DNA from: a virus
Length of the DNA: 64,000 bases
Virus record (IMG/VR): IMGVR_UViG_3300009553_000019
Coordinates: 64,001-128,000 of that record
Direction: 5' to 3' (one strand)
Made by a program: the position numbers and the translations under genes. The notes below the pieces were generated by a model that was given only the letters and a program-made list of their open reading frames with translations, was not told where the DNA came from and did not search any database. Of this stretch, positions 1 to 64,000 are shown in pieces. Within the stretch, counting starts at the first letter, position 1, and each line of letters starts with the position of its first letter.

Positions 1-1027
1 TCAGAATGCCAAGCCTATGAAGCGCGGCCAGCAGGTGAGGGTTTGGCTAGCAACAGGAACACCCATTAGCGAATCTCCAATGGATGCTTGGGCTGTTTTT
101 AGCTTTCTTGAACCTACGATTGTACCTAAAGTTTTTAACCGCTTTGAGTCTTATTTCACAGTTAAGGCAAAACGAAATTATGGCAATTTTAGATTCACCG
201 AAACTGTAGGTTATCGAAATCTTGGTGAGCTGAAGCAACTGCTGCATCGTCTAATGATTAGACGATTGAAGTCTGAAATTAAAGGGATGCCAGAAAAGGT
301 TGGCGTTGTTCGCTACGTTCAGATGACTGGAAAGCAAAGGCAGCTTTATCAAGATATCAAGAAAGGTGTTTACGATTCAGTAATTCAGGAGCCTGAAAAC
401 AAGTTAAGCATCGCCTTCGCAATGACAAAGTGTATCAGACTTCGTCAAGCTCTAAACCATCCCTCTATTGTCGATAAAGAGGGTGGAAGTGCAAAATACG
501 AAGAGCTTGACTTGATTTTAGAAGAGGTCTTAGCAGATCCTATGGCTAAGATTCTGATCTGGACAGAGTACAGAGCTGCCGTAGATATGCTGTTTGAACG
601 CTACAACGAAAAGTATGGCGCAATCAAATTAGTCGGTGGTGTTACCCAAGCAGAGATGGCAGAACTGTCAAAGAATTGGGACACTATGAAGCAACGAGTT
701 GCAATAGCGATTCCCATGTTTGGTGGAACAGGGGTTGACTTCTTACAGCGTTGCCGTACTGCAGTATACGTTGAAGCTCCATACTCAACTATTATGTTTC
801 GACAGTCGGCAGATCGAATTCATCGAAGAATTGGTGAGATTAAGACCGAGATCGATAAGATCAAATCCTCACCTTGTACGCTTATCTTCCTTCAGGTTGA
901 AGACTCAATTGACGAGCTGGTTTATAAGGCGTTGGGTCAAAAAGGGGATATTGTTGATGCGTTGCTGACGACTGACGACACGCTGATCAAGTTAGGACGA
1001 GAAGAACTCTTATCGTATCTTAAGTAA
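1..1027 (+). CDS. SNF2/SF2 helicase, C-terminal part (frame open to the window edge)
   Basis: Motif III ATGTP, MIRRLKSE, LRQALNHP, C-terminal QSADRIHR; no upstream stop in frame. Confidence 0.9.
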   Translation, partial: QNAKPMKRGQQVRVWLATGTPISESPMDAWAVFSFLEPTIVPKVFNRFESYFTVKAKRNYGNFRFTETVGYRNLGELKQLLHRLMIRRLKSEIKGMPEKVGVVRYVQMTGKQRQLYQDIKKGVYDSVIQEPENKLSIAFAMTKCIRLRQALNHPSIVDKEGGSAKYEELDLILEEVLADPMAKILIWTEYRAAVDMLFERYNEKYGAIKLVGGVTQAEMAELSKNWDTMKQRVAIAIPMFGGTGVDFLQRCRTAVYVEAPYSTIMFRQSADRIHRRIGEIKTEIDKIKSSPCTLIFLQVEDSIDELVYKALGQKGDIVDALLTTDDTLIKLGREELLSYLK

Positions 1028-1057
1028 TTGGTTAAATCAATGAAAACTATCAAAAAT

Positions 1058-1086
1058 TTCAGAACCGATTTTCCTCCTGGTATAAT
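1058..1086 (+). promoter_or_regulatory. sigma70-like promoter
   Basis: TTCAGA-17 bp-TATAAT with extended TG (TGGTATAAT) in an AT-rich intergenic gap. Confidence 0.6.
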
Positions 1087-1276
1087 CCTTAAAAACGCTG
1101 AAATTTGCATTGCAGTTAATTTTATTACAAAGCTGTTTGTAGGTTGAAAAACCAAACGTTGCTTCTCATACGACATTTCTTGATGTTTTTGATCAACTCA
1201 ATGTTATCGAGACAGTTACATTCTTGGAATGACTCAAGTATTCGTCGATTTCAGCATAGGTTTTCTGTGGTGTATT

Positions 1277-1384
1277 TGATTGTTACTACAATCAGCTCCT
1301 ATATCTCTAATCCCTTAGAGATATATCTTAACTTTTCTTTCGAAAGAGAGATTTTAAGAAGAGATAGAGAGCTAAAGCTCTCTA
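1277..1384. repeat. array of four short inverted repeats (candidate origin or structured leader)
   Basis: TGATTGT-4-ACAATCA (1277-1294), TATATCTCTAA-4-TTAGAGATATA (1300-1325), TCTTTCGAAAGA (1336-1347), TAGAGAGC-4-GCTCTCTA (1365-1384). Confidence 0.75.
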
Positions 1385-1427
1385 GGGGAAATTTGGTGGA
1401 ACGTCGTCGTGACGTGACGGAGGCGAC

Positions 1428-2759
1428 GTGGGCATAAGTAGATCGAATTCGGAGGTTCAAAACCTCCTGAAGAGGGGAGCAAAATGCTTCGTAATTCATG
1501 GTAGGAAGTTTTGGCCTGTTGTAGCTAAACAGGAAGAGATTCCTGTTTTCGAAAAACAAGAAAAACCAGTTGTTGAAAAACCAACCCCCTCAGTGAAACC
1601 AAAGATTCCAAAGCCTGCACTCCCGATTAAATCCTCGGTTGACGCATGGGAATCAATCCTAGATGATATAGCAGAAGATTGTAAGACAGTCTTTCTAGCT
1701 AGAGGAGGGGTTGGTACAAAACCATGGTTTATGCGTTGGAGTACTCAAAGACAAAAAATTCTTGATAGCTTGATTGGTATGCGCGTGATTGGCCTGACTG
1801 GATTTCGAGATTCGATAGATAGTGAACTTTCAGATAGAGAGCTTCTCAAGAGTGCTGGTAAAATGCTTTGCAGGTTGTTAGACATGCGAACTAGCGTTTT
1901 CCATTCTCCCCGAGCCTGGTTTTCAAAAGCAAAAGATGGTCCGTTCTGGTTCCACGGTCTACCTATTCTGACTAGAGCTAAGTGCAATAACCTAGTCTCA
2001 GATATGAATGCAGTGGATCTTTACAACCAGTTTGTTGTTAGAGTCTTGCATAAACCAGCAGAGAAAGTTGTAGAGCTGGTGCCTAGCACTGATGGGCATC
2101 TTGGTTTTGATCTCTACCCAATCAGCGAGATATTCTCCTTTGCAAACCAACATAAGATGCCTTTCGAAAGCCTGCTTCGATTGTTGTGGTTGAGAGAGGT
2201 TGATCATTGCGAACGCTTTGGTGGAATACCGTCGTATTTAGCTTGTAAACTTTCAAGACACTTACTAAGAACAACACCAGCAGAAATCAAACGAGCCTTA
2301 GCAAATAATGGTACGTCAGAGTTTCTGACTATTCTGCAAGTTCCTGGTGTTCCATACTTACCAAAGAAATTGCGATATGGTTTGGACTGTCGAAATATTG
2401 TGGTTCCAACTCTTGGAAGATTGACAGCAATTACAGATGGTGGTCAAGCAATTCTCGAAGACGAGAAGGGCAGGGTTTCAGCTGAGGGAAATCAGCTTCC
2501 AACTCTAGAGGTGGTTAAGGGGTGGGGGAAAGGTATTCAGATCTGGGCTACTGAAGAGAATTTCAAAGAGCTAGGAAAATTCTGGTATAATCCACCACCT
2601 AAATGCCCTTGGGAGTGGTACAAGAAGTGGGGAGACAAAGCATACTTGGAGTCAGGTAAAGCAATCCACCCAGATCCAAAGTTTCGACCTGATGTAGTCT
2701 GGCTAGAGCAGTCTGGTATAACTATCGAGGAGTGGGCTAAGCAAAATGCTGTGGGTTGA
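1428..2759 (+). CDS. hypothetical protein at the head of the replication operon (possible initiator)
   Basis: 443-aa ORF with GGAGG SD before GTG; directly upstream of DnaC/DnaB-like genes; no recognised motif. Confidence 0.6.
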   Translation: MGISRSNSEVQNLLKRGAKCFVIHGRKFWPVVAKQEEIPVFEKQEKPVVEKPTPSVKPKIPKPALPIKSSVDAWESILDDIAEDCKTVFLARGGVGTKPWFMRWSTQRQKILDSLIGMRVIGLTGFRDSIDSELSDRELLKSAGKMLCRLLDMRTSVFHSPRAWFSKAKDGPFWFHGLPILTRAKCNNLVSDMNAVDLYNQFVVRVLHKPAEKVVELVPSTDGHLGFDLYPISEIFSFANQHKMPFESLLRLLWLREVDHCERFGGIPSYLACKLSRHLLRTTPAEIKRALANNGTSEFLTILQVPGVPYLPKKLRYGLDCRNIVVPTLGRLTAITDGGQAILEDEKGRVSAEGNQLPTLEVVKGWGKGIQIWATEENFKELGKFWYNPPPKCPWEWYKKWGDKAYLESGKAIHPDPKFRPDVVWLEQSGITIEEWAKQNAVG

Positions 2760-3597
2760 GAGTTATGGTTCGTATTCAGAATGGTGTTCTGAGTGTCCAA
2801 TCTGCAAAGGGCAGAGATTTTTAAGCGAGAGTTCACCTCTTCAACTTGGTTTAGCATTTAGAGAAGCTAGTTCTGAAGCTTGTCCATGCTGGTTTTTATA
2901 CTGTGCTATGCAGAGGTTGTGGGCTCAAGAGTACCCCAAAGGTTACTTGGGTTGGAATTGGGATTCAACTTACCCCTTGTCAGAACTTCCACCGGAACAC
3001 CCGTGGTACACTAGACACCCTGAATCATTCGCCTGGAGCTTTTCCGAAGCTGATGAAGAGGCTTTACGATTTTGGGTTAACAATCCTCTGGCAGTGGTTT
3101 CCAAAGGACTTTCTCTGGTTATACATGGCGATAAAGGAGTTGGGAAGAGCTCTTTAGCTACTGTATTATCGAAAGAGTTAGTTAAGCGTAGGGGTGTTGA
3201 TGCAAGTGGTTACATAAGCGAGTTTGTTGTAAGATTTCTTGTTGGTGATGAACTCTATCAGTACCTGAACATGCGGGATCGAGCTGGTCACGAAGTGCTA
3301 AATACTGCACTAAGAGCAAGCTTGTTAGTAATAGATGATCTACGTTTAGCGTATACAGGGTTTGCAAATACTGAGTTAGTTGAACGCGTGCATTCTCTTC
3401 TCCAGCATAGAGCTGGTAATAATTTACCTACAATAGTGACTATGAATAAGTTGTCAAAGTCAGCAGACTTCAAGCCCAACAGCGTAACAGAGTTTTTGGG
3501 GATTGAAGCTACTGGCATTCCAGATAAGTTTGGCAAGTATCGATTCATTCAGGTAACCAATGAGCCTATGCGTCCAGCACCAGATTGGGAAATCTGA
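2746..3597 (+). CDS. DnaC/IstB-like AAA+ helicase loader
   Basis: N-terminal CPIC..CPC Zn motif, Walker A GDKGVGKS, Walker B LLVIDD, PTIVTMN. Confidence 0.85.
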   Translation: MLWVESYGSYSEWCSECPICKGQRFLSESSPLQLGLAFREASSEACPCWFLYCAMQRLWAQEYPKGYLGWNWDSTYPLSELPPEHPWYTRHPESFAWSFSEADEEALRFWVNNPLAVVSKGLSLVIHGDKGVGKSSLATVLSKELVKRRGVDASGYISEFVVRFLVGDELYQYLNMRDRAGHEVLNTALRASLLVIDDLRLAYTGFANTELVERVHSLLQHRAGNNLPTIVTMNKLSKSADFKPNSVTEFLGIEATGIPDKFGKYRFIQVTNEPMRPAPDWEI

Positions 3598-3603
3598 TAC
3601 AGA

Positions 3604-5016
3604 ATGTCTGCTGGCGAACAACAGAAACTTTACATCGATCCTGAGACCGAAGAACAGCTCATAGCTGGAGTTGTTCAAAACAATCCAGTAGTGATGGGTT
3701 CTGGTATCTATGAAGAGCTGGAAGATTGGCACTTTTCGATACCTGATTATCAATGGTTGATACGAGATTTGAGAGCTGAGGGTAGAGTTTTACCAAAACC
3801 TTTACTGATAGAGAAGATTCATCAAACGTTTCAGAAAGTTGACGATAGAGATCGAGCGTTGATGGTTCTGACAAGATTGTATGATCTACCGTTAACTTTT
3901 CCAGAAGATGCTGCTAGCTCTTTTAGAAAATTTCTAGCGTTTCAAACAGCTACAGCTGCTGTTCGTAAGTTTTTTGAGAAGTATCAGACAACCAAGAATG
4001 TAGAGCTTTCGATTAGAGACTTGACAGAAGGTCTTTCGAAATCTGCTTATCTTGTTGAAAAGAAGAACACAGCAGTATTTGATTACGCAGCTGGCTGGGA
4101 ACAAAGAGAAGCAGATCGTAAACACTTACGGGATAACCCAGACCTTAGCCCAAGATTGAGGTTGGGCATTGCAAGGTTTGATGCTCAGGTGAAGATGAAA
4201 GTTGGTACAGTAACCAACTTTTTAGCACCGATGAAGCGGTACAAATCCGTGATGCTAACCTCTGCAGCCTATGCAGGGATCTTGCAGGGATTCAACGTTT
4301 TTCTTGCAGTGCTTGAAAACACGCCAGAACTTACTATGAATAGGCTTGACTCTATGTTTACTCAGATCAACTACGATCGAATTGTAAACTACCTAAAGAG
4401 TCCCTCGGAGAAAAAGTTTGCAGATGATCTGTTTCGTCGAATTGATTCATGGCCACAGAGGCTGAAAATCATCAAAGGCGAGCCAAAGAGAACTGGTGTA
4501 GTTGAGCTGGATAGGGAGTTGAAATCTCTATCAAGAGACGGTTTTGTGGCGGAGTTGGGTGTTTATGATTATGCTAATCTGATGAAACCTTCAGTAGGTC
4601 AGTCAGATGATCACCTAGGTCAGACTCAAGTGATCTGGGATATGCAAAACTCTGCTAAACAAAATAACCGAATTATTGTAACCGCCTCTCAGGCAAACGT
4701 TGCCGGTGCTGGTGTTGATAAAGATGGCAAACCAATCAAACTTCGGGAAGATATGCAGGGCAAGGCTCTAGGTATCTCCCAAGCGGTTGACAATTCGATT
4801 GCAATCAATATCGAACTAGGTCAAGTTGATGAGCATGGCAGGGCAAATCCAGCTCAAATCATTCTCTCTATTTTGTTTATGAGGGATGGTAAGATTACGG
4901 AGCCTGATATTAGGCTCTTAAGTGAAGTTGACAGGATGTGCTTGGACCGAGGGATGAGAGAACTCTGGTCCGAAGCTCAAGAGTTTGATGGTGTGACAAT
5001 GACACTTCCGTCGTAG
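3604..5016 (+). CDS. DnaB-like replicative helicase
   Basis: Degenerate Walker A APMKRYKS, LEN, VYDYANLM, IVTASQAN motifs; next to the loader. Confidence 0.8.
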   Translation: MSAGEQQKLYIDPETEEQLIAGVVQNNPVVMGSGIYEELEDWHFSIPDYQWLIRDLRAEGRVLPKPLLIEKIHQTFQKVDDRDRALMVLTRLYDLPLTFPEDAASSFRKFLAFQTATAAVRKFFEKYQTTKNVELSIRDLTEGLSKSAYLVEKKNTAVFDYAAGWEQREADRKHLRDNPDLSPRLRLGIARFDAQVKMKVGTVTNFLAPMKRYKSVMLTSAAYAGILQGFNVFLAVLENTPELTMNRLDSMFTQINYDRIVNYLKSPSEKKFADDLFRRIDSWPQRLKIIKGEPKRTGVVELDRELKSLSRDGFVAELGVYDYANLMKPSVGQSDDHLGQTQVIWDMQNSAKQNNRIIVTASQANVAGAGVDKDGKPIKLREDMQGKALGISQAVDNSIAINIELGQVDEHGRANPAQIILSILFMRDGKITEPDIRLLSEVDRMCLDRGMRELWSEAQEFDGVTMTLPS

Positions 5017-5046
5017 TTGTATCATCGTTTATAGGAGAGAAGAACA

Positions 5047-5475
5047 ATGTCTGGTCGTGAAAATCTTCGTGTTGAAGCTAACAAAATTCTGAAGACTGCC
5101 AACCTGCCAACTCTGTCTAGTGAAGCCTGCGCAGCTGTTTTTGATGCATTGGTTGGCATGCTTAAGAACGGTGATCGGGTTATGATTCAGGAGTTTGGCA
5201 CCTTCTATCGAAAGCTCCAAGCTCCTCGAGTCGCTCGTAATCCCAAGACTGGTGAGCAGTTGTTGATTCCGGGGAAGGTCAAGGTTGGTTTTTGTTGTAC
5301 TGTTCCAGCTTTTGAAGTCAACGAAGCTGAAGGAAAGCAAATTGAGAAGTTGACTGCAGCAAATGCTAAATTTTCAGAGCAGGCAGCTAAGCCAGCCAAG
5401 CCTGCTCCAGCTCCAAAGCCTGCAAAAGCACCTAAAGCAGCCCCTGCTACTGCTCCTGAGGCTGAGAAGAAATGA
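5047..5475 (+). CDS. HU/IHF DNA-binding protein with Pro/Ala/Lys tail
   Basis: FGTF..R.ARNPKTGE signature. Confidence 0.93.
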   Translation: MSGRENLRVEANKILKTANLPTLSSEACAAVFDALVGMLKNGDRVMIQEFGTFYRKLQAPRVARNPKTGEQLLIPGKVKVGFCCTVPAFEVNEAEGKQIEKLTAANAKFSEQAAKPAKPAPAPKPAKAPKAAPATAPEAEKK

Positions 5476-5816
5476 GTGATTCTAAAGTAGCGATTTTAGA
5501 CTACGAGCCATTTCACCACTATTACTGGCTCAAGAAGGTCCTGCTAAAAGATATCACCTCTGCGGGTGGTATTGCCCTTACTACTGAACAATCTGCAAAA
5601 GCAGCTGTTTTTGAAGTGCTCAAAGCTGGCCCCGGGTATTTTGATCCAGTTGCTGGAAAACGTATGCCAATGTCAGCAGCAGTAGGCGATTACGTAGTAG
5701 TATCGCTTGAGTCTGTTGTTGATTTGATGTATGTTGGGTTGGGTCAAGGTGCGCTTTTGGTTTGCCCTGATACTGCAGTTTTGGGCAAAGTCAAAGTTAC
5801 GAGTCCACAGAACTGA
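5472..5816 (+). CDS. GroES-like co-chaperonin
   Basis: TSAGGIAL mobile loop, V..AGPG, VGDYV, terminal VLGKV. Confidence 0.8.
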   Translation: MSDSKVAILDYEPFHHYYWLKKVLLKDITSAGGIALTTEQSAKAAVFEVLKAGPGYFDPVAGKRMPMSAAVGDYVVVSLESVVDLMYVGLGQGALLVCPDTAVLGKVKVTSPQN

Positions 5817-5823
5817 CCATTTT

Positions 5824-5862
5824 AAACCTGCTTTAGTTGAACGCTAAAGCAGGTTTTATTTT
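5824..5862 (+). terminator. Rho-independent terminator
   Basis: AAACCTGCTTTAG / CTAAAGCAGGTTT 13-bp stem followed by a T-rich tract. Confidence 0.75.
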
Positions 5863-5867
5863 ACTTC

Positions 5868-6803
5868 ATGAATATTAGAACTTATGTAGAGACTCATAGC
5901 AAACTATCCCATCTAAAAGAAGGTGGCAACAGAGGTGAGTTTAGGGGTGAATGCCCCTTCCATTTCGGAGGATACCAAAACTTCGCGATTAATGTAAACA
6001 CTGGCTTCTTTATTTGTAGAGCAGGATCGTGTGGGTTACGTGGAGGATTTCCACTCTTCTACAAACTGCTTGAAGGGATTCTTGACTGGTCTGAAGTCAA
6101 GAAGAAGCTATCAACAACTCTCCCAATTAGAAACTGGGAAGAAGTCCTTAACTTTCAAGGAAGTTTCGGATCAAAATCGGCTGATATTGCTTATCAACCA
6201 TTACCCTCAGAAGACTTTCAGTATAAGCTGACAAAAGATAATTTCCCCGATTATTTGAGAAACACTCGAAAATATACAGAAGATCTATTAGACTTAGGAT
6301 TTGATATTCGTTATTGTTATGCTGGTGATTATCGAAATAGGTTGATAATCCCATTCATTGATCTTGATGGAAGACAGTGTACGTTTACCGCTAGATCTAT
6401 AGTCCCTTCAGAACAGATTCGATACAGGTTTCCAGAAGGCGCCACAACGACTCAATTTCTCTACGGTGTCCACAGGTTGAATGTTGCACTAAAAAGGTTT
6501 TTCATAGTTGAAGGTCAGTTTGACGTGTGGCGTTTAGCAACTTATGGTGAATACGCTGTTGGTGCTTCTACCGTAACTCTCTCCAGTAGGCAGCTGATGG
6601 ATATTGCAAAACTCGCAGAATTGAACCAGTGCCAGGTATACGTGATGTTTGATTCTGGCGCTTTTCACCAAGCACAAAAGATTTGGGCTTCTTTAAGATC
6701 GATGGGTTGCAAACGAAGTGATCCAGTCGATATTTCTGAGTATGCTAAAGATCCTGATGAGTTAAGCAAAGAGTCACTAATAACCCTAGTTGGAGAAAGC
6801 TAA
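5868..6803 (+). CDS. DnaG-type primase (Zn finger + TOPRIM)
   Basis: CPFH..C..C, RLIIP, VEGQFD, FDS, KDPDE. Confidence 0.9.
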   Translation: MNIRTYVETHSKLSHLKEGGNRGEFRGECPFHFGGYQNFAINVNTGFFICRAGSCGLRGGFPLFYKLLEGILDWSEVKKKLSTTLPIRNWEEVLNFQGSFGSKSADIAYQPLPSEDFQYKLTKDNFPDYLRNTRKYTEDLLDLGFDIRYCYAGDYRNRLIIPFIDLDGRQCTFTARSIVPSEQIRYRFPEGATTTQFLYGVHRLNVALKRFFIVEGQFDVWRLATYGEYAVGASTVTLSSRQLMDIAKLAELNQCQVYVMFDSGAFHQAQKIWASLRSMGCKRSDPVDISEYAKDPDELSKESLITLVGES

Positions 6804-7054
6804 TGAGTAATCCGCGTTTAAATGAGTTGTTTACTTTGAAAGAGGCTGCTGGTATCCTTGGTAGGAAGGAGTATGTTCTGTGGTACCATGCAAAGACTAA
6901 TGTCCATCACGAAGAGATGGGTTACAGAAAGTTTTTGACAAAAGAAGCGATGGTGAAAATTGCCAAAGAACATATGGTTCTCCGTGATGGCGAGAAACTT
7001 GAAGATATTTTGGCTAGAATCGAGGAAGCTGCAAAAGCAAAGAAGGCTGCATAA
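6803..7054 (+). CDS. small HTH DNA-binding protein
   Basis: FTLKEAAGILG excisionase-like HTH. Confidence 0.55.
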   Translation: MSNPRLNELFTLKEAAGILGRKEYVLWYHAKTNVHHEEMGYRKFLTKEAMVKIAKEHMVLRDGEKLEDILARIEEAAKAKKAA

Positions 7055-7118
7055 TATGTTTTAGAGCTTTGTGAGTCTCCTGACAACAAAATATTAACAT
7101 AGCATTTCTGCTTACTAC

Positions 7119-7147
7119 TTGATTTCCGAACTTACCATCTTTATTAT
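7119..7147 (+). promoter_or_regulatory. sigma70-like promoter
   Basis: TTGATT-17 bp-TATTAT upstream of the 7180 ORF. Confidence 0.5.
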
Positions 7148-7179
7148 GTTGTTTGTAGAGACTGACTTACTGAGGGAAG

Positions 7180-8133
7180 ATGATCACAGAGCAATTTCTA
7201 GAGCAGTTGCAAGTCCAGTCGCCCGAATTAGGGGCTCAAGTCAAGCGGTGGCTACCAAAATTACAAAACATTGCTAACGATCTCTCTAGGGTTACGGGAG
7301 AGTCTTATGAAGACTGTCTCATGGACGCTATGGAGAAAATGCTGGTAAATGTGGGAGATTGGAAACTCCCACAAGTCCGTCACAATAAGCGAATCTACGA
7401 GGTAGTTGAAGATGGGCCAAACATCACAATTCGTCGTTATGGTTCAACTGAAACTGCAGTCGTAGCAAAAATCGATTGCGAGCCAATTCAGAAAACAGCC
7501 CTTGGTACTTTTGTGTATCAGGGGCTGTTGCAATTTTGCGCTGATAAGTTCGCTAAGCATTATACAGAACGAAATGGTTATCGGCTAGACAAAGAAAATC
7601 CGATGATTGAGAAAAGCTTTCTCGATCGTTCAAAACATGCTGTGGTGAAGAAGAAGGTTAAGAACTACGCTAAGGTGTCAGGTGCCAGGCCAACAAAGAC
7701 TATTCGACGAGAAGATGGTAGTGAGTTTGACGAAATCGACCTAGCTGAAGGTTGGATTGAATCTGCTGAAGATCGACTGGTATTTCAAGGCTATGTCAAC
7801 TTTATTGAAAAGAACCTATCGGAACAAGCAAAGCTTCTGCTAGAGTTTTTGCTAAATGAGAATGGTGATTATCAAGCAAAAGCAGACCTACAAATTCTAG
7901 AAGCTCAGCAGCTAGGAACTCAAATTCCAACGTATAAAAACGACCTGACTAGTGCTGGGAAGTATTTTGGTTGGAACAGAGTACAGCTTAGAGCTTACTG
8001 GTGTGAGATCGTAATGGCGCTACCGTCTGACTTTTCGACAAGGCAGTCTACTGTTAAAAACAGTAATGGCAGGTATAATTCAGTGGTGTTGACGAAGGAA
8101 GTTGCTTTAGGGATTTTGGACTCCAATGACTGA
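7180..8133 (+). CDS. hypothetical protein, possibly a divergent sigma-like transcription factor
   Basis: 317 aa; weak resemblance to sigma region 2 (YEDCLMDA, TFVYQGL) and region 4 (LSEQAKLLL). Confidence 0.4.
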   Translation: MITEQFLEQLQVQSPELGAQVKRWLPKLQNIANDLSRVTGESYEDCLMDAMEKMLVNVGDWKLPQVRHNKRIYEVVEDGPNITIRRYGSTETAVVAKIDCEPIQKTALGTFVYQGLLQFCADKFAKHYTERNGYRLDKENPMIEKSFLDRSKHAVVKKKVKNYAKVSGARPTKTIRREDGSEFDEIDLAEGWIESAEDRLVFQGYVNFIEKNLSEQAKLLLEFLLNENGDYQAKADLQILEAQQLGTQIPTYKNDLTSAGKYFGWNRVQLRAYWCEIVMALPSDFSTRQSTVKNSNGRYNSVVLTKEVALGILDSND

Positions 8134-9358
8134 AAAAGAACCTGAATCGAATCTAAAATTTTCAATCCTCCCAGAAATACTTCGAGTACAATTAGCTAGG
8201 TGTAGTAAAGTAGCCTCAGATGGGGCGAAGTCAGGTCTTCGTCCAATCTATGGCTATCTGCTGCTGATTGTAGGCGATAGTCTGTTAACCCTTAGAGCTC
8301 ATGACCCTCATGTCACTTTTGAGGGAAGGTGTGTTTGTAGTGAGATTAAATCTGATGGTGAGGCTTTAGTTGAGTGTGAAAAGCTAACCAGTATTCTCAA
8401 GACAAGACCCGATGGATTTGCTATTGACTTTTGGGTAGAAAAAGAATTCTTAAATATCCGTCAAGGAGAGTTTAGAGCTAAACTACCTCTACTACGAAAA
8501 GAGACGATTCCAGCAGTCTCTTTCAAAGGACCATTTCAATTCGAGCTTGAACTAGAACCTCGAATGTTAGATGGGATGACTCGCTGTAGTAAGGTTATCG
8601 AAGAGAAGGCCGATTCTGCCTATGCAGGGCTTTTGGTGGATTTAACCACTGAAGGATTTTTCAGAATTTGTGGGTTTTCTAGAGCTCTTGTTCATGTGGC
8701 TCAGTTCCCTCTAGCTGAAAAGTCATCGCTATTTAGGATGGTGATTTCTCCAAAAGCGTTACCATTGATTGAGACACTTTCTAGGGTTAACCAAACACAT
8801 TTTGGGGTTGACGTTACAAATGCCAAGATTGTGATCAGCTCTCCAGAATGTTCGTTAAGAATCGCATGTGTTGAAGATACATACCCCAAAGCCTACATGG
8901 AGTTTTTGGGGTTGCACAAGATGCAAGACGAGCAGTATTTCTTGACTAAGCTAGACGCTGATGGTCGAGTTATTGATGAGAAGGGTCGAGAAACGATTAG
9001 GTTTAACAAGAACCAGTTCTTAGATGCCCTTGCTTCAGCTGCCAGTGTTCTTGGAAAAGAAGATTTGGCGGTAGAATGCAACATAGCTAAGAAACTAGCT
9101 GATGGTGGAGTGATCGTTGACTTAGTCGGGTTGAATCGATTTACTAAGGCAAAAGCGGAAGAGAAGATCTTAGCAGCTTCTAGTATCAGCTCAGTGTATC
9201 AGCTTGGAATTCACTACGCCAAGGTAAGAGAATGTCTTCGAGATTTTGAAGCAGAGGTAGTTACCTTTCACGTAGGTTCAGCACAGGATCCCTTTTTGAT
9301 GATCGAAGAGGGAAGGTCAGATTTTTGTAGCGTCGGAATCCCTCTAAAGGTATCGTGA
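8126..9358 (+). CDS. dnaN: DNA polymerase III beta-like sliding clamp
   Basis: RPIYGYLLL..LTLRAHD, three-domain repeat pattern, YP..Y, terminal IPLKV. Confidence 0.8.
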   Translation: MTEKEPESNLKFSILPEILRVQLARCSKVASDGAKSGLRPIYGYLLLIVGDSLLTLRAHDPHVTFEGRCVCSEIKSDGEALVECEKLTSILKTRPDGFAIDFWVEKEFLNIRQGEFRAKLPLLRKETIPAVSFKGPFQFELELEPRMLDGMTRCSKVIEEKADSAYAGLLVDLTTEGFFRICGFSRALVHVAQFPLAEKSSLFRMVISPKALPLIETLSRVNQTHFGVDVTNAKIVISSPECSLRIACVEDTYPKAYMEFLGLHKMQDEQYFLTKLDADGRVIDEKGRETIRFNKNQFLDALASAASVLGKEDLAVECNIAKKLADGGVIVDLVGLNRFTKAKAEEKILAASSISSVYQLGIHYAKVRECLRDFEAEVVTFHVGSAQDPFLMIEEGRSDFCSVGIPLKVS

Positions 9359-9789
9359 TTAATAGTTTTTCTGGAGAGTACTCATTTCTGTCGAATTTTT
9401 ATCAGATCAATCTGAACGTGATTGATGTCCAGTTAGGACCAATTCTGGTAAGATCTGTTGAGCATGGTTTCCAAGCAGATAAGACGCTTATAGCCAGCCA
9501 ACGTAGACAAATTTTAGAATCGCCTTCAGCTAAGCTAGCCAAGGCTGGTGGAAGAAAAGCGACATTGAGGCCTGATTGGAAGCAAGTCAAAATTGCTTCG
9601 ATGTATAATTGGCTGAGTAAGAAGTTTGCTATTCCAGAGCTAAAAGAGAAGTTGTTAGCAACCGGAGTTCAAACTTTGGTTGAAGGCAACACTTGGGGAG
9701 ATACTTTCTGGGGTGTTTGTGATGGTAAAGGTCAAAACAATTTAGGTAAGCTGTTGATGGAACTACGGGAGCAGTTACGTGGAACCTGA
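9355..9789 (+). CDS. NADAR (YbiA) family protein
   Basis: FLSNFY, SVEHGFQA, RPDW, KF, LVEGNTWGDTFWG, GQNNLGKLLMELR. Confidence 0.93.
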   Translation: MINSFSGEYSFLSNFYQINLNVIDVQLGPILVRSVEHGFQADKTLIASQRRQILESPSAKLAKAGGRKATLRPDWKQVKIASMYNWLSKKFAIPELKEKLLATGVQTLVEGNTWGDTFWGVCDGKGQNNLGKLLMELREQLRGT

Positions 9790-10348
9790 AGAGAAAACGA
9801 AGAAGAAATACCCACCAGACTTAGTAAGAAAATTGGCCATGTTTTTGACTGGCCACAAAGGGAATGAAGCACTAAACCGATTGGCGAAACAATTGGTAAT
9901 TGGCGCTGTAAAAGATAAGGGGTTCACAGATCATCAGAACGATAATCTGCCAGAAGTCTATGAGCGCCCTTATGTAGTGTTAGGACATTTCAATGTCTTG
10001 ACAAGATTTTCTATTGCTTCAGATGCTGGAAGGTTCAGCTGGGATTTTGCTTCAGGAATTTCTGATGGGCAGCGTCTAGCGGGTTTTGCCTCAGCAAAGG
10101 GACGATCATCTCATTGGGTTGGAGATGGAGCAGAGAAACTCTGGAAAGAGTTAAACATAGCAGGGGCTGTGTTAGTAGGTCTTTACGATGGGGATATCCG
10201 GTTCTTTTACATAGATAAAGAAGAGTTTTTTAGTCTAGGTACAGACAGGATTAACCCAAAAACAGATTCTGAGAATTTGGTAGTTTGGGAAGAGAATTGG
10301 AATAGATTGACGTTTCAACAGACTTTTGCTGGCATATTTGGGAGCTAA
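9779..10348 (+). CDS. hypothetical protein
   Basis: 189-aa ORF coupled to its neighbours. Confidence 0.6.
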   Translation: MEPEEKTKKKYPPDLVRKLAMFLTGHKGNEALNRLAKQLVIGAVKDKGFTDHQNDNLPEVYERPYVVLGHFNVLTRFSIASDAGRFSWDFASGISDGQRLAGFASAKGRSSHWVGDGAEKLWKELNIAGAVLVGLYDGDIRFFYIDKEEFFSLGTDRINPKTDSENLVVWEENWNRLTFQQTFAGIFGS

Positions 10349-10349
10349 A

Positions 10350-11093
10350 ATGGGAATTACTGATTCGGTTAGTCGCACAGAAGCTTTAGAATTATTGCAT
10401 GCAGATTATCTAGTCGACCTAGAGTCATCTAAGAAAATTCTTGAGATTAGAAAAACAGCTCTTGCAAAAACTCCAAAACATGATCCTGTATATCCAAATT
10501 TGGAAGAAGATGTTGTTGCACAACAGGCCTTTATTGAAGGGTTGCCACTACGTCATTTAGAGGCAAAGGTTAAAATCGAAAGAGATTTCCTAGCCATTGA
10601 ATCCAGCAAAGCTTCGTTAGGAAGTAAGTTGCAGGGTTATCGATATCTGTCTACCAAGACGTTTAAAGTTGGCTCAGTAGCATTTAGACAATGGCGTGCG
10701 AAAAGCCATTGCTCGTTTGTCCACGGTTACCACCTGTCATTTAAGGTTTGGTTTGCTGCAAAAACCTTAGATGACAAGAATTGGGTGGCGGATTTTGGTA
10801 GCTTTAAAGATAATGGTATCAAAAGTTTTCTAGCGGAAACTTTTGATCATAAGACCTGTGTTGCAGGTGACGATCCACTCCTCGAATGGTTTAAAAATGG
10901 AGAATCAGCTTTTGGCTTAGTCCTTAGAGTTTTTGAGGGAGGGGTGGGTTGCGAGAAGTTTGCTGAATTTGTATTCAAGCAGATCGGTGGTAGAGTTTTG
11001 ATAGATTCTTTGAATAGGGTTAGAGTTGTTAAAGTAGAGTGTTTTGAAGATGGTACTGATAATTCAGCAATTTATGAAGAGCAATCTCTATGA
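10350..11093 (+). CDS. queD: QueD (6-carboxytetrahydropterin synthase) with N-terminal helical extension
   Basis: HCSFVHGY, WVADFG, FDH, CEKFAE; ATG 10350 follows GGAG. Confidence 0.85.
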   Translation: MGITDSVSRTEALELLHADYLVDLESSKKILEIRKTALAKTPKHDPVYPNLEEDVVAQQAFIEGLPLRHLEAKVKIERDFLAIESSKASLGSKLQGYRYLSTKTFKVGSVAFRQWRAKSHCSFVHGYHLSFKVWFAAKTLDDKNWVADFGSFKDNGIKSFLAETFDHKTCVAGDDPLLEWFKNGESAFGLVLRVFEGGVGCEKFAEFVFKQIGGRVLIDSLNRVRVVKVECFEDGTDNSAIYEEQSL

Positions 11094-11845
11094 CTGATTT
11101 GAGTAGTCTAAAAGCCCCGATTACTGAAATTTATACAGATACACTTCAGGGAGAAGGATCAACTGTAGGCAAGCTCTGCTCTTTTATCCGTTACACTGGA
11201 TGTCATCGAGAATGTTCATGGTGTGACTCCAAGCAGACTTGGAAACCGGGTATGATTGAGACTAGGAAAATGTCTGTTCAAGAGCAGGTAGATTTCTTAG
11301 TTGCTGGTAAAGCAAGAAGACTTATCATAACTGGTGGGGAGCCATTGTTGCATCAAGATAAACCTTACTTTCAAGAGCTGATAAAAGCTCTGTTTAGTGA
11401 AGGGTTCTGTTTTGAAGTGGAGACAGAAGGTACTCATGCTCCCAATCGATTTTTAGCTATGGCTGCTCATAGCGGGTTGCAGTTTAACTGCTCTCCTAAA
11501 CTTAAGTTAGCAGGGATGGGAGATCTTTCCGATGAGTATGCAAAGAAGCTACCTTTTTATGTATCAGCAACCTCCTTGTCAATGCTGTACGGATTAGGTG
11601 CGATCTTTAAGTTTGTAGTGGTTTCTGCTGATGATGTGGTTGAAGCGCTAGCTTTACTGCATAAGGCAATCCCAGACTCGGATACTAACCAACTGAGGAA
11701 ACGGATGTACATTATGCCAGAAGGTGTTACTAGAGAAGTTCAGCTAGAACGAATGCTAGCTGTGATTGATCTAGCAATCGAGTATGGTGTAAACTTTAGT
11801 CCCCGTCTTCATGTACTTCGCTGGAATGATAAGAAGGGCGTTTAA
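11090..11845 (+). CDS. queE: QueE, 7-carboxy-7-deazaguanine synthase (radical SAM)
   Basis: TLQGEG, FIRYTGCHRECSWCD, ITGGEP, ETEGT, SPKL, RLH. Confidence 0.93.
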   Translation: MTDLSSLKAPITEIYTDTLQGEGSTVGKLCSFIRYTGCHRECSWCDSKQTWKPGMIETRKMSVQEQVDFLVAGKARRLIITGGEPLLHQDKPYFQELIKALFSEGFCFEVETEGTHAPNRFLAMAAHSGLQFNCSPKLKLAGMGDLSDEYAKKLPFYVSATSLSMLYGLGAIFKFVVVSADDVVEALALLHKAIPDSDTNQLRKRMYIMPEGVTREVQLERMLAVIDLAIEYGVNFSPRLHVLRWNDKKGV

Positions 11846-11847
11846 AT

Positions 11848-12252
11848 ATGTCTGAGTATAAACCCAATGAGAAGCTACGTGAATTAGCTCTTAGCATGGC
11901 TTCATTTATTGCAGCTATTGATTCTTCTAGCTCTGACGTAGCAGAATATATCGAACGAAGGCTATCACCTTTAATCGAGTTGATGGAAATCGATGCTAAA
12001 GTTGAAGAAGTTATAGATCGTTGTGGTTGGGATGGAAGAACATTGGAAGCAATGCGAATTGGAGCTCCAGTTAGAAAGTTGAAACACTGTCCAGCTGGTC
12101 TAGAAGAGAAATCACGAGAACTCCACCGTGAGTACCAATTGTTAGCTAAAGCTCAAGAAGCTGGAGCTGATAATAGAGCTGACGTTATTAGGGTGACTGA
12201 TGAATGCAACAGACTTGGAATCATACTAGTCCCAAACGGAGAGAATCTTTAA
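11848..12252 (+). CDS. hypothetical protein
   Basis: 134-aa ORF within the operon. Confidence 0.6.
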   Translation: MSEYKPNEKLRELALSMASFIAAIDSSSSDVAEYIERRLSPLIELMEIDAKVEEVIDRCGWDGRTLEAMRIGAPVRKLKHCPAGLEEKSRELHREYQLLAKAQEAGADNRADVIRVTDECNRLGIILVPNGENL

Positions 12253-12276
12253 CTCTAGCTCTGGTAGAATTGATTA

Positions 12277-12657
12277 GTGCTAAATCCAGTTATTCCTGAC
12301 GAATCTGAAATTGTTAAGTACGAACCACATAAGGTATTTCCAGTAAATGCAGAGCTATCAGAAACAAGTTCAGTAGTAGGTTTGCCCTGCGAGTTTTGTA
12401 ATCGATACTGCAAAACAGTAGGTAAGGCAAAAGACGAAGTTCTACAGGTTCAAGTTACACCAACTGGCTTTGAGTATAAGCGTTGGGGTGGTGGTGAGCT
12501 TGTTTGGCGTTGTGGAAGATGTGAATCGTTGAAACGTACAGTGACTTTAAAGGGAATGATTGTCGTTCCTGGGAAAATTCCGGAAAACAATCCAGAGGAT
12601 GTTAAGAAAATGGTTGGAGATAGGGTCTTTTCAGAAGTAAACGGGAAGAAATGGTGA
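12277..12657 (+). CDS. Cys-rich hypothetical protein
   Basis: CEFC..C and CGRC pairs. Confidence 0.55.
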   Translation: MLNPVIPDESEIVKYEPHKVFPVNAELSETSSVVGLPCEFCNRYCKTVGKAKDEVLQVQVTPTGFEYKRWGGGELVWRCGRCESLKRTVTLKGMIVVPGKIPENNPEDVKKMVGDRVFSEVNGKKW

Positions 12658-13367
12658 ATCTGATGGAAATTGCGCCTAAAGTAAAACTGACGTTACCAAT
12701 TCTAGATGAGGTAAACCAATTCTCTCGATTGAATTTAAACCCTGAGAGGTTAAATCAGGTGCCTTGCTTTTCTGATGCATTGTTAAACGTGCATATGTGC
12801 AACCCTGACGTTCCTCCAGAGGGTAGCGAGCCAGTCTGCTCTATTCATTGGATTTGTAAATGCTTCCTCGGTGCTAGAATGGGGGTTGGACTAGCTCCAG
12901 ACGAACCCTATAATTTCGAGAAATCTAAGGCTTTTTGTAAACAGCTTACATATGCTAAGCTAATGGAAGCAATTAAAGCTAAGCAGGGTCTATTGGTGGA
13001 AAAAGATGCTCCAACATTGGTTGAAGAGAGTATCTCAGAAGAAAAGCTAAAAGAGGCTGAATTGGCTAAACCTCTTACTGAATCAGTAGAGGTTAAAGCC
13101 CCAAAGAATGCCACAGTAGTAGTTGCTAAAGAGCCAAAAGAGCAAGTCTCTAAAGAAGCTATAGGCAGTTATAAGCCTGGTTCTCAGGGTCATTACATTC
13201 TCTCCAATCTTCAGGTATCGGTAGAAACTCCCAAAAATGATATTTGGGTTAAAGTTGCAGCTAAGGGTTGGAGTTCAGAAAAGACATTCGAAAAGACGTT
13301 AGCTAAGTTGATTGAAGAGAAGCTACTTGAAATGCCAACTGCAGATACGCTTGTTCGAAAGGCTTGA
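12651..13367 (+). CDS. hypothetical protein with Cys-rich N-terminus and winged-helix-like C-terminus
   Basis: PCFS..C..C..CKC; C-terminal EKTFEKTLAKLIEEKLL. Confidence 0.55.
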   Translation: MVNLMEIAPKVKLTLPILDEVNQFSRLNLNPERLNQVPCFSDALLNVHMCNPDVPPEGSEPVCSIHWICKCFLGARMGVGLAPDEPYNFEKSKAFCKQLTYAKLMEAIKAKQGLLVEKDAPTLVEESISEEKLKEAELAKPLTESVEVKAPKNATVVVAKEPKEQVSKEAIGSYKPGSQGHYILSNLQVSVETPKNDIWVKVAAKGWSSEKTFEKTLAKLIEEKLLEMPTADTLVRKA

Positions 13368-13370
13368 TTT

Positions 13371-13655
13371 ATGGCTGATACTCGTGTTGATTCGATTCGT
13401 GAGATTCTTGAAGATTTGGTTATGCTGTTGGTGGACTTTCCAGATGAGGTAAAGGTTGAGATTGCTGGAACTGCGGATACTGTGGTATTTACTCTGAAGG
13501 TTCATGATGACGATATTGGTAAGGTCATTGGCCGACAAGGAGTAGTTGCACATAGCTTGAGAACCTTAGTAATCAGCTGCTGTGGTAGGTTGAAGAAGCA
13601 GGCTATCCTTGAGATTCCAGCTAAACCTAAAGATGGAGTTGAGAGAGGGAAATAA
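13371..13655 (+). CDS. khpA: KhpA (YlqC) KH-domain RNA-binding protein
   Basis: LVDFPDEV, V..DDIGKVIGRQG..A.SLRTL. Confidence 0.9.
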   Translation: MADTRVDSIREILEDLVMLLVDFPDEVKVEIAGTADTVVFTLKVHDDDIGKVIGRQGVVAHSLRTLVISCCGRLKKQAILEIPAKPKDGVERGK

Positions 13656-14866
13656 TGTCTCAACGTTTGATTGAGAGTGGACCTCATAAGGGTAAGCCAG
13701 CGCTAACAAAAGCAGAGGTTCTTTTTACCAGAAGATGCCCTCTTAGATGTTCCGGGTGCTCTATTTTCAGAGTTGACGAAAATGGGGTTACCGACAACAA
13801 TCAAGCTGATGCTGAAGAAGCAACAATGGATGAGTGGTTCAGAACTCTTGATAATTTATCAGAGTTGGGAACGCAGTTCATAGCTTTGTATGGTGCAGAG
13901 CCTGCCCAAGTACCTAACAGAGTTGCTAGTTTTCTTCATTATGCAGAGAATATCGTTAAGATTCCAACATCTGTGATTACGTCTGGTGTTGGGCTTACGA
14001 CAGACATTCTAGATTTATGGTGGAATTCTGGTCTTAGATCATTGACGATGTCGGTTGATGGCCTGGCTGATGATCAGACTTCATCTGTTTCAAGTAAGGT
14101 TAAGACGAACAAAGCCTGGCAGTTTTTGAAGTACTGGGTTGAGAAGTATGGTTCTCAGATGCGGGATGCTGAGGGCTGTATGACCTTAACCAGGAAGAAT
14201 GTAGCAGTTCTTCCAGAGCTAATTAAGGTCATGACAGATAAAAATGTCTGGCTGCATTTCGATATGATTCACTCAAATCGAGGTCAACCTTATAGTAAGG
14301 TTGAACGTCATGTAGATTTGACTGGTCTTATGTTTGAGTCTGATGAAGACGTTCAGATTTTGAACGAAGCAATTGACCAAGTCATAGCGATGAAGTCTGG
14401 GGGTTATTTGATTCATCCATCGGTTGAATCATTGATTGGTATGAAAAAGCATGGACCAAAGATGGATTGGCAGTGCTGTCAAGGGGAAAGTGGCTTTTTA
14501 GGGTTTGTTACGGTGGATCCAAATTGTGTGATTCGACCATGCGATGATTTTCTTCCACCAGAGATGGATACACCAAAGGACCATGCTAGAGTTAGTCCTG
14601 AACGACTTGGAAAGCAAGTAGTAAGGGATGGTAACAAAAAGGTGTTAAGACTGCTTCCACAGTCGTATGACTTGGATGTGCCTAGTACTCCAGTCTTTGG
14701 TTGGGAACTATCTGCCAGGTTTGAAGAGTACAAGAAACGTACTAAAGAAATGGTTGAGAAGCACAATTGTCGTTGCTATTGGGCTACTCATGCTGACGCT
14801 CAATCCATCTATGAAGGTAGAGTTTCGATCGAGCATTACATCCATCGACAAATTTCTGACACGTGA
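13655..14866 (+). CDS. radical SAM protein with Cys-rich C-terminus
   Basis: CPLRCSGC (CxxxCxxC), GAEP, MSVDG, C-terminal CC..PC..CRC. Confidence 0.88.
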   Translation: MSQRLIESGPHKGKPALTKAEVLFTRRCPLRCSGCSIFRVDENGVTDNNQADAEEATMDEWFRTLDNLSELGTQFIALYGAEPAQVPNRVASFLHYAENIVKIPTSVITSGVGLTTDILDLWWNSGLRSLTMSVDGLADDQTSSVSSKVKTNKAWQFLKYWVEKYGSQMRDAEGCMTLTRKNVAVLPELIKVMTDKNVWLHFDMIHSNRGQPYSKVERHVDLTGLMFESDEDVQILNEAIDQVIAMKSGGYLIHPSVESLIGMKKHGPKMDWQCCQGESGFLGFVTVDPNCVIRPCDDFLPPEMDTPKDHARVSPERLGKQVVRDGNKKVLRLLPQSYDLDVPSTPVFGWELSARFEEYKKRTKEMVEKHNCRCYWATHADAQSIYEGRVSIEHYIHRQISDT

Positions 14867-14872
14867 AACCAA

Positions 14873-15622
14873 TTGAAACAAATGGAAAACAGACTAAAAG
14901 TTGTCAAGAATTCTGTAGTAGAATACCAGTATCAGTTTAGGTGTTACACTGAGCCAACGGTATTGTCTTCTTTGCACCCCAGTTGGTATACTCACGACGA
15001 TGAACAAGAAGTTAGAGATCGTGTCTGGCATATTGAGAATGGTGCATGGATTTTTGATGTTGGGGCTGCCTATGGAAGCTATACTCTAGCAGCGTTGGCA
15101 CAAGGTGCAGAAAAAACTTTTAGTTGGTCTCTAGAAGGTGGGATCGATGAGTTAACTGAAGTTGAGCTCCTCAAAGAGTCATTAGCTTTAAATGGTTGGC
15201 AAGACAGAGCTAGGTTATTTAATACAGGACTGTATAGCAGGGATGGGTGGCTAGATGTGATGTCACAGCAGTTCTACTCTATAGCACCTAGCTTAGAAGA
15301 AAGAGTTGGGAAGCCAATTTTTAAGGTTAGTAAGCTTGACACCTGGCTAGAAGATTTCATTGCGGAAGGTTTTGATTTTTCTGTTAGTCGACCCTATTGG
15401 TTGAAGCTGGATGTAGAGGGTGCTGAGGTAGAGGTTCTAAAAGGTGCTGAAAACCTCATTAAAACTCTTCGTCCAAAAATTTCAGTAGAAAACCACACGT
15501 TTAAAGACACTTCGATTCCAGAACGTGTTAGGCAATTAGTTGAAAGCCACGGTTATCAACACATTGAAACTGTACCACATGGTGTCGTAAGCCACAGCTT
15601 TTACCTACCTTTGAAGCTATGA
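14873..15622 (+). CDS. FkbM-family SAM methyltransferase
   Basis: FDVGAAYG, KLDVEGAEVEVLKG. Confidence 0.9.
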   Translation: MKQMENRLKVVKNSVVEYQYQFRCYTEPTVLSSLHPSWYTHDDEQEVRDRVWHIENGAWIFDVGAAYGSYTLAALAQGAEKTFSWSLEGGIDELTEVELLKESLALNGWQDRARLFNTGLYSRDGWLDVMSQQFYSIAPSLEERVGKPIFKVSKLDTWLEDFIAEGFDFSVSRPYWLKLDVEGAEVEVLKGAENLIKTLRPKISVENHTFKDTSIPERVRQLVESHGYQHIETVPHGVVSHSFYLPLKL

Positions 15623-15804
15623 GTTGTCAACATACGAAAACAGTTCGAGGCGAAGACATACCAAGAAGGTATGGTTCATATCGATCTGAAGTATGCAAAG
15701 ATTGCGGTAAGTTTCGTAGGCTAAATCACCATGATGAAGTTGTGGGAGATTGGCAACCAGCTGAAGAGTATGCCTCAGCTATAGAGAAAGACGAAGAGCT
15801 ATGA
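15619..15804 (+). CDS. small Zn-ribbon protein
   Basis: CQH..CKDCG; ATGA coupling. Confidence 0.5.
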   Translation: MSCQHTKTVRGEDIPRRYGSYRSEVCKDCGKFRRLNHHDEVVGDWQPAEEYASAIEKDEEL

Positions 15805-15998
15805 AAGTAAAATGGCTAACCGTATCTTCTGTCGAAGATATTCCCGGTGGAGTTGCGGTTAAGTTTTCAGCCCTCACCAATTCGAAATTAGTGGAAGTGA
15901 TGATACTGAATATGGATAAAACAGACTACAAAGTTGGGGAACGGATTTACTTGGTTAGCGAACTTTCTTTACGCTCATTGGGCTTTGTGATTGATTGA
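15801..15998 (+). CDS. hypothetical protein
   Basis: ATGA-coupled 65-aa ORF. Confidence 0.5.
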   Translation: MKVKWLTVSSVEDIPGGVAVKFSALTNSKLVEVMILNMDKTDYKVGERIYLVSELSLRSLGFVID

Positions 15999-16311
15999 GA
16001 TTTGTCGAAACACTATGAATCATACTTGCCATGCTATTGATTGCACTAAGCAAGTTCCACCAAAGATGTTTATGTGTCTAAAGCATTGGAGAATGGTTCC
16101 TAAAAAGCTTCAGATCACAGTTTGGAATCAGTATCGACCTGGCCAAGAAATTGATAAACAACCTTCACTGTATTACCTGTCAGTACAGCAAATGGCAGTG
16201 GCAGAAGTAGCAAGATTAGAAGGTAAAATAGAACAAGCTAGTGTCTGTTTTCAAGACAGTTTAAAGTATGGTACAGCAGCAAAAGAAGCTGGAGAAGTTT
16301 GGAGAGGTTGA
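15991..16311 (+). CDS. Cys/His-rich phage protein
   Basis: CHAIDC..MCLKHW..YRPGQE. Confidence 0.55.
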   Translation: MIEICRNTMNHTCHAIDCTKQVPPKMFMCLKHWRMVPKKLQITVWNQYRPGQEIDKQPSLYYLSVQQMAVAEVARLEGKIEQASVCFQDSLKYGTAAKEAGEVWRG

Positions 16312-16638
16312 ATGTCCAGTTATCACTACAACGACGATTTACGAAAGCATCTTAAGAAGCCTTCTGAGATTCCTTCAACCCCGCACTATGCGATATTGAT
16401 TTTTGAAGATCGGACTTATTGTGAAGCTGGGTGGGATGCCAATGATCCACCAACTACAGGTACTTATAGTGCTGCTAATTACTACGCATTTGAAGACCAG
16501 CAACTAGCAGAAAAAGTAGTAAAAGATCTTTATCAAGAAAATCAACATAATCTTCCCACTCACAAAGAAACAATTGTATTCTTCAAATCTAGTGGTAAAG
16601 CAGTAGTCGACATTTCTTTTAAGATTGGGTTTAAGTGA
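16312..16638 (+). CDS. hypothetical protein
   Basis: 108-aa ORF abutting its neighbours. Confidence 0.55.
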   Translation: MSSYHYNDDLRKHLKKPSEIPSTPHYAILIFEDRTYCEAGWDANDPPTTGTYSAANYYAFEDQQLAEKVVKDLYQENQHNLPTHKETIVFFKSSGKAVVDISFKIGFK

Positions 16639-16639
16639 C

Positions 16640-18355
16640 ATGTGTTGCATATTTGGAGCTAAGGTTAATCGTTGTTCTGATATTGACCAGCTAGCTAAGA
16701 AAATCACCAGAATGGCCATTTCTGGTGAGGATAGGGGTCGAGATGGTACTGGCGTAATTATCATCCACCCAACCCCTACTCCCAGGGTTGATGTCTTCAG
16801 ATCTCCTGAAAGAGCTTCAATTTGTGAAGAATCTCTTTATGCTTTTTTAGCAACGCATCTCTCTGAGAATTGCATTGTCGTAGGCAATAACCGATATCAG
16901 CCTCTTCAACAGCCAGATTCAGTAAATGAGTTAGCAAGACAACCCATTTATGTTGATGGTGTAATTCTAACCCACAACGGAACGTTTCCAGAAGATGATC
17001 TTCTGCAGGAGAAGTTTCATCTTAAGAATGAAACTGGGATTGATAGTGAAGTTTTAGCCAGGTTGTACCGACATTATCAGACGTTTGGTCAACGATTGCA
17101 GACTTCGGTTAAGATGTCGATATCGACTATTCAACATTTATTGCATGAGGTTGCTGGTGGTTTCGCTTGTGCTTTAGTTGATTCAAGGTCCCCAGGCACA
17201 CTACATCTTTTTCGTAACTTTAAACCACTCACCTTAGCATGGGTTCATTCTGATGAGGATGAAGAAGATCCAGATCTTAAGGTAAACGATTATCTTCTTT
17301 ACAATAGCGAAGCAAAGAACATTGAGGTTGCTGATGGTCGAAGAGATTGGCTAGACCCTCATATTCGATGGTTTGATATGCCCGCATATAGTGGCTTTAG
17401 TCTAGATGGTGGAGGGGTCGAACACTACTGGAAACTTGAAAACAAGATCTTAGCAAGTTTGCCAGCTAGATCTTCTAAGAGGTCGCTAGTTATCTGCTCT
17501 GGTGGTTTGGATAGTTCATTAGCAGCCTTCGTTTCAGCTAAGCTGGAAGGAAATGAAGTAACTCTTCTTCATATGGACTATGGGCAACGAGCTGTTGAAA
17601 GAGAAAAAGAAGCTGTAAATGTAGTTGCTGAAGAACTACAATGTAAAGCAGTTTTCGTTGATGCCAGCTATATTGGAAAATGGCATTCAACTAGTCCACT
17701 GATCAAGAATGGTGATGAGATCCCTCAAGGGTTTAGAAGCTCTGAATCTACACTTTGTTGGACTGCAGCTAGGAATATGGTGTTTCTAACCTTAGCTGCT
17801 GCATTTGCTGAAGGGCAAGGTTATTCAAGTATCTATTCTGGGTTTAACCTTGAAGAATCTGGTTCTTATAGTGACAATACTATAGAGTTTTTTAAGCGAT
17901 TTGATGCTTTTGCTGAGTTTGGAACGCAGACAAGGGTTACGAGTAGGTTGTCAATTGCCAGGTTGATGAAGACTGACAACATTCGTTTAGCTCACCACCT
18001 GAAGGTTCCGATGCAAGCAACTTGGAGCTGCGATACTTCAGGGGTTTTTGTTAAGGATCGCTACCCTAACAATGAATTTTACGAAAACTCTGTGAAGAGC
18101 TTAGACTTTTATGTTAATGCAGAGTGGAATAAAGATCACGATAGAGAAAAGGTTAACCATCAAAGAGCCCACATTCCTTGTGGAACCTGCGGATGTTGCC
18201 ATACCCGTAGGATTGCCTATAAGCGGGCTGGTTTACTAGACCCACAGCTTTATGCAGCACCTTTAAAAGATCTTCCACCATGGTGGAACGATGCTATCAA
18301 ACCTAGTCCTTATAGCATTGAAGAGTTGGTGATGGAAGTTCAAAAGGTTCGATAG
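16640..18355 (+). CDS. gat-queC: Gat-QueC (class II glutamine amidotransferase fused to a QueC-like domain), archaeosine synthase type
   Basis: Start corrected to ATG 16640, giving the Ntn nucleophile Cys2 (MCCIFG); RGRDGTG, THNG, IDSE; then SGGLDS, YGQR, RNMVF, TWSC, CGTCGCC. Confidence 0.9.
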   Translation: MCCIFGAKVNRCSDIDQLAKKITRMAISGEDRGRDGTGVIIIHPTPTPRVDVFRSPERASICEESLYAFLATHLSENCIVVGNNRYQPLQQPDSVNELARQPIYVDGVILTHNGTFPEDDLLQEKFHLKNETGIDSEVLARLYRHYQTFGQRLQTSVKMSISTIQHLLHEVAGGFACALVDSRSPGTLHLFRNFKPLTLAWVHSDEDEEDPDLKVNDYLLYNSEAKNIEVADGRRDWLDPHIRWFDMPAYSGFSLDGGGVEHYWKLENKILASLPARSSKRSLVICSGGLDSSLAAFVSAKLEGNEVTLLHMDYGQRAVEREKEAVNVVAEELQCKAVFVDASYIGKWHSTSPLIKNGDEIPQGFRSSESTLCWTAARNMVFLTLAAAFAEGQGYSSIYSGFNLEESGSYSDNTIEFFKRFDAFAEFGTQTRVTSRLSIARLMKTDNIRLAHHLKVPMQATWSCDTSGVFVKDRYPNNEFYENSVKSLDFYVNAEWNKDHDREKVNHQRAHIPCGTCGCCHTRRIAYKRAGLLDPQLYAAPLKDLPPWWNDAIKPSPYSIEELVMEVQKVR

Positions 18356-18358
18356 ACT

Positions 18359-18631
18359 ATGCCAAACCTTTATTACAACGACTGTGATTATGTTATTGCT
18401 GATTCTGTTGATGCTGCTAACAAAGTTCTATCTGAAACTTTAGGCCTCGATGTTGTAGAAGAGGACTGTGCTTTCACCGAAGCTGATATGGTAAAATTAG
18501 AGAAGATGGTTAGCATCTGGCTAAACGAAGAAGGTGAAGTATCGGAACCCGGTGATGGTTTGCTTACAACTTTTTCAGTAGCAGAGTGGTGTAAGCTAAG
18601 GTCTGGTTATCTTGGTTCAACGGAGCATTAA
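18359..18631 (+). CDS. hypothetical protein
   Basis: 90-aa ORF. Confidence 0.55.
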   Translation: MPNLYYNDCDYVIADSVDAANKVLSETLGLDVVEEDCAFTEADMVKLEKMVSIWLNEEGEVSEPGDGLLTTFSVAEWCKLRSGYLGSTEH

Positions 18632-19048
18632 ATGCAAAGACGATCGTTTTTAACTGGGCTAGTAGCAGTTGCTAGTCAATTAGTAGTTGATCCAAATGAG
18701 GTAAGACGAGTCTATTCTTTTGGTAAGCATTACCCGTCAATCTGGATCCAAAACATAGGTCTTTTACCATCGAGAACACCAACCAGTGAAAGGTATAAAC
18801 TATTCGCTGATCATGATGGGGTTTATAGGCTGCCAAATTATGTTGCAGTTGAAAATCAACATGTACCAGGAAAGTTGATTACTGGTATAGGTTGCAGAGT
18901 TGTTGATAGTGTTGTTGAGGATGGCGTACTAGTTAGAACTGGTTCCTATGTCTGCGGTAACCTCATTAAGGGAATCTTGGACTTGGACGTCTCAGGCTCA
19001 CCACTCACGCCTATCCAAAACTTAGTAGTGGAAGGTTTGCTAACTTGA
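18632..19048 (+). CDS. hypothetical protein with twin-arginine-like N-terminus
   Basis: MQRRSFLTGLVAVA. Confidence 0.55.
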   Translation: MQRRSFLTGLVAVASQLVVDPNEVRRVYSFGKHYPSIWIQNIGLLPSRTPTSERYKLFADHDGVYRLPNYVAVENQHVPGKLITGIGCRVVDSVVEDGVLVRTGSYVCGNLIKGILDLDVSGSPLTPIQNLVVEGLLT

Positions 19049-19779
19049 CAAACTGCATTCTTTTTTCTGGTGGAGTTGATTCACTTATTGGTTGGTTTAG
19101 GATGGGTAAGCCAGCTGCTCTGTACTGTTCTTTGGGACATCGCTACGAAGGACTAGAACTTAATGCTACAAAAAACCTTGAAGATGTTACTCCTGAACTG
19201 AAAGTAACTGATATTGATTTGCTTTCAAACTTAGGTCAGTTTGAAAAGGAAGATGCGGAAATTCCTGGTAGAAACTTCCAGCTAGCTTTCGCTGCAGCCA
19301 TCAATGGTTATGATCATATTGGGGTGGTCTGCCAAAAAGATGAGAGATCTATACCTGACCGTTCTATCTACTTTTTTGGACTAGCAGAAAAAACTCTGAG
19401 CTACCTGTTTAATCGAAAAATAATCTTAGATCCTGTCTTTCCAGAGCATGATAAAACAGAGATGATCAAGTGGTTCCTAGACACAGAGCTAGGTATCGAG
19501 CGTGGACACAAGATAGAGATTCTAAAAGCTACTGTTGCTTGCTATCAACCACGATCAAACAGACAATGTGGCAACTGCCCAGCATGCTTTCGTAGAGCGG
19601 TAGCGTTTTGTAATAATGGTATTTTCGAAGTTTATGCTCAAGATGTATGGTGCTCGCCAATCGCAAAAGAGTACCTAAGAAAAGCAAAGAATGGTAGTTA
19701 CAGTGAAGATAGAAACAATCGAATATTGAATGCTTTCGTAGAGGCTGGAGTTTTGTTATCAGCAGATCCTGAAGTTTGA
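19045..19779 (+). CDS. queC: QueC, 7-cyano-7-deazaguanine synthase
   Basis: LFSGGVDS, IPGRN, KTEM, ACY, CGNCPACFRR. Confidence 0.88.
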   Translation: MTNCILFSGGVDSLIGWFRMGKPAALYCSLGHRYEGLELNATKNLEDVTPELKVTDIDLLSNLGQFEKEDAEIPGRNFQLAFAAAINGYDHIGVVCQKDERSIPDRSIYFFGLAEKTLSYLFNRKIILDPVFPEHDKTEMIKWFLDTELGIERGHKIEILKATVACYQPRSNRQCGNCPACFRRAVAFCNNGIFEVYAQDVWCSPIAKEYLRKAKNGSYSEDRNNRILNAFVEAGVLLSADPEV

Positions 19780-19789
19780 TTGATTGATT

Positions 19790-19863
19790 GGGACTGTAAT
19801 TCAATTGGTTAGAATTCCCGGCTCATAACCGGGCGGTTGTCGGTTCGAACCCGACCGGTCCCA
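19790..19863 (+). tRNA. tRNA with CAT anticodon, most likely tRNA-Ile2; CCA not encoded
   Basis: Acceptor GGGACTG/CGGTCCC-A, D-loop GGTTAG, anticodon arm CCCGG-CTCATAA-CCGGG, T arm GTTCGAA; G1-C72 pair and no GGG/CCC anticodon stem argue against fMet. Confidence 0.92.
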
Positions 19864-19883
19864 CGATAGGAGTTTAAAAAGAG

Positions 19884-20669
19884 ATGAAATTGCATTTGGG
19901 TGCTGGAACTTGTCTTAAAGATGGTTGGACGAATGCTGATGTTTGGGTTCCAGATTGTGTCAAGCTGTTTTGGAATCGTTTGAGTAGAGAAGATGAACTT
20001 GGTGAGGCTAGAGTTTGGGTTAAGCCTGGACAAGAATCCGACGTTGCTAATGCTACAAAGTTCGTAAAGCTCAGATCAGCTCAAGATCTCTCAGCTTTTG
20101 AAGCTGGAAGTTGTGATGAGATATATTCAGCGCATTGGATGGAACATTTTCATCCAGCAGTTGCCTACGAATTATTTGGAGAGTTTCAAAGACTACTGAA
20201 GCCAGGGGTTGGAACTATGCTTCATGTGGTCCCAGATTTTGATAGGTTGGTCTACATGTGGCAAGCCATGCACAGTGAATGGGATCTTGAATTTCCTGTT
20301 CAAGCATGGAGAACCGTAGAAGATAATGCCCAAAGGAGGGTGAAAGTGGACACTTATGTTAATCCCTCTACTTTGATGCAGGAGAAATCTGATGAAGAGA
20401 TTAGAGCAGAATCAGCCAAAGAAAAGGCTGAACATCAATCTCGATTAGTCTATGACTATGAACGCTATAATACGATTGTCAACGGTACTTTGTGCCCGTT
20501 CTTATTCTCAAGTGATTATCCACAGCATAAGAGCCTATGGGGAAAGCATCTCGCAACTTTCCTGATGAAACGGTGGGGTTTTGATGATGTCAAAGCTGAA
20601 GTTGTAGGAACTGATTTACACTTTTCAGCTAAGTCTCCTACTGGTATTTATAACACAATCAGACTATGA
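19884..20669 (+). CDS. class I SAM-dependent methyltransferase
   Basis: LHLGAG..GWTNAD, DEIYSAHWMEH, RLLKPG, VPD. Confidence 0.85.
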   Translation: MKLHLGAGTCLKDGWTNADVWVPDCVKLFWNRLSREDELGEARVWVKPGQESDVANATKFVKLRSAQDLSAFEAGSCDEIYSAHWMEHFHPAVAYELFGEFQRLLKPGVGTMLHVVPDFDRLVYMWQAMHSEWDLEFPVQAWRTVEDNAQRRVKVDTYVNPSTLMQEKSDEEIRAESAKEKAEHQSRLVYDYERYNTIVNGTLCPFLFSSDYPQHKSLWGKHLATFLMKRWGFDDVKAEVVGTDLHFSAKSPTGIYNTIRL

Positions 20670-20890
20670 AACCAAAGCATTTAGATCCAGTAACCCTGCT
20701 AAGACTTCGACCGATTGATAGAATGGTTTTAACTGATTTGATAGTCGATATGGAACTGACTCCAGAACAGGTAGTTGCTGAGGCGTTACACCAGTTGATC
20801 ATTAAACGATCAAAAGATAAGGCAAAAGAAATTCGAAAAGTTGTTAAACGTATTAAGCCTAACGTTTCTTACTTGAGTCTGGTTAAGTAA
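20666..20890 (+). CDS. hypothetical protein (possible RHH-like)
   Basis: 74-aa coupled ORF. Confidence 0.5.
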   Translation: MKPKHLDPVTLLRLRPIDRMVLTDLIVDMELTPEQVVAEALHQLIIKRSKDKAKEIRKVVKRIKPNVSYLSLVK

Positions 20891-22653
20891 TGGCTAGCAA
20901 CTCGTCGTATTATCCTGTCATCTTCGTAGATGCTAAGCTTTTGAAGTGTGAGGATATTCTAGGAAAACCTGGAAAATGGTGGTGTTGGTATCACCCGGAC
21001 TCAATCTTTTATCACCCTCATTTGCTTAGTAACGCCTTCACATCTAAAGACCAGCCAGAGCATAGGAAACATTTAGGTATTCCAGAAGAAACCTATGTTC
21101 TGGCGGATTCAGGTGGATTTCAAATTCACCAGAATATGAAGGCTGGTAAGAAGATTGATATCGAGCCATTGGAAATCTTGCGATGGCAGGAACGAAATGG
21201 CGATTGTGCTTTCATCATCGATACCCCAATTGGTGCTGAACACGATGATGCAACTTACGAACAGGGCTTAAAAGATACGATTGACAATGCTCAGTTCTTT
21301 CAGGACAATATGGTTTCTGATAAGCTGAGGATGTTAAACGTTTTGCATGGTCATACTTACGACCGAACTGTTCGGTGGTATGAAGAACTGTCGAAGTTTA
21401 CCTACCGCGGTAAGAATGGTTGGTCAGTAGGTTTTCATCCTTCTGGCGATGTAATGGGGCAGGCTAGGATGATGGGGTTCTTGATGCACATGGGGCATAC
21501 AGGATATACCCACTTTCTAGGAACGTCTGGTTGGAATGTTCAACCCCTGCTAGTATATGGGGCACAGTTCTTTGATCGACTGGTGTATGATAGTTCTTCG
21601 TATGCTTCTGGTTATACCACGAGAACGTATATCATGCCCTATGATGTAGCTAAGGGTGAAGAGCTAACGTTTGGTGATAGGTTACAATCATGGCATGGGT
21701 TGAAGAAACCACCTTGTTCATGTCCAGTCTGTACCCACATTCTGGAGAATGGTTATGACTTTAGCACTGCGATGAGACACCCTCAAGCGGGTGGTCATGT
21801 CATTTCTATGCACAACCTGTGTTTAATGATTGAGCGCCACAAGAAGTTAGAAGCTCTTCGTGACGACAAGCATAGGTATTTCAAGTATGTTCAAGATCAT
21901 TGCAGTAAGGCATCGTTTATGGCTTTGCATTACATCGATGATTGTCGATCAATGGGTTATTTAGCTGCTACTGAACGTTATGCAAAGTTGTTTCAAAGGA
22001 CTGTTGTCAGCCAAGTTCAAGCAGAGTTTGACTCACTTTTTGTTCAACCAAGCAAGTTAAAAGAGCAGGCTGCAATTAGAGATGATACCCCAGCACCACC
22101 AAAGATCAGTAAAAAGACAGGCTTACCACGTAAGGTGAAGGTTAAGCCACCAAAAGGGCCAAAGCTGGTGGGCTCGATTTCTTTTTCAGACATTCCTGCG
22201 ATTCAAGCTCTGGCAACTCAACTTAATACTGATCTTATCAATGGTTCATCAGAAGTTACTGATCAGGAAGTTGTTAGCGGACTTAGTCCTGTCGTACCAG
22301 CTCCAGAAGAGCTGCAAGAAGAAAGTCTAACTCTCCCTTGCCCAACGTCAGATACTGTAGAAACAAAAGATGTTGATACTGAGCCAGTAAAAGATAATTC
22401 AGCAATCTTCGATCACCATTTAATCGAGATTCCCAAGGCTCCAAAGGTCCCGAAAGTATTATTAACTGAGCCAAAACAACCTAAGGTAAAGAAGACGTCT
22501 AAGCCTCAGATGTTGGATTTATCTGGTATGCAAGAAGTTCATTTAGATGTAGTAGTAGAGAAACCAGAATGTTTTGGAACTCATGAACCTGGAATCTGTA
22601 CAGGTGAGTTTTGTCAGACAGTTTACGAAGAATGTAAGGGAATCAATCAGTGA
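20890..22653 (+). CDS. TGT/DpdA-family guanine transglycosylase with low-complexity, Cys-tipped C-terminal tail
   Basis: LADSGGFQ, VLHG, HFLG, YDSSSY, Zn site CSCPVC..HN. Confidence 0.85.
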   Translation: MASNSSYYPVIFVDAKLLKCEDILGKPGKWWCWYHPDSIFYHPHLLSNAFTSKDQPEHRKHLGIPEETYVLADSGGFQIHQNMKAGKKIDIEPLEILRWQERNGDCAFIIDTPIGAEHDDATYEQGLKDTIDNAQFFQDNMVSDKLRMLNVLHGHTYDRTVRWYEELSKFTYRGKNGWSVGFHPSGDVMGQARMMGFLMHMGHTGYTHFLGTSGWNVQPLLVYGAQFFDRLVYDSSSYASGYTTRTYIMPYDVAKGEELTFGDRLQSWHGLKKPPCSCPVCTHILENGYDFSTAMRHPQAGGHVISMHNLCLMIERHKKLEALRDDKHRYFKYVQDHCSKASFMALHYIDDCRSMGYLAATERYAKLFQRTVVSQVQAEFDSLFVQPSKLKEQAAIRDDTPAPPKISKKTGLPRKVKVKPPKGPKLVGSISFSDIPAIQALATQLNTDLINGSSEVTDQEVVSGLSPVVPAPEELQEESLTLPCPTSDTVETKDVDTEPVKDNSAIFDHHLIEIPKAPKVPKVLLTEPKQPKVKKTSKPQMLDLSGMQEVHLDVVVEKPECFGTHEPGICTGEFCQTVYEECKGINQ

Positions 22654-23237
22654 AACACGTTTACAATAAAGCGCAATGTGAAGCAGGTATCGATCTTCTC
22701 CTAAAGGGGCTGGGGGTGGATCTAGAAGATGATAATTTCACTGAAACTCCCGCTAGAGTTGCTAGAGCTTTTAGGGAGCTTTGTTCGGGACTGTATATAG
22801 AGACTGATGATATTGCAAAAATCTTTGGAAAGACTTTTGATTCACCCTACAAGGGCATTATCCAGGTCGGTCCTGTAATTGCTCATGGTGTTTGTCCACA
22901 TCATCTTTTGCCTGTAGAAATTGAAGCCGTTTTGGCTTATCTACCAAGGGATAAGAAACTTGGACTCTCAAAGTTAGCCCGAGCAATTAAAATGTTTGCT
23001 GCTAGACCAGCTATGCAGGAAACTGTTTCGCATGATCTGGTAGAAGCATTCGTTAAGTATGTCGATCCTTTGGGTGTAGCTCTTTACATGAATGGTAAGC
23101 ATAACTGTATGACTTGCCGAGGTATTTTGCAGACTCAAAGCACTGCGATTACCTTAGATGTCAGAGGTCTGTTTGAGACTGATCCAGGTGTGAAGACTGA
23201 ATTTCAACGACTTCTTAGCCAACAGTTGAGGAAGTGA
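22650..23237 (+). CDS. folE: GTP cyclohydrolase I
   Basis: ETPARVAR, CPHHLLP, GLSKLAR, MQE, HNCMTCRG. Confidence 0.95.
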   Translation: MKHVYNKAQCEAGIDLLLKGLGVDLEDDNFTETPARVARAFRELCSGLYIETDDIAKIFGKTFDSPYKGIIQVGPVIAHGVCPHHLLPVEIEAVLAYLPRDKKLGLSKLARAIKMFAARPAMQETVSHDLVEAFVKYVDPLGVALYMNGKHNCMTCRGILQTQSTAITLDVRGLFETDPGVKTEFQRLLSQQLRK

Positions 23238-23500
23238 TGCCTGATCTATCTGATGGTTTTAAACCTTACGAGACTACTGTTCTTTGTCCTACTTGTGAGA
23301 AGCAACCAATGATGTGTCGAGCTCAGTATCGACATGGTACTGCGGTTGAAAGACAGTTAGTTTGTAAAAACCCTGACTGTGGAGCTGTGTCACAAGATCT
23401 TTATGATCCAGCTTCAAAAAGGGTTGTATTCAACAAGCAGATGGATAGTGATGCAAACTTTCCCAATCGAACTCAACCTAAGAAGTCGAAGTCTGAGTAA
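23234..23500 (+). CDS. Zn-ribbon protein
   Basis: CPTC..CKNPDCG. Confidence 0.55.
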   Translation: MMPDLSDGFKPYETTVLCPTCEKQPMMCRAQYRHGTAVERQLVCKNPDCGAVSQDLYDPASKRVVFNKQMDSDANFPNRTQPKKSKSE

Positions 23501-25686
23501 TGCAGCAAGATCATAAATGGTTGAATGCTGGAGCTACTAAGAAGTTCACCTTAGTTGATTCCCCAAAGAAGCTTCATTGGTTGTTTTCAGTATTAGGGAA
23601 CTCATCTGACACCTCAGTAGATATTGAAACCAACCACCCCACTTCGGATAGTGCTCCCAAGTTTCCCCGATCTGATGTAGTAATTGGTGGTATGTCGTTT
23701 AGTTGGGCAACCAATGAAGCTGCATACCTACCATTGTATACTGGTATCGATAAGAACACTACCTGGAAGGATCCCAGGGTTTTCAATCTTGTCAAAGAGA
23801 AGCTGAGGAATTTTTTAGAAGACGACAATAGCGAGAAGAGTGGTCAGAATTTTAAGTTCGATATGACCTGGATTTGGGAGGTTTTGAAGATAAAGGTAAG
23901 AGGTTTTACCTTTGACACCATGCTGGCTCATCATCTTTTGGATGAGGAAGGCATTCTGACTTGTCGTCATGGCTTAAAACCCATGGCTGCGTATTACCTA
24001 GATCCAAAAGCAAATCAGTACGAGCAAGATCTACAAAAAGCTCTTGAGTATTACGACCCAAAGTATAGACGGTATACAGCAATCCCCACTGATATTCTGT
24101 ATCCCTACGCTTGTGGCGACGCTGATTACACTAGACAGCTTAAACCAATCTTCTATCAGCAGATGGAGGAACAGGGGTTATTAGATCTATTTTACGATTA
24201 TACGATGCAAATCCAGCAATCAACGATGCTGGCAGAAATTGCTGGATTGCCAATCGATTTGTCACGTTTGGATGAACTTGACAAGTTTTACATCAATCGT
24301 AAAGCTGAGCTTGAGCTTCAAATTCATGAAGCTGCTGGTCAGAAATTTGATGTTACTAGCCCACAGCAACTTGCAGACATTCTCTACAACAAACTAGGGT
24401 TACCAATACAGAAGAGTAAGAAAAACACTATCACCACAGATAAGGAAGCTCTTCAAAATCTAAAGGGGCAGCATCCAATCATTGAGTTGATGATTGAGTC
24501 TAGATCCGTTGAGAAGCTTCATGGGAGCTATGTCATTGGTATCAGAGATCGGTATGATGAGAAGACTGTCAGAATTCATCCTCGATTTTTGATTCATGGT
24601 ACAAAGACTGGTCGACTTGCATCTGAGGATCCTAACGTTCAGAATATGCCACGACCAGAAAATGGCGGAACTCTTATTAAGAGTATGTTTATACCACCGG
24701 CTGGGTTCAAGCTTATAACTGCAGATTATTCTCAGATCGAGCTTAGAATAGCTGCACATGTTAGTAAAGAACCTGCCTGGATCTTAGCATTTAAAAATGA
24801 CGAAGATTTGCATTCAGCGACTGCTAAAACCTGTTTTAAGCTTGATTGTGATGTTGACGATGTAAAGAAGTTACATGCGCCAATTAGGACAAAAGCGAAG
24901 GGAGTTAACTTTGGGGTACTATACGGTAGTACGGAGTATGGTCTAGCAGAAAGCCTTGGTATTTCTGTTGATGAGGCAAGGGAGTTCTTAGCCAACTACT
25001 TTAAAGGCTTGCCGACTCTAGCAAACTGGATTGACAGTACCCACAAGATGTCAGTCGAGTTGGGTTATGTTGTTAGCCCTATTGGTAGAAGAAGGCGATT
25101 GCCAGATGCACAGTTGTGGGTACCACCTAAGGTTTACAAACCACAAGGTGCCCCAAAGTGTTTTGGGGATACTAAAGAGAGTCCTTCAGTTCCATTGTTC
25201 AAAGAGCATTACAATCGTATTGATCTTAAAGAGTCTCTACCAATGTTTCAAGAGACTTCGATATTTCAGCAGCAGACTAGCTCTTTAAGAAACAGGAAGT
25301 TTGAGAAGTGTCAAACCTGTCCATTGATTGGTCAGTGCATATTAGCAGTAGAGCAGAATCGACGGAAGAGAAAAGTCGATGAAGCTATGCGGCAGGGACC
25401 AAATGCAATCATCCAAGGTTTTGCTTCTGACCTTGCCTGTAAAGCGTTTACTGACGTCATTGTTGAAGCTAAGCGTCATGAGATACCTTTGGTATTGAAA
25501 TCTGAGGATGGTGATGGTATTCAACCTGCATTGTTGGTTCATGACGACATAGGATTTTTCGCGGCAGATAGATATGTAGAACCAGCAACCAGGCTAATTA
25601 AAGACACCATGGAAAACGCATACCCAGAATGTCTCGTACCCTTGATAGCAGAACCAGCAGTATCTGAAAGATGGTCAGACAAATGA
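23500..25686 (+). CDS. polA: family A DNA polymerase (3'-5' exonuclease + polymerase) with Cys-rich insertion
   Basis: DIET, QNFKFD, YACGDAD; TGRLAS..PNVQN, DYSQIELR, KGVNFGVLYG, NAIIQG, VHDD. Confidence 0.95.
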   Translation: MQQDHKWLNAGATKKFTLVDSPKKLHWLFSVLGNSSDTSVDIETNHPTSDSAPKFPRSDVVIGGMSFSWATNEAAYLPLYTGIDKNTTWKDPRVFNLVKEKLRNFLEDDNSEKSGQNFKFDMTWIWEVLKIKVRGFTFDTMLAHHLLDEEGILTCRHGLKPMAAYYLDPKANQYEQDLQKALEYYDPKYRRYTAIPTDILYPYACGDADYTRQLKPIFYQQMEEQGLLDLFYDYTMQIQQSTMLAEIAGLPIDLSRLDELDKFYINRKAELELQIHEAAGQKFDVTSPQQLADILYNKLGLPIQKSKKNTITTDKEALQNLKGQHPIIELMIESRSVEKLHGSYVIGIRDRYDEKTVRIHPRFLIHGTKTGRLASEDPNVQNMPRPENGGTLIKSMFIPPAGFKLITADYSQIELRIAAHVSKEPAWILAFKNDEDLHSATAKTCFKLDCDVDDVKKLHAPIRTKAKGVNFGVLYGSTEYGLAESLGISVDEAREFLANYFKGLPTLANWIDSTHKMSVELGYVVSPIGRRRRLPDAQLWVPPKVYKPQGAPKCFGDTKESPSVPLFKEHYNRIDLKESLPMFQETSIFQQQTSSLRNRKFEKCQTCPLIGQCILAVEQNRRKRKVDEAMRQGPNAIIQGFASDLACKAFTDVIVEAKRHEIPLVLKSEDGDGIQPALLVHDDIGFFAADRYVEPATRLIKDTMENAYPECLVPLIAEPAVSERWSDK

Positions 25687-25847
25687 TTAGAATGACTAGA
25701 GTTCGTTTAGAAGATTCAGTGATAAAGAAGCTTGATGCTCTGGTAAAGAAGCAAAATTTGTCATCGAATCTTGTCCAGAAATACCGCAAGCTAAAGATAA
25801 CTCGATCAGATGTGACTAGATATTTGATTGAATCAGGTTTAAAATGA
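25683..25847 (+). CDS. ribbon-helix-helix protein (54 aa, not in ORF track)
   Basis: MIRMTRVRLEDSVIKKLDALV...TRSDVTRYLIESGLK; ATGA-coupled at both ends. Confidence 0.7.
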   Translation: MIRMTRVRLEDSVIKKLDALVKKQNLSSNLVQKYRKLKITRSDVTRYLIESGLK

Positions 25848-26321
25848 TTGTTGGTATTACAGCTTCAAGACGGTTTAAATCAATTGACAGTCAATTGATT
25901 GATTCGAAAATTCTTGATTTGGTTATTGCTCCTAACGTAAATGAGATAGTTTTTGGTGGTGCTAAAGGTGGGGATACAATAGCGCTTAAAGCAGCTTTGT
26001 TACATCGAGCTGGTTTATATCGACCTGGAGCTAAGCCATCGATACCAAAATTAGTGGTTATTGTCCCTGACGTGGTCAGGTCTCAACCACCAGAGACGTG
26101 GGCAATAACTGAACGAGCTGACGAGGTTGTTGAACTGCATTTGCCAATTATAAAAGATGATGGTTGGCTAGCATATCGTAAGCGTAATGAAGCTATAGTT
26201 GATCGCTGCAATCGGATGGTTGCATTTTGGACCGGTAGTTATTAATTCAGGTACTTACCAATGCATCCGTTACACAGAGAAACAGAACAAACCTGTTGAG
26301 GTGGTTCGATTACAACCCTGA
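25844..26321 (+). pseudogene. SLOG (DprA/YpsA-like) protein interrupted by a +1 frameshift
   Basis: GITASR, GGAKGGD, RNEAIVD..AFWTG then TAA at 26243; the expected SGT..C..Y..KPV continues in the +1 frame to TGA 26321. Confidence 0.7.
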
Positions 26322-26992
26322 AGCCAAAACTTCGAAAAAAGTCTCGTAAGTGGCCAAAATCTACAGTAGCGAAGATTATCTATCTTTGGCTACAAAGAGT
26401 AGAACTAGCTGGTGAACCATTTCCGCTTACTTATGCCGAGTTGTCAAATAGGATTAAACTTGGACTACCATTAGTTTTCTCAACAATTATTGAACTTGAA
26501 ACTGACGGGTTGGTTGGTAGGCGTCCTGATGGTGGGATCTATCCAATTAAAACACCTATTGGAGCAGTAATACCAATAGTTGAATTTCGTTGTCGTATTT
26601 GCGATTCACCAGAACATAATATTCTTACCTGTCCAAAAGTTGTTGATAAGAAAAAAGCTAAGCAAGCCAGGCTCGAGGCAAAAGAGAAGGCTAAAGCAGA
26701 AGCTGATAGATTGAAGCAACAAAAGCTAGCAGATCGATTAGCAGCGAAGCAAGCTAAAGCAGAAGCTGATAGATTGAAGCAACAAAAGCTAGCAGATAGA
26801 TTTGTGATTAAGGTAGACGACCAAAATCCTGTTTTCCAGAAGAGCGGTAAGTATTGTGGTTACTGCGCAGGCCTCTGTGATAGGCGATCAAAGCCTTTTT
26901 GTAAAGGTTGTAAAGAACCTTACGCTGAACGTGGTAAAGAAGAGCTTGAAGTTTACAAAATGTCGAATATTGCATATTCAGCAGAGTCATGA
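26318..26992 (+). CDS. winged-HTH + CCHC zinc knuckle + C4 zinc protein (likely CTG start)
   Basis: Frame open from 26300; HTH LTYAELSNRIKL..IIELETDGLV, CRICDSPEHNILTC, CGYC..CKGC. Confidence 0.6.
   Translation: MKPKLRKKSRKWPKSTVAKIIYLWLQRVELAGEPFPLTYAELSNRIKLGLPLVFSTIIELETDGLVGRRPDGGIYPIKTPIGAVIPIVEFRCRICDSPEHNILTCPKVVDKKKAKQARLEAKEKAKAEADRLKQQKLADRLAAKQAKAEADRLKQQKLADRFVIKVDDQNPVFQKSGKYCGYCAGLCDRRSKPFCKGCKEPYAERGKEELEVYKMSNIAYSAES
26690..26797 (+). repeat. 45-bp perfect direct repeat, 63-bp period (AKAEADRLKQQKLAD x2)
   Basis: Copies at 26690-26734 and 26753-26797. Confidence 0.9.
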
Positions 26993-27075
26993 AATCTACT
27001 GCTTTACAAGATTGAATTTGTTGTTGTTAATAAGATAGCAGATGAATCTGAACCTAAGGTAAAGACAGGTTAATA

Positions 27076-27687
27076 ATGCATTTTCACTATGATTCAGTGA
27101 TAGTTGATATCGATGGGACACTAACTATTGGAGAGAGGTTGGCAAGGAATGAACATTATGGCCAACACTCTGACTGCCCAGCTTGCCAGACAAATCTTTG
27201 TCTTAGAGGTTGTGGGAGAAACTTAGGGCCTTACGAAGAATGTTCATGTGACTTAGAACCCACTGATGCTTATGTAACTCAATCCAGGATTAGGTGGGAT
27301 GAGTTTTACAAAGCAGCATCAGCTGATAAACCACAAACAAAAGCTTTAGACTTTGTTACGACCCTACATGAAAATATTCGTAACTTTTACTATCTTACAG
27401 GTAGGCCAAGTGCTCAAGGTAGTGTGAATGTTCGACAGCTAACAGTGGATTGGCTAATTCAGCATGGTTTTCCTTTTGTTGGTGAGGATCGACTGTTGAT
27501 GCGGCCAGTTGATTCGTATGGCAAATCAAGTGAGGTTAAGAGGGAGATTTTAGTTCCCCTATTACCTCAACTTGGAAAGCATGTTTTAGCTATTGATGAC
27601 GAGGATAACAACCTCAAGATGTTTCACGAACTTGGCTTCACTACTATGAAGAGTCCTTATTGCTGGGAAAGAATTAGCTTGGTATAA
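27076..27687 (+). CDS. HAD-family phosphatase (PNK 3'-phosphatase-like) with Cys insertion
   Basis: VDIDGTL, LTGRP, LLMRP, K, AIDD. Confidence 0.85.
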   Translation: MHFHYDSVIVDIDGTLTIGERLARNEHYGQHSDCPACQTNLCLRGCGRNLGPYEECSCDLEPTDAYVTQSRIRWDEFYKAASADKPQTKALDFVTTLHENIRNFYYLTGRPSAQGSVNVRQLTVDWLIQHGFPFVGEDRLLMRPVDSYGKSSEVKREILVPLLPQLGKHVLAIDDEDNNLKMFHELGFTTMKSPYCWERISLV

Positions 27688-27700
27688 TAGCTAAGCTAGA

Positions 27701-28843
27701 ATGTTCCAAGCATCAGCAATTCGGTACAGACCACAGAGATTTTCAGAAGTTTTAGGTCAAGCGGCTACTGTCAGAATACTACAAAACGCTGTTTGTGAAA
27801 ACAGAATTGCAAACGCTTTTTTATTCTGTGGTCCTAGAGGGACTGGTAAAACATCTCTAGCTAGGTTGTTAGCTAAGGTTCTCAACTGCGACGATCTTCC
27901 AAGGCAGTTGAAAGAAGGGGTTAAAAAACCTGAGCCTTGTGGAACTTGCGGAGAATGTCAAGATCTAGTAAAGGGTGCCAGCACTGAAACGATTGAGATG
28001 GATGCAGCATCTCATCGAGGCATTGACGATGCTAAGGCACTTCGTTCAATAGCTGATCAGATGCCAAAGCCAGGCAAGTGGCGTATTGTCATATTGGACG
28101 AATGTCACATGCTTACGAACGAAGCACAAAACGCTTTACTAGCTCTATTTGAATCTCCACCAACTAGTTTTTTACCAATTCTTTGCACTACGGATCCACA
28201 ACAGGTAAAACCTACAATTAAGTCTAGGTGTCAGACTTACAATATCAAACCCCTTCCACCAATCAATGTAGAAGAAAGTTTGAAGAGGATTTTTGCTGAT
28301 GCTAAGCAACCTGTACAACAAGAGGTTGTAACATCGTTAGCAATTAGTTCTGAGGGTTCTTTAAGAGATGTGCAACAGGTAGCGGACCAGTTAATTGCTT
28401 GTGCTAATGGTGAGCTAATAGATTCTGAACTGTTTGAGGCAGTAACAGGTTACCCATCAATTCTGCTCTATAAACGAGTAGCTGGTGCTTTGATTGAGGG
28501 GATGTCTGATCCAGCCATCTGGTATGAAAGCGTTGATGAGTGGTGGAGAGAAGGGGTAAACTTCCACTCACTTTTCTATACAGTACTGACAACCTTAACT
28601 AGAGATTTTCGGATAGCTCTGGTCAGTAAGGGTAAATCAGCTCCGTGTGTACCTTATTGGAGTGGGATTCCCCACCAGGTGTTTGAAGATCGAATGACGT
28701 TGACTCATAACCATCTCGATGCTATGATTCAATCTTGGGACGAGACTGTTAAGATGTTTGGAAAGGTTTCTGAACGAGCGGATATAGAGGGTTGGTTTAT
28801 TAGAGCTTGGGATCAATGTAGATGGGAACAGAAACATGGATAA
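27701..28843 (+). CDS. dnaX: DNA polymerase III gamma/tau-like clamp loader
   Basis: RYRPQRF, GPRGTGKTS, CGTCGEC, EMDAAS, LDECHML, SRC, GSLRD. Confidence 0.93.
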   Translation: MFQASAIRYRPQRFSEVLGQAATVRILQNAVCENRIANAFLFCGPRGTGKTSLARLLAKVLNCDDLPRQLKEGVKKPEPCGTCGECQDLVKGASTETIEMDAASHRGIDDAKALRSIADQMPKPGKWRIVILDECHMLTNEAQNALLALFESPPTSFLPILCTTDPQQVKPTIKSRCQTYNIKPLPPINVEESLKRIFADAKQPVQQEVVTSLAISSEGSLRDVQQVADQLIACANGELIDSELFEAVTGYPSILLYKRVAGALIEGMSDPAIWYESVDEWWREGVNFHSLFYTVLTTLTRDFRIALVSKGKSAPCVPYWSGIPHQVFEDRMTLTHNHLDAMIQSWDETVKMFGKVSERADIEGWFIRAWDQCRWEQKHG

Positions 28844-29147
28844 GCGGGATAAAGAGATTGTAATTCATTCAATTGGTGGGTTGGTTTTTGGGGTGTTTAT
28901 TTCAAGTATCATATGGCATGGGTACGTTAGCAGTAACCAAATCACTCTGAATGGGAAAATCGATAGACAGAATTGGGAAATCGATTACTTGAAGGCGGAA
29001 CTGACTTTCAAAAATGAAATTAAGTTTGCTCTTGACAACAACATTCTAGGGTTTTCATGTCACGTAAATGAATGCTCTGGTATTCTTAACGATAAGCCAG
29101 TAGCATGGAAATGTACTTCCGAATCTTGCAAATTTGAGTGCAAGTGA
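28836..29147 (+). CDS. membrane-anchored hypothetical protein
   Basis: N-terminal hydrophobic helix, C-terminal Cys pairs. Confidence 0.55.
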   Translation: MDKRDKEIVIHSIGGLVFGVFISSIIWHGYVSSNQITLNGKIDRQNWEIDYLKAELTFKNEIKFALDNNILGFSCHVNECSGILNDKPVAWKCTSESCKFECK

Positions 29148-29336
29148 GTGCGTCTTCCAACCCCGCTTCAGATACGTTGCCCAGTCCCAGTTTGTCGATT
29201 TGAGTGGATGAGATGCAGGGGTGGGACTCTGAAGAAATCTGGTGAGTTGGTCAGGAAGTACGTATGTCCTGCTTGTGGAGAAACAGAAATTGTGAAACGA
29301 TTCGAAGCAGTTCCAAACTTTAAAAAGAGGTTGTGA
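29148..29336 (+). CDS. Zn-ribbon protein
   Basis: CPVPVC..CPACG. Confidence 0.5.
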   Translation: MRLPTPLQIRCPVPVCRFEWMRCRGGTLKKSGELVRKYVCPACGETEIVKRFEAVPNFKKRL

Positions 29337-29584
29337 TGTCAGATCAGAAACCAACTAGTTTAGATGATTACAAGGCGAAAAAAGAGCAGGAGCATGCTAA
29401 TCGAGTCATTCAGCTGTTCAAGGATCATCCTGAGCTAGCTAAAGAAGCTATCGTAGTATATGCACCAGAAGGTGGTGAAGGTGTAGTGTTAGCACCAGAG
29501 CATCTTGGTACAACTTTTGTTGTGGGTCTGCTAGAAGCAGCTAAGTTTGGTATTCTAGCATCTTCAATGCAAGATCCTACATGA
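29333..29584 (+). CDS. hypothetical protein
   Basis: Coupled 83-aa ORF. Confidence 0.55.
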   Translation: MMSDQKPTSLDDYKAKKEQEHANRVIQLFKDHPELAKEAIVVYAPEGGEGVVLAPEHLGTTFVVGLLEAAKFGILASSMQDPT

Positions 29585-30561
29585 GCATTACTCAAATCAA
29601 GATGGATATCTCCTCTCCAGAGGAGCAGACTTTAACCATTCTTCAGAATGGTGTTGAGATCCAATACAACATGGTTCAGCTTCTTAGGTTTAGGGAAAAC
29701 CTAGTAGAAGAGATGGCCATGCATGCTTCTAATCAATCGTATTGGGAGCAATCCGCTATTGATCTTGAATTCAAGCGGATGGAGTTTGAGGAGAGTGGTT
29801 ATGCAATCTGGTGGACGCATGCTAGAAGATATGCTAAGTATTATGCTACTGCAGCCAATCTAAAAGAAACGCTGGAATCAGTAAAAGACTGTGTCATCTC
29901 GTTGTTTAGCGAGAATGTTCCTGAAGACGAGCGGCTAGTCCTAATTGAGGAATCGTTTCGAGGTTTCTTACTGGGAAAGCATGGCACACAAAAGAAGGTA
30001 GATGATTTTTACAGTGATGCTGAGAATAGGCAAGTCTATGCTGATGACTTAGCAAAGTTTACTCAGCACGCTTTGATGTTTCAGAAAGAGGGTTGGAGTT
30101 ACGAAAAGATCGAGGCTACAAAACGGAACCTGATGGAGATGGCTAAGCGGATGGGTAGGTTTGCATCAACCTACGGAGAGCGAGCTTTCAAGATGAAAGA
30201 AGTCGCTGATCATGACTTAGCTAAGTATGGAAACATCAGTTCTCAGAATCAGTTGAGTAGGTACAATACTCAAGAGAGTAGGCCACCAAGTAGGGCTAGT
30301 CAGCCTCCAGCGGATTATAGCCCATTACAACCTCTAGTAAATACCCCAACTGTAGTTTCAACACCATCTCAGAAAACTTTTTGTAACCTATGTGGTCAGC
30401 TTCAGTTTATGACCCCAGCTGGAATTACATGCCCTAATGGTCATGGTGGGGCTGACTCTTATCCTGATCCTTTTCAACCAGACGAAAAAGCTACGAATAA
30501 ACAAACCCCTCTTACGACAACTTCTAAACGTCGTATGAATATGCCAAAAGAAAACAAATAA
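29581..30561 (+). CDS. possible UvsY-like recombination mediator with C-terminal Zn motif
   Basis: Helical N-terminal region, position directly before SSB and RecA, CNLCG..TPAGITCPNGHGG. Confidence 0.4.
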   Translation: MSITQIKMDISSPEEQTLTILQNGVEIQYNMVQLLRFRENLVEEMAMHASNQSYWEQSAIDLEFKRMEFEESGYAIWWTHARRYAKYYATAANLKETLESVKDCVISLFSENVPEDERLVLIEESFRGFLLGKHGTQKKVDDFYSDAENRQVYADDLAKFTQHALMFQKEGWSYEKIEATKRNLMEMAKRMGRFASTYGERAFKMKEVADHDLAKYGNISSQNQLSRYNTQESRPPSRASQPPADYSPLQPLVNTPTVVSTPSQKTFCNLCGQLQFMTPAGITCPNGHGGADSYPDPFQPDEKATNKQTPLTTTSKRRMNMPKENK

Positions 30562-30591
30562 GCCCAATAAGGCGAAAAGAGAGAAGAGACA

Positions 30592-31722
30592 ATGGGACGA
30601 ACTATGAATATGCCTATCAAGGCAGACGTTGAAGATCTTAACAAGCAAGGTGGGGGTGGAAGCCGTTCAGCTAGCATTCTTTACGCGCCTTTGCCAGTTG
30701 GGCAGCATGCCACCACCAAGGTTGGTAACAAAATCTTCTTTGGACTTTTTAGCCCAGCAAAGTGGAGTCTGTTTCAACAGGACAACCACATCCTAAAGAA
30801 GGGCGCATTACCCGATGGGCTATGGACTTTTTATTTCAAGTTGGTGGGTCACTATGTAGATAGTACTGACTCACTCGGTAAGAATCGTTCACAGTTTATT
30901 CTCTGCCCTACAGAGACTAATAAGTATTTGGTTGATGTTTTGAAGTATCAACCACTCTTTAAAGATGGTCGATGTCGCTATTGTGAAGAAAATAAAGCCT
31001 GGTGGGCAAAGTTCGAAAATCGTTGGGCAACATCAAAACTTGATGGTTCCGCTCTCAATCCTGATCGTTGGGGTTATGATAAAGACACCTATAAGAAGAT
31101 TTTGTCACAAAATCCTGATTTGAATCAAATCAAGGATGAAGCAGGAAAGTGGCAAGCTGGACCACGATGGGTTTTCCAGGTTTTTGATATGGCTAAGTTA
31201 GCTCTTGAGCGCCCTTTTGATGAGGGTGAGAATCAAGTCGACTATCAGTTCTATCTTGGACCAAAGACTGTTTTTGAAGGGTTGAATAACCTAGCTGAAA
31301 ACGGAATTGCATTTTACGATGCAGATAAGCCTCAGCAAATACTTTTGACAAAAGACTGTACTGAAGGTGGTCCACGCCAGGCAAAGTATACTGTTTTGAA
31401 TCTTGGTCCATTGCCAGTTAATCCTGAAGAAATGGCTTATCTTCAGGATGATAACTCACTACCAGACATGCCCTGGGGAGCTCCATTTTCTGAAGGCACT
31501 GTTCTTTGTGTTCAAAGCTATGATGAGATGGTGTCATTCAAGTTTGGGGTTCCAACTTCAAGTCATCTCACTGCTCCAACCCCTACACAGACAGTTCAAG
31601 GTAATTCGAATGTTCAAGTAGGTGGTTCAGTAACTGCAGTTGATCAACCAGCTGTTCAACCAGTGGCTAGTACAACTGCAGGTGCTCAACCAACTCGTCG
31701 TCGTGGTAACAATTCTTGGTGA
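30592..31722 (+). CDS. gp32-like single-stranded DNA-binding protein
   Basis: H..CP..CRYC Zn motif, aromatic-rich core, low-complexity tail, upstream of recA. Confidence 0.6.
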   Translation: MGRTMNMPIKADVEDLNKQGGGGSRSASILYAPLPVGQHATTKVGNKIFFGLFSPAKWSLFQQDNHILKKGALPDGLWTFYFKLVGHYVDSTDSLGKNRSQFILCPTETNKYLVDVLKYQPLFKDGRCRYCEENKAWWAKFENRWATSKLDGSALNPDRWGYDKDTYKKILSQNPDLNQIKDEAGKWQAGPRWVFQVFDMAKLALERPFDEGENQVDYQFYLGPKTVFEGLNNLAENGIAFYDADKPQQILLTKDCTEGGPRQAKYTVLNLGPLPVNPEEMAYLQDDNSLPDMPWGAPFSEGTVLCVQSYDEMVSFKFGVPTSSHLTAPTPTQTVQGNSNVQVGGSVTAVDQPAVQPVASTTAGAQPTRRRGNNSW

Positions 31723-31736
31723 GTTGAGGTAATAAC

Positions 31737-32852
31737 ATGGCTGCAGCTAAAGCTCCTATCATTAAGGTTCCAGATTTTCATGAACGTATTCTATCGATTA
31801 CTAAGCATGTAGAATCTCAGGTGGAGGGAGCTTCGCTGCAGACTATGCACGGAGAGATCCCGAAGATTCCAGTGCTATCTTCGGGATCTCTTACTCTTGA
31901 TAGATGTCTTGGAGTAGGTGGGTATCCGTTAGGCAGAATCGTAGAAGTGTTTGGTCCTTACAGTGCAGGTAAAACCACACTTACATTGCATGCTATAGCC
32001 TCAGCTATGAAGAGTGGTGGAATTGCTGCCTTCATTGATGCAGAGCATGCATTGGACATGACATATGCAAAAGCTCTAGGAGTTGATCCAGAGAAGTTGA
32101 TTCTATGTCAACCTGACTTTGGTGAGCAGGGGTTGGCAGTCGTAGATCACCTTCTTGACACTGGAATGTTTAAGAAGGGTGACATCATTGTAGTAGATTC
32201 TGTGGCGGCTTTGACACCTAAAACCATCATAGAGGGTGAGATTGATAAGCAAACGATGGCAGTAGCTGCTAGGATGATGTCCACTGCTATGGGTAAGCTT
32301 AAAGGAAAAGTAAGTCAGTCCGGTGTACTACTTTACTTTACGAATCAAATTCGAGAAACTTTGAGCCAGTATGGCCCTGCTACTGATACTCCTGGTGGTG
32401 GTGCGCTGAAGTTCTATTCGTCGATTAGGGTAGAAATCAAGAAAGTCTCTACTGTAATGGTTGGTGTTCCTGGAACGAGTGAGCAGAAAGCGATCGCCAA
32501 CATCACCAAGGTTAAAGTGGTAAAGAATAAGGTAGCACCACCATTCATGGAAGCGGAACTCACTATTCGATATGGTGAAGGTGTTTCTAGATTCGATGAG
32601 ATTATTGATGTTGGTTCCAAGTTTAACGTGATTCAGAAGAATGGTAGCTTCTATAAGTTTGCAGGGCAAACTCTTGGACAAGGAAAAGAGACTGCTATGA
32701 GAAACTTGAAGAATGATCCTACACTAGCTGATGAACTTTTCAATCTGATTTCACATCGATCAGTAACAGGTGAATGTGATGACATCCCACCTAGAGCTAA
32801 GATCTGGACAAAAGATGTTGTGATTGATACTACAGCGGAGTTACCATCATGA
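31737..32852 (+). CDS. recA: RecA recombinase
   Basis: GRIVEVFGPYSAGKTT, FIDAEHALD, VVDSVAAL, NQIR, GGALKFY, KNKVAPPF. Confidence 0.97.
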   Translation: MAAAKAPIIKVPDFHERILSITKHVESQVEGASLQTMHGEIPKIPVLSSGSLTLDRCLGVGGYPLGRIVEVFGPYSAGKTTLTLHAIASAMKSGGIAAFIDAEHALDMTYAKALGVDPEKLILCQPDFGEQGLAVVDHLLDTGMFKKGDIIVVDSVAALTPKTIIEGEIDKQTMAVAARMMSTAMGKLKGKVSQSGVLLYFTNQIRETLSQYGPATDTPGGGALKFYSSIRVEIKKVSTVMVGVPGTSEQKAIANITKVKVVKNKVAPPFMEAELTIRYGEGVSRFDEIIDVGSKFNVIQKNGSFYKFAGQTLGQGKETAMRNLKNDPTLADELFNLISHRSVTGECDDIPPRAKIWTKDVVIDTTAELPS

Positions 32853-33169
32853 AACAACCAATTGAGAACGACTTTTATAAAGATGACGATGGTAATCCAG
32901 CTGGTGGAACATCACATGCTTTTGGTATCGCTATTGATTGGCAAGATGGCCCAGTAGCCGATTATCGACCTGAATCTGCTAATGGTGCTTTTGTGGAGAC
33001 TTTGATTCAGATGGCAGTAGACAGGTTAACCTTCTACCAAACCTCAAAATTTTCGTGTGAAGAGAATGCCACTGCTATTTTGAATCTAAAGCTGGCGTTG
33101 GAAGCTTTAGATAAGCGTACTGCTAATAATAGAAAAGCTAGGGGTGTAGAAGGAACACACATACCGTGA
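32849..33169 (+). CDS. tad1: Tad1-like immune-signal sponge (anti-Thoeris/CBASS)
   Basis: WQDGP..NGAFVETLI..DRL..YQ..F.C.EN..A...L..AL..L.KR...R..RGVEGT matches the Tad1 pattern. Confidence 0.75.
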   Translation: MKQPIENDFYKDDDGNPAGGTSHAFGIAIDWQDGPVADYRPESANGAFVETLIQMAVDRLTFYQTSKFSCEENATAILNLKLALEALDKRTANNRKARGVEGTHIP

Positions 33170-34335
33170 AGCAGATCTCGTTTGGGGTATTCACAGATAT
33201 CCACTACGCGAATCCCTACGGAAGCGGGGTTACAGTAGAAGACGTAGCATCTGTTGAAAGACAGTTTACAAATCTCTGCATCGAGCGTAAGGTAGATTTC
33301 GCCATCTTTGCAGGTGATAGATTTTTAAGTCATACACCAGATGATGTTAGCCGTTTGCATGCGGATCGTGAGCAACGATATCGAAATGATTCTGGTATTG
33401 TAACATTTTCTGAGTTGGGCAATCATGACTGGCAAGGAAAAACAGCCCATACTGGCCATAGCAATAGATTTGCAAAAGAATTGTGGCCAGATATCCATCA
33501 GAATTTGGTGATTATGGACACCCCTGGAACCTATACGCACGATAAAGTTCCAGACGTTCGAATACATGCACTGCCGGCTGGTTCAGAGTTTACTTGGGAT
33601 TGTTACAAGATTCCAGGGCAACATAGCAAAACTGGCTGGGATATTTTGGTGTTTCATGATTTGTTAGCTGGCACTATCATTGATGTTCAGTCTCAGTTTA
33701 AGATGAACACTGGTATGAACAGGGACTCACTTGACCATCCAGAGTTTGATTTGGTGTTGGGAGGAGATGTACACATTCCTCAAAAGATTGAATTCAAGTT
33801 TACTCGAGGTGGTTACATTGGTTCCTGCATTCAACAAAGCAGACGGGATAGAGGTGATAGTAGGGGTTTTGTTTTCTTTACTTTGGGTGAACGTGTTGAC
33901 CATGTTGCTAGTATCACTAGTGAATTCGTTCCGAGTATCTGCCCACATTTTGTAGATGTTGAATGGGATGTTGGACTTAACAACCGATTTCCAACCTCTC
34001 AAGAAATTGAAGCAATAGTCCAAGCATCTTATGGTGAGGGTTGTAAGGGGAATATTGTAGATTTGGTTTTTACAGGTCCTAGACTAGCTTTAGAGAAGAT
34101 CCCAACCAACTACGCAAAGACTATGGAACTAGAGTTGCAAGCTAGACGAGTTAATCCACCGACTAAGGTTCAACCTGTTGTTCTAACAATGGGGTCTAAT
34201 CTGACATTAACAAAAACCACATCACCGGAGCAAGATTTAGATGCTTTTGTCAAGTCTGGAAAGCAGAACTTGAACGGTTTAGATCTTGAGCGTGTGCTAG
34301 AAAAAGGCAACAAAGTATTGGAGCAGCTTCGATGA
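33166..34335 (+). CDS. sbcD: SbcD/Mre11 metallophosphoesterase nuclease
   Basis: TDIH, AGD, GNHD, H, GDVH, YIGS. Confidence 0.88.
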   Translation: MKQISFGVFTDIHYANPYGSGVTVEDVASVERQFTNLCIERKVDFAIFAGDRFLSHTPDDVSRLHADREQRYRNDSGIVTFSELGNHDWQGKTAHTGHSNRFAKELWPDIHQNLVIMDTPGTYTHDKVPDVRIHALPAGSEFTWDCYKIPGQHSKTGWDILVFHDLLAGTIIDVQSQFKMNTGMNRDSLDHPEFDLVLGGDVHIPQKIEFKFTRGGYIGSCIQQSRRDRGDSRGFVFFTLGERVDHVASITSEFVPSICPHFVDVEWDVGLNNRFPTSQEIEAIVQASYGEGCKGNIVDLVFTGPRLALEKIPTNYAKTMELELQARRVNPPTKVQPVVLTMGSNLTLTKTTSPEQDLDAFVKSGKQNLNGLDLERVLEKGNKVLEQLR

Positions 34336-34601
34336 GTAATGAAGGTTCTGTGATGTTGATTTCTGATGGAACCCCACGTGGTACTAAGCTGATTGTCAAT
34401 GGTGTTTTAGTACCACTAATTCAAAAGATTGAATGGAAGGTTGAAGTTGATGGTCTAGCAACAGCAGTAGTAACCTTACTGAAGGTTCCTGTTGAGCTAC
34501 AGCTTAGTCTAGATCAGGTTAAGTTGGTCGAATCTAGATCAGAGAATCCTCCAGACATTTCTCAACCAGATGCAACAACCAATAGGGATGATCGAACATG
34601 A
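34332..34601 (+). CDS. hypothetical protein
   Basis: Coupled 89-aa ORF. Confidence 0.55.
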   Translation: MSNEGSVMLISDGTPRGTKLIVNGVLVPLIQKIEWKVEVDGLATAVVTLLKVPVELQLSLDQVKLVESRSENPPDISQPDATTNRDDRT

Positions 34602-34930
34602 CACCTGAAATGATACGAGAGGAGTATCTAGACGAGCACAGGCGATGGCGTTGGGTGATGGCGAAACTTGCCTTTAAAGTTGAGACTTTCATTGCTAGAA
34701 ACAACTTTGTTCGACATGCTGAACGATCTAATAACCCTATAACTGCTCAAGAGCAGTTGAGTCATTTACTGTGGATGGGTTCAGAAGAGGGGTTAGCAGC
34801 TGCCGATAAGCCAACCAAAGCTATGAGATGGGCTTGCTGGATGCAGGGAGCGATGTGTATCTTGCGGGTCACCAATCTAGAAGAATGTAAACGATTGAAC
34901 ATGAGAAAGACGTGGGAGGAAAACCGATGA
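34598..34930 (+). CDS. hypothetical protein
   Basis: HLLWM..KAMRWACWMQG motif; coupled ORF. Confidence 0.55.
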   Translation: MTPEMIREEYLDEHRRWRWVMAKLAFKVETFIARNNFVRHAERSNNPITAQEQLSHLLWMGSEEGLAAADKPTKAMRWACWMQGAMCILRVTNLEECKRLNMRKTWEENR

Positions 34931-35124
34931 AATGTTGGGATTATATTTGTTTGAAGGGTCATCAAAACGAAGTTTGCTTTGGTGAGCTAGATCCAAAACG
35001 GTATGAAGATACCATTCCTTGCCCTGAAGTAGGTGGCTGTGACGAGCTAGCCTCTAAGGTAAAAGTTTACAGCACACCTGCTGTAGGAACTACGGATGGT
35101 AAAGGCACTTATAAGGTTGATTGA
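34927..35124 (+). CDS. FmdB-like zinc ribbon
   Basis: WDYIC..GH..E..IPCPE..C..KVYSTP; ATGA start at 34927. Confidence 0.6.
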   Translation: MKCWDYICLKGHQNEVCFGELDPKRYEDTIPCPEVGGCDELASKVKVYSTPAVGTTDGKGTYKVD

Positions 35125-37140
35125 GTGCTACAAATACATTCAGTAAATCCAACCGGGGTTGGCCCATATGGGTTTCATGAAACCATCTCATTAGATGATG
35201 GCGGATTGATCTGGCTTGAGGGTCAAAACCAAGACAAGGGTGGGTCTAACGGATCAGGAAAGACCTGGCTGTTAAACACCATTTCGATCTGTCTTTTTGG
35301 AAAGGTTGAAACTCAGGTTGGAACCGAAGTCTTAAAAGATGATGCCATCAACAACGTTTGGGGATCCGGTTGTTGTGCTAGAGTGGTTTTTACTAACAAA
35401 AATCAACAAATATGGAGAGTGACATTCTCTAGAAAGTGGAAGCAAGATCCACCGTATGAGAATGATTCACAATGTTACCCCTTTCATGGCAGTGATATTT
35501 ATCTTGAGTGCTTCAATGGTGAAGAGTGGTTGGATAAACGTGAAGCTGAAATGCCAAAAACTGCAGCCAAGCTTCGCAATATTGTTGGTTGCAGTTATGA
35601 GCAGTATCTAACCACCACTTACCTGGCACAGGGTAAAGGGAAGCAGTTTATACAGGGATCACATGCACAGCGCATGGCGATCATGACTGATGTAACTGGG
35701 ATAGATATCTGGGATAAGGCCGAAGCTCAGTATAAACTGGAAGCAGCTTCTTTAGAGAAGCAAATTCGAGATTTAGAACTGCAGATTGCATCGGTTAATG
35801 GTAAGATTTCTAGCACTTCAATACTTGAGGAAGGGGTATTGGCTAGCTTAAAATCTGGTCAAACTCAGCTAAAAGCCAATTTAGATGAACTTCTGTTAAA
35901 CCAAACCTCGTTAGAAGCTGAACGTGTAACTAATCAGAAATGGTTGTACGAAAATCAGCTAGCTCAAAACCCGTACCCACAGCAGATTCAAAATCTACGT
36001 CAGTCAGGCAACGCTATAGCAAATGCTAGATCAGTTATTGAAGCCAGAATTAGAAACCACCCTTTGATCGAGCAGATCACCCACTCTGCAGTTTTGGGGT
36101 GGTTGGCAGCTAAGTCAGCTTATGACAGCGCTTTAAATCAACCTGACAACTGCCCAGCCTGTAAACAACCTGTTCCTAAAATAGTCAATCTAGAAGAGCT
36201 AGAATTTTCGTTTTTAAAGGCTGAACGGCTAGCTACTGCTTTTAGAATTAGGGATGGGGTTTGTGATGGCCTTGAACTTGCTGAAGCAAATGAAAAATGC
36301 ATTCATGATCAAAAAGAAGTAGCTAGGCTAATTGCTGAGGCTGAAGCTAATAGTGTTAAGCATGATCAAGATCAAGAATCTCTGATAAAGAAAAGAGCAG
36401 AGATTGATGCACGAACCCTAGCTATTAACACGATTGTTAGCGAGATATCAAACAAGCGTGTAACTTTATCGAATCAATTAAATGAGATAGGCTTTAAAAT
36501 ATCACAGAATGATGTTCAGGTTAAACAACTAGCTGAGTGGAATAACCAGTCATTAACATTGGTTAACCAACTGAATGACCTAAGGATGCATCGTGCTGAA
36601 TGGGATTGGTTAAGCAAGGCATGCAGGTTAATCAAGAGCTACAAACTGGTTGGTGCAGTAGAGCGTCTTAACGAGTTGCTAGCAGAATCGTTAAAAGATC
36701 TTGATGGTAGCTTTAGTGTATACTGTAAGCCTTGGAGACCTAAACCTCAAGCTCTGAAGAAACCTGAACTGGATTGGCAACCTGACGACGTAATCCAGGA
36801 TTTCACCGTGTTTGTCTCAGAAGGAGATAAGAAAGAAGTCCCTCTGGGTCTGTACAGTGGTGGGGAAGTTAGTATCATAGCTCTCGCTTTTCTTGTAGCG
36901 TTTTGGAGATTGTCAAGTGAACTGGGATCAGGTAGTAATCTACTAGCTCTAGACGAGACCTTTGGTGCTTTAGATTCGAGAAACTCTCAGATTGTTGCAA
37001 ACTTCTTAGAGACGTTAAGAGGGACTGGAAAGACGGTTTTGGTGATTTCTCACGCACAAGTTATCGATCAAGTTAATTGGGATCAGCGTTGGGTAGTAAA
37101 GAAGCAAAATGGTATGTCGAATCTGGAGAAGGTTGTATGA
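35125..37140 (+). CDS. sbcC: SbcC/Rad50 ATPase
   Basis: NGSGKT, Q-loop YLAQG, coiled coil with CPAC hook, YSGGE, LDE, ISH. Confidence 0.92.
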   Translation: MLQIHSVNPTGVGPYGFHETISLDDGGLIWLEGQNQDKGGSNGSGKTWLLNTISICLFGKVETQVGTEVLKDDAINNVWGSGCCARVVFTNKNQQIWRVTFSRKWKQDPPYENDSQCYPFHGSDIYLECFNGEEWLDKREAEMPKTAAKLRNIVGCSYEQYLTTTYLAQGKGKQFIQGSHAQRMAIMTDVTGIDIWDKAEAQYKLEAASLEKQIRDLELQIASVNGKISSTSILEEGVLASLKSGQTQLKANLDELLLNQTSLEAERVTNQKWLYENQLAQNPYPQQIQNLRQSGNAIANARSVIEARIRNHPLIEQITHSAVLGWLAAKSAYDSALNQPDNCPACKQPVPKIVNLEELEFSFLKAERLATAFRIRDGVCDGLELAEANEKCIHDQKEVARLIAEAEANSVKHDQDQESLIKKRAEIDARTLAINTIVSEISNKRVTLSNQLNEIGFKISQNDVQVKQLAEWNNQSLTLVNQLNDLRMHRAEWDWLSKACRLIKSYKLVGAVERLNELLAESLKDLDGSFSVYCKPWRPKPQALKKPELDWQPDDVIQDFTVFVSEGDKKEVPLGLYSGGEVSIIALAFLVAFWRLSSELGSGSNLLALDETFGALDSRNSQIVANFLETLRGTGKTVLVISHAQVIDQVNWDQRWVVKKQNGMSNLEKVV

Positions 37141-37928
37141 CTGAAGAAGAAATCAAAAAGTTTTTTAAGTTTGTAGGTTTGCCTTGTGGTCCTCAATGTG
37201 AACGTTGCACGACAGAGTATGCATTCGAATACCTAGATGGTCCTGATGGCACTTCTTTTGCTTTCTCTAAGGTTACCGGTTCAAAAGTAATTCCTGATGT
37301 TCAAAAGACGATGATGTTGGCATGTATCCAACTCAACTCAGAATACCCCTTTTCGTATTTATGTGAGTCTTGTGGATCATCGATACAATCTGGCATTGAA
37401 CCTTCAAGTGAAGTACTAGAGAAGGTTCGAGTGTTTAAGCAAACATTACGAGAACAGGTTTCCGAGTTTCACAGATTAGGTGAACACCTTATCGCTAAGT
37501 CGCCTAGCATCCCTAATCAAGAAACAATCTTGCTTAGAGCGGCCTTAGTCGCTGAAGAGGCTTTTGAATTACTAGATGCTTTGTTGCCAGGGCAAACGGG
37601 GTTACAAGGTAGGTTATCCAAGGCTAAAGCTAATCTTGATTTGCTTTTTAGCGAAATACGAGATGGTTTTGTAAGACAAACTGAACCACCAAACTTGATC
37701 GAGCTAGCAGATGCTTGTGCTGATTTAGATTATGTGGTCGAAGGTACTCGATTAACATTCGGCATCAATGGTAAACCAATTGCAGATGCAGTTCACTTAG
37801 CAAACTTAGCGAAGTTTGGACCCGGATCATATAAGAAACCAAATGGTAAGATTGGCAAACCACCTGACTGGAAACCACCGGATATTGAAGCAGAGTTGAT
37901 TAAGCAAGGTTGGGTAAAAGTATCATGA
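37137..37928 (+). CDS. Zn-finger + MazG-like all-alpha NTP pyrophosphatase (dUTPase-like)
   Basis: EEAFEL, ELADACADLDYV, VHLANLAK, GKIGKPPDWKPP; ATGA start at 37137. Confidence 0.8.
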   Translation: MTEEEIKKFFKFVGLPCGPQCERCTTEYAFEYLDGPDGTSFAFSKVTGSKVIPDVQKTMMLACIQLNSEYPFSYLCESCGSSIQSGIEPSSEVLEKVRVFKQTLREQVSEFHRLGEHLIAKSPSIPNQETILLRAALVAEEAFELLDALLPGQTGLQGRLSKAKANLDLLFSEIRDGFVRQTEPPNLIELADACADLDYVVEGTRLTFGINGKPIADAVHLANLAKFGPGSYKKPNGKIGKPPDWKPPDIEAELIKQGWVKVS

Positions 37929-38509
37929 TTCTTAGTGATATCGATCTTAAGAATGAGCTGGAGTTAGTTAACTATGAGAACAACACTTACACGCAGTCTT
38001 TCATTGTAGGTGTTTTTAATGGGGTTGGCGAACCATTGATGCCAGAACAGATTCAGCCAGCGTCAATAGATCTTCGACTAGGCAAGACGTTTTTGGTTCC
38101 AAAACCTGATGCAACAACACATTTAGACTTGAGAGAAGGAGTTCCAAACGATTACTATCAGCAAGTAGAATTAGCTGAAGGTGATTGTTTTGTTCTTCAT
38201 CCTAACGAATTCGTGTTGGGAACGACTCTAGAGTGGGTGAGAATGCCTAAGCATCTAGCAGCTTCTGTTGATGGTAGAAGCTCTATTGGAAGGTTAGGTG
38301 TTTGCGCACATGTAACCGCAGGATTCATAGACCCAGGCTTCGAAGGGCAGATAACACTAGAGATGGTCAACTTTGGCAAAGTTGCAGTAAAACTTTGGCC
38401 TGGTTTCAGAGTTTGTCAGTTGGTCGTAAGTATGCTTTACACTGAGTGTTCAAAAGGCTATCAGGGAAGGTACCAAGGCCAAGTTGGTGCTACAGGAAGT
38501 AGAGTATGA
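37925..38509 (+). CDS. dcd: dCTP deaminase
   Basis: ILSD, QPASIDLRL, GRSSIGRLG, AGFIDPGFEGQITLE, Y.GRYQGQ. Confidence 0.95.
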   Translation: MILSDIDLKNELELVNYENNTYTQSFIVGVFNGVGEPLMPEQIQPASIDLRLGKTFLVPKPDATTHLDLREGVPNDYYQQVELAEGDCFVLHPNEFVLGTTLEWVRMPKHLAASVDGRSSIGRLGVCAHVTAGFIDPGFEGQITLEMVNFGKVAVKLWPGFRVCQLVVSMLYTECSKGYQGRYQGQVGATGSRV

Positions 38510-38757
38510 GAAGGACTACTAACGCTAGCATGCTAGCTGCAGATAAAGCAGAAGCTGAGAAACCAGCTGTTAAACGATCTGGCTTAGTTCAGTTCTGTTT
38601 AGTCGGTATAGATGATGCAGTTTTACTAGATGGCAGATTTAAAGATAAGCGAGTTTCAGAGCTTATCAATTCTGTTGAAGGTCGAGATTACTTAGGGGAT
38701 ATTTGGAATAGTTCCTCAGAAGAGCTTAGAGTTGTTTTGAGAAAGGTTTTTGCATGA
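38506..38757 (+). CDS. hypothetical protein
   Basis: Coupled 83-aa ORF. Confidence 0.55.
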   Translation: MRRTTNASMLAADKAEAEKPAVKRSGLVQFCLVGIDDAVLLDGRFKDKRVSELINSVEGRDYLGDIWNSSSEELRVVLRKVFA

Positions 38758-39461
38758 AGCTTATAGGGATTAGTGGCTTAGCTGGTAGTGGAAAAGATAC
38801 CGTAGCAGATATCTTAGTCAAAGATTATGGTTTTGTCAAGATTAGCCTTTCCGATGAGTTGAAACGAATTTGTAAATCTGTCTACGACTTTACTGACGAA
38901 CAGCTATGGGGATCTTCTGAAAAACGAAGTGAGCCAGATCAGAGATATCCTCGAAAATGTTCAATGTTTGAGAATCAAAATGGTCGAGTTGTGCCATGTG
39001 AGTTATGTTCAGGTACTGGTGTTGTTTATTTAACCGCTAGACATGCACTTCAAACTTTAGGTACCGAATGGGGAAGGGATCTCTGTTTCCCAAAAACCTG
39101 GACAGAATTTTTATTTCGACAGGTTAGACAGCTTGAAGAAAATCCCCACCTAACCTATAATCAAAAGAAGGGTTTAATTGGTAAGACAAATCCTTTTACT
39201 GATCCGGTGAAGGGTGTAGTAGTTCCAGACCTGCGTTTTAAAAATGAAATCAATGAATTTGTTGCATATCCTGGAACATCACTGATACGAATTACGAGAC
39301 CTGGTTCTGGTCTTCAAGGTGCTGCTGGATTGCATATTTCAGAACAACAAATGTCAGAGATACCCAACTCAGCTTTTTCATGTGTGTTGGACAATTCTGG
39401 TTCATTAGATGATCTCAAAGCAAAAGTTTACACCCTTTTAACGGAATCTTATGGAGATTAG
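38754..39461 (+). CDS. deoxynucleoside monophosphate kinase
   Basis: GISGLAGSGKDT, R.ALQTLGTEWGR, DLRFKNE, HISE. Confidence 0.9.
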   Translation: MKLIGISGLAGSGKDTVADILVKDYGFVKISLSDELKRICKSVYDFTDEQLWGSSEKRSEPDQRYPRKCSMFENQNGRVVPCELCSGTGVVYLTARHALQTLGTEWGRDLCFPKTWTEFLFRQVRQLEENPHLTYNQKKGLIGKTNPFTDPVKGVVVPDLRFKNEINEFVAYPGTSLIRITRPGSGLQGAAGLHISEQQMSEIPNSAFSCVLDNSGSLDDLKAKVYTLLTESYGD

Positions 39462-40539
39462 GGTTAAGCAAGGAGTTACGAATTGGTTTGAATTTGCTAT
39501 CGAACCTTTTCCTTATACCCGTCTTGTAAAGAATAGTCGCTGGACTTCTGGACCAGATAGCCAAGAGCAGAAGTATATCCAGTGGAAAGAAGACTTTAGA
39601 AACCTTTATGGAGCTCTTGATTACAATGGTTATGAGTTTATCCCTTATCACGAACCATTATCGATTGGGGCCCTTTTTAGAGTAAGTACGAACTGGGCTG
39701 GTAAAGATGTCGACAATCTGGTCAAAGCAGTCTCGGACTGTCTCAACCCATCTCGTAGAAAAGACTACAGTGATTTAGCTACATTTGCTTGGGTTGACGA
39801 TAAACAGATCAAATGCATCAACCAAGTAAAGAGTTATCAAGGCGATGGCTTGATCCAGTTTGGTATCACACCAATGTGGGGTCGAATAGATCCCATGATC
39901 AATTTTGTTGAAGGGCATGCAAACTGGGACGCAGATGGTTTGTGTAGCTTACAGACCTATATCTGCGAAAGCACTTTAAGCTATACCTGGCAGCTGCAGT
40001 TACAAGCTGGAGATAGACAGGTTCTTAATGAAAATTGGGACCCTACCTGTAGTGATCTTTACACCTTCTATGTCTGGCCACAACTGTATAAAGACCGTTA
40101 CCAAGCCTTTTTAAGGCCTGAATCGATCATCTTGTTACGATTGATTCAGTCAATCCCAAGAATGACTTTTGAGACTGGATTGAAGGTTTTACAAAACAGG
40201 TGGGGTCAAGTTCAAGAGGGTTGGGAAACTGGAAACGGTGCTCTCTGGAAATCTGATGGGCTTTCACAGGTTAAAGCCCAAGCGGTTTTGGATGCAGTGA
40301 GATCAGTAACTAAGGATCCGGTATCATATTTCCAAGTTCTTCAATCAAATTTTAATCAGGTCATGTTCAACAAAACTGCGGAAGATATTTCACAGCAGTT
40401 CTCAATTCCGTGGGGTAGCGTTAGAGTAACTTTACGCGATATGAACCTTGACTGGAAATCTAAGAAATCTCCTGACATTATCCTGAACCTGTTTGAAGAG
40501 AGAGCTAATAAACGTGAGCAAGTCAAATCTAAAGCCTGA
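39451..40539 (+). CDS. RusA-family resolvase fused to a RuvA-like domain
   Basis: DVDNLVKAVSD..WVDDKQI (RusA), then MINFVEG..AFLRPESIILLRLIQSIPRM..GLKVL..GLSQVKAQAVL (RuvA-like). Confidence 0.7.
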   Translation: MEIRVKQGVTNWFEFAIEPFPYTRLVKNSRWTSGPDSQEQKYIQWKEDFRNLYGALDYNGYEFIPYHEPLSIGALFRVSTNWAGKDVDNLVKAVSDCLNPSRRKDYSDLATFAWVDDKQIKCINQVKSYQGDGLIQFGITPMWGRIDPMINFVEGHANWDADGLCSLQTYICESTLSYTWQLQLQAGDRQVLNENWDPTCSDLYTFYVWPQLYKDRYQAFLRPESIILLRLIQSIPRMTFETGLKVLQNRWGQVQEGWETGNGALWKSDGLSQVKAQAVLDAVRSVTKDPVSYFQVLQSNFNQVMFNKTAEDISQQFSIPWGSVRVTLRDMNLDWKSKKSPDIILNLFEERANKREQVKSKA

Positions 40540-41743
40540 TGCTATCCCATTCAACTTTGAAACTGTTTTCGAGATTTCAGAGATCCAGGCTTACTGCAAC
40601 GACTTTTGGATAGCTCAAGATGCAGCCAATAAAGAGCAAGGGCTGACTGTTACTCGTGAAGAGTTTGAAAGAGGGCCTAGCTCAAAACCCCACGATACTA
40701 AGTGGCATGCTTATCGTCAGTTGTTAGAAGATCTGTATCGACGAGAAATAGTCGAATCGACATATCCAGATACAGATGTTATCATGCTTGGAGATTTTTC
40801 GATTGAAGAGGCTGGAACTGAATTGTTAATGTTTGGTCAAGCTTACTTGATACCAGACTTTAAGTTTTCTGAGAGAGTGATACAGAAACTCTCATCTAGG
40901 GAAATGTCTGTCAAACATCGGACTGTTTCTCAGCAAGAGATCGATCAATCAGTTAACAAGGTTCTTGAATCTTTGTTAGCAAATCATAGTCTTGAACGAG
41001 AAAAGATTCACCCATTTGGCGCTGAAGTCCAAATTGAGGAAGGGGATTTGGTATTAGCAACTATTCGACCAACCATCAACGGCGAGATTTGGAAGGTGGG
41101 GGTTTTAGATCGCGGAAAGATGCGTATCGTTCGAGGTGGTTTGCATCCAGAAGCTTTTAGAGAACAGTTGATTGGAAAGACAGTTGGCTCTCATAATGTA
41201 TCATTTGTCCTGGATTCAAAGTTTGGCAGTGACGAAGGATCTACGGTTGAAACTACTGTAACTATCCATGCAATTCTATCGTACGTTTTGCCAGACTGGA
41301 CTAATGATTTAGCTCAGAAATTTGGTAGTGAGACTGTTGATCAGTTAAAAGCCACAGTTAGAGCAAAGTGCGAATCTAATCTTAAGCAGCATTGGGAAGC
41401 TTCGGTGGTTACTGAGCTGTTTCCCCAGATTATGGATAACTCTGAATGTGGGGTTATTCCGATGGCTATGATTCTGACAAAAACTAAGGAATTATTAGAT
41501 AATTGGTTAAAACGGTCTAAAGTAGAGGATCTCTACAAGGCATATAATGTAGCTTCTGAAAGAGAACTCATTGCTAGGCTGAAGTTAGAGGTTCAAGATG
41601 AGCTTTCTCATTACGTTTTGATGTGGAATTTAGGTAAAGTTCTTGGAGTCGAACGTAAGAAAGAAGAGAGCTTAGGAAACTCGAAAGCCTACATGCAGAG
41701 GGTTACAAGTAAGGTGGCTTCTTTGGTAGAGGTTGTTTCTTGA
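40514..41743 (+). CDS. tig: divergent trigger factor
   Basis: VSQQEIDQSV..L, IEEGDLV..FREQLIGK.VG (FKBP domain), LPDWTNDLA, IP.AMI. Confidence 0.75.
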   Translation: MSKSNLKPDAIPFNFETVFEISEIQAYCNDFWIAQDAANKEQGLTVTREEFERGPSSKPHDTKWHAYRQLLEDLYRREIVESTYPDTDVIMLGDFSIEEAGTELLMFGQAYLIPDFKFSERVIQKLSSREMSVKHRTVSQQEIDQSVNKVLESLLANHSLEREKIHPFGAEVQIEEGDLVLATIRPTINGEIWKVGVLDRGKMRIVRGGLHPEAFREQLIGKTVGSHNVSFVLDSKFGSDEGSTVETTVTIHAILSYVLPDWTNDLAQKFGSETVDQLKATVRAKCESNLKQHWEASVVTELFPQIMDNSECGVIPMAMILTKTKELLDNWLKRSKVEDLYKAYNVASERELIARLKLEVQDELSHYVLMWNLGKVLGVERKKEESLGNSKAYMQRVTSKVASLVEVVS

Positions 41744-41976
41744 CAATTCAAGACGATGCTGCTAATGTTTTAGCAAAGACTGAAACTACGATGAAAGATC
41801 GGGTAGCTGCAATAAAACAGCACTTGCATTCATTGGTTGATAAGATTGAGCTTAGCAATTTTCATCTTGTAGTGAATGGTGAACATTTACACGTTCAGTG
41901 GGATGCTAATATCCCACCAACCCTATACACCCTAACCAACCAGCTGGAAGCCCATCTCAAACCTCAAATCTGGTGA
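41740..41976 (+). CDS. hypothetical protein
   Basis: TTGA-coupled 78-aa ORF. Confidence 0.5.
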   Translation: MTIQDDAANVLAKTETTMKDRVAAIKQHLHSLVDKIELSNFHLVVNGEHLHVQWDANIPPTLYTLTNQLEAHLKPQIW

Positions 41977-42583
41977 GCTTTCACCTGTAGTTCTTAAGCC
42001 AGGGGAATCACGGTTAGAGAGTGATTTATTCTGTCACACTTATGACTGTAAAACTCCGATCTGTTTTGATGGGGATGATTGCTTAACTCTGTACTGCCAC
42101 CCCTGCAGAGCAGACCTTTCTTCGAAATCTGTTCAAATTATTACTGAGTTTGGTCAACCACTTAATGAGATCTTAGAAGAGTCTTCTAACAGATTTTTTA
42201 CTGCTCAGCAAATTGCTGATTATCTTTGTGTTAGCCAACCCACGCTATATGCGTGGATTAGAAAACACCTAGGCCTATCTTTTCGACAATTTAAGCGTAA
42301 ATTTATCTGTGCAAAAAACGTTTGCATAGTTGTTGATCATGGAGCTAACGACTATAGTTGGAAGTATACGATGGCAGATCGCATACATCAACAAAAAGGT
42401 TGTGTATGCTTTATAGAAGAATCAACAACTTTAATGATGACTACGTTACCAGTATCAGAGTTGTCTGAAGTTTTAAAAGCTGAGGTTCCACTTGATAAAG
42501 AAACGGGTCTTAGACATATTCGATACCCGGTTCGACTCCCCATCGTTAGAGGAACATCTGGTGGTTCCGGTAGTCGCTACTGA
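41954..42583 (+). CDS. Zn-finger + HTH protein; start uncertain (ORF track captured only 42371-42583)
   Basis: Frame open from 41936: C..DC..CHPC, then TAQQIADYLCVSQPTLYAWIRKHLGLSFRQFK. Confidence 0.65.
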   Translation: MSNLKSGELSPVVLKPGESRLESDLFCHTYDCKTPICFDGDDCLTLYCHPCRADLSSKSVQIITEFGQPLNEILEESSNRFFTAQQIADYLCVSQPTLYAWIRKHLGLSFRQFKRKFICAKNVCIVVDHGANDYSWKYTMADRIHQQKGCVCFIEESTTLMMTTLPVSELSEVLKAEVPLDKETGLRHIRYPVRLPIVRGTSGGSGSRY

Positions 42584-42920
42584 TTCTGAACAGGTTGCAA
42601 AACCCTCAACTAGGGGCGAATGTGCTAACATTATTCGCCCCTGTCCTTATGTTAGCTGCAGACATAATCTTTACCTTGAGGTTGACAAGAAAGGAGGGAT
42701 TGTCGAAAGATTCTCTGACCCAAGCGAAGTGCCACCTAATCAAAGTTGTACGTTAGATATTGTAGATGAGTTTGGCATGTTAGACCCACCAGAAATAGGA
42801 AGGGTGATGGGTCTAACGCCCCACGCAGTTGGAGCTATTGAGGCTGCAGGATTAAGAAATTTACGAAGCTATCGAACTGCAACGAAGCTTTATAGGATAA
42901 GACGCAGCTGGGATAGTTAG
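42561..42920 (+). CDS. Cys-rich sigma70 region-4 DNA-binding protein
   Basis: P.TRGEC..RPCPYVSCRHNLYL..SCTLD..EIGRVMGLT..V..IE..GL; AGAGGA SD before 42558-42561. Confidence 0.7.
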   Translation: MVPVVATDSEQVAKPSTRGECANIIRPCPYVSCRHNLYLEVDKKGGIVERFSDPSEVPPNQSCTLDIVDEFGMLDPPEIGRVMGLTPHAVGAIEAAGLRNLRSYRTATKLYRIRRSWDS

Positions 42921-43016
42921 AAATTTTCTCATAACTTCAGTTCTTCAGAGCTTACAACAATAGTCTAGAGTGTAGGGAAGATCATCCCTGTCTCTTTTCT
43001 TGTATCTGGAGTTAAG

Positions 43017-44696
43017 TTGAAGATGCGTCCGCTGAAACCCGTAGACGGAAATCCATCTCTGAGTGATGATGCGATTAAGCGAATCGCTGATCGTAAAAAA
43101 GTAGCTCAAGAAGAGGTACACTCTCCAGAAATGGATCAGGCTGTCGAAGCTCAAGCTGATGAACCAGTAGAGATTGAAGCTGAGACTGTCGTTGAGGCTA
43201 AGAAACTTGCTAAGAAGGCAGGTTTTGAACCAGTAGGGAGTGGGGTTTATAAAAAGGCTCACGACCTTTGGAACATGCACAAGAGTTCCGATGGTAAGTA
43301 TGCTTTAGTGAGGTTGGCTGCTGAACCTGATGTCTTTCCTGAAGATGAGGTTAAGGAAGCTCCAAACCCAATGGAAGGAAAGACTGCGAGTCGCCATCCA
43401 GTTGAGACCTCTTATAAAGAGACTCTTATTGCTACTGCTGGAGCTGAAACTGGCCTGACTGACCGATATGGGATTACAGTCAAGGTTGGGGATGTTGTTA
43501 GCTACACTTTAGGTGGCGAAGATGTTTCTGGCAGGGTGGCTAGTTACATGGGCAATGGGTTGAATATCCAGCTTGAAGGTCAGTTGGATAGTGGCGTTCC
43601 TGCCGACTTCGTTAGTGTTAATCGACAGGCTAGGAAATTTGCTCAAGAAGATCCAGGCCATGATTCTTTAATCGATGATGCTCATTCCATCGATATGGTC
43701 AAGCCACGTCCTAACAAAGATGATAAAATGGCTGCCAAATTTGCAGAGCTTTTTTGGTCGTCTTACGGAGCTGAACTGGCCGATACAGTGGTTAGAAACC
43801 CACTTCCAGCTAGGACTATCGAAGGTCTTAATAAGTTAGCAACAGTTGATCTTAGCAAGATCGCATCCAGAGTCTCCAAGACTGCTAGTTGGGAAGCTCT
43901 CAACGAGTATGCAGGACAGGCTAAGACTTCATCTGTTAAAGATCTGATTGTCAGTGGTCTAGCCATTCGACAAGCTTCGGTTGAGTTGAATCTTCCATTT
44001 AATGTTGCTTGGGAATGTAGAGACGTCATCTCGACTTTAAATAAGAAGGCTGCGAAAAGCTTATTTGATGGTTTGAGAGAAGCTGAAGCGTTGCATCCAT
44101 CTGATCCAGTTGTAGCTCTTATGGTTAGAGAAGCTGGTTGGAAGAATGTTAAGAAAGCTTGCTTAGCCATTCAGAGCTTTAGGGATGGGTCTCTTGATGC
44201 AATGATTAAGAAAGCTGTTGATAGCTCTGCCAAGAGTTATTGGCAAGACTACTTTGGTGATTATGGGAATGCTTGGGTTCGTGACATCAAGAGAAAAGTT
44301 AAAGCTGATCTTAGCAGGGCTGTATTGAAGAAGCAAGGTCTTGATGATGCAGCTACAAAGTACTGGGAAGAGTACTTTGGCGATTATGGTAAGAACTTGG
44401 TTGACAATGTCGATAGAGCAGTTACTAAGACCAAGTCAGTAACTCCTGAGGGTCGTAAGGCAAGTGTTGATATGCCACTGCCCCAGCCAGTTCAGCGAAT
44501 TGATATCTTCGCTAATGTGATTCCACTTCTTGATGAGCAGGTAGGGAACAATAGAGTAGCGATGGTCGTTACTCCATCCGGTGTTCATCAGGTTTTGATT
44601 CGGAGAGGTTCTGCTCAGAAACGACAGTCTCACGAATCTAAGGCAAAAGCAATTGAAGCTTACCAGAAGGCAGTGTTTGCTTTCTGTGGACTTTAA
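43017..44696 (+). CDS. large mosaic protein, probable virion/head-internal protein
   Basis: Many K/R-x-A motifs, SH3-like module, repeated YWxxYFGDYG. Confidence 0.55.
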   Translation: MKMRPLKPVDGNPSLSDDAIKRIADRKKVAQEEVHSPEMDQAVEAQADEPVEIEAETVVEAKKLAKKAGFEPVGSGVYKKAHDLWNMHKSSDGKYALVRLAAEPDVFPEDEVKEAPNPMEGKTASRHPVETSYKETLIATAGAETGLTDRYGITVKVGDVVSYTLGGEDVSGRVASYMGNGLNIQLEGQLDSGVPADFVSVNRQARKFAQEDPGHDSLIDDAHSIDMVKPRPNKDDKMAAKFAELFWSSYGAELADTVVRNPLPARTIEGLNKLATVDLSKIASRVSKTASWEALNEYAGQAKTSSVKDLIVSGLAIRQASVELNLPFNVAWECRDVISTLNKKAAKSLFDGLREAEALHPSDPVVALMVREAGWKNVKKACLAIQSFRDGSLDAMIKKAVDSSAKSYWQDYFGDYGNAWVRDIKRKVKADLSRAVLKKQGLDDAATKYWEEYFGDYGKNLVDNVDRAVTKTKSVTPEGRKASVDMPLPQPVQRIDIFANVIPLLDEQVGNNRVAMVVTPSGVHQVLIRRGSAQKRQSHESKAKAIEAYQKAVFAFCGL

Positions 44697-44712
44697 ACTA
44701 AGGGTTAGATAA

Positions 44713-45333
44713 ATGGGACTCAATATCCAAAACCTCACCAATCAAAACATATCATTTGAGGCAACCTCCTTTTCTGCTCAGGGTCATCATCTCACTGCTA
44801 GAGCTTTGATCCCTGCAGGACAGACTGTTGATGTTGCAACTTTCTTGCCAAAGGGGATGACTCATCAGCAACTTGCTCAATCACGACAAGTATTGGATGA
44901 GTTCAACCGAGTGGGTGGTCCTCGTTATAACCTTGTACCAACTGGTGTTACAGCTGCTAAGCTTTTGAGCCAGTTAACTGCAAACTACAACTTGGGTGTT
45001 ACCCAAACAACTGGTGCTGCAGTAACAACCCCAGGTCTTTTCTTTGGTGCTGCGACCAGAGCTGGTCAAGCTACCAAGCTTCGAATCACTACAGTTAAGG
45101 CTATTGCTGTTGGTGAGTCCTTGAATGTTACTACACTGAATCAAAACGGTGTTAACATTCTCCCATCGACCTTGACACTGCCAGCCTCTTCAACTGCTAG
45201 AAGTTTCGTTGAAGCTGTTTTGAACTCACCAGTATCTGATGGTGATGTGTTTGAAGGCATAATTACATACACTGCTGGTGGTGGTCCAACTATCGGTGCA
45301 GTTCGCTATGAGGTTATCATAGCTACTCAGTAA
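44713..45333 (+). CDS. probable virion structural (decoration-like) protein
   Basis: Thr/Ala/Gly/Val-rich beta-sandwich-like C-terminus. Confidence 0.45.
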   Translation: MGLNIQNLTNQNISFEATSFSAQGHHLTARALIPAGQTVDVATFLPKGMTHQQLAQSRQVLDEFNRVGGPRYNLVPTGVTAAKLLSQLTANYNLGVTQTTGAAVTTPGLFFGAATRAGQATKLRITTVKAIAVGESLNVTTLNQNGVNILPSTLTLPASSTARSFVEAVLNSPVSDGDVFEGIITYTAGGGPTIGAVRYEVIIATQ

Positions 45334-45343
45334 TGGATCTCTG

Positions 45344-45550
45344 ATGAGTTCTAATCAAATAGCGGAGGCTGGACGAGGGTCTGCAGCCTCCGCTATTTGT
45401 AAAGATTGTGGTCCAGCCAGTTGCTTAGATGAAAACTGCTCTGGAACCTTGAAGCAAGTTTTAGGTTTGAAACCGATACAGTATCGGTGTACAAGTTGTA
45501 AGCAAGAGTTTTTACTCTCTAAGATTCTACGCGAAAGAAAGTTTCTGTAA
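45344..45550 (+). CDS. small Cys-rich ORF
   Basis: CKDC..C..C..CTSC; overlaps the hairpin. Confidence 0.4.
   Translation: MSSNQIAEAGRGSAASAICKDCGPASCLDENCSGTLKQVLGLKPIQYRCTSCKQEFLLSKILRERKFL
45357..45400 (+). terminator. strong stem-loop after the 44713 gene
   Basis: AAATAGCGGAGGCTG (45357-71) / CAGCCTCCGCTATTT (45384-98). Confidence 0.6.
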
Positions 45551-45551
45551 T

Positions 45552-48500
45552 ATGCAAACCCGCAAGGCGCTGAAAAGACTTGGTGGAAAAGACACCGATC
45601 TGTTCATCTCAAATCCGGCAGCTTTGGAAAAGTTTAAAGCGGTAGCTGAAGCAGATGCTAGCAGAATCGAAGAACGTAAGGCTCAGAAATCGATCTCTCA
45701 GCCACATTTAGATGTATTGAAGAATCGAGTCTTAGCAACCATTGATAATGACTTCAATCCTAGTCTGCCAGTTGTTGGACGGTTTGATGCCTATCAGTCC
45801 GTTAAAAAACTAGTCAATGCAAGCTCTGATCATGGCGTTAAAGCCCTAGGTTATCAGCTTAGATCACTGTGGGAAGCTGATCCTACTGGTGTTTTAACTG
45901 CTGGTCAACTTACCAATTTGAAGAAGCATTATGCTCAGTCTTATGGTAAGACAGCAGCTGTTGACATTATCTCCAACGCTCTTCCAAAAGTTGGATTTGT
46001 TGAATTACCAGTTCAGAGATTAGCTGTGATGGCTAGTCGAATTAAAACTCAAGCTGATTTTGATGAAGCTTGCAGAATTGCTGGACTTGCTGGAAACCGT
46101 CCAGACCAGATCCGAAGCCGCCAATACATCCTCGCCTTATTAAAGATGGGTGAGAATGTTCCAGAAGCTGGAGAGGTTACTGAGGGGAATCCAATGGAGG
46201 TTGAAGTGTCAGGTCAGCCTGAAGGTCAAGTTCCAGGAATTACCGAATCGAATGCTGCTGAACAACTCTCTAACAAGAGTGCTATGGACAGCAGAGTTAG
46301 AACCTCTAGGTTACCTTCTGCTAACCAGGTTGTCGAAGCTGCTCTTGATGCTCAAACGGTTAAGATCGCTGGTTGGACGTTAAGGGTTAATGACCAAGAT
46401 ATGGTTGTTATCCAATCACCAACAGGTGGGCAACGCCAAGCTCGCCTTAGCCTGATTGATAAGGTTGCTAGTGACTTTTTGAAGATGGCTCAGAGTGATC
46501 CAAACTTTGATCCAAAGGTTAATCAGCAACAGCCAGATGCGGTCAAAGGCATCGGAACTGGTGATGCAGAGTTAGGACCTGATTCTGACACTGAAGAGGG
46601 TTTTAAAGAGCCAAAGCCAATTCAGAAGCATCCAGCTCAAAGCCAGGCTGGAACGTCTACTGGAGTTGTTGGTAAGACTAGTCGTAAGACAGCTGCAGCT
46701 AGGCTTGAAGCTAGTTCAACTGCTCCAAAGTGGGCTGCCACGCCTCATCTTTGGACAATGGTTTATAACAAGCTGAAGTCTGCTGGAAAGCGGACTGACT
46801 ATGTTTCAGTGTCTGCTAACTATAAGCTAGCATGCCAGTTTAATGCTAAGCCTTATAAGACTGCTGGTGGTGGGGAAACCTTAGGCCCAGACAGTGGACA
46901 GGAAGAGGGGTTTTCAGTTCCATCGGTAAGCCCGCAGAACATCAATCAGCCAAAGAATCAATCAGGTACTTCGTTACCTGATAAAGCTGATGCTGAAGAG
47001 CCTGATCATGGACAGGATCCAGTGCCTTGGGAGAATGTTAAGCCAAATCCCAAGCTGTCACAGTTGATGCCTGAAGCTGACATGCAGGAGACTGCTGGTG
47101 GTCCCGGTTCTGGGCGTAAAAAAGAGAGTCCAGGTGAACACCCAGCCATTGCTAAAGAGAAAAAGCTTGAACAGCAGAGAAACCATATCTGGAACAATCA
47201 GGTTGGAAATGGTACTCCATCTCAAGCTCTTTTTAAAGCAAATGATGCTTTGCGAGACCACCAAAAGATGATGCATGATCAGGGTATTAAGCAACACCCA
47301 GATCATCCTGCGGAAACTTTTGGTAAGGGAAAGTCAGAAGGGGTTCCAGGTCTCTCTAGTACTGCTCCATTTAGTCATCAACCAAGTCCCGATCTAGGTA
47401 AGCCTAAGCCATCGACTGGACCAGTCGGGCCTCAACTGCCTACGCCAAACATTGATGAGATGCTTCAGGGTGATCCACCTAAGCCATCGACTGGGGTTCC
47501 AGGACTATCTAGTACTGCTCCATTTAGTCCTGGAGTTCAGAAACCTGGGTTGGGAATGCCATCTGATCCTGGTGCACAAAGTTTAGTAAATCCTGATCAT
47601 CAATGGGATCCAGAAAAAGGTCAGTATGCTCCAAAACCTGATATGGAGCCTGAAGCTGACAAGCATGATGACATCGAGAACCTGGAAGATCAAGCTATCA
47701 ACCAGCTCCAAACAACTCAGAGCTTGGAGAAGGAAGTCAATGCGGACATTGTTGATAGCTTCGTGGCATCTCTTGATCCAGCTGAAGGTTATCGTCAAGC
47801 AAAAGCTAATCGTCCAAGTCGAGATCTTTTAGCAGGGATTGGCGATGAGAATGGCTGGTTAATGCGTCAGGCTCAGAGCTTGATTGATAACAAGCAAGTC
47901 TTCACTTCTGATCGAAACGACATCGACCAAGATGGGGAAGCTGAAGTTCGTGAAGATGGCAAGATGGCATTTACTTTTAAGTTTGATGCCAATCTGAACC
48001 CACCAACTCAGAGAGAGCTTCAAACATATGTTAACAGCTTTACGGGTAATCGCTCTGCTTTTATTGTTGAAGCACATCAGATCGAAGGAAACCACGCCTT
48101 CGCATTAATTCGTCAAGCTGAAGACGATGAGATGGAACCTGATGATGATGAAAAAAGAGCTGCAATTCGTTGGGCTGCTGGTAAACAATCTCAAGAGATG
48201 AACATCCCACAGGCTGTACCAAGTTCTGGTGCAGATAATTCTGGAGGGATGTCTAACTCAGTTGAAAGCCAAATGGGAGCTAACGCCTGCATGGCTTGCA
48301 ACGGATCAAACCTACAAGATGTCGGATCTGGAATTCAATGCCAAGATTGTGGAATGATGCATGATGCTCCAGAGCAACTTCCTCAGTTAGACGTTGGCAA
48401 CAACCCACAGGGAATGGGTGCTGACTATAATGGGGCCATCCTGAATCGTGAGAGTCAAGAGAATGATAATGCAGGTCCACAACAGGATAACCCATTATCA

Positions 48501-48929
48501 AATGAGTTGCAGCCATACGAAGAAGATGAGTTAGAGCAGCGTATGCAAACAACTCCTCCCAACAATCAAACCTACGCTTCAAAGACAGCAGCTACTCTGT
48601 CTGAAGAATGGGGAGATGGTGGGAACTATGGCCGTCATTTAGAAGCAGATGATGCTCAAGATGTTCATCAACTCCATCGTTACATGAATGGAGAAGTCCC
48701 TGATTGGAGCCATCGCCAAATGACTCCAACAGCTCCAGGTATGACTCCACCACCGGCTCCAATGGAAACTGAATCACAAGTTCAGCCTGGAGCTGTTGGT
48801 AATCCGATGAAAGCCCCAGAACCTGTTCCTCCCAAGCTGGAACCAGAACCTGAAGTTCAGACAGCTCAAAGCCAAACTGGTGGACAGTACCTAGATCAAG
48901 ACCTTGCTGCTTCTGTTGGAGGAATGTGA
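45552..48929 (+). CDS. 1125-aa low-complexity mosaic protein, probable head-internal protein
   Basis: KTA/RQA/KMA motifs, internal repeats, TAGGPGSGRKK, C4 Zn ribbon. Confidence 0.6.
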   Translation: MQTRKALKRLGGKDTDLFISNPAALEKFKAVAEADASRIEERKAQKSISQPHLDVLKNRVLATIDNDFNPSLPVVGRFDAYQSVKKLVNASSDHGVKALGYQLRSLWEADPTGVLTAGQLTNLKKHYAQSYGKTAAVDIISNALPKVGFVELPVQRLAVMASRIKTQADFDEACRIAGLAGNRPDQIRSRQYILALLKMGENVPEAGEVTEGNPMEVEVSGQPEGQVPGITESNAAEQLSNKSAMDSRVRTSRLPSANQVVEAALDAQTVKIAGWTLRVNDQDMVVIQSPTGGQRQARLSLIDKVASDFLKMAQSDPNFDPKVNQQQPDAVKGIGTGDAELGPDSDTEEGFKEPKPIQKHPAQSQAGTSTGVVGKTSRKTAAARLEASSTAPKWAATPHLWTMVYNKLKSAGKRTDYVSVSANYKLACQFNAKPYKTAGGGETLGPDSGQEEGFSVPSVSPQNINQPKNQSGTSLPDKADAEEPDHGQDPVPWENVKPNPKLSQLMPEADMQETAGGPGSGRKKESPGEHPAIAKEKKLEQQRNHIWNNQVGNGTPSQALFKANDALRDHQKMMHDQGIKQHPDHPAETFGKGKSEGVPGLSSTAPFSHQPSPDLGKPKPSTGPVGPQLPTPNIDEMLQGDPPKPSTGVPGLSSTAPFSPGVQKPGLGMPSDPGAQSLVNPDHQWDPEKGQYAPKPDMEPEADKHDDIENLEDQAINQLQTTQSLEKEVNADIVDSFVASLDPAEGYRQAKANRPSRDLLAGIGDENGWLMRQAQSLIDNKQVFTSDRNDIDQDGEAEVREDGKMAFTFKFDANLNPPTQRELQTYVNSFTGNRSAFIVEAHQIEGNHAFALIRQAEDDEMEPDDDEKRAAIRWAAGKQSQEMNIPQAVPSSGADNSGGMSNSVESQMGANACMACNGSNLQDVGSGIQCQDCGMMHDAPEQLPQLDVGNNPQGMGADYNGAILNRESQENDNAGPQQDNPLSNELQPYEEDELEQRMQTTPPNNQTYASKTAATLSEEWGDGGNYGRHLEADDAQDVHQLHRYMNGEVPDWSHRQMTPTAPGMTPPPAPMETESQVQPGAVGNPMKAPEPVPPKLEPEPEVQTAQSQTGGQYLDQDLAASVGGM
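47340..47529 (+). repeat. intragenic duplications
   Basis: 37-bp near-identical copies at 47340-47376 and 47493-47529 (GVPGLSSTAPFS); 17-bp CCTAAGCCATCGACTGG at 47403 and 47478. Confidence 0.85.
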
Positions 48930-49687
48930 TGAGCGAAACTAGTTTCAAAATTCGAAATCTGTCAGGAGGGATCCTTACCTTCGAACTTATGCCAATGGAG
49001 CCAGTTCCTGAAGGTACTCCACAGTGGAGAGTTAAACGCTTAGCCAGATCAGGCATCCATTTCAAGATGGGAGTTGGGGCTGTCGTTGATCTGATGGCTC
49101 CTCCTTGGAATCTTGAATGGGAAAATGCTGTCAACCAACCTAACGTTCAGTCATACATGAATCGTGGATGGCTGAAGCACGAACCAGACGAGGTTGAGAC
49201 TGAATCAGGTGAAGAGAATCAAGAGTATCTTCCAACACTTGAGGAGTTTGTAGCTGCTGGATACAAGGCTGAAAATTACGAAACCTTTATTCAGAATCGG
49301 TCTAAACCTTCTTCAGAAGAGCCAAGCAATACTATTAACAGTGAGGTTGAACCTATTGTTAATGACGGGTCTACAGAGACTACTGAAGAAGATTCTGATG
49401 AGGATGCAGATCAGGTAGGATCTAGCCAGACTGAGTCGATTAGCTCTGATCCCGTTGAGAAATCTTCAGAAGAGATCTCTAATGAACCTGAAGATGAATC
49501 AAATGACCCATCTCCAGAAGCAGATCCAGAAGAGTTGCTTTCCATAAAAGGAATCGGAAAAGCAATGAAAGCTAAGATTCAGAAGAAGTACAATATCGAC
49601 ACTGTCTCAGCTCTTAAGGCTGCTATTGCTGATGGGACAGTTACAGAGACTTCTTTAATCTCTTTGTTCCCTCCTTCTGAAGGTTGA
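48926..49687 (+). CDS. acidic protein with C-terminal helix-hairpin-helix
   Basis: LLSIKGIGKAMKAKI HhH; PTLEEFVAAGY motif; acidic linker. Confidence 0.65.
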   Translation: MMSETSFKIRNLSGGILTFELMPMEPVPEGTPQWRVKRLARSGIHFKMGVGAVVDLMAPPWNLEWENAVNQPNVQSYMNRGWLKHEPDEVETESGEENQEYLPTLEEFVAAGYKAENYETFIQNRSKPSSEEPSNTINSEVEPIVNDGSTETTEEDSDEDADQVGSSQTESISSDPVEKSSEEISNEPEDESNDPSPEADPEELLSIKGIGKAMKAKIQKKYNIDTVSALKAAIADGTVTETSLISLFPPSEG

Positions 49688-49767
49688 TGGATTTACAACG
49701 TAATAGTTGAGGCGGTAAACTATATTGAGAGACTGACTCTCAAAACCTGCAAAGGAAAAAATCTACC

Positions 49768-50388
49768 ATGAAAACGACGATAAAAACTCTTCTTCCAATC
49801 CTGCTGCTACTTGCTCTGTTCTGCACACCACGAACTGCCTCCGCCCAAACGTGGTGTTTCCGATACATGTCCAGCGAGTATTTCGAGTTCCATACGCTGA
49901 ACCAATGGTCGGTTTGGAACAACTCATTTGGTAGCGTAGCGGAAAGCACTCGGATGAGTTACCCGGCTGGAGGAACGTCGGCGTCTTTTTACATCTCTCA
50001 GTTTGATCCACCAGAAGCGTTCATCGTGATCGACCACCCGTACGATGCTCATTTTGGTGCCCCACAACAAGCTTCCCACCAGGTTGGATGTCCATTCGAT
50101 TTCATCAAGCCAGTTGGTAAACCTAAATACTGCGCGATGGCAGCTTACGTCCATGCTGACTCCCATGTGAAGGGAAGCATCCAGATGTTGGACTCGAACT
50201 ACTTCTATCAGTATGTAGAGAGTTTCGATATACCACCAACCCCAGCCGGTCAGTGGCACTTCGTTGGGACACCAGCGATACAAAACTGCACTCAGAATAT
50301 GATCGCTCGAGTCGAATTGGACAAGCCAGGCGAATATCAGGAAAACCGCGCGTACGTCGATTTCGTCTCCGTCACTTGGTGGTATTGA
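49768..50388 (+). CDS. secreted protein
   Basis: Sec signal peptide MKTTIKTLLPILLLLALF..ASA; aromatic-rich beta domain. Confidence 0.7.
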   Translation: MKTTIKTLLPILLLLALFCTPRTASAQTWCFRYMSSEYFEFHTLNQWSVWNNSFGSVAESTRMSYPAGGTSASFYISQFDPPEAFIVIDHPYDAHFGAPQQASHQVGCPFDFIKPVGKPKYCAMAAYVHADSHVKGSIQMLDSNYFYQYVESFDIPPTPAGQWHFVGTPAIQNCTQNMIARVELDKPGEYQENRAYVDFVSVTWWY

Positions 50389-50409
50389 GTTCAGATTACT
50401 CTTTCAATT

Positions 50410-50685
50410 ATGAAACTCATACCAACACTACTGTTGCTAGTTGGCTGCTCTGGTTCAATCGACGAAACCAGATCCTACGCTGGCAGCCCATTTGAATCTA
50501 GCAACCATTCTACTCCCATTGAAAACATCACGTGTACCACTTCCGTTTTGGACGATGACTGCTCGATAGAACAAAGCGTCGTCCGTTGTACTAGCGAGAT
50601 CGAACGACCCGACACTCAGTACTGCACTGGACCGATCGATCGACCTAACCAAATAATTGGTCGTGTTTGGTGCTGTGATCGATGA
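50410..50685 (+). CDS. Cys-rich lipoprotein
   Basis: Lipobox LVGC after a hydrophobic stretch; terminal WCC. Confidence 0.7.
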   Translation: MKLIPTLLLLVGCSGSIDETRSYAGSPFESSNHSTPIENITCTTSVLDDDCSIEQSVVRCTSEIERPDTQYCTGPIDRPNQIIGRVWCCDR

Positions 50686-52187
50686 TTGAAGATCACTTCT
50701 CAAACCGTTCACTGAAGATTCTAGCATTTAAGACTAGAGTTTCAGTGAGGATTGGAAGTGGCAAGCTTTACTGTGAAGTAGCTAACAGCCCAGTGGAATC
50801 GACCATCGGGCTGCAAAAGCATGCCTTGCTTAAGGATGGGCAAGGCATGCTTTTTCCCTTTACACCACCAAGGTACACAGAGTTTCATATGGGAAAGGTT
50901 GCATTTCCCATTGATATTGTGTTTATTGGTGCTGATCGTAAAGTTGCAAAGATTGTTGCTAACATCCAACCTGGAACAAAAGGGCATTGGGGCTGTAATA
51001 ACACTGCCTTTGTAGTTGAAGCTAAGGGTGGTTGGGCTGCTAACCACTCAGTAACTGAAGGTTTAATGGTAGAGCTTAACCCTTTTGAAGATGAAGATAA
51101 AGAGGGAGCTGCTACCTCCGATGTATTAAGAACCATCACTGAAGCATCAGTTAAAGCAGAGATCAATAGAGCTATCAGACTTGGTCAGATTCCTGCTTTA
51201 GATCGCTTTGCAAACTTATCAGATATTGATAAGAAGGTTGTAGCTGTTCATAGTCTTGATTCGGCTAAAAGCTTACTCTCTAAGTATGATGAGAACCCAG
51301 GTTTCTATAGGGTGATAATCTCTCGTATGATTCGAGAAGCTAGCAAGCACAGTCAGATCAAGCTAGATGATGTAATTCTGCCAATCCAGACTGGATATGA
51401 ATGTCCTTGCTGCAAGCATCCTAACTGTGACTTACATGGTAGAAGCCAAAAGGCAGCCCAACAGATTGTCTTGATGTTGACACCTGAACTCATGCAACAG
51501 CTTCAGTTAGGGATGGATCCCTTTCAGAGCATGAGTCCAAATGTTCAGTCTGCTTTTGAACGAATTAGCAAGCTGCTTGAAGCCAATGTGGATGATTCCA
51601 AGCTTGCTTCTGCTTGGAAAGAAGCTCAGGGAAGCTTAGATTTTTGGGAGCGTGATGCTCTTGTTAGATCTTTGCATGATAGCGGGTTTAAGAGAGCTAT
51701 TGGTTTGCTAAAGATTGCTCAAGAGCATGGAAAAGTTACTCTTACAGATCGTAGAAACCCTGGGGCAGTAAACCATATCTCTCCAGAGACTAAGTACAGT
51801 AGCAACCAGATTCCCGCAGATATTCCAGGTGTTGGAGATGCTGCTGACTTTTCTAACTGGGATCAATCAACTGGTTACGATCAGTCTAATCCACAGTTCT
51901 TAAATGAGGATGGGCCTGGATACCGGCCTGGTTCAAAGCAGGCTGGTGGCGGGATTCATCCAGGCGACCGAGTAAAAGTTACCCAAGCTGTTGATGGGTT
52001 ACAGGATGATGATGCTGGAGTCGCAGAAGAAGTCCAAGAAGGGGTTATCCTCGTTCGTTTAGACGGTGGAGAAACTCGATGGATTTCTGATAAAGTTCTT
52101 AGTGTTGAAAAGAGTAAAGATGACATCCTTTCGGACGATAAAGAAAAAGGCAAGTCGTCTGGTGGATGGCATGGGTGGGGTCATTAA
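50682..52187 (+). CDS. DUF192-domain mosaic protein with C-terminal SH3-like domain
   Basis: EVA..GL..GMLF.F..FHM..FPIDIVFI..VVE..GG. Confidence 0.75.
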   Translation: MIEDHFSNRSLKILAFKTRVSVRIGSGKLYCEVANSPVESTIGLQKHALLKDGQGMLFPFTPPRYTEFHMGKVAFPIDIVFIGADRKVAKIVANIQPGTKGHWGCNNTAFVVEAKGGWAANHSVTEGLMVELNPFEDEDKEGAATSDVLRTITEASVKAEINRAIRLGQIPALDRFANLSDIDKKVVAVHSLDSAKSLLSKYDENPGFYRVIISRMIREASKHSQIKLDDVILPIQTGYECPCCKHPNCDLHGRSQKAAQQIVLMLTPELMQQLQLGMDPFQSMSPNVQSAFERISKLLEANVDDSKLASAWKEAQGSLDFWERDALVRSLHDSGFKRAIGLLKIAQEHGKVTLTDRRNPGAVNHISPETKYSSNQIPADIPGVGDAADFSNWDQSTGYDQSNPQFLNEDGPGYRPGSKQAGGGIHPGDRVKVTQAVDGLQDDDAGVAEEVQEGVILVRLDGGETRWISDKVLSVEKSKDDILSDDKEKGKSSGGWHGWGH

Positions 52188-54796
52188 TGTCAACCAAAGC
52201 TAATGAAGCTGCTAGACAAGCTATTAGCAGATCAGCTAACAGTGCATGGGATTTCTCTAAAAATCAACTAGAGTCTTCTCAACCAAAGACGTTGAGAGCT
52301 GTAGTTGCAACTGCTATTGACAAGACTAGGAAGTTGTTAGCAACGTTTGAGATTCCAATTCCTCCAGATATACGCTATGCAAATATCAAGAGTACCAAAG
52401 TTGCTAACAAAGGCGGGCAACAGGTAGTAGAAGATGGTTGCGTAATGCTTGTAGCTAACTTCACAACTCTCAGTGGCGTTAGAAACAGTATAGATATCCC
52501 CGTTGAGATTCGTAATGGCCAGGTTGTAGATCCTGGTGTGATGATTCATGATGGCAGTCTAAAAGTGATTAGCCCCTCATCAATTTTGGACATAGTGAAG
52601 GCTGGAACCTTCAAGCAGTTTACAAGTCCTCGACATACTTTTTCAGCCCCAATGACTCATGATGAGCTACAGCGTTACCATCAGGTAGAGAAAAAGATGA
52701 ACATTCAGCCTAGAATCAACCCAGGTTTATTTTCTGCCTCTAAAAACGCTAGCTTACTAAGAGCTGCAGTAAAGGGTGAGGGAGCTCTTGAGCTTGCAAA
52801 ACAAGCTGATGAACAGCCCAGCGATTTTAGAGATATTGAAGACGGTGTTAGAGCTCTGCCAGATACTGAGACTCCACCTAAATGTCCAGATTGTGATTCG
52901 TTAACAGTTTTTGCTGACTATGACGATGATCAGTTCGAATGTGCTACCTGTGGTAAGGTTGGTAACATGGAGTCATTCTGTAAGCAAGCTAACCAGCCAG
53001 CTTCAGCATCACTCAAGCTAAAGAGTAGCCCACCAACTACTAAAGGTGATCGAATCTGGCTTGAAATTTCTTGGGATCCAGAACAGACTGAAGATATGTC
53101 TGTTGGCAATATCAAACAGCAGATTCGAAGCTATGTTTTGAGGCTTGCTAACAACAAAGAACATCGGGATCTAGGAACGATTTCTGGTAACAGCATCTTT
53201 GAAGAGCTTGATGTTACAAAGGGCAAGGCTACTGTCAGCTTCAAATCATCTGAAGTTGCTTCGCCACAAGATTCGAGTGCTAGGGTTGAAGGTTCAAAGC
53301 AAGCTAAGGCTCAGCCAATCACTCCACAAGAGATAAAGCCTGGGATGGACATCCTCATTGATGAGATGGGGCTGGGTGGGTATTGGACTCCACTTCATGT
53401 TACATCGATTGAACCCTACGGTGGTAGCTGGATTCTCAACCATGGCGAAACAATCATTGACGAACAAAGCTTGATTGTTAAGGACGCTAACAAAAAGGTT
53501 GCTGAAAGTTCAACTTGCGATTGTGGCGATGCTAAGTCTGAACATGAAAATGGCACTGACCATTGCAATGTTCCTGGTTGTGCTTGTCCAACGTTCAAAG
53601 CTGATGACGGTCCACATCATGAAGGTGCTAAGCAAGCTGCAATTGCCCCTAGCAATGATGATATGATCGACCCAGCCGAGAGAGATATTTCAGACGATTT
53701 CAAAGTTGGTGATGAAGTAAAGCTGGAAAAAGGGCAGTTGTTGAGAACTAGAGGTGGTGGTCAATCACAGCTAGAAAAGGGTGAAAAAGGTAAGGTTGTT
53801 GGAGATGTCTACGGAGATGGTGTCTCTCTAGAAGTTGAGTTTGAAGCTGGTACCTTCATTATTCCTAAGCAACACCTGAAGACTGCTGGTGGACCTGGTA
53901 GTGGCCGTAAGAAGAAAAATTCACCTGTTCAAGGCCCTGTTCAGAAAGATAAAGTACCTCAGAGTGATCCACCCCAGTCATCACCTGGTGTTTCGGATAA
54001 AGCATCTTTGAGTCCAGATTCTGCATATATGTTACAATGTATTAAGAACGTTAATTTTAGGGTTCCAGCTGATTCTAACTCACCAAGAATAAAAGAACTT
54101 GCAGCTAAAGGTCTCATTGAAGTAGACGATGATGGTTATTATAAAGCAGTGAGTGGTAACCAACCTTGGTGGGGAGTTGAACCAAGTGGTCCTGAAAAGT
54201 CTGATGAACCTTCTAATACTGTCCACCCACCTGATCCTGATTTTGTTCCAACACCTGCCAACCAAGGTGTGGACATGGGCGAGGCCTCTAGAGCTCATAG
54301 TGACGATGAGGGAGATGCATCCTATAATTTCTTTTCTAAGCATTTTCCTGTCGGGACACAAATTAGCCATCCAGATTATGGCACAGGTGTTGTTACAGAT
54401 ACAAAGCATAGGGGTCCAATCATTGATTGGAATGGTAGTGGTGAGCCAGAAACGCATGATTTAAATAGTCATGAAACACCTGAAGATATGGTAAACGAAA
54501 TGGGCGAATTTACTCTGCATCGTCCCCCACAAAACGGTGGTAATCCTAAACAAAGTAAAAAAACTGCCAGTAATGAGGCTGACGAAGCTGACGAGTACAA
54601 TCTGCCTGTAATGCCAGCTCCAGAAGAGCCAGAATTAAAACAGGCTGCCAGTATCCCTCAAATCATCAACGAACTGAAGAACTTGAGAGAAGCTGGCTAT
54701 CCCGTAATTGATGTTGTTATACGCGCTAAACACCAGTATGGCAAACTAGGTGAGCAGGCTTTGAAGATCGCGAAAGCTCAGGGAGTTTTACAATAA
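52187..54796 (+). CDS. large mosaic protein of small domains separated by KQA/KTA motifs
   Basis: Zn ribbon CPDC..CATC, two SH3/Tudor-like modules, CDCG..H..C..C.C, TAGGPGSGRKK; likely start MSTK at the TAATG junction. Confidence 0.6.
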   Translation: MSTKANEAARQAISRSANSAWDFSKNQLESSQPKTLRAVVATAIDKTRKLLATFEIPIPPDIRYANIKSTKVANKGGQQVVEDGCVMLVANFTTLSGVRNSIDIPVEIRNGQVVDPGVMIHDGSLKVISPSSILDIVKAGTFKQFTSPRHTFSAPMTHDELQRYHQVEKKMNIQPRINPGLFSASKNASLLRAAVKGEGALELAKQADEQPSDFRDIEDGVRALPDTETPPKCPDCDSLTVFADYDDDQFECATCGKVGNMESFCKQANQPASASLKLKSSPPTTKGDRIWLEISWDPEQTEDMSVGNIKQQIRSYVLRLANNKEHRDLGTISGNSIFEELDVTKGKATVSFKSSEVASPQDSSARVEGSKQAKAQPITPQEIKPGMDILIDEMGLGGYWTPLHVTSIEPYGGSWILNHGETIIDEQSLIVKDANKKVAESSTCDCGDAKSEHENGTDHCNVPGCACPTFKADDGPHHEGAKQAAIAPSNDDMIDPAERDISDDFKVGDEVKLEKGQLLRTRGGGQSQLEKGEKGKVVGDVYGDGVSLEVEFEAGTFIIPKQHLKTAGGPGSGRKKKNSPVQGPVQKDKVPQSDPPQSSPGVSDKASLSPDSAYMLQCIKNVNFRVPADSNSPRIKELAAKGLIEVDDDGYYKAVSGNQPWWGVEPSGPEKSDEPSNTVHPPDPDFVPTPANQGVDMGEASRAHSDDEGDASYNFFSKHFPVGTQISHPDYGTGVVTDTKHRGPIIDWNGSGEPETHDLNSHETPEDMVNEMGEFTLHRPPQNGGNPKQSKKTASNEADEADEYNLPVMPAPEEPELKQAASIPQIINELKNLREAGYPVIDVVIRAKHQYGKLGEQALKIAKAQGVLQ

Positions 54797-54802
54797 AGGT
54801 TC

Positions 54803-55222
54803 TTCTTTCTGCGTGGCAACGTAGCCACAGAAAGAGCATCAAATGGAGATTAACGAAAGAGTTCTCAAGGTTGGAGATCTGGTCATCTTTATCGATGAAC
54901 ACAGGCAATTTCATAACGCTTTAGTTACGATTTGGCATGGTTCAAAAGATGGGGACACTATCGGAGGTTATCGTGAGAAATGGACTGCCGCTGACGCAAT
55001 TCCATGTATCAATTTAGTCTTTACAACTGGATCAGAAGACAAGACTGATCCTTATGGAAGACAAATCGAACGAAAAACCTCTGTAGGTCATGGTTCAAAA
55101 CAAACTCCAGCAAACCTTGGAAACTGCTTCATCTGGCCTGATGAAGTTTAGTTAAAATCAACTTGGTCTTGATACCGATGAGGCGTCAATAAGGCTGAGG
55201 TTTCGATGCCACGCAGAAAGAA
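54803..55222. repeat. 16-bp perfect inverted repeat flanking the 102-aa ORF
   Basis: TTCTTTCTGCGTGGCA (54803-54818) / TGCCACGCAGAAAGAA (55207-55222). Confidence 0.9.
54843..55151 (+). CDS. hypothetical phage protein (SH3-like N-terminus)
   Basis: KVGDLVIFID..ALVT..CINLV..DPYGRQIER.TSV.H. Confidence 0.65.
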   Translation: MEINERVLKVGDLVIFIDEHRQFHNALVTIWHGSKDGDTIGGYREKWTAADAIPCINLVFTTGSEDKTDPYGRQIERKTSVGHGSKQTPANLGNCFIWPDEV

Positions 55223-55228
55223 AAAACA

Positions 55229-55468
55229 ATGAAAACTGTTAGAGCAAAGTTTATCTGTACTAAGTCTGAAGATCCTGGTCCTGCAGGACATAAGACAGTT
55301 ATCCTTCATCCTGTATACAGTACAGATCCAGAGTCAGAGAACAAGAGATTTTGGGATGCAACGCCAAATGGTGAATTGCGCATGTACCTGACAAACCCAA
55401 GTCTCAAAGATCATTTTCAGATTGGCAAACAGTACTACCTAGACATTATCGAGGCTGATAATGAATAA
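55229..55468 (+). CDS. small phage protein
   Basis: VRAKF.C..ENKRFWDATPNG..F.IGK.YYLD. Confidence 0.65.
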   Translation: MKTVRAKFICTKSEDPGPAGHKTVILHPVYSTDPESENKRFWDATPNGELRMYLTNPSLKDHFQIGKQYYLDIIEADNE

Positions 55469-56312
55469 GAAAGGTCCTGGAAAAGGTTCTGGCCAAGGGC
55501 AGCCACCAGCTAACCCATTGGGAGTCGGACTCAACGATCTCAAGATGATCAAGTCTGACTATCGTTGTAAGGTATGTCAGCTGGCGCATTGGGATTGGCC
55601 AATGTTTGTCAAAATCCACGAGATGCGGATTCTTGAGAAGAAGAGCTTTGAGGCTTTACGTTTGTACGTTTGGGAACGCATTGATAAGTACAATAGCGAT
55701 CCATCAAATGCTATTAAACGCGACAAGATGTCCGATACCTCGTTCACTGGACATTTCAAGAATCACGTTCCAGCCTCAGTTGAGGCTGCTAGCGCTATTC
55801 AAAAAGTGTTAGGAACTGGTAACCAAAACGGTGCTGATTCTGGTAACATGTTGGTTACCACTCTTCAGTATGCATTAAATGCTAACGTTGATGACTTTCA
55901 AGCATTCCATGGAATTGCTGAACGTCTGCTAGCTAGATTTAATCAGCTAGACAAGCAATTTGGTGTTGATAAGCCTCTTGAAGGAAAAGAGGTTCAAGAG
56001 TTTAAAGGCATTGCAGAATCAGCTGCCAAGCTTTATGAGGCATCAATTAAGATGCGAAATCAAGAGCGTTTGATGGCAACTGCAATCAGCTCTTGTCTTG
56101 ATGTCTATACAATGGGAGCATTGCAAGACATACTCAAGGGATTCGACGAGATTATGCTAGACATCAAGAGCGCTATTGCTAAGGGTGGAGCTGGCAATCC
56201 TGGTATGCCTGCAATTATTGAGCATCGATTCAAAACCATACTAGCTAATGCTATGACGGGTAATGCAAAAGTTGCACTTGATTCTGTGAAGCTTCAGTTT
56301 AAGATGGCGTAA
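55461..56312 (+). CDS. hypothetical protein with CxxC..HxxxH Zn motif and helical C-terminus
   Basis: CKVC..HFKNH. Confidence 0.55.
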   Translation: MNKKGPGKGSGQGQPPANPLGVGLNDLKMIKSDYRCKVCQLAHWDWPMFVKIHEMRILEKKSFEALRLYVWERIDKYNSDPSNAIKRDKMSDTSFTGHFKNHVPASVEAASAIQKVLGTGNQNGADSGNMLVTTLQYALNANVDDFQAFHGIAERLLARFNQLDKQFGVDKPLEGKEVQEFKGIAESAAKLYEASIKMRNQERLMATAISSCLDVYTMGALQDILKGFDEIMLDIKSAIAKGGAGNPGMPAIIEHRFKTILANAMTGNAKVALDSVKLQFKMA

Positions 56313-56921
56313 ATGACACGTGAACAGAAGCTACTCTTGTTTAAAGAGTATGCTCCAATGGCTAAGAGATTAGCCAAATCTTGGATGAAGCGACTTCCAA
56401 GTTCAATACAGATAGAAGATCTTGAATCAGCTGCTATGATGGGGCTTTGGGACGCTATCAATCGAAAAGGTGGCGTTGATTACCTAGAAAACCTAATAGC
56501 TGTCAGAATTAGGGGTTCAATTATCGATGAACTTAGACGGCAAGATTGGCTAAAAAGAAGACAGCGAACTTCTTACTTGAAGGGGAAGGGGATAAGATCT
56601 CTAACCCAGGTTGGTATATACGACCCAGCAGCGTTTGAAGACTTTGAAATAAATTCGAATCTTCAACTGTATCGTTTAGAATTTGAGCCTGACGCTGATG
56701 ACTTTAGTGAAGAGGTTAGGTTTCTATTTAGAGAAGCTGTCAAAGAGTTGCCAAAAAGAGAACAGCTTATCATTGGTGGTATTTTACAAGGTGATACACT
56801 AAAAACAATCTCAAAGAGATTGAAATTATCAGAACCAAGAATCTGCCAGCTAAAAACAAAGATACTAAAAAAGCTTCGAGATAGTCGACATCTCAAGACA
56901 TTGGTTAGAGACGATTTATAG
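56313..56921 (+). CDS. FliA/WhiG-like sigma factor
   Basis: EDLESAAMMGLWDA, RIRGSIIDELRRQDW, LPKREQ..TLK.I...L.LSEPRICQL. Confidence 0.9.
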   Translation: MTREQKLLLFKEYAPMAKRLAKSWMKRLPSSIQIEDLESAAMMGLWDAINRKGGVDYLENLIAVRIRGSIIDELRRQDWLKRRQRTSYLKGKGIRSLTQVGIYDPAAFEDFEINSNLQLYRLEFEPDADDFSEEVRFLFREAVKELPKREQLIIGGILQGDTLKTISKRLKLSEPRICQLKTKILKKLRDSRHLKTLVRDDL

Positions 56922-56966
56922 CGTCTAAGGTTGCTTTTTTTAGAAACCTTAGACGCTATTGTTTTG
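56918..56966 (+). terminator. Rho-independent terminator
   Basis: ATAGCGTCTAAGGTT / AACCTTAGACGCTAT 15-bp stem plus T-rich tail. Confidence 0.75.
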
Positions 56967-56988
56967 TTTGATTGGTAGAATCTGATAA

Positions 56989-57102
56989 GTGGTTAACATT
57001 AAGCGACTAGTCACTATCATCGTTAATGACCCAATCAACCCAGTGCTAATTGGACTGGTATTGGGAGCATTGTTTATGGTTTGTCTAGAGACGTTTCGTT
57101 GA
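56989..57102 (+). CDS. 37-aa single-TM peptide (not in ORF track)
   Basis: MVNIKRLVTIIVNDPINPVLIGLVLGALFMVCLETFR; GTG 7 nt after TGGTAGAAT. Confidence 0.4.
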   Translation: MVNIKRLVTIIVNDPINPVLIGLVLGALFMVCLETFR

Positions 57103-57182
57103 CCTTCTAAAGCTAAGTATCAAGCAGACTTTCAACTCTTTTTAAAGTCGGTTTTACCATGACTACGAAGTTGGGTATCTAA

Positions 57183-57476
57183 ATGTCTGAAGCAAGAAAA
57201 TCAACTGCAAGACTTTTTGGCTATGATGGAGAATCTGGTGATCCAGTCATCATGAGAAATCAAGATGGGGTTGAGTCGTTACAGATTGTTCAGGCAGTAG
57301 TTGACGGAGAGCCACTAACAAAAGAGTTTGTTAGCATCAAAGAAAGGGAAGGTGACCCTGATCTTTATGATGTAGAGACTATTTACGACCCAGCAAGAGA
57401 TGGACCAGCTATGGTTAATAGCCCTAGTTTTAAGTCTGGCTGGGATCGTACCTTTGGAAGGAATCAGTCTAACTGA
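57183..57476 (+). CDS. hypothetical protein
   Basis: 97-aa ORF ending GWDRTFG. Confidence 0.55.
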   Translation: MSEARKSTARLFGYDGESGDPVIMRNQDGVESLQIVQAVVDGEPLTKEFVSIKEREGDPDLYDVETIYDPARDGPAMVNSPSFKSGWDRTFGRNQSN

Positions 57477-57730
57477 TGGCTCACAATCAAGTTAGACATG
57501 TAGCCGTTTATCCCTGCGTTGTTTGTTCAACGATGCTTGAAGCTAGGGATGGAAACCAATGCTATGAATGTGGTGAGTGGTTGTGTCAAGAATGCAGAGA
57601 TTCTAAAAAGCATGTTTGTGAGCCAAAAGGTTTAACACCGAAATACTGGGATGGTCTTATGAAGCTTCTCAGAGAATCTCCAACTATAGTTGATACTACA
57701 TCTGATTTTGAAATAAAGGAACTGCCATGA
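57476..57730 (+). CDS. Cys-rich Zn-finger protein
   Basis: CVVC..CYEC..CQEC..HVC. Confidence 0.55.
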   Translation: MAHNQVRHVAVYPCVVCSTMLEARDGNQCYECGEWLCQECRDSKKHVCEPKGLTPKYWDGLMKLLRESPTIVDTTSDFEIKELP

Positions 57731-58215
57731 AATATGAGAAAGATTCGTTTTTAATCGTTAAGAAGCAAGTTGTCAGTGCTGGAATTTACACTGAAAGAAA
57801 GCTTTTGTATGCTAAGATTGGGGAGGATTTCGTTAGAGTAAATTTTGCTGAAATTTTGTCTACAAAAGTTGCAGCTGAACAGCGGCTTAAAGCCTCAACT
57901 GCAGGAAAATCTCTGGAAGAACGTTGGAAGGTTAGCTACCACTCCAATAGTATGGAGCCCATACTTGTCAAGTATAGACCATCCACTCGGAGATTTGTAG
58001 ACAGTAGGGGGTTTAAGGTAGCTTCTCAGTTGTTTCAAACAGAAGTTGAAGCTGCTCAAGCGCTACTGAACTATCAAGTTAGTAAATTCGATGAAGCACG
58101 ATACGAGATTAAGAAGTACTCAAAAGGTGTTACTGTTGCAAAAAGGAAATTAGATGTCGCAAAAAAGAAAGCTGCGAAAGTCAGTAATAAAGTCGTCAAA
58201 TCAGAGTCAGCTTAA
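57727..58215 (+). CDS. hypothetical basic protein
   Basis: ATGA-coupled 162-aa ORF. Confidence 0.55.
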   Translation: MKYEKDSFLIVKKQVVSAGIYTERKLLYAKIGEDFVRVNFAEILSTKVAAEQRLKASTAGKSLEERWKVSYHSNSMEPILVKYRPSTRRFVDSRGFKVASQLFQTEVEAAQALLNYQVSKFDEARYEIKKYSKGVTVAKRKLDVAKKKAAKVSNKVVKSESA

Positions 58216-58414
58216 GTCAGGAAAGCTGCCAATAACCATCACAACAGCTAAAGGGATCTACAAAGCTTGCGTATGCTTGATCAAGAACAGAGATGAAAAT
58301 GGTAGGCCTAAAGATCTACACTTCATCGCTGACGATAAGACGATTACCCTAGAAGGTGGGGAAGAGTTTGTGATTGGTTATTTCCCTGAAGATGTCATCT
58401 CAAAGAAAGATTGA
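58154..58414 (+). CDS. hypothetical protein (start uncertain)
   Basis: Overlaps the upstream gene; possible CTG start at 58226 after AGGA. Confidence 0.45.
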   Translation: MSQKRKLRKSVIKSSNQSQLKSGKLPITITTAKGIYKACVCLIKNRDENGRPKDLHFIADDKTITLEGGEEFVIGYFPEDVISKKD

Positions 58415-58669
58415 ATGATGGCAGGACTTAAGTCGATCTCTCTAAACGTTGAGGCTGCTGAGGAGCTAGCACTCATCAGTTCAGTAGATGATTCGGTTTG
58501 GTTGGTTATCTCCTTCAAGTGGTATGACTTGGCTACCTTAGTTTGGTGGATTCTGACACCCTCTACTAAGCGTGCAACGATTGTATTGACTCTTCATGGT
58601 GGAGAGAAAATTCGTGCCAAATGTGTTCGAATTGCTAATAGACATGCTCGTATTCGTGGGTTTGTGTAA
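58415..58669 (+). CDS. hypothetical protein
   Basis: 84-aa ORF abutting the upstream stop. Confidence 0.5.
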   Translation: MMAGLKSISLNVEAAEELALISSVDDSVWLVISFKWYDLATLVWWILTPSTKRATIVLTLHGGEKIRAKCVRIANRHARIRGFV

Positions 58670-58678
58670 AAAGAAAGA

Positions 58679-59677
58679 TTGATAATGCCTCAACGACCAA
58701 ATGTAGAAGCTGCTGACGAAATCCTTAACCTGTACTTCCCTGTTCTTGACCATGGTTTCGTAGCCTTGGTTGACTACATGGGTGGCGATGCTTCTGTAAT
58801 CAGAGCAGCTAGAACCAGCTATGGAGCAGGGACAAAACGATCTACAGAAGATCGAGCTCTTGCTAGATATTTGCAACGACATCGCCATACGACTCCATCA
58901 GAAATGACTGAGATTGTTGTTCACATGGGGCTGCCAATTTTCGTTGCTAGGCAGCTGGTTAGGCATCGAACAGCATCGCTTAACGAATACTCAGGTCGCT
59001 ACAGCAAAATGCCTATGCTGTTCTATCGTCCTGATCAAGAGCATCTTCAGCTTCAGTCAAAGACTAACAAGCAAGGAAGGGCTGGTGTAGTTGATGATGG
59101 GACATTTCATCGATGTGAATCTCAGTGGAAATCGAACGAAGAAAATGCTAAGAGCTACTATTCAAACCAACTAAGTTATGATGTTTCTCGTGAGTTGGCG
59201 AGAATTGATCTTCCACTTTCAACCTACACTTACTGGTATTGGAAGATGGATTTGCACAACCTGCTTCACTTTCTAGGCTTACGGTTAGATAGTCATGCCC
59301 AGTATGAGATTAGAGCTTTTTCGAATGTTCTAGCAGGAATCGTTCAAAGGATTGCTCCTGATACCTTCGAAGCCTGGCTGGAGTATGAGTTTTGTGGCGA
59401 GCGTATGAGCTACACTGAAATGGAGATGCTTCGACAGATGCTTGTTGTATCAGTCCCTGATCAATTTCCTAACGCCCAACAACTAGTACAAATGTCAACA
59501 AACAAAGATCTAGTTTCGGTTATGCCTGGATTATCTAATCGAGAAGTAGGGGAGTTTTTGAAGAAGTTCCAGCCCCGGACAAAGCCTGATTTTAGCCTAG
59601 ACTTGAGTACTGGTAAAGATGCCTCATTCTTTGAAGAGAAGATCCTTGCTGCAGTTCCAGCAGAAGATCTGACTTAG
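58679..59677 (+). CDS. thyX: flavin-dependent thymidylate synthase
   Basis: AARTSY, H.TPSE, RQLVRHRTASLNEYSGRY, RELAR, NLLHFL.LR..HAQYEIR. Confidence 0.96.
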   Translation: MIMPQRPNVEAADEILNLYFPVLDHGFVALVDYMGGDASVIRAARTSYGAGTKRSTEDRALARYLQRHRHTTPSEMTEIVVHMGLPIFVARQLVRHRTASLNEYSGRYSKMPMLFYRPDQEHLQLQSKTNKQGRAGVVDDGTFHRCESQWKSNEENAKSYYSNQLSYDVSRELARIDLPLSTYTYWYWKMDLHNLLHFLGLRLDSHAQYEIRAFSNVLAGIVQRIAPDTFEAWLEYEFCGERMSYTEMEMLRQMLVVSVPDQFPNAQQLVQMSTNKDLVSVMPGLSNREVGEFLKKFQPRTKPDFSLDLSTGKDASFFEEKILAAVPAEDLT

Positions 59678-59709
59678 CATTCAATCGTCTGGTATTCTTA
59701 AACCTAACA

Positions 59710-60354
59710 ATGCTTGATTATCGTCAACGTGCTAAGACCCCACTCAATAAAATAGCTAAGACGATTGAACGTCTTTCAAAAGACGAAGAGCAAGTGTTGT
59801 TAGCAAAATGGCAGATAAAGAAGGATATCAAGGCTAGGAACGATTTGATCACAGCTCACTTACCACAGATTTTGCAGATCTGTGGTAAGTACGTTTCTAA
59901 GAGTCGTCTATCAATGGACGCTCTTGTTGGAGCTGCCACTGAGGGTTATATCGTTGCTTGTGATAAGTTTGATCGAAGCAGAGATGTTAGGTTTGTAACC
60001 TACGCTTCTCTCTGGGCAAAAGCCAAGATTATCGTAGTTATTCGAGACTTCAAGTTTCAAGGCTTGAATGGTAAACATGTTAATAACCATTTCTTCTTAG
60101 ATTTTGATCATGAAGACTTCCAGTTTGAAGCCAAGTCTCAACCCTCTTATGAGGATCTGGAATCTTTGGCTTCGATTAAAGATGCTATTCCAAAATTGCC
60201 TGCAAGAGAGCGTTTTGTAATTGAGAAGCTTTATTACGATGATAGTATCAAAACCAACGAGGACCTAGCTGCCGTGATGGGGATTAGTAGAGAACGCGTT
60301 AGGCAGTTGAAGGAACGAGCTCTAAACTCTCTGTCAGTTCTTTTAGATACATGA
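59710..60354 (+). CDS. sigma70-family (RpoH/RpoD-like) sigma factor
   Basis: ARNDLITAHL, KFDRSRDVRFVTYA..W, LPARER..LAAVMGISRERVRQL. Confidence 0.9.
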   Translation: MLDYRQRAKTPLNKIAKTIERLSKDEEQVLLAKWQIKKDIKARNDLITAHLPQILQICGKYVSKSRLSMDALVGAATEGYIVACDKFDRSRDVRFVTYASLWAKAKIIVVIRDFKFQGLNGKHVNNHFFLDFDHEDFQFEAKSQPSYEDLESLASIKDAIPKLPARERFVIEKLYYDDSIKTNEDLAAVMGISRERVRQLKERALNSLSVLLDT

Positions 60355-60608
60355 CCAACGATCATGTTCCAGTCTTGCTAGAAGTTGGCGACGTAGTAAA
60401 GTACAAGTATCGACATGTGGTAGCCATGTCTCCACATGGAGGAGCATTAAGGAAAGTGCTTCATACTCAGCATGGTGAGATTATTCAAACATTTGGAAAT
60501 GTCACCGTTAAGGTTCAATGGACGACTGGAGAACCTCGCTACGAGAAGGTTGCTAACTTACGTTTGTTTAAACGAAATCATGTTGTGCTAGCAATGAAGG
60601 ATTGGTAA
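60351..60608 (+). CDS. hypothetical protein (SH3/KOW-like)
   Basis: VGDVVK..G.I..VKVQW. Confidence 0.5.
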   Translation: MTNDHVPVLLEVGDVVKYKYRHVVAMSPHGGALRKVLHTQHGEIIQTFGNVTVKVQWTTGEPRYEKVANLRLFKRNHVVLAMKDW

Positions 60609-61040
60609 ATGACGAAACCTGCGGAAATATGGGTTAATTTCGACAGTAATGGAGCGCCACTCTATGCATATGCTTCAGAGAAAGAGGGGGTCGATGGAGC
60701 AGGGCCAAGCTTTCCTGTTACACGATATATACTTCCTGTCATACCAGCTGGAGCTGTAGAGGACGCTCTGAAGTTCTTCAATCGACTCGTGAAGGATCAA
60801 AAGAGAATAGGGCTAGGGGTCGTCTATGCCATCGAAGCTAGAGACTACACCGTAGCTTCAGCTGCGACCAGAGCTGGTAGGTTAGCACTTTGGGCAGAAT
60901 TTGAAGCTGAACTGGATGGGTTCCATGCTCAAAGCATCGAGGCTAAGTATGCGATCCTGTGTGACGTGATCAAGAAATTCCGCGCCAAGTTTAGCACTAC
61001 AGTGGGGAAGTTTGAACAGTGCGATGGAAGGGTGAGGTAG
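60609..61040 (+). CDS. hypothetical protein
   Basis: 143-aa ORF. Confidence 0.55.
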   Translation: MTKPAEIWVNFDSNGAPLYAYASEKEGVDGAGPSFPVTRYILPVIPAGAVEDALKFFNRLVKDQKRIGLGVVYAIEARDYTVASAATRAGRLALWAEFEAELDGFHAQSIEAKYAILCDVIKKFRAKFSTTVGKFEQCDGRVR

Positions 61041-61041
61041 G

Positions 61042-61257
61042 GTGATGGCCTGGGTATTTTACACCGGATTTGTGGGTGGATTCTTGATTGGGTTCTTGGT
61101 AGCATGGGTTGGAAAAATGAAATCAACTCAGTATACAGTAATCGCTGCTGATAGTGTTGTTAGAGGACAGTTAGATCAAGAGATTAGAAGAGCGAATATC
61201 GCTGAGGAACGGGTTCGGTTAGCTCGCAAAGCGCTAGACGACTTTCCAAAAGCGTAA
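61042..61257 (+). CDS. small membrane protein
   Basis: N-terminal TM helix plus coiled coil. Confidence 0.55.
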   Translation: MMAWVFYTGFVGGFLIGFLVAWVGKMKSTQYTVIAADSVVRGQLDQEIRRANIAEERVRLARKALDDFPKA

Positions 61258-61271
61258 ATTACGAAGAAAGT

Positions 61272-61535
61272 TTGGAAATGAACAACGACGAACTACAGGA
61301 CTTGAAAGACACTTTAGAGTTGGTGGAAGCTGAGCTTTACCTCATCAATGCAAGACTTCGATTGGTAGGTAGTGGTTTGGTAATCGGAGATGCTGTAGTT
61401 GATGTCATATCAGTTGAAAAACGGTTTTTAACCCTCAGAGAGAAATACCTGTATAAGCAGAAAGAGAAGATAGAGAAACAACTCAAAGCAGAGACAGAAC
61501 GAAGAGATTGGGAACTTAGGACTCAACAAAGGTAA
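61272..61535 (+). CDS. hypothetical coiled-coil protein
   Basis: 87-aa ORF. Confidence 0.5.
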   Translation: MEMNNDELQDLKDTLELVEAELYLINARLRLVGSGLVIGDAVVDVISVEKRFLTLREKYLYKQKEKIEKQLKAETERRDWELRTQQR

Positions 61536-61541
61536 AAGACA

Positions 61542-62702
61542 ATGCAAGACTTAGAACAAAAAATCAAATCGTTAGCAGCTAGAGGTAATGGTCGAAAGTC
61601 AATCGCCAACTTCCTAGGAATTACGGAGTACCAAGTCAGGAAGGTTTTGAAGGCAAAGACCTCACAAAGACAACCTAAGAAAAAGAGAGCTTTCAAGAGG
61701 AAACCACTAGAGCAGATGACCCATGCTTTCTTAGTGGTTGATGGTTCTGGATCAATGTCAGGGTTGAGAAATGCAGCTTTGAAAGCTCTCAATACTACCA
61801 TCTATTCGATAAAAGAAAACGCCAAGAAGACAAAGCAGAAGACAACTATCAGTCTTCTATGGTTTGGTGTAGGGGCAGGAGGGATCAGACCAGAATTCTT
61901 TAGAGTTCCTAGTGACGAGGTCGGTGTAGTTCTTTACTACCCGACTGAAGGAATGACTCCGCTTTATGATGGGATTGGAGAAGCAATCACCCAGCTGAAA
62001 ACGATTGGGGATTCTCCAAACGTCTCGTATCTAGTTATCACCATTACTGATGGTCACGAGAATAACTCTTATCGTTATGTAAGAAGTATTCATGAGATGA
62101 TGCATAACTGCCAAGTTACTGATCGTTGGACATTTGCGTTTCAAGTCCCGGTTGGGCAGAAAGAAGCAGTTGCTAGGGAATTGAAGATCCCTTCGGGAAA
62201 CATAACTGAATGGGAACAGACAACTGAAGGCGTTGCTAACGTTACTGTTCAAACTGTAGTAGGTGTGTCATCTTACTTTAAGGGTAGATCGGCTGGTGAG
62301 TCCTCAACAAAGAAGTTTTTCGTTGAAGCTGGAGATCTTAGTAAAACAGAAGTAAAGCAGGCCCTGACTGATATACGGTCAAAGGTAAAGGTCTTGCAAG
62401 TCAAGCGGGAAGTAGAGATTAGAAGCTTTGTCGAGCATTGCCTAGGCAATTATGAAAAAGGCTCTGCTTACTATCAACTGACTAAGCCAGAGAAGGTTCA
62501 GAGCTACAAGAACATCCTGCTAATGCGAAAGAGAGATAAGGCAATCTATGGTGGAGTTCAAGCAAAATCTCTGCTCAACTTTCCGCCTGGAGATGTCAAA
62601 GTCGTTCCTGGCAATCATGGAGATTGGGATATCTTCGTACAGAGTACTAGTGTAAATCGTAAACTGGTTCGAGGTACTCAGTTGCTGGTGGTAAACCTAT
62701 AA
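61542..62702 (+). CDS. HTH + von Willebrand factor A domain protein
   Basis: N-terminal RKSIANFLGITEYQVRKVL; MIDAS DGSGS, TPLYD, ITDG. Confidence 0.85.
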   Translation: MQDLEQKIKSLAARGNGRKSIANFLGITEYQVRKVLKAKTSQRQPKKKRAFKRKPLEQMTHAFLVVDGSGSMSGLRNAALKALNTTIYSIKENAKKTKQKTTISLLWFGVGAGGIRPEFFRVPSDEVGVVLYYPTEGMTPLYDGIGEAITQLKTIGDSPNVSYLVITITDGHENNSYRYVRSIHEMMHNCQVTDRWTFAFQVPVGQKEAVARELKIPSGNITEWEQTTEGVANVTVQTVVGVSSYFKGRSAGESSTKKFFVEAGDLSKTEVKQALTDIRSKVKVLQVKREVEIRSFVEHCLGNYEKGSAYYQLTKPEKVQSYKNILLMRKRDKAIYGGVQAKSLLNFPPGDVKVVPGNHGDWDIFVQSTSVNRKLVRGTQLLVVNL

Positions 62703-62870
62703 ATGAGAGCATATTACTGGCTCGTATTTTTTCGTAGCAAAGCTACAAATCAGTGGGCAGGACCATTCATATTCTCAACGATAAAAGCAGCCAGAGTATG
62801 GCTGGAGAAGTTAGCTGAAAGAAGAATCTCAACTAAAGATCATAAGATTGTGAAGTATAAAAGAGCTTGA
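62703..62870 (+). CDS. 55-aa hypothetical protein (not in ORF track)
   Basis: ATG directly after the TAA; MRAYYWLVFFRSKATNQWAGPF... Confidence 0.5.
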   Translation: MRAYYWLVFFRSKATNQWAGPFIFSTIKAARVWLEKLAERRISTKDHKIVKYKRA

Positions 62871-62986
62871 AGCTAGTTAGTTGCGCTAAGTTAAACCTGT
62901 CATTAGTAAGTTGTAGCTACAGCCAAGCTAATAGTTCTTATGACAGGTTTCTCTACTTGTTATAGCAGTGTTTAGAGAGGTAAAAG

Positions 62987-63667
62987 ATGTTGAAGACTTA
63001 TGCAATTTATTTTCGTCGTATCGGATCACCTGCAGAACCATTAAAAGAGCCTATTGGTGACTGGAGGCCAATTGAATGTAGTTTCAGTAGAGAAGTAATT
63101 GAAATGAATCTGCAGCGGATATGGAGAGCATGGTCACACGATCCAAAATCCTGCCCTTATGAATATTTGCTAGCAGAGTTTTCAAAAGATCGGGATGAAG
63201 GACCTGTGCGATCACCACAGTATAACAGCCAACCTACATATGGACCAACAGGGTCTAATTGGGTTGATGAAGCTAAGGGTGCTAATGGCCCATCAGAGAC
63301 CACGAGTGATGGAGGACCAAAGCTGAGAACAGCGTTTAAGATATACAGAGCACCTGAACCACTTCCGCTTGGAGCTAAGGTTAGGGTTATTACCAACGAT
63401 GGCTTACCAGTAACGCTAAGACCTGTTTTGAGTGTTATTGATTCCAAGTACAGAGGTGAGGTTGGAATTATTGGTATTGTTAACTTTGGTGGTCACTATC
63501 TGATTATCGATGGAGAATCTGCTGGTGGTTATGCGTCAGCAGTAGAATTGCTTGAATACCCATTAGAAGTTGCAAATACAGACGGTGAACAAAAGCAGGA
63601 ATATTGTTTATGTGGTTCGAAGGCAGTGACAAGAGCTGGCCTATGTGAATCTTGCTTCTTAGGTTAA
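62987..63667 (+). CDS. hypothetical mosaic protein
   Basis: AGAGG SD; SH3-like module and C-terminal CLCG..CESC. Confidence 0.6.
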   Translation: MLKTYAIYFRRIGSPAEPLKEPIGDWRPIECSFSREVIEMNLQRIWRAWSHDPKSCPYEYLLAEFSKDRDEGPVRSPQYNSQPTYGPTGSNWVDEAKGANGPSETTSDGGPKLRTAFKIYRAPEPLPLGAKVRVITNDGLPVTLRPVLSVIDSKYRGEVGIIGIVNFGGHYLIIDGESAGGYASAVELLEYPLEVANTDGEQKQEYCLCGSKAVTRAGLCESCFLG

Positions 63668-63669
63668 AG

Positions 63670-63852
63670 ATGAGCAAATACGAAGGCCCTGATCCACCAT
63701 CAGGATATGCTCCAGGTATATTTGATGTAGTTAAAGCTAAGACAACTACTGACCAGGAATGGTTAGATGGCTTCCATCTTTATTGCTTCCAACTGCGAAT
63801 CATCAGAAGCTGGGAAGAGACGTTGCTAGCATGGATTTTAAACAGAACGTGA
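63670..63852 (+). CDS. hypothetical protein
   Basis: ATG 63670 just after the upstream stop. Confidence 0.4.
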   Translation: MSKYEGPDPPSGYAPGIFDVVKAKTTTDQEWLDGFHLYCFQLRIIRSWEETLLAWILNRT

Positions 63853-64000
63853 AGACTTGTTGCGTATGCAAAAACAGTTATGGTGAACGTCATGTTGGTC
63901 ATCATGTAGAGCAACCTACTGGACTAGTTGAATGGTACTGCTCAAAAGAATGCGCTAGAGGAGAGGTAAAAGTGATCCATATTGTCGGTAGACCCTTGCG
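63849..64000 (+). CDS. partial Cys-rich ORF running off the window
   Basis: GTGA-coupled; CCVC..YCSKEC. Confidence 0.45.
   Translation, partial: MKTCCVCKNSYGERHVGHHVEQPTGLVEWYCSKECARGEVKVIHIVGRPL

Follow-up and report, generated by a model that had tools for sequence, protein, structure and literature searches.

Our best explanation for the region, which we hold with somewhat better than even confidence, is that a small phage gene, here called gene 1, carries a cis-acting architecture in its plus-strand mRNA, composed of a local hairpin (H1ext), a long-range helix that encloses the cistron (P1) and a hairpin behind the stop codon (H2), and that this architecture acts by sequential refolding together with RNase III-type processing or end-protection. 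Sequence comparisons among relatives indicate that all three elements are conserved with covariation, and in the complete cassette P1 is the fold that dominates thermodynamically. P1 is a helix of 25-30 bp, in which a segment termed X and the 5′ strand, the loop and part of the 3′ strand of hairpin H1 pair with a 3′ arm that follows H2. Since P1 thereby takes up sequence that H1ext needs, the two structures are mutually exclusive. The RNA module appears to travel with gene 1 between phage genomes, and we infer that it is cleaved, that it refolds in a defined order and that it affects translation. The DNA analysed, hereafter the window, is a stretch of 64,000 nucleotides (bases 64001-128000) of a 152.6-kb (152,626 bases) IMG/VR record that is about 80% complete; all positions are those of the window unless stated otherwise, and the features of the element are collected in Table 1.

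Table 1. Position of the genes and RNA features in and around the gene 1 cassette.
Feature	Position	Strand	Description
Upstream gene	52166..54796	+	876 aa; TAA stop 54794-96; from the ORF list
Gene 1	54843..55151	+	102 aa; ATG 54843; from the ORF list
Gene 2	55229..55468	+	79 aa; ATG 55229; matches the C-terminal part of phrog_6978
P1 5′ arm	54800..54830	+	segment X, core and perfect 16-mer 54803-18
Segment X	~54800-54811	+	anti-RBS, pyrimidine-rich; outer part of the P1 5′ arm
P1 5′ arm, conserved core		+	GCGUGGCA-A-CG-U-AGCC
H1ext	54804..54835	+	local alternative hairpin; folds in 44/44 loci
H1ext core	54814-17 / 54824-27	+	UGGC/GCCA
H1ext extension	54804-11 / 54828-35	+	UCUUUCUG/CAGAAAGA; covers the purine-rich RBS of gene 1
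Gene 1 ribosome-binding region	54828..54835	+	CAGAAAGA; 7 nt upstream of the ATG
H2	55162..55199	+	3′ hairpin; apical GA-UA-CC GAUGA GG-CG-UC, loop 55177-81, 3-nt bulge in the 3′ strand, covarying lower stem
P1 3′ arm	55195..55225	+	GGUU-U-CG-A-UGCCACGC plus X′ (CAGAAAGAA)

Essentially all genes of the record lie on the plus strand. For the 876-aa upstream gene, no family was found in Pfam or PHROGs, and a 501-aa protein with an N-terminal DUF192 domain is encoded before it at 50682-52187, likewise upstream of the element. Gene 2 is followed by a gene for a 283-aa protein and then by a phage-encoded sigma-70-family factor (56313-56921, regions 2 and 4), three genes downstream of the element. 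At positions -20 to -4 of the predicted starts in this genome, GAAAG/AGAAAG-type purine runs are about 3.4-fold enriched, and they precede many starts in the window (e.g., 45552, 58415, 58679 and 61272); the phage may use such runs beside Shine-Dalgarno sequences of the GGAG type. Perfect local hairpins of 15-16 bp are present in or near intergenic gaps (45356-45399, 31853-31891, 50815-50854 and 56918-56959), one of them at the end of the sigma-factor gene, and may represent terminators or processing hairpins. The sole tRNA of the window was located at 19790-19864 by ARAGORN.

The inverted repeat that brackets gene 1 is real and not a product of chance. The sequence TTCTTTCTGCGTGGCA (54803-54818) is the exact reverse complement of TGCCACGCAGAAAGAA (55207-55222), the 5′ arm has a shorter local partner, GCCACAGAAAGA, at 54824-54835, and AGAAAGA runs precede both gene 1 and gene 2, each stopping 7 nt short of the ATG. 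A preliminary description of this DNA had reported the complementarity, the local partner and the spacings, and its coordinates were confirmed in the sequence. Perfect 16-mer inverted repeats within 600 nt are expected about 0.02 times in the 152,626 bases of the record and were observed twice; the second is a local hairpin (45356/45384), and the pair 54803-18/55207-22 is thus the sole long-range one. The 16-mer repeat widens to 31 nt with 84% complementarity (54800-30/55195-225). The 5′ arm of P1 begins 3 nt after the upstream TAA and its perfect part 6 nt after it, the 3′ arm includes the purine run of gene 2 and ends 3 nt upstream of the gene 2 ATG, and the extended helix reaches from 1-3 nt after the UAA to 1 nt before the gene 2 AUG. 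Similar DNA was not found in the phage collection. The element is not a repeated promoter or RBS motif, as GCCACGCAGAAAGA has two sites in the genome, both of which are the arms themselves. A genome-wide excess of long-range inverted repeats was also rejected: other 14-15-mers fall within coding regions and do not enclose any feature. A second long-range perfect inverted repeat, of 15 nt (AACTTGCTTTGAATC) and with a distance of 473 nt, is present in the phage's own genome beyond the window (G000:C1:133313-133800), and both of its arms lie within small coding regions.

When the RNA of 54790-55245 was folded, the minimum-energy structure included the long-range helix (-138.3 kcal/mol, z = -5.0, 0/100 shuffles as good). 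The local hairpin alone reaches -16.1 kcal/mol (z = -3.3); the RBS of gene 1 thus lies within a stable local stem, as in a translational operator, and does so in 44/44 loci. The hairpin at 55162-55199 has a predicted energy of -16 kcal/mol and differs weakly from shuffled sequences (z = -1.2), yet it is strongly conserved among relatives; it corresponds to the G-U-rich hairpin that had been noticed at about 55160-55202 and that proved to be real and, as H2, conserved in 63 of 68 cassettes. Searches of Rfam 15 gave chance-level matches at most in 54700-55300 and nothing except tRNAs in 12 related loci; the element has no entry there and could become a new family. Neither 54800-54840 nor 55160-55230 contains a site for an intrinsic terminator or a T run, a scan for promoters and terminators returned nothing specific to the element, and ARAGORN did not detect a tRNA- or tmRNA-like geometry at the element. 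One literature search retrieved analogues and no description of the element.

Homologues of gene 1 were found on 19 viral contigs, three assembly contigs and 72 metagenome contigs, the three assembly contigs carrying the closer relatives (49-64% identity to the gene 1 protein), and a profile search with gene 1 yielded 706 representatives at 50% clustering, all of them small proteins. The motif DPYGRQIE is invariant in this family, for which there is no annotated counterpart in Pfam, PHROGs or the protein atlas. Third codon positions vary in the alignment while the encoded residues stay the same, and gene 1 is therefore a real protein-coding gene. Its structure model (pLDDT 87) is a small beta-barrel. 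Foldseek returned nothing at E <= 0.001 with this model, and its fold matches, of the SH3/Tudor/KOW-like type, are weak (Z 5.0-5.7); the product may accordingly be a small SH3/Tudor/KOW-like barrel, a fold assignment that gives no function.

For the analysis of P1, 44 whole cassettes from relatives with 34-64% protein identity were aligned (alignment A2). The architecture of the gene 1 flanks is recognizable by eye in these relatives: upstream, a variable, pyrimidine-rich X is followed by GCGGCA-n-CG-n-AGCCGC, a purine-rich RBS (variants GAAAGGCAGG and GGAAGGAG; AGAAAGA in the window) and the start codon, and downstream, H2 begins about 15-25 nt past the stop codon and is followed by GGYU-n-CG-A-UGYCGCG and then by X′, the complement of X. 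Paired cells make up 88.7% of the P1 positions compared with 71% in shuffles, and 215 cells are altered on both sides compared with 59 in shuffles, a number that 0/500 shuffles equalled. Anchoring the alignments on the conserved cores somewhat favours structure, a bias that for P1 is answered by a slid-register control, in which the covariation score of 0.538 dropped to at most 0.13 when the partner was slid by 1-3 columns. Compensatory changes occur in 19 of the 22 main-helix pairs. The P1 cells comprise 861 Watson-Crick, 90 G-U and 16 A-C combinations, and this excess of G-U over A-C points to selection on the plus-strand RNA and not on a DNA repeat. With mean energies of -43 kcal/mol for the P1 duplex and -22 kcal/mol for the local fold in the 44 loci, the gap amounts to about 20 kcal/mol, and 19 or more long-range pairs appear in the minimum-energy fold of each full cassette (44/44). 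Of the 63 rows of the protein tree, 46 were scored as having P1; they are spread over deep branches, with several losses, and one locus (L061) counted as lacking P1 does carry it. About 17 of 64 cassettes retain H2 without P1, and the helix is thus dispensable for gene 1, a point against our preferred model. A natural variant of the flanks is seen in L116, which in comparison with L112 has matched deletions, namely of the H1 3′ strand with the RBS upstream and of the P1 3′ core downstream, and which retains X, X′ and H2.

The local alternative is conserved in this set as well. When the 5′ segment is folded alone, the H1 core hairpin and the pairing between X and the purine-rich RBS are obtained in 44/44 loci, with energies of -15 to -27 kcal/mol. 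The core differs from CGGC/GCCG in five sequences (the window, L004, L075, L009 and L099), and in those five, changes in the 5′ strand are matched in both the local and the distal partner, which amounts to triple compensation. Covariation of the X-RBS extension in the fixed register of the window is not significant, because the internal loop differs between subfamilies. In register-free permutation tests, which the kinship of the sequences inflates, cognate X and X′ pair with z = -18, and cognate X-RBS pairing reaches -8.89 kcal/mol versus -7.80 kcal/mol for permuted combinations, with 14/5000 permutations as low; the cognate specificity of the latter lends modest support to the local pairing as judged from sequence. 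The preliminary description had proposed that one arm has two mutually exclusive partners and had named RNA folding of the region and covariation in relatives as checks. Both have borne the proposal out: the long-range helix, whose distal partner lies about 390 nt downstream, is part of the minimum-energy fold, the local hairpin is more stable than its shuffles, P1 is supported by compensatory pairs and the local core by triple compensation, and relatives have conserved both pairings.

Of the elements, H2 varies least. The 63 of 68 unique cassettes with H2 mentioned above include ones that lack P1, and when the phage genome was searched with a covariance model of H2, the single match lay after gene 1. 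The invariant pairs of the hairpin, G-C/G-C and C-G/C-G, flank a 2x2 non-canonical internal loop, the apical part has the form CC-GANGA-GG with a G-(A/C)-N-G-A pentaloop, the 3′ strand carries a 3-nt bulge, and the lower stem covaries, with compensatory changes in 8 of 11 pairs. H2 adjoins the inner end of P1, so that the two can stack as one interrupted hairpin from which the RBS and the reading frame protrude as a bulge of about 350 nt. In L061, an ORF for an HNH_3 homing endonuclease (483-935, Pfam E = 3e-12) sits exactly within the apical loop of H2 (L061:430-1050); the 3′ half of H2 and the 3′ arm of P1 directly follow the stop codon of the endonuclease, and then comes a gene for tRNA-Val (977-1049).

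The genomic surroundings of the cassette are variable. The genes downstream of it differ by locus and encode, e.g., a GH25 lysozyme, a ParB/methylase-like protein or unknown proteins. Gene 2 adjoins gene 1 in this phage only and lies outside the conserved cassette, and a synteny search for an empty site found none of the window's neighbour genes near any homologue of gene 1 or gene 2. Among the neighbours, neither a recombinase nor a transposase was detected with Pfam and PHROGs. In L093 and L094, an identical cassette and an identical upstream tRNA array are followed by divergence right past the P1 3′ arm (~1823-1830), which points to the cassette edge as a recombination boundary. The fetched flanks contain tRNAs in 15 of 67 unique loci, and within 200 nt in 10 of 67. 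In L066, L099, L106 and L108, same-strand tRNAs lie beside both P1 arms at distances of 10-55 nt (up to about 80 nt upstream in L099); cassettes in or near same-strand tRNA arrays were seen in these loci and in L093/L094, L059, L072 and L090. Across loci, the median distance from the upstream stop codon to the helix is 3 nt and that from the end of the helix to the next start 15.5 nt, and the Shine-Dalgarno sequence that belongs to the next gene usually lies beyond the helix. The start or the Shine-Dalgarno sequence of that gene is inside P1 or at its edge in about 8 of 40 loci, one of which is the window.

Taken as a model, these features would act in the following order. H1ext would fold first during transcription and keep the RBS of gene 1 closed. 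Once the 3′ arm has been made, P1 would displace H1ext, by which the RBS would be freed and the cistron closed into a loop. A near-perfect duplex of 25-30 bp is a textbook substrate of bacterial RNase III, and P1 would therefore be a likely substrate of the host enzyme and/or an end-protecting clamp. This would leave gene 1 on an mRNA of its own that has the H1 core and H2 at its ends, whatever the neighbours, tRNA arrays included. Such an autonomous mRNA would be useful in changing contexts and in tRNA arrays, the processing of which leaves both ends exposed. One of the alternatives raised in the preliminary description, an RNA processing site that brackets gene 1, is plausible and forms part of our explanation. 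In the window, the 3′ arm of P1 covers the purine run of gene 2, and initiation at gene 2 should thus require that P1 is opened. This could be achieved by ribosomes that terminate at the upstream UAA and melt the outer helix, or by cleavage of the helix, either of which would unmask gene 2.

Several known systems offer partial analogies. The geometry of P1 is that of an RNase III stem, i.e. a duplex of at least 20 bp formed by distant segments of one transcript, here with 31-nt arms and 16 perfect bp. Bacterial RNase III cuts long-range intramolecular mRNA duplexes (PMC11780869), and as in these mRNA targets and in the RNase III stems of 16S and 23S rRNA, the flanks of gene 1 pair over hundreds of nucleotides and enclose a unit. 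Unlike those targets, P1 encloses a single phage cistron, forms in competition with an anti-RBS hairpin and belongs to a single protein family; its cleavage is predicted. The RNase III sites of T7 early mRNA, the lambda N-leader and sib retroregulation likewise concern phage mRNAs that are processed at duplexes, by which translation or stability is altered and terminal hairpins are left, as may be the case here; the T7 and lambda sites are, however, local hairpins between or after genes, whereas P1 is formed by both flanks of one gene. In the Min Jou interaction of MS2, which governs translation of the replicase, long-range pairing masks an initiation region and can be opened by upstream ribosomes, and the coupling between the 876-aa gene and gene 2 proposed above would resemble this interaction between coat and replicase genes. 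P1 differs in that it is part of a dsDNA-phage mRNA, in that it closes a whole cistron where MS2 pairs a coding segment with one RBS, and in that the downstream start it masks is not conserved across relatives. The G-A-N-G-A pentaloop of H2, closed by a C-G pair, could take on a GNRA-like fold in which one base is flipped out and would in this resemble boxB in the nut sites of lambda and P22. Unlike the 5-bp stem of boxB, that of H2 contains a 2x2 internal loop and a bulge, and H2 occurs once per genome, after a stop codon; a boxA (CGCUCUUA-like) match was not found on the plus strand near 55130-55165, and there is no arginine-rich, N-like protein. For the HCV IRES, a closed conformation is reported in which a translation element is locked by its annealed flanks, in a duplex that RNase III attacks in vitro (PMC2760801); this is a eukaryotic RNA virus with a microRNA-triggered switch and is evolutionarily unrelated to the phage element.

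A generic RNase III site or stabilizer hairpin would not need the strict conservation seen in the P1 core (GCGGCA-n-CG-n-AGCC) and in the H2 loop. This hints at a specific protein or a tertiary contact, for which our preferred model does not account, and suggests an additional partner for the tip of H2 and the core of P1, possibly the gene 1 protein. Foremost among the alternatives, and still unlikely, is a ribonucleoprotein platform, in which H2 and the P1 core bind the gene 1 protein or a host factor for autoregulation or for the assembly of a ribonucleoprotein; it could be compatible with our preferred model of refolding and processing. H2 accompanies gene 1 even where P1 is missing and is found nowhere else in the genome, its loop and the flanking CC/GG pairs are invariant, and the barrel modelled for gene 1 is of a fold common among nucleic-acid binders. 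The fold matches are, however, weak and show no function, an RNA-binding motif was not identified in the gene 1 protein, and the H2 loop split by a homing-endonuclease gene in L061 argues that an intact loop is not always kept.

Distinctly unlikely is a reciprocal toggle between two genes, in which the 5′ arm flips between the RBS of gene 1 and that of gene 2 and turns one on and the other off. It is consistent with the position of both partners in the window, each of which is a purine run that ends 7 nt short of a start codon, with the conservation of both pairings as structures, and with the loci (about 8 of 40) in which the next start or Shine-Dalgarno sequence is inside P1 or at its edge. 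The downstream gene is nevertheless not conserved and is replaced by a tRNA in several loci, in most loci the Shine-Dalgarno sequence is outside the helix, with the median of 15.5 nt between the end of the helix and the start, and P1 is so much stronger than the local fold, by about 20 kcal/mol, that the two states are unbalanced. Of the RNA switch proposed originally, the level of action, i.e. the plus-strand RNA, and the alternate pairing stand, but the idea of two balanced states (-43 versus -22 kcal/mol) does not, and reciprocal silencing of gene 2 is unsupported as a general mechanism. Judged from the comparison of loci, control of gene 2 is a local consequence in the window and not a conserved function.

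We consider it very unlikely that P1 serves long-range translational coupling or a shunt, i.e. that it loops the cassette out, by which the upstream stop codon and the downstream start come to lie at the base of one helix, and that upstream ribosomes melt the outer helix and are handed over to the downstream start or unmask it; an inserted cassette would then be 'transparent' to its neighbours. The short median distances on both sides of the helix, with a Shine-Dalgarno sequence between helix and start, agree with this, as does the extended helix of the window, which spans from 1 nt after the UAA to 1 nt before the AUG. Tight packing of phage genes predicts equal spacing, however, and the tRNA-flanked cassettes have no neighbouring ORFs to couple. 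In the ribosomal shunt of the pararetrovirus CaMV, which is part of a eukaryotic scanning mechanism, a long stable helix has a stop codon a few nucleotides ahead of its base and a start directly behind it. The likeness to P1 is purely geometric, nothing observed here shows shunting, and no shunt is known from bacteria. Finally, a DNA-level element, in which the arms are terminal inverted repeats and the cassette can invert, be excised or transpose, as the preliminary description had considered for inversion or excision, is extremely improbable in spite of the 31-bp imperfect inverted repeat around one small gene and the varied genomic contexts of the cassette, given that differences between the arms are plus-strand G-U combinations (90) and rarely A-C (16), that the arms diverge freely yet stay complementary, that the conserved part is the inner and not the outer end of the repeat, and that the cassette occurs once per genome with neither a recombinase nor a transposase nearby.

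Returning to refolding and processing, a wider version of this model, to which we give little probability, is that the cassette is a self-insulating module: the paired flanks would remove the cassette topologically, the upstream stop codon and the downstream start, or the flanking tRNAs, would meet at the base of the helix, the mRNA would be cut out or clamped and its ends protected, and a shunt-like hand-over might add to this. If true, this would be an RNA-level strategy by which a small gene settles between any two phage genes or in tRNA arrays and leaves them undisturbed.

What is known of long-range RNA structure in the mRNAs of bacteria and phages comes largely from individual cases or from cleavage maps of whole transcriptomes and is rarely backed by evolutionary proof; here, a cistron-enclosing helix is documented by compensatory changes in nearly all of its main-helix pairs (19/22), in phages with no more than 35-60% protein identity. 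P1, the conserved hairpin that competes with it and the signature hairpin on the 3′ side all go with one widespread, unannotated phage protein family with about 700 representatives. The cassette thus offers a testable model of how the order of co-transcriptional folding, RNase III-type processing and translation initiation are wired, and equally a model for a small gene that carries its own expression context between genomes and for the role of its protein family.
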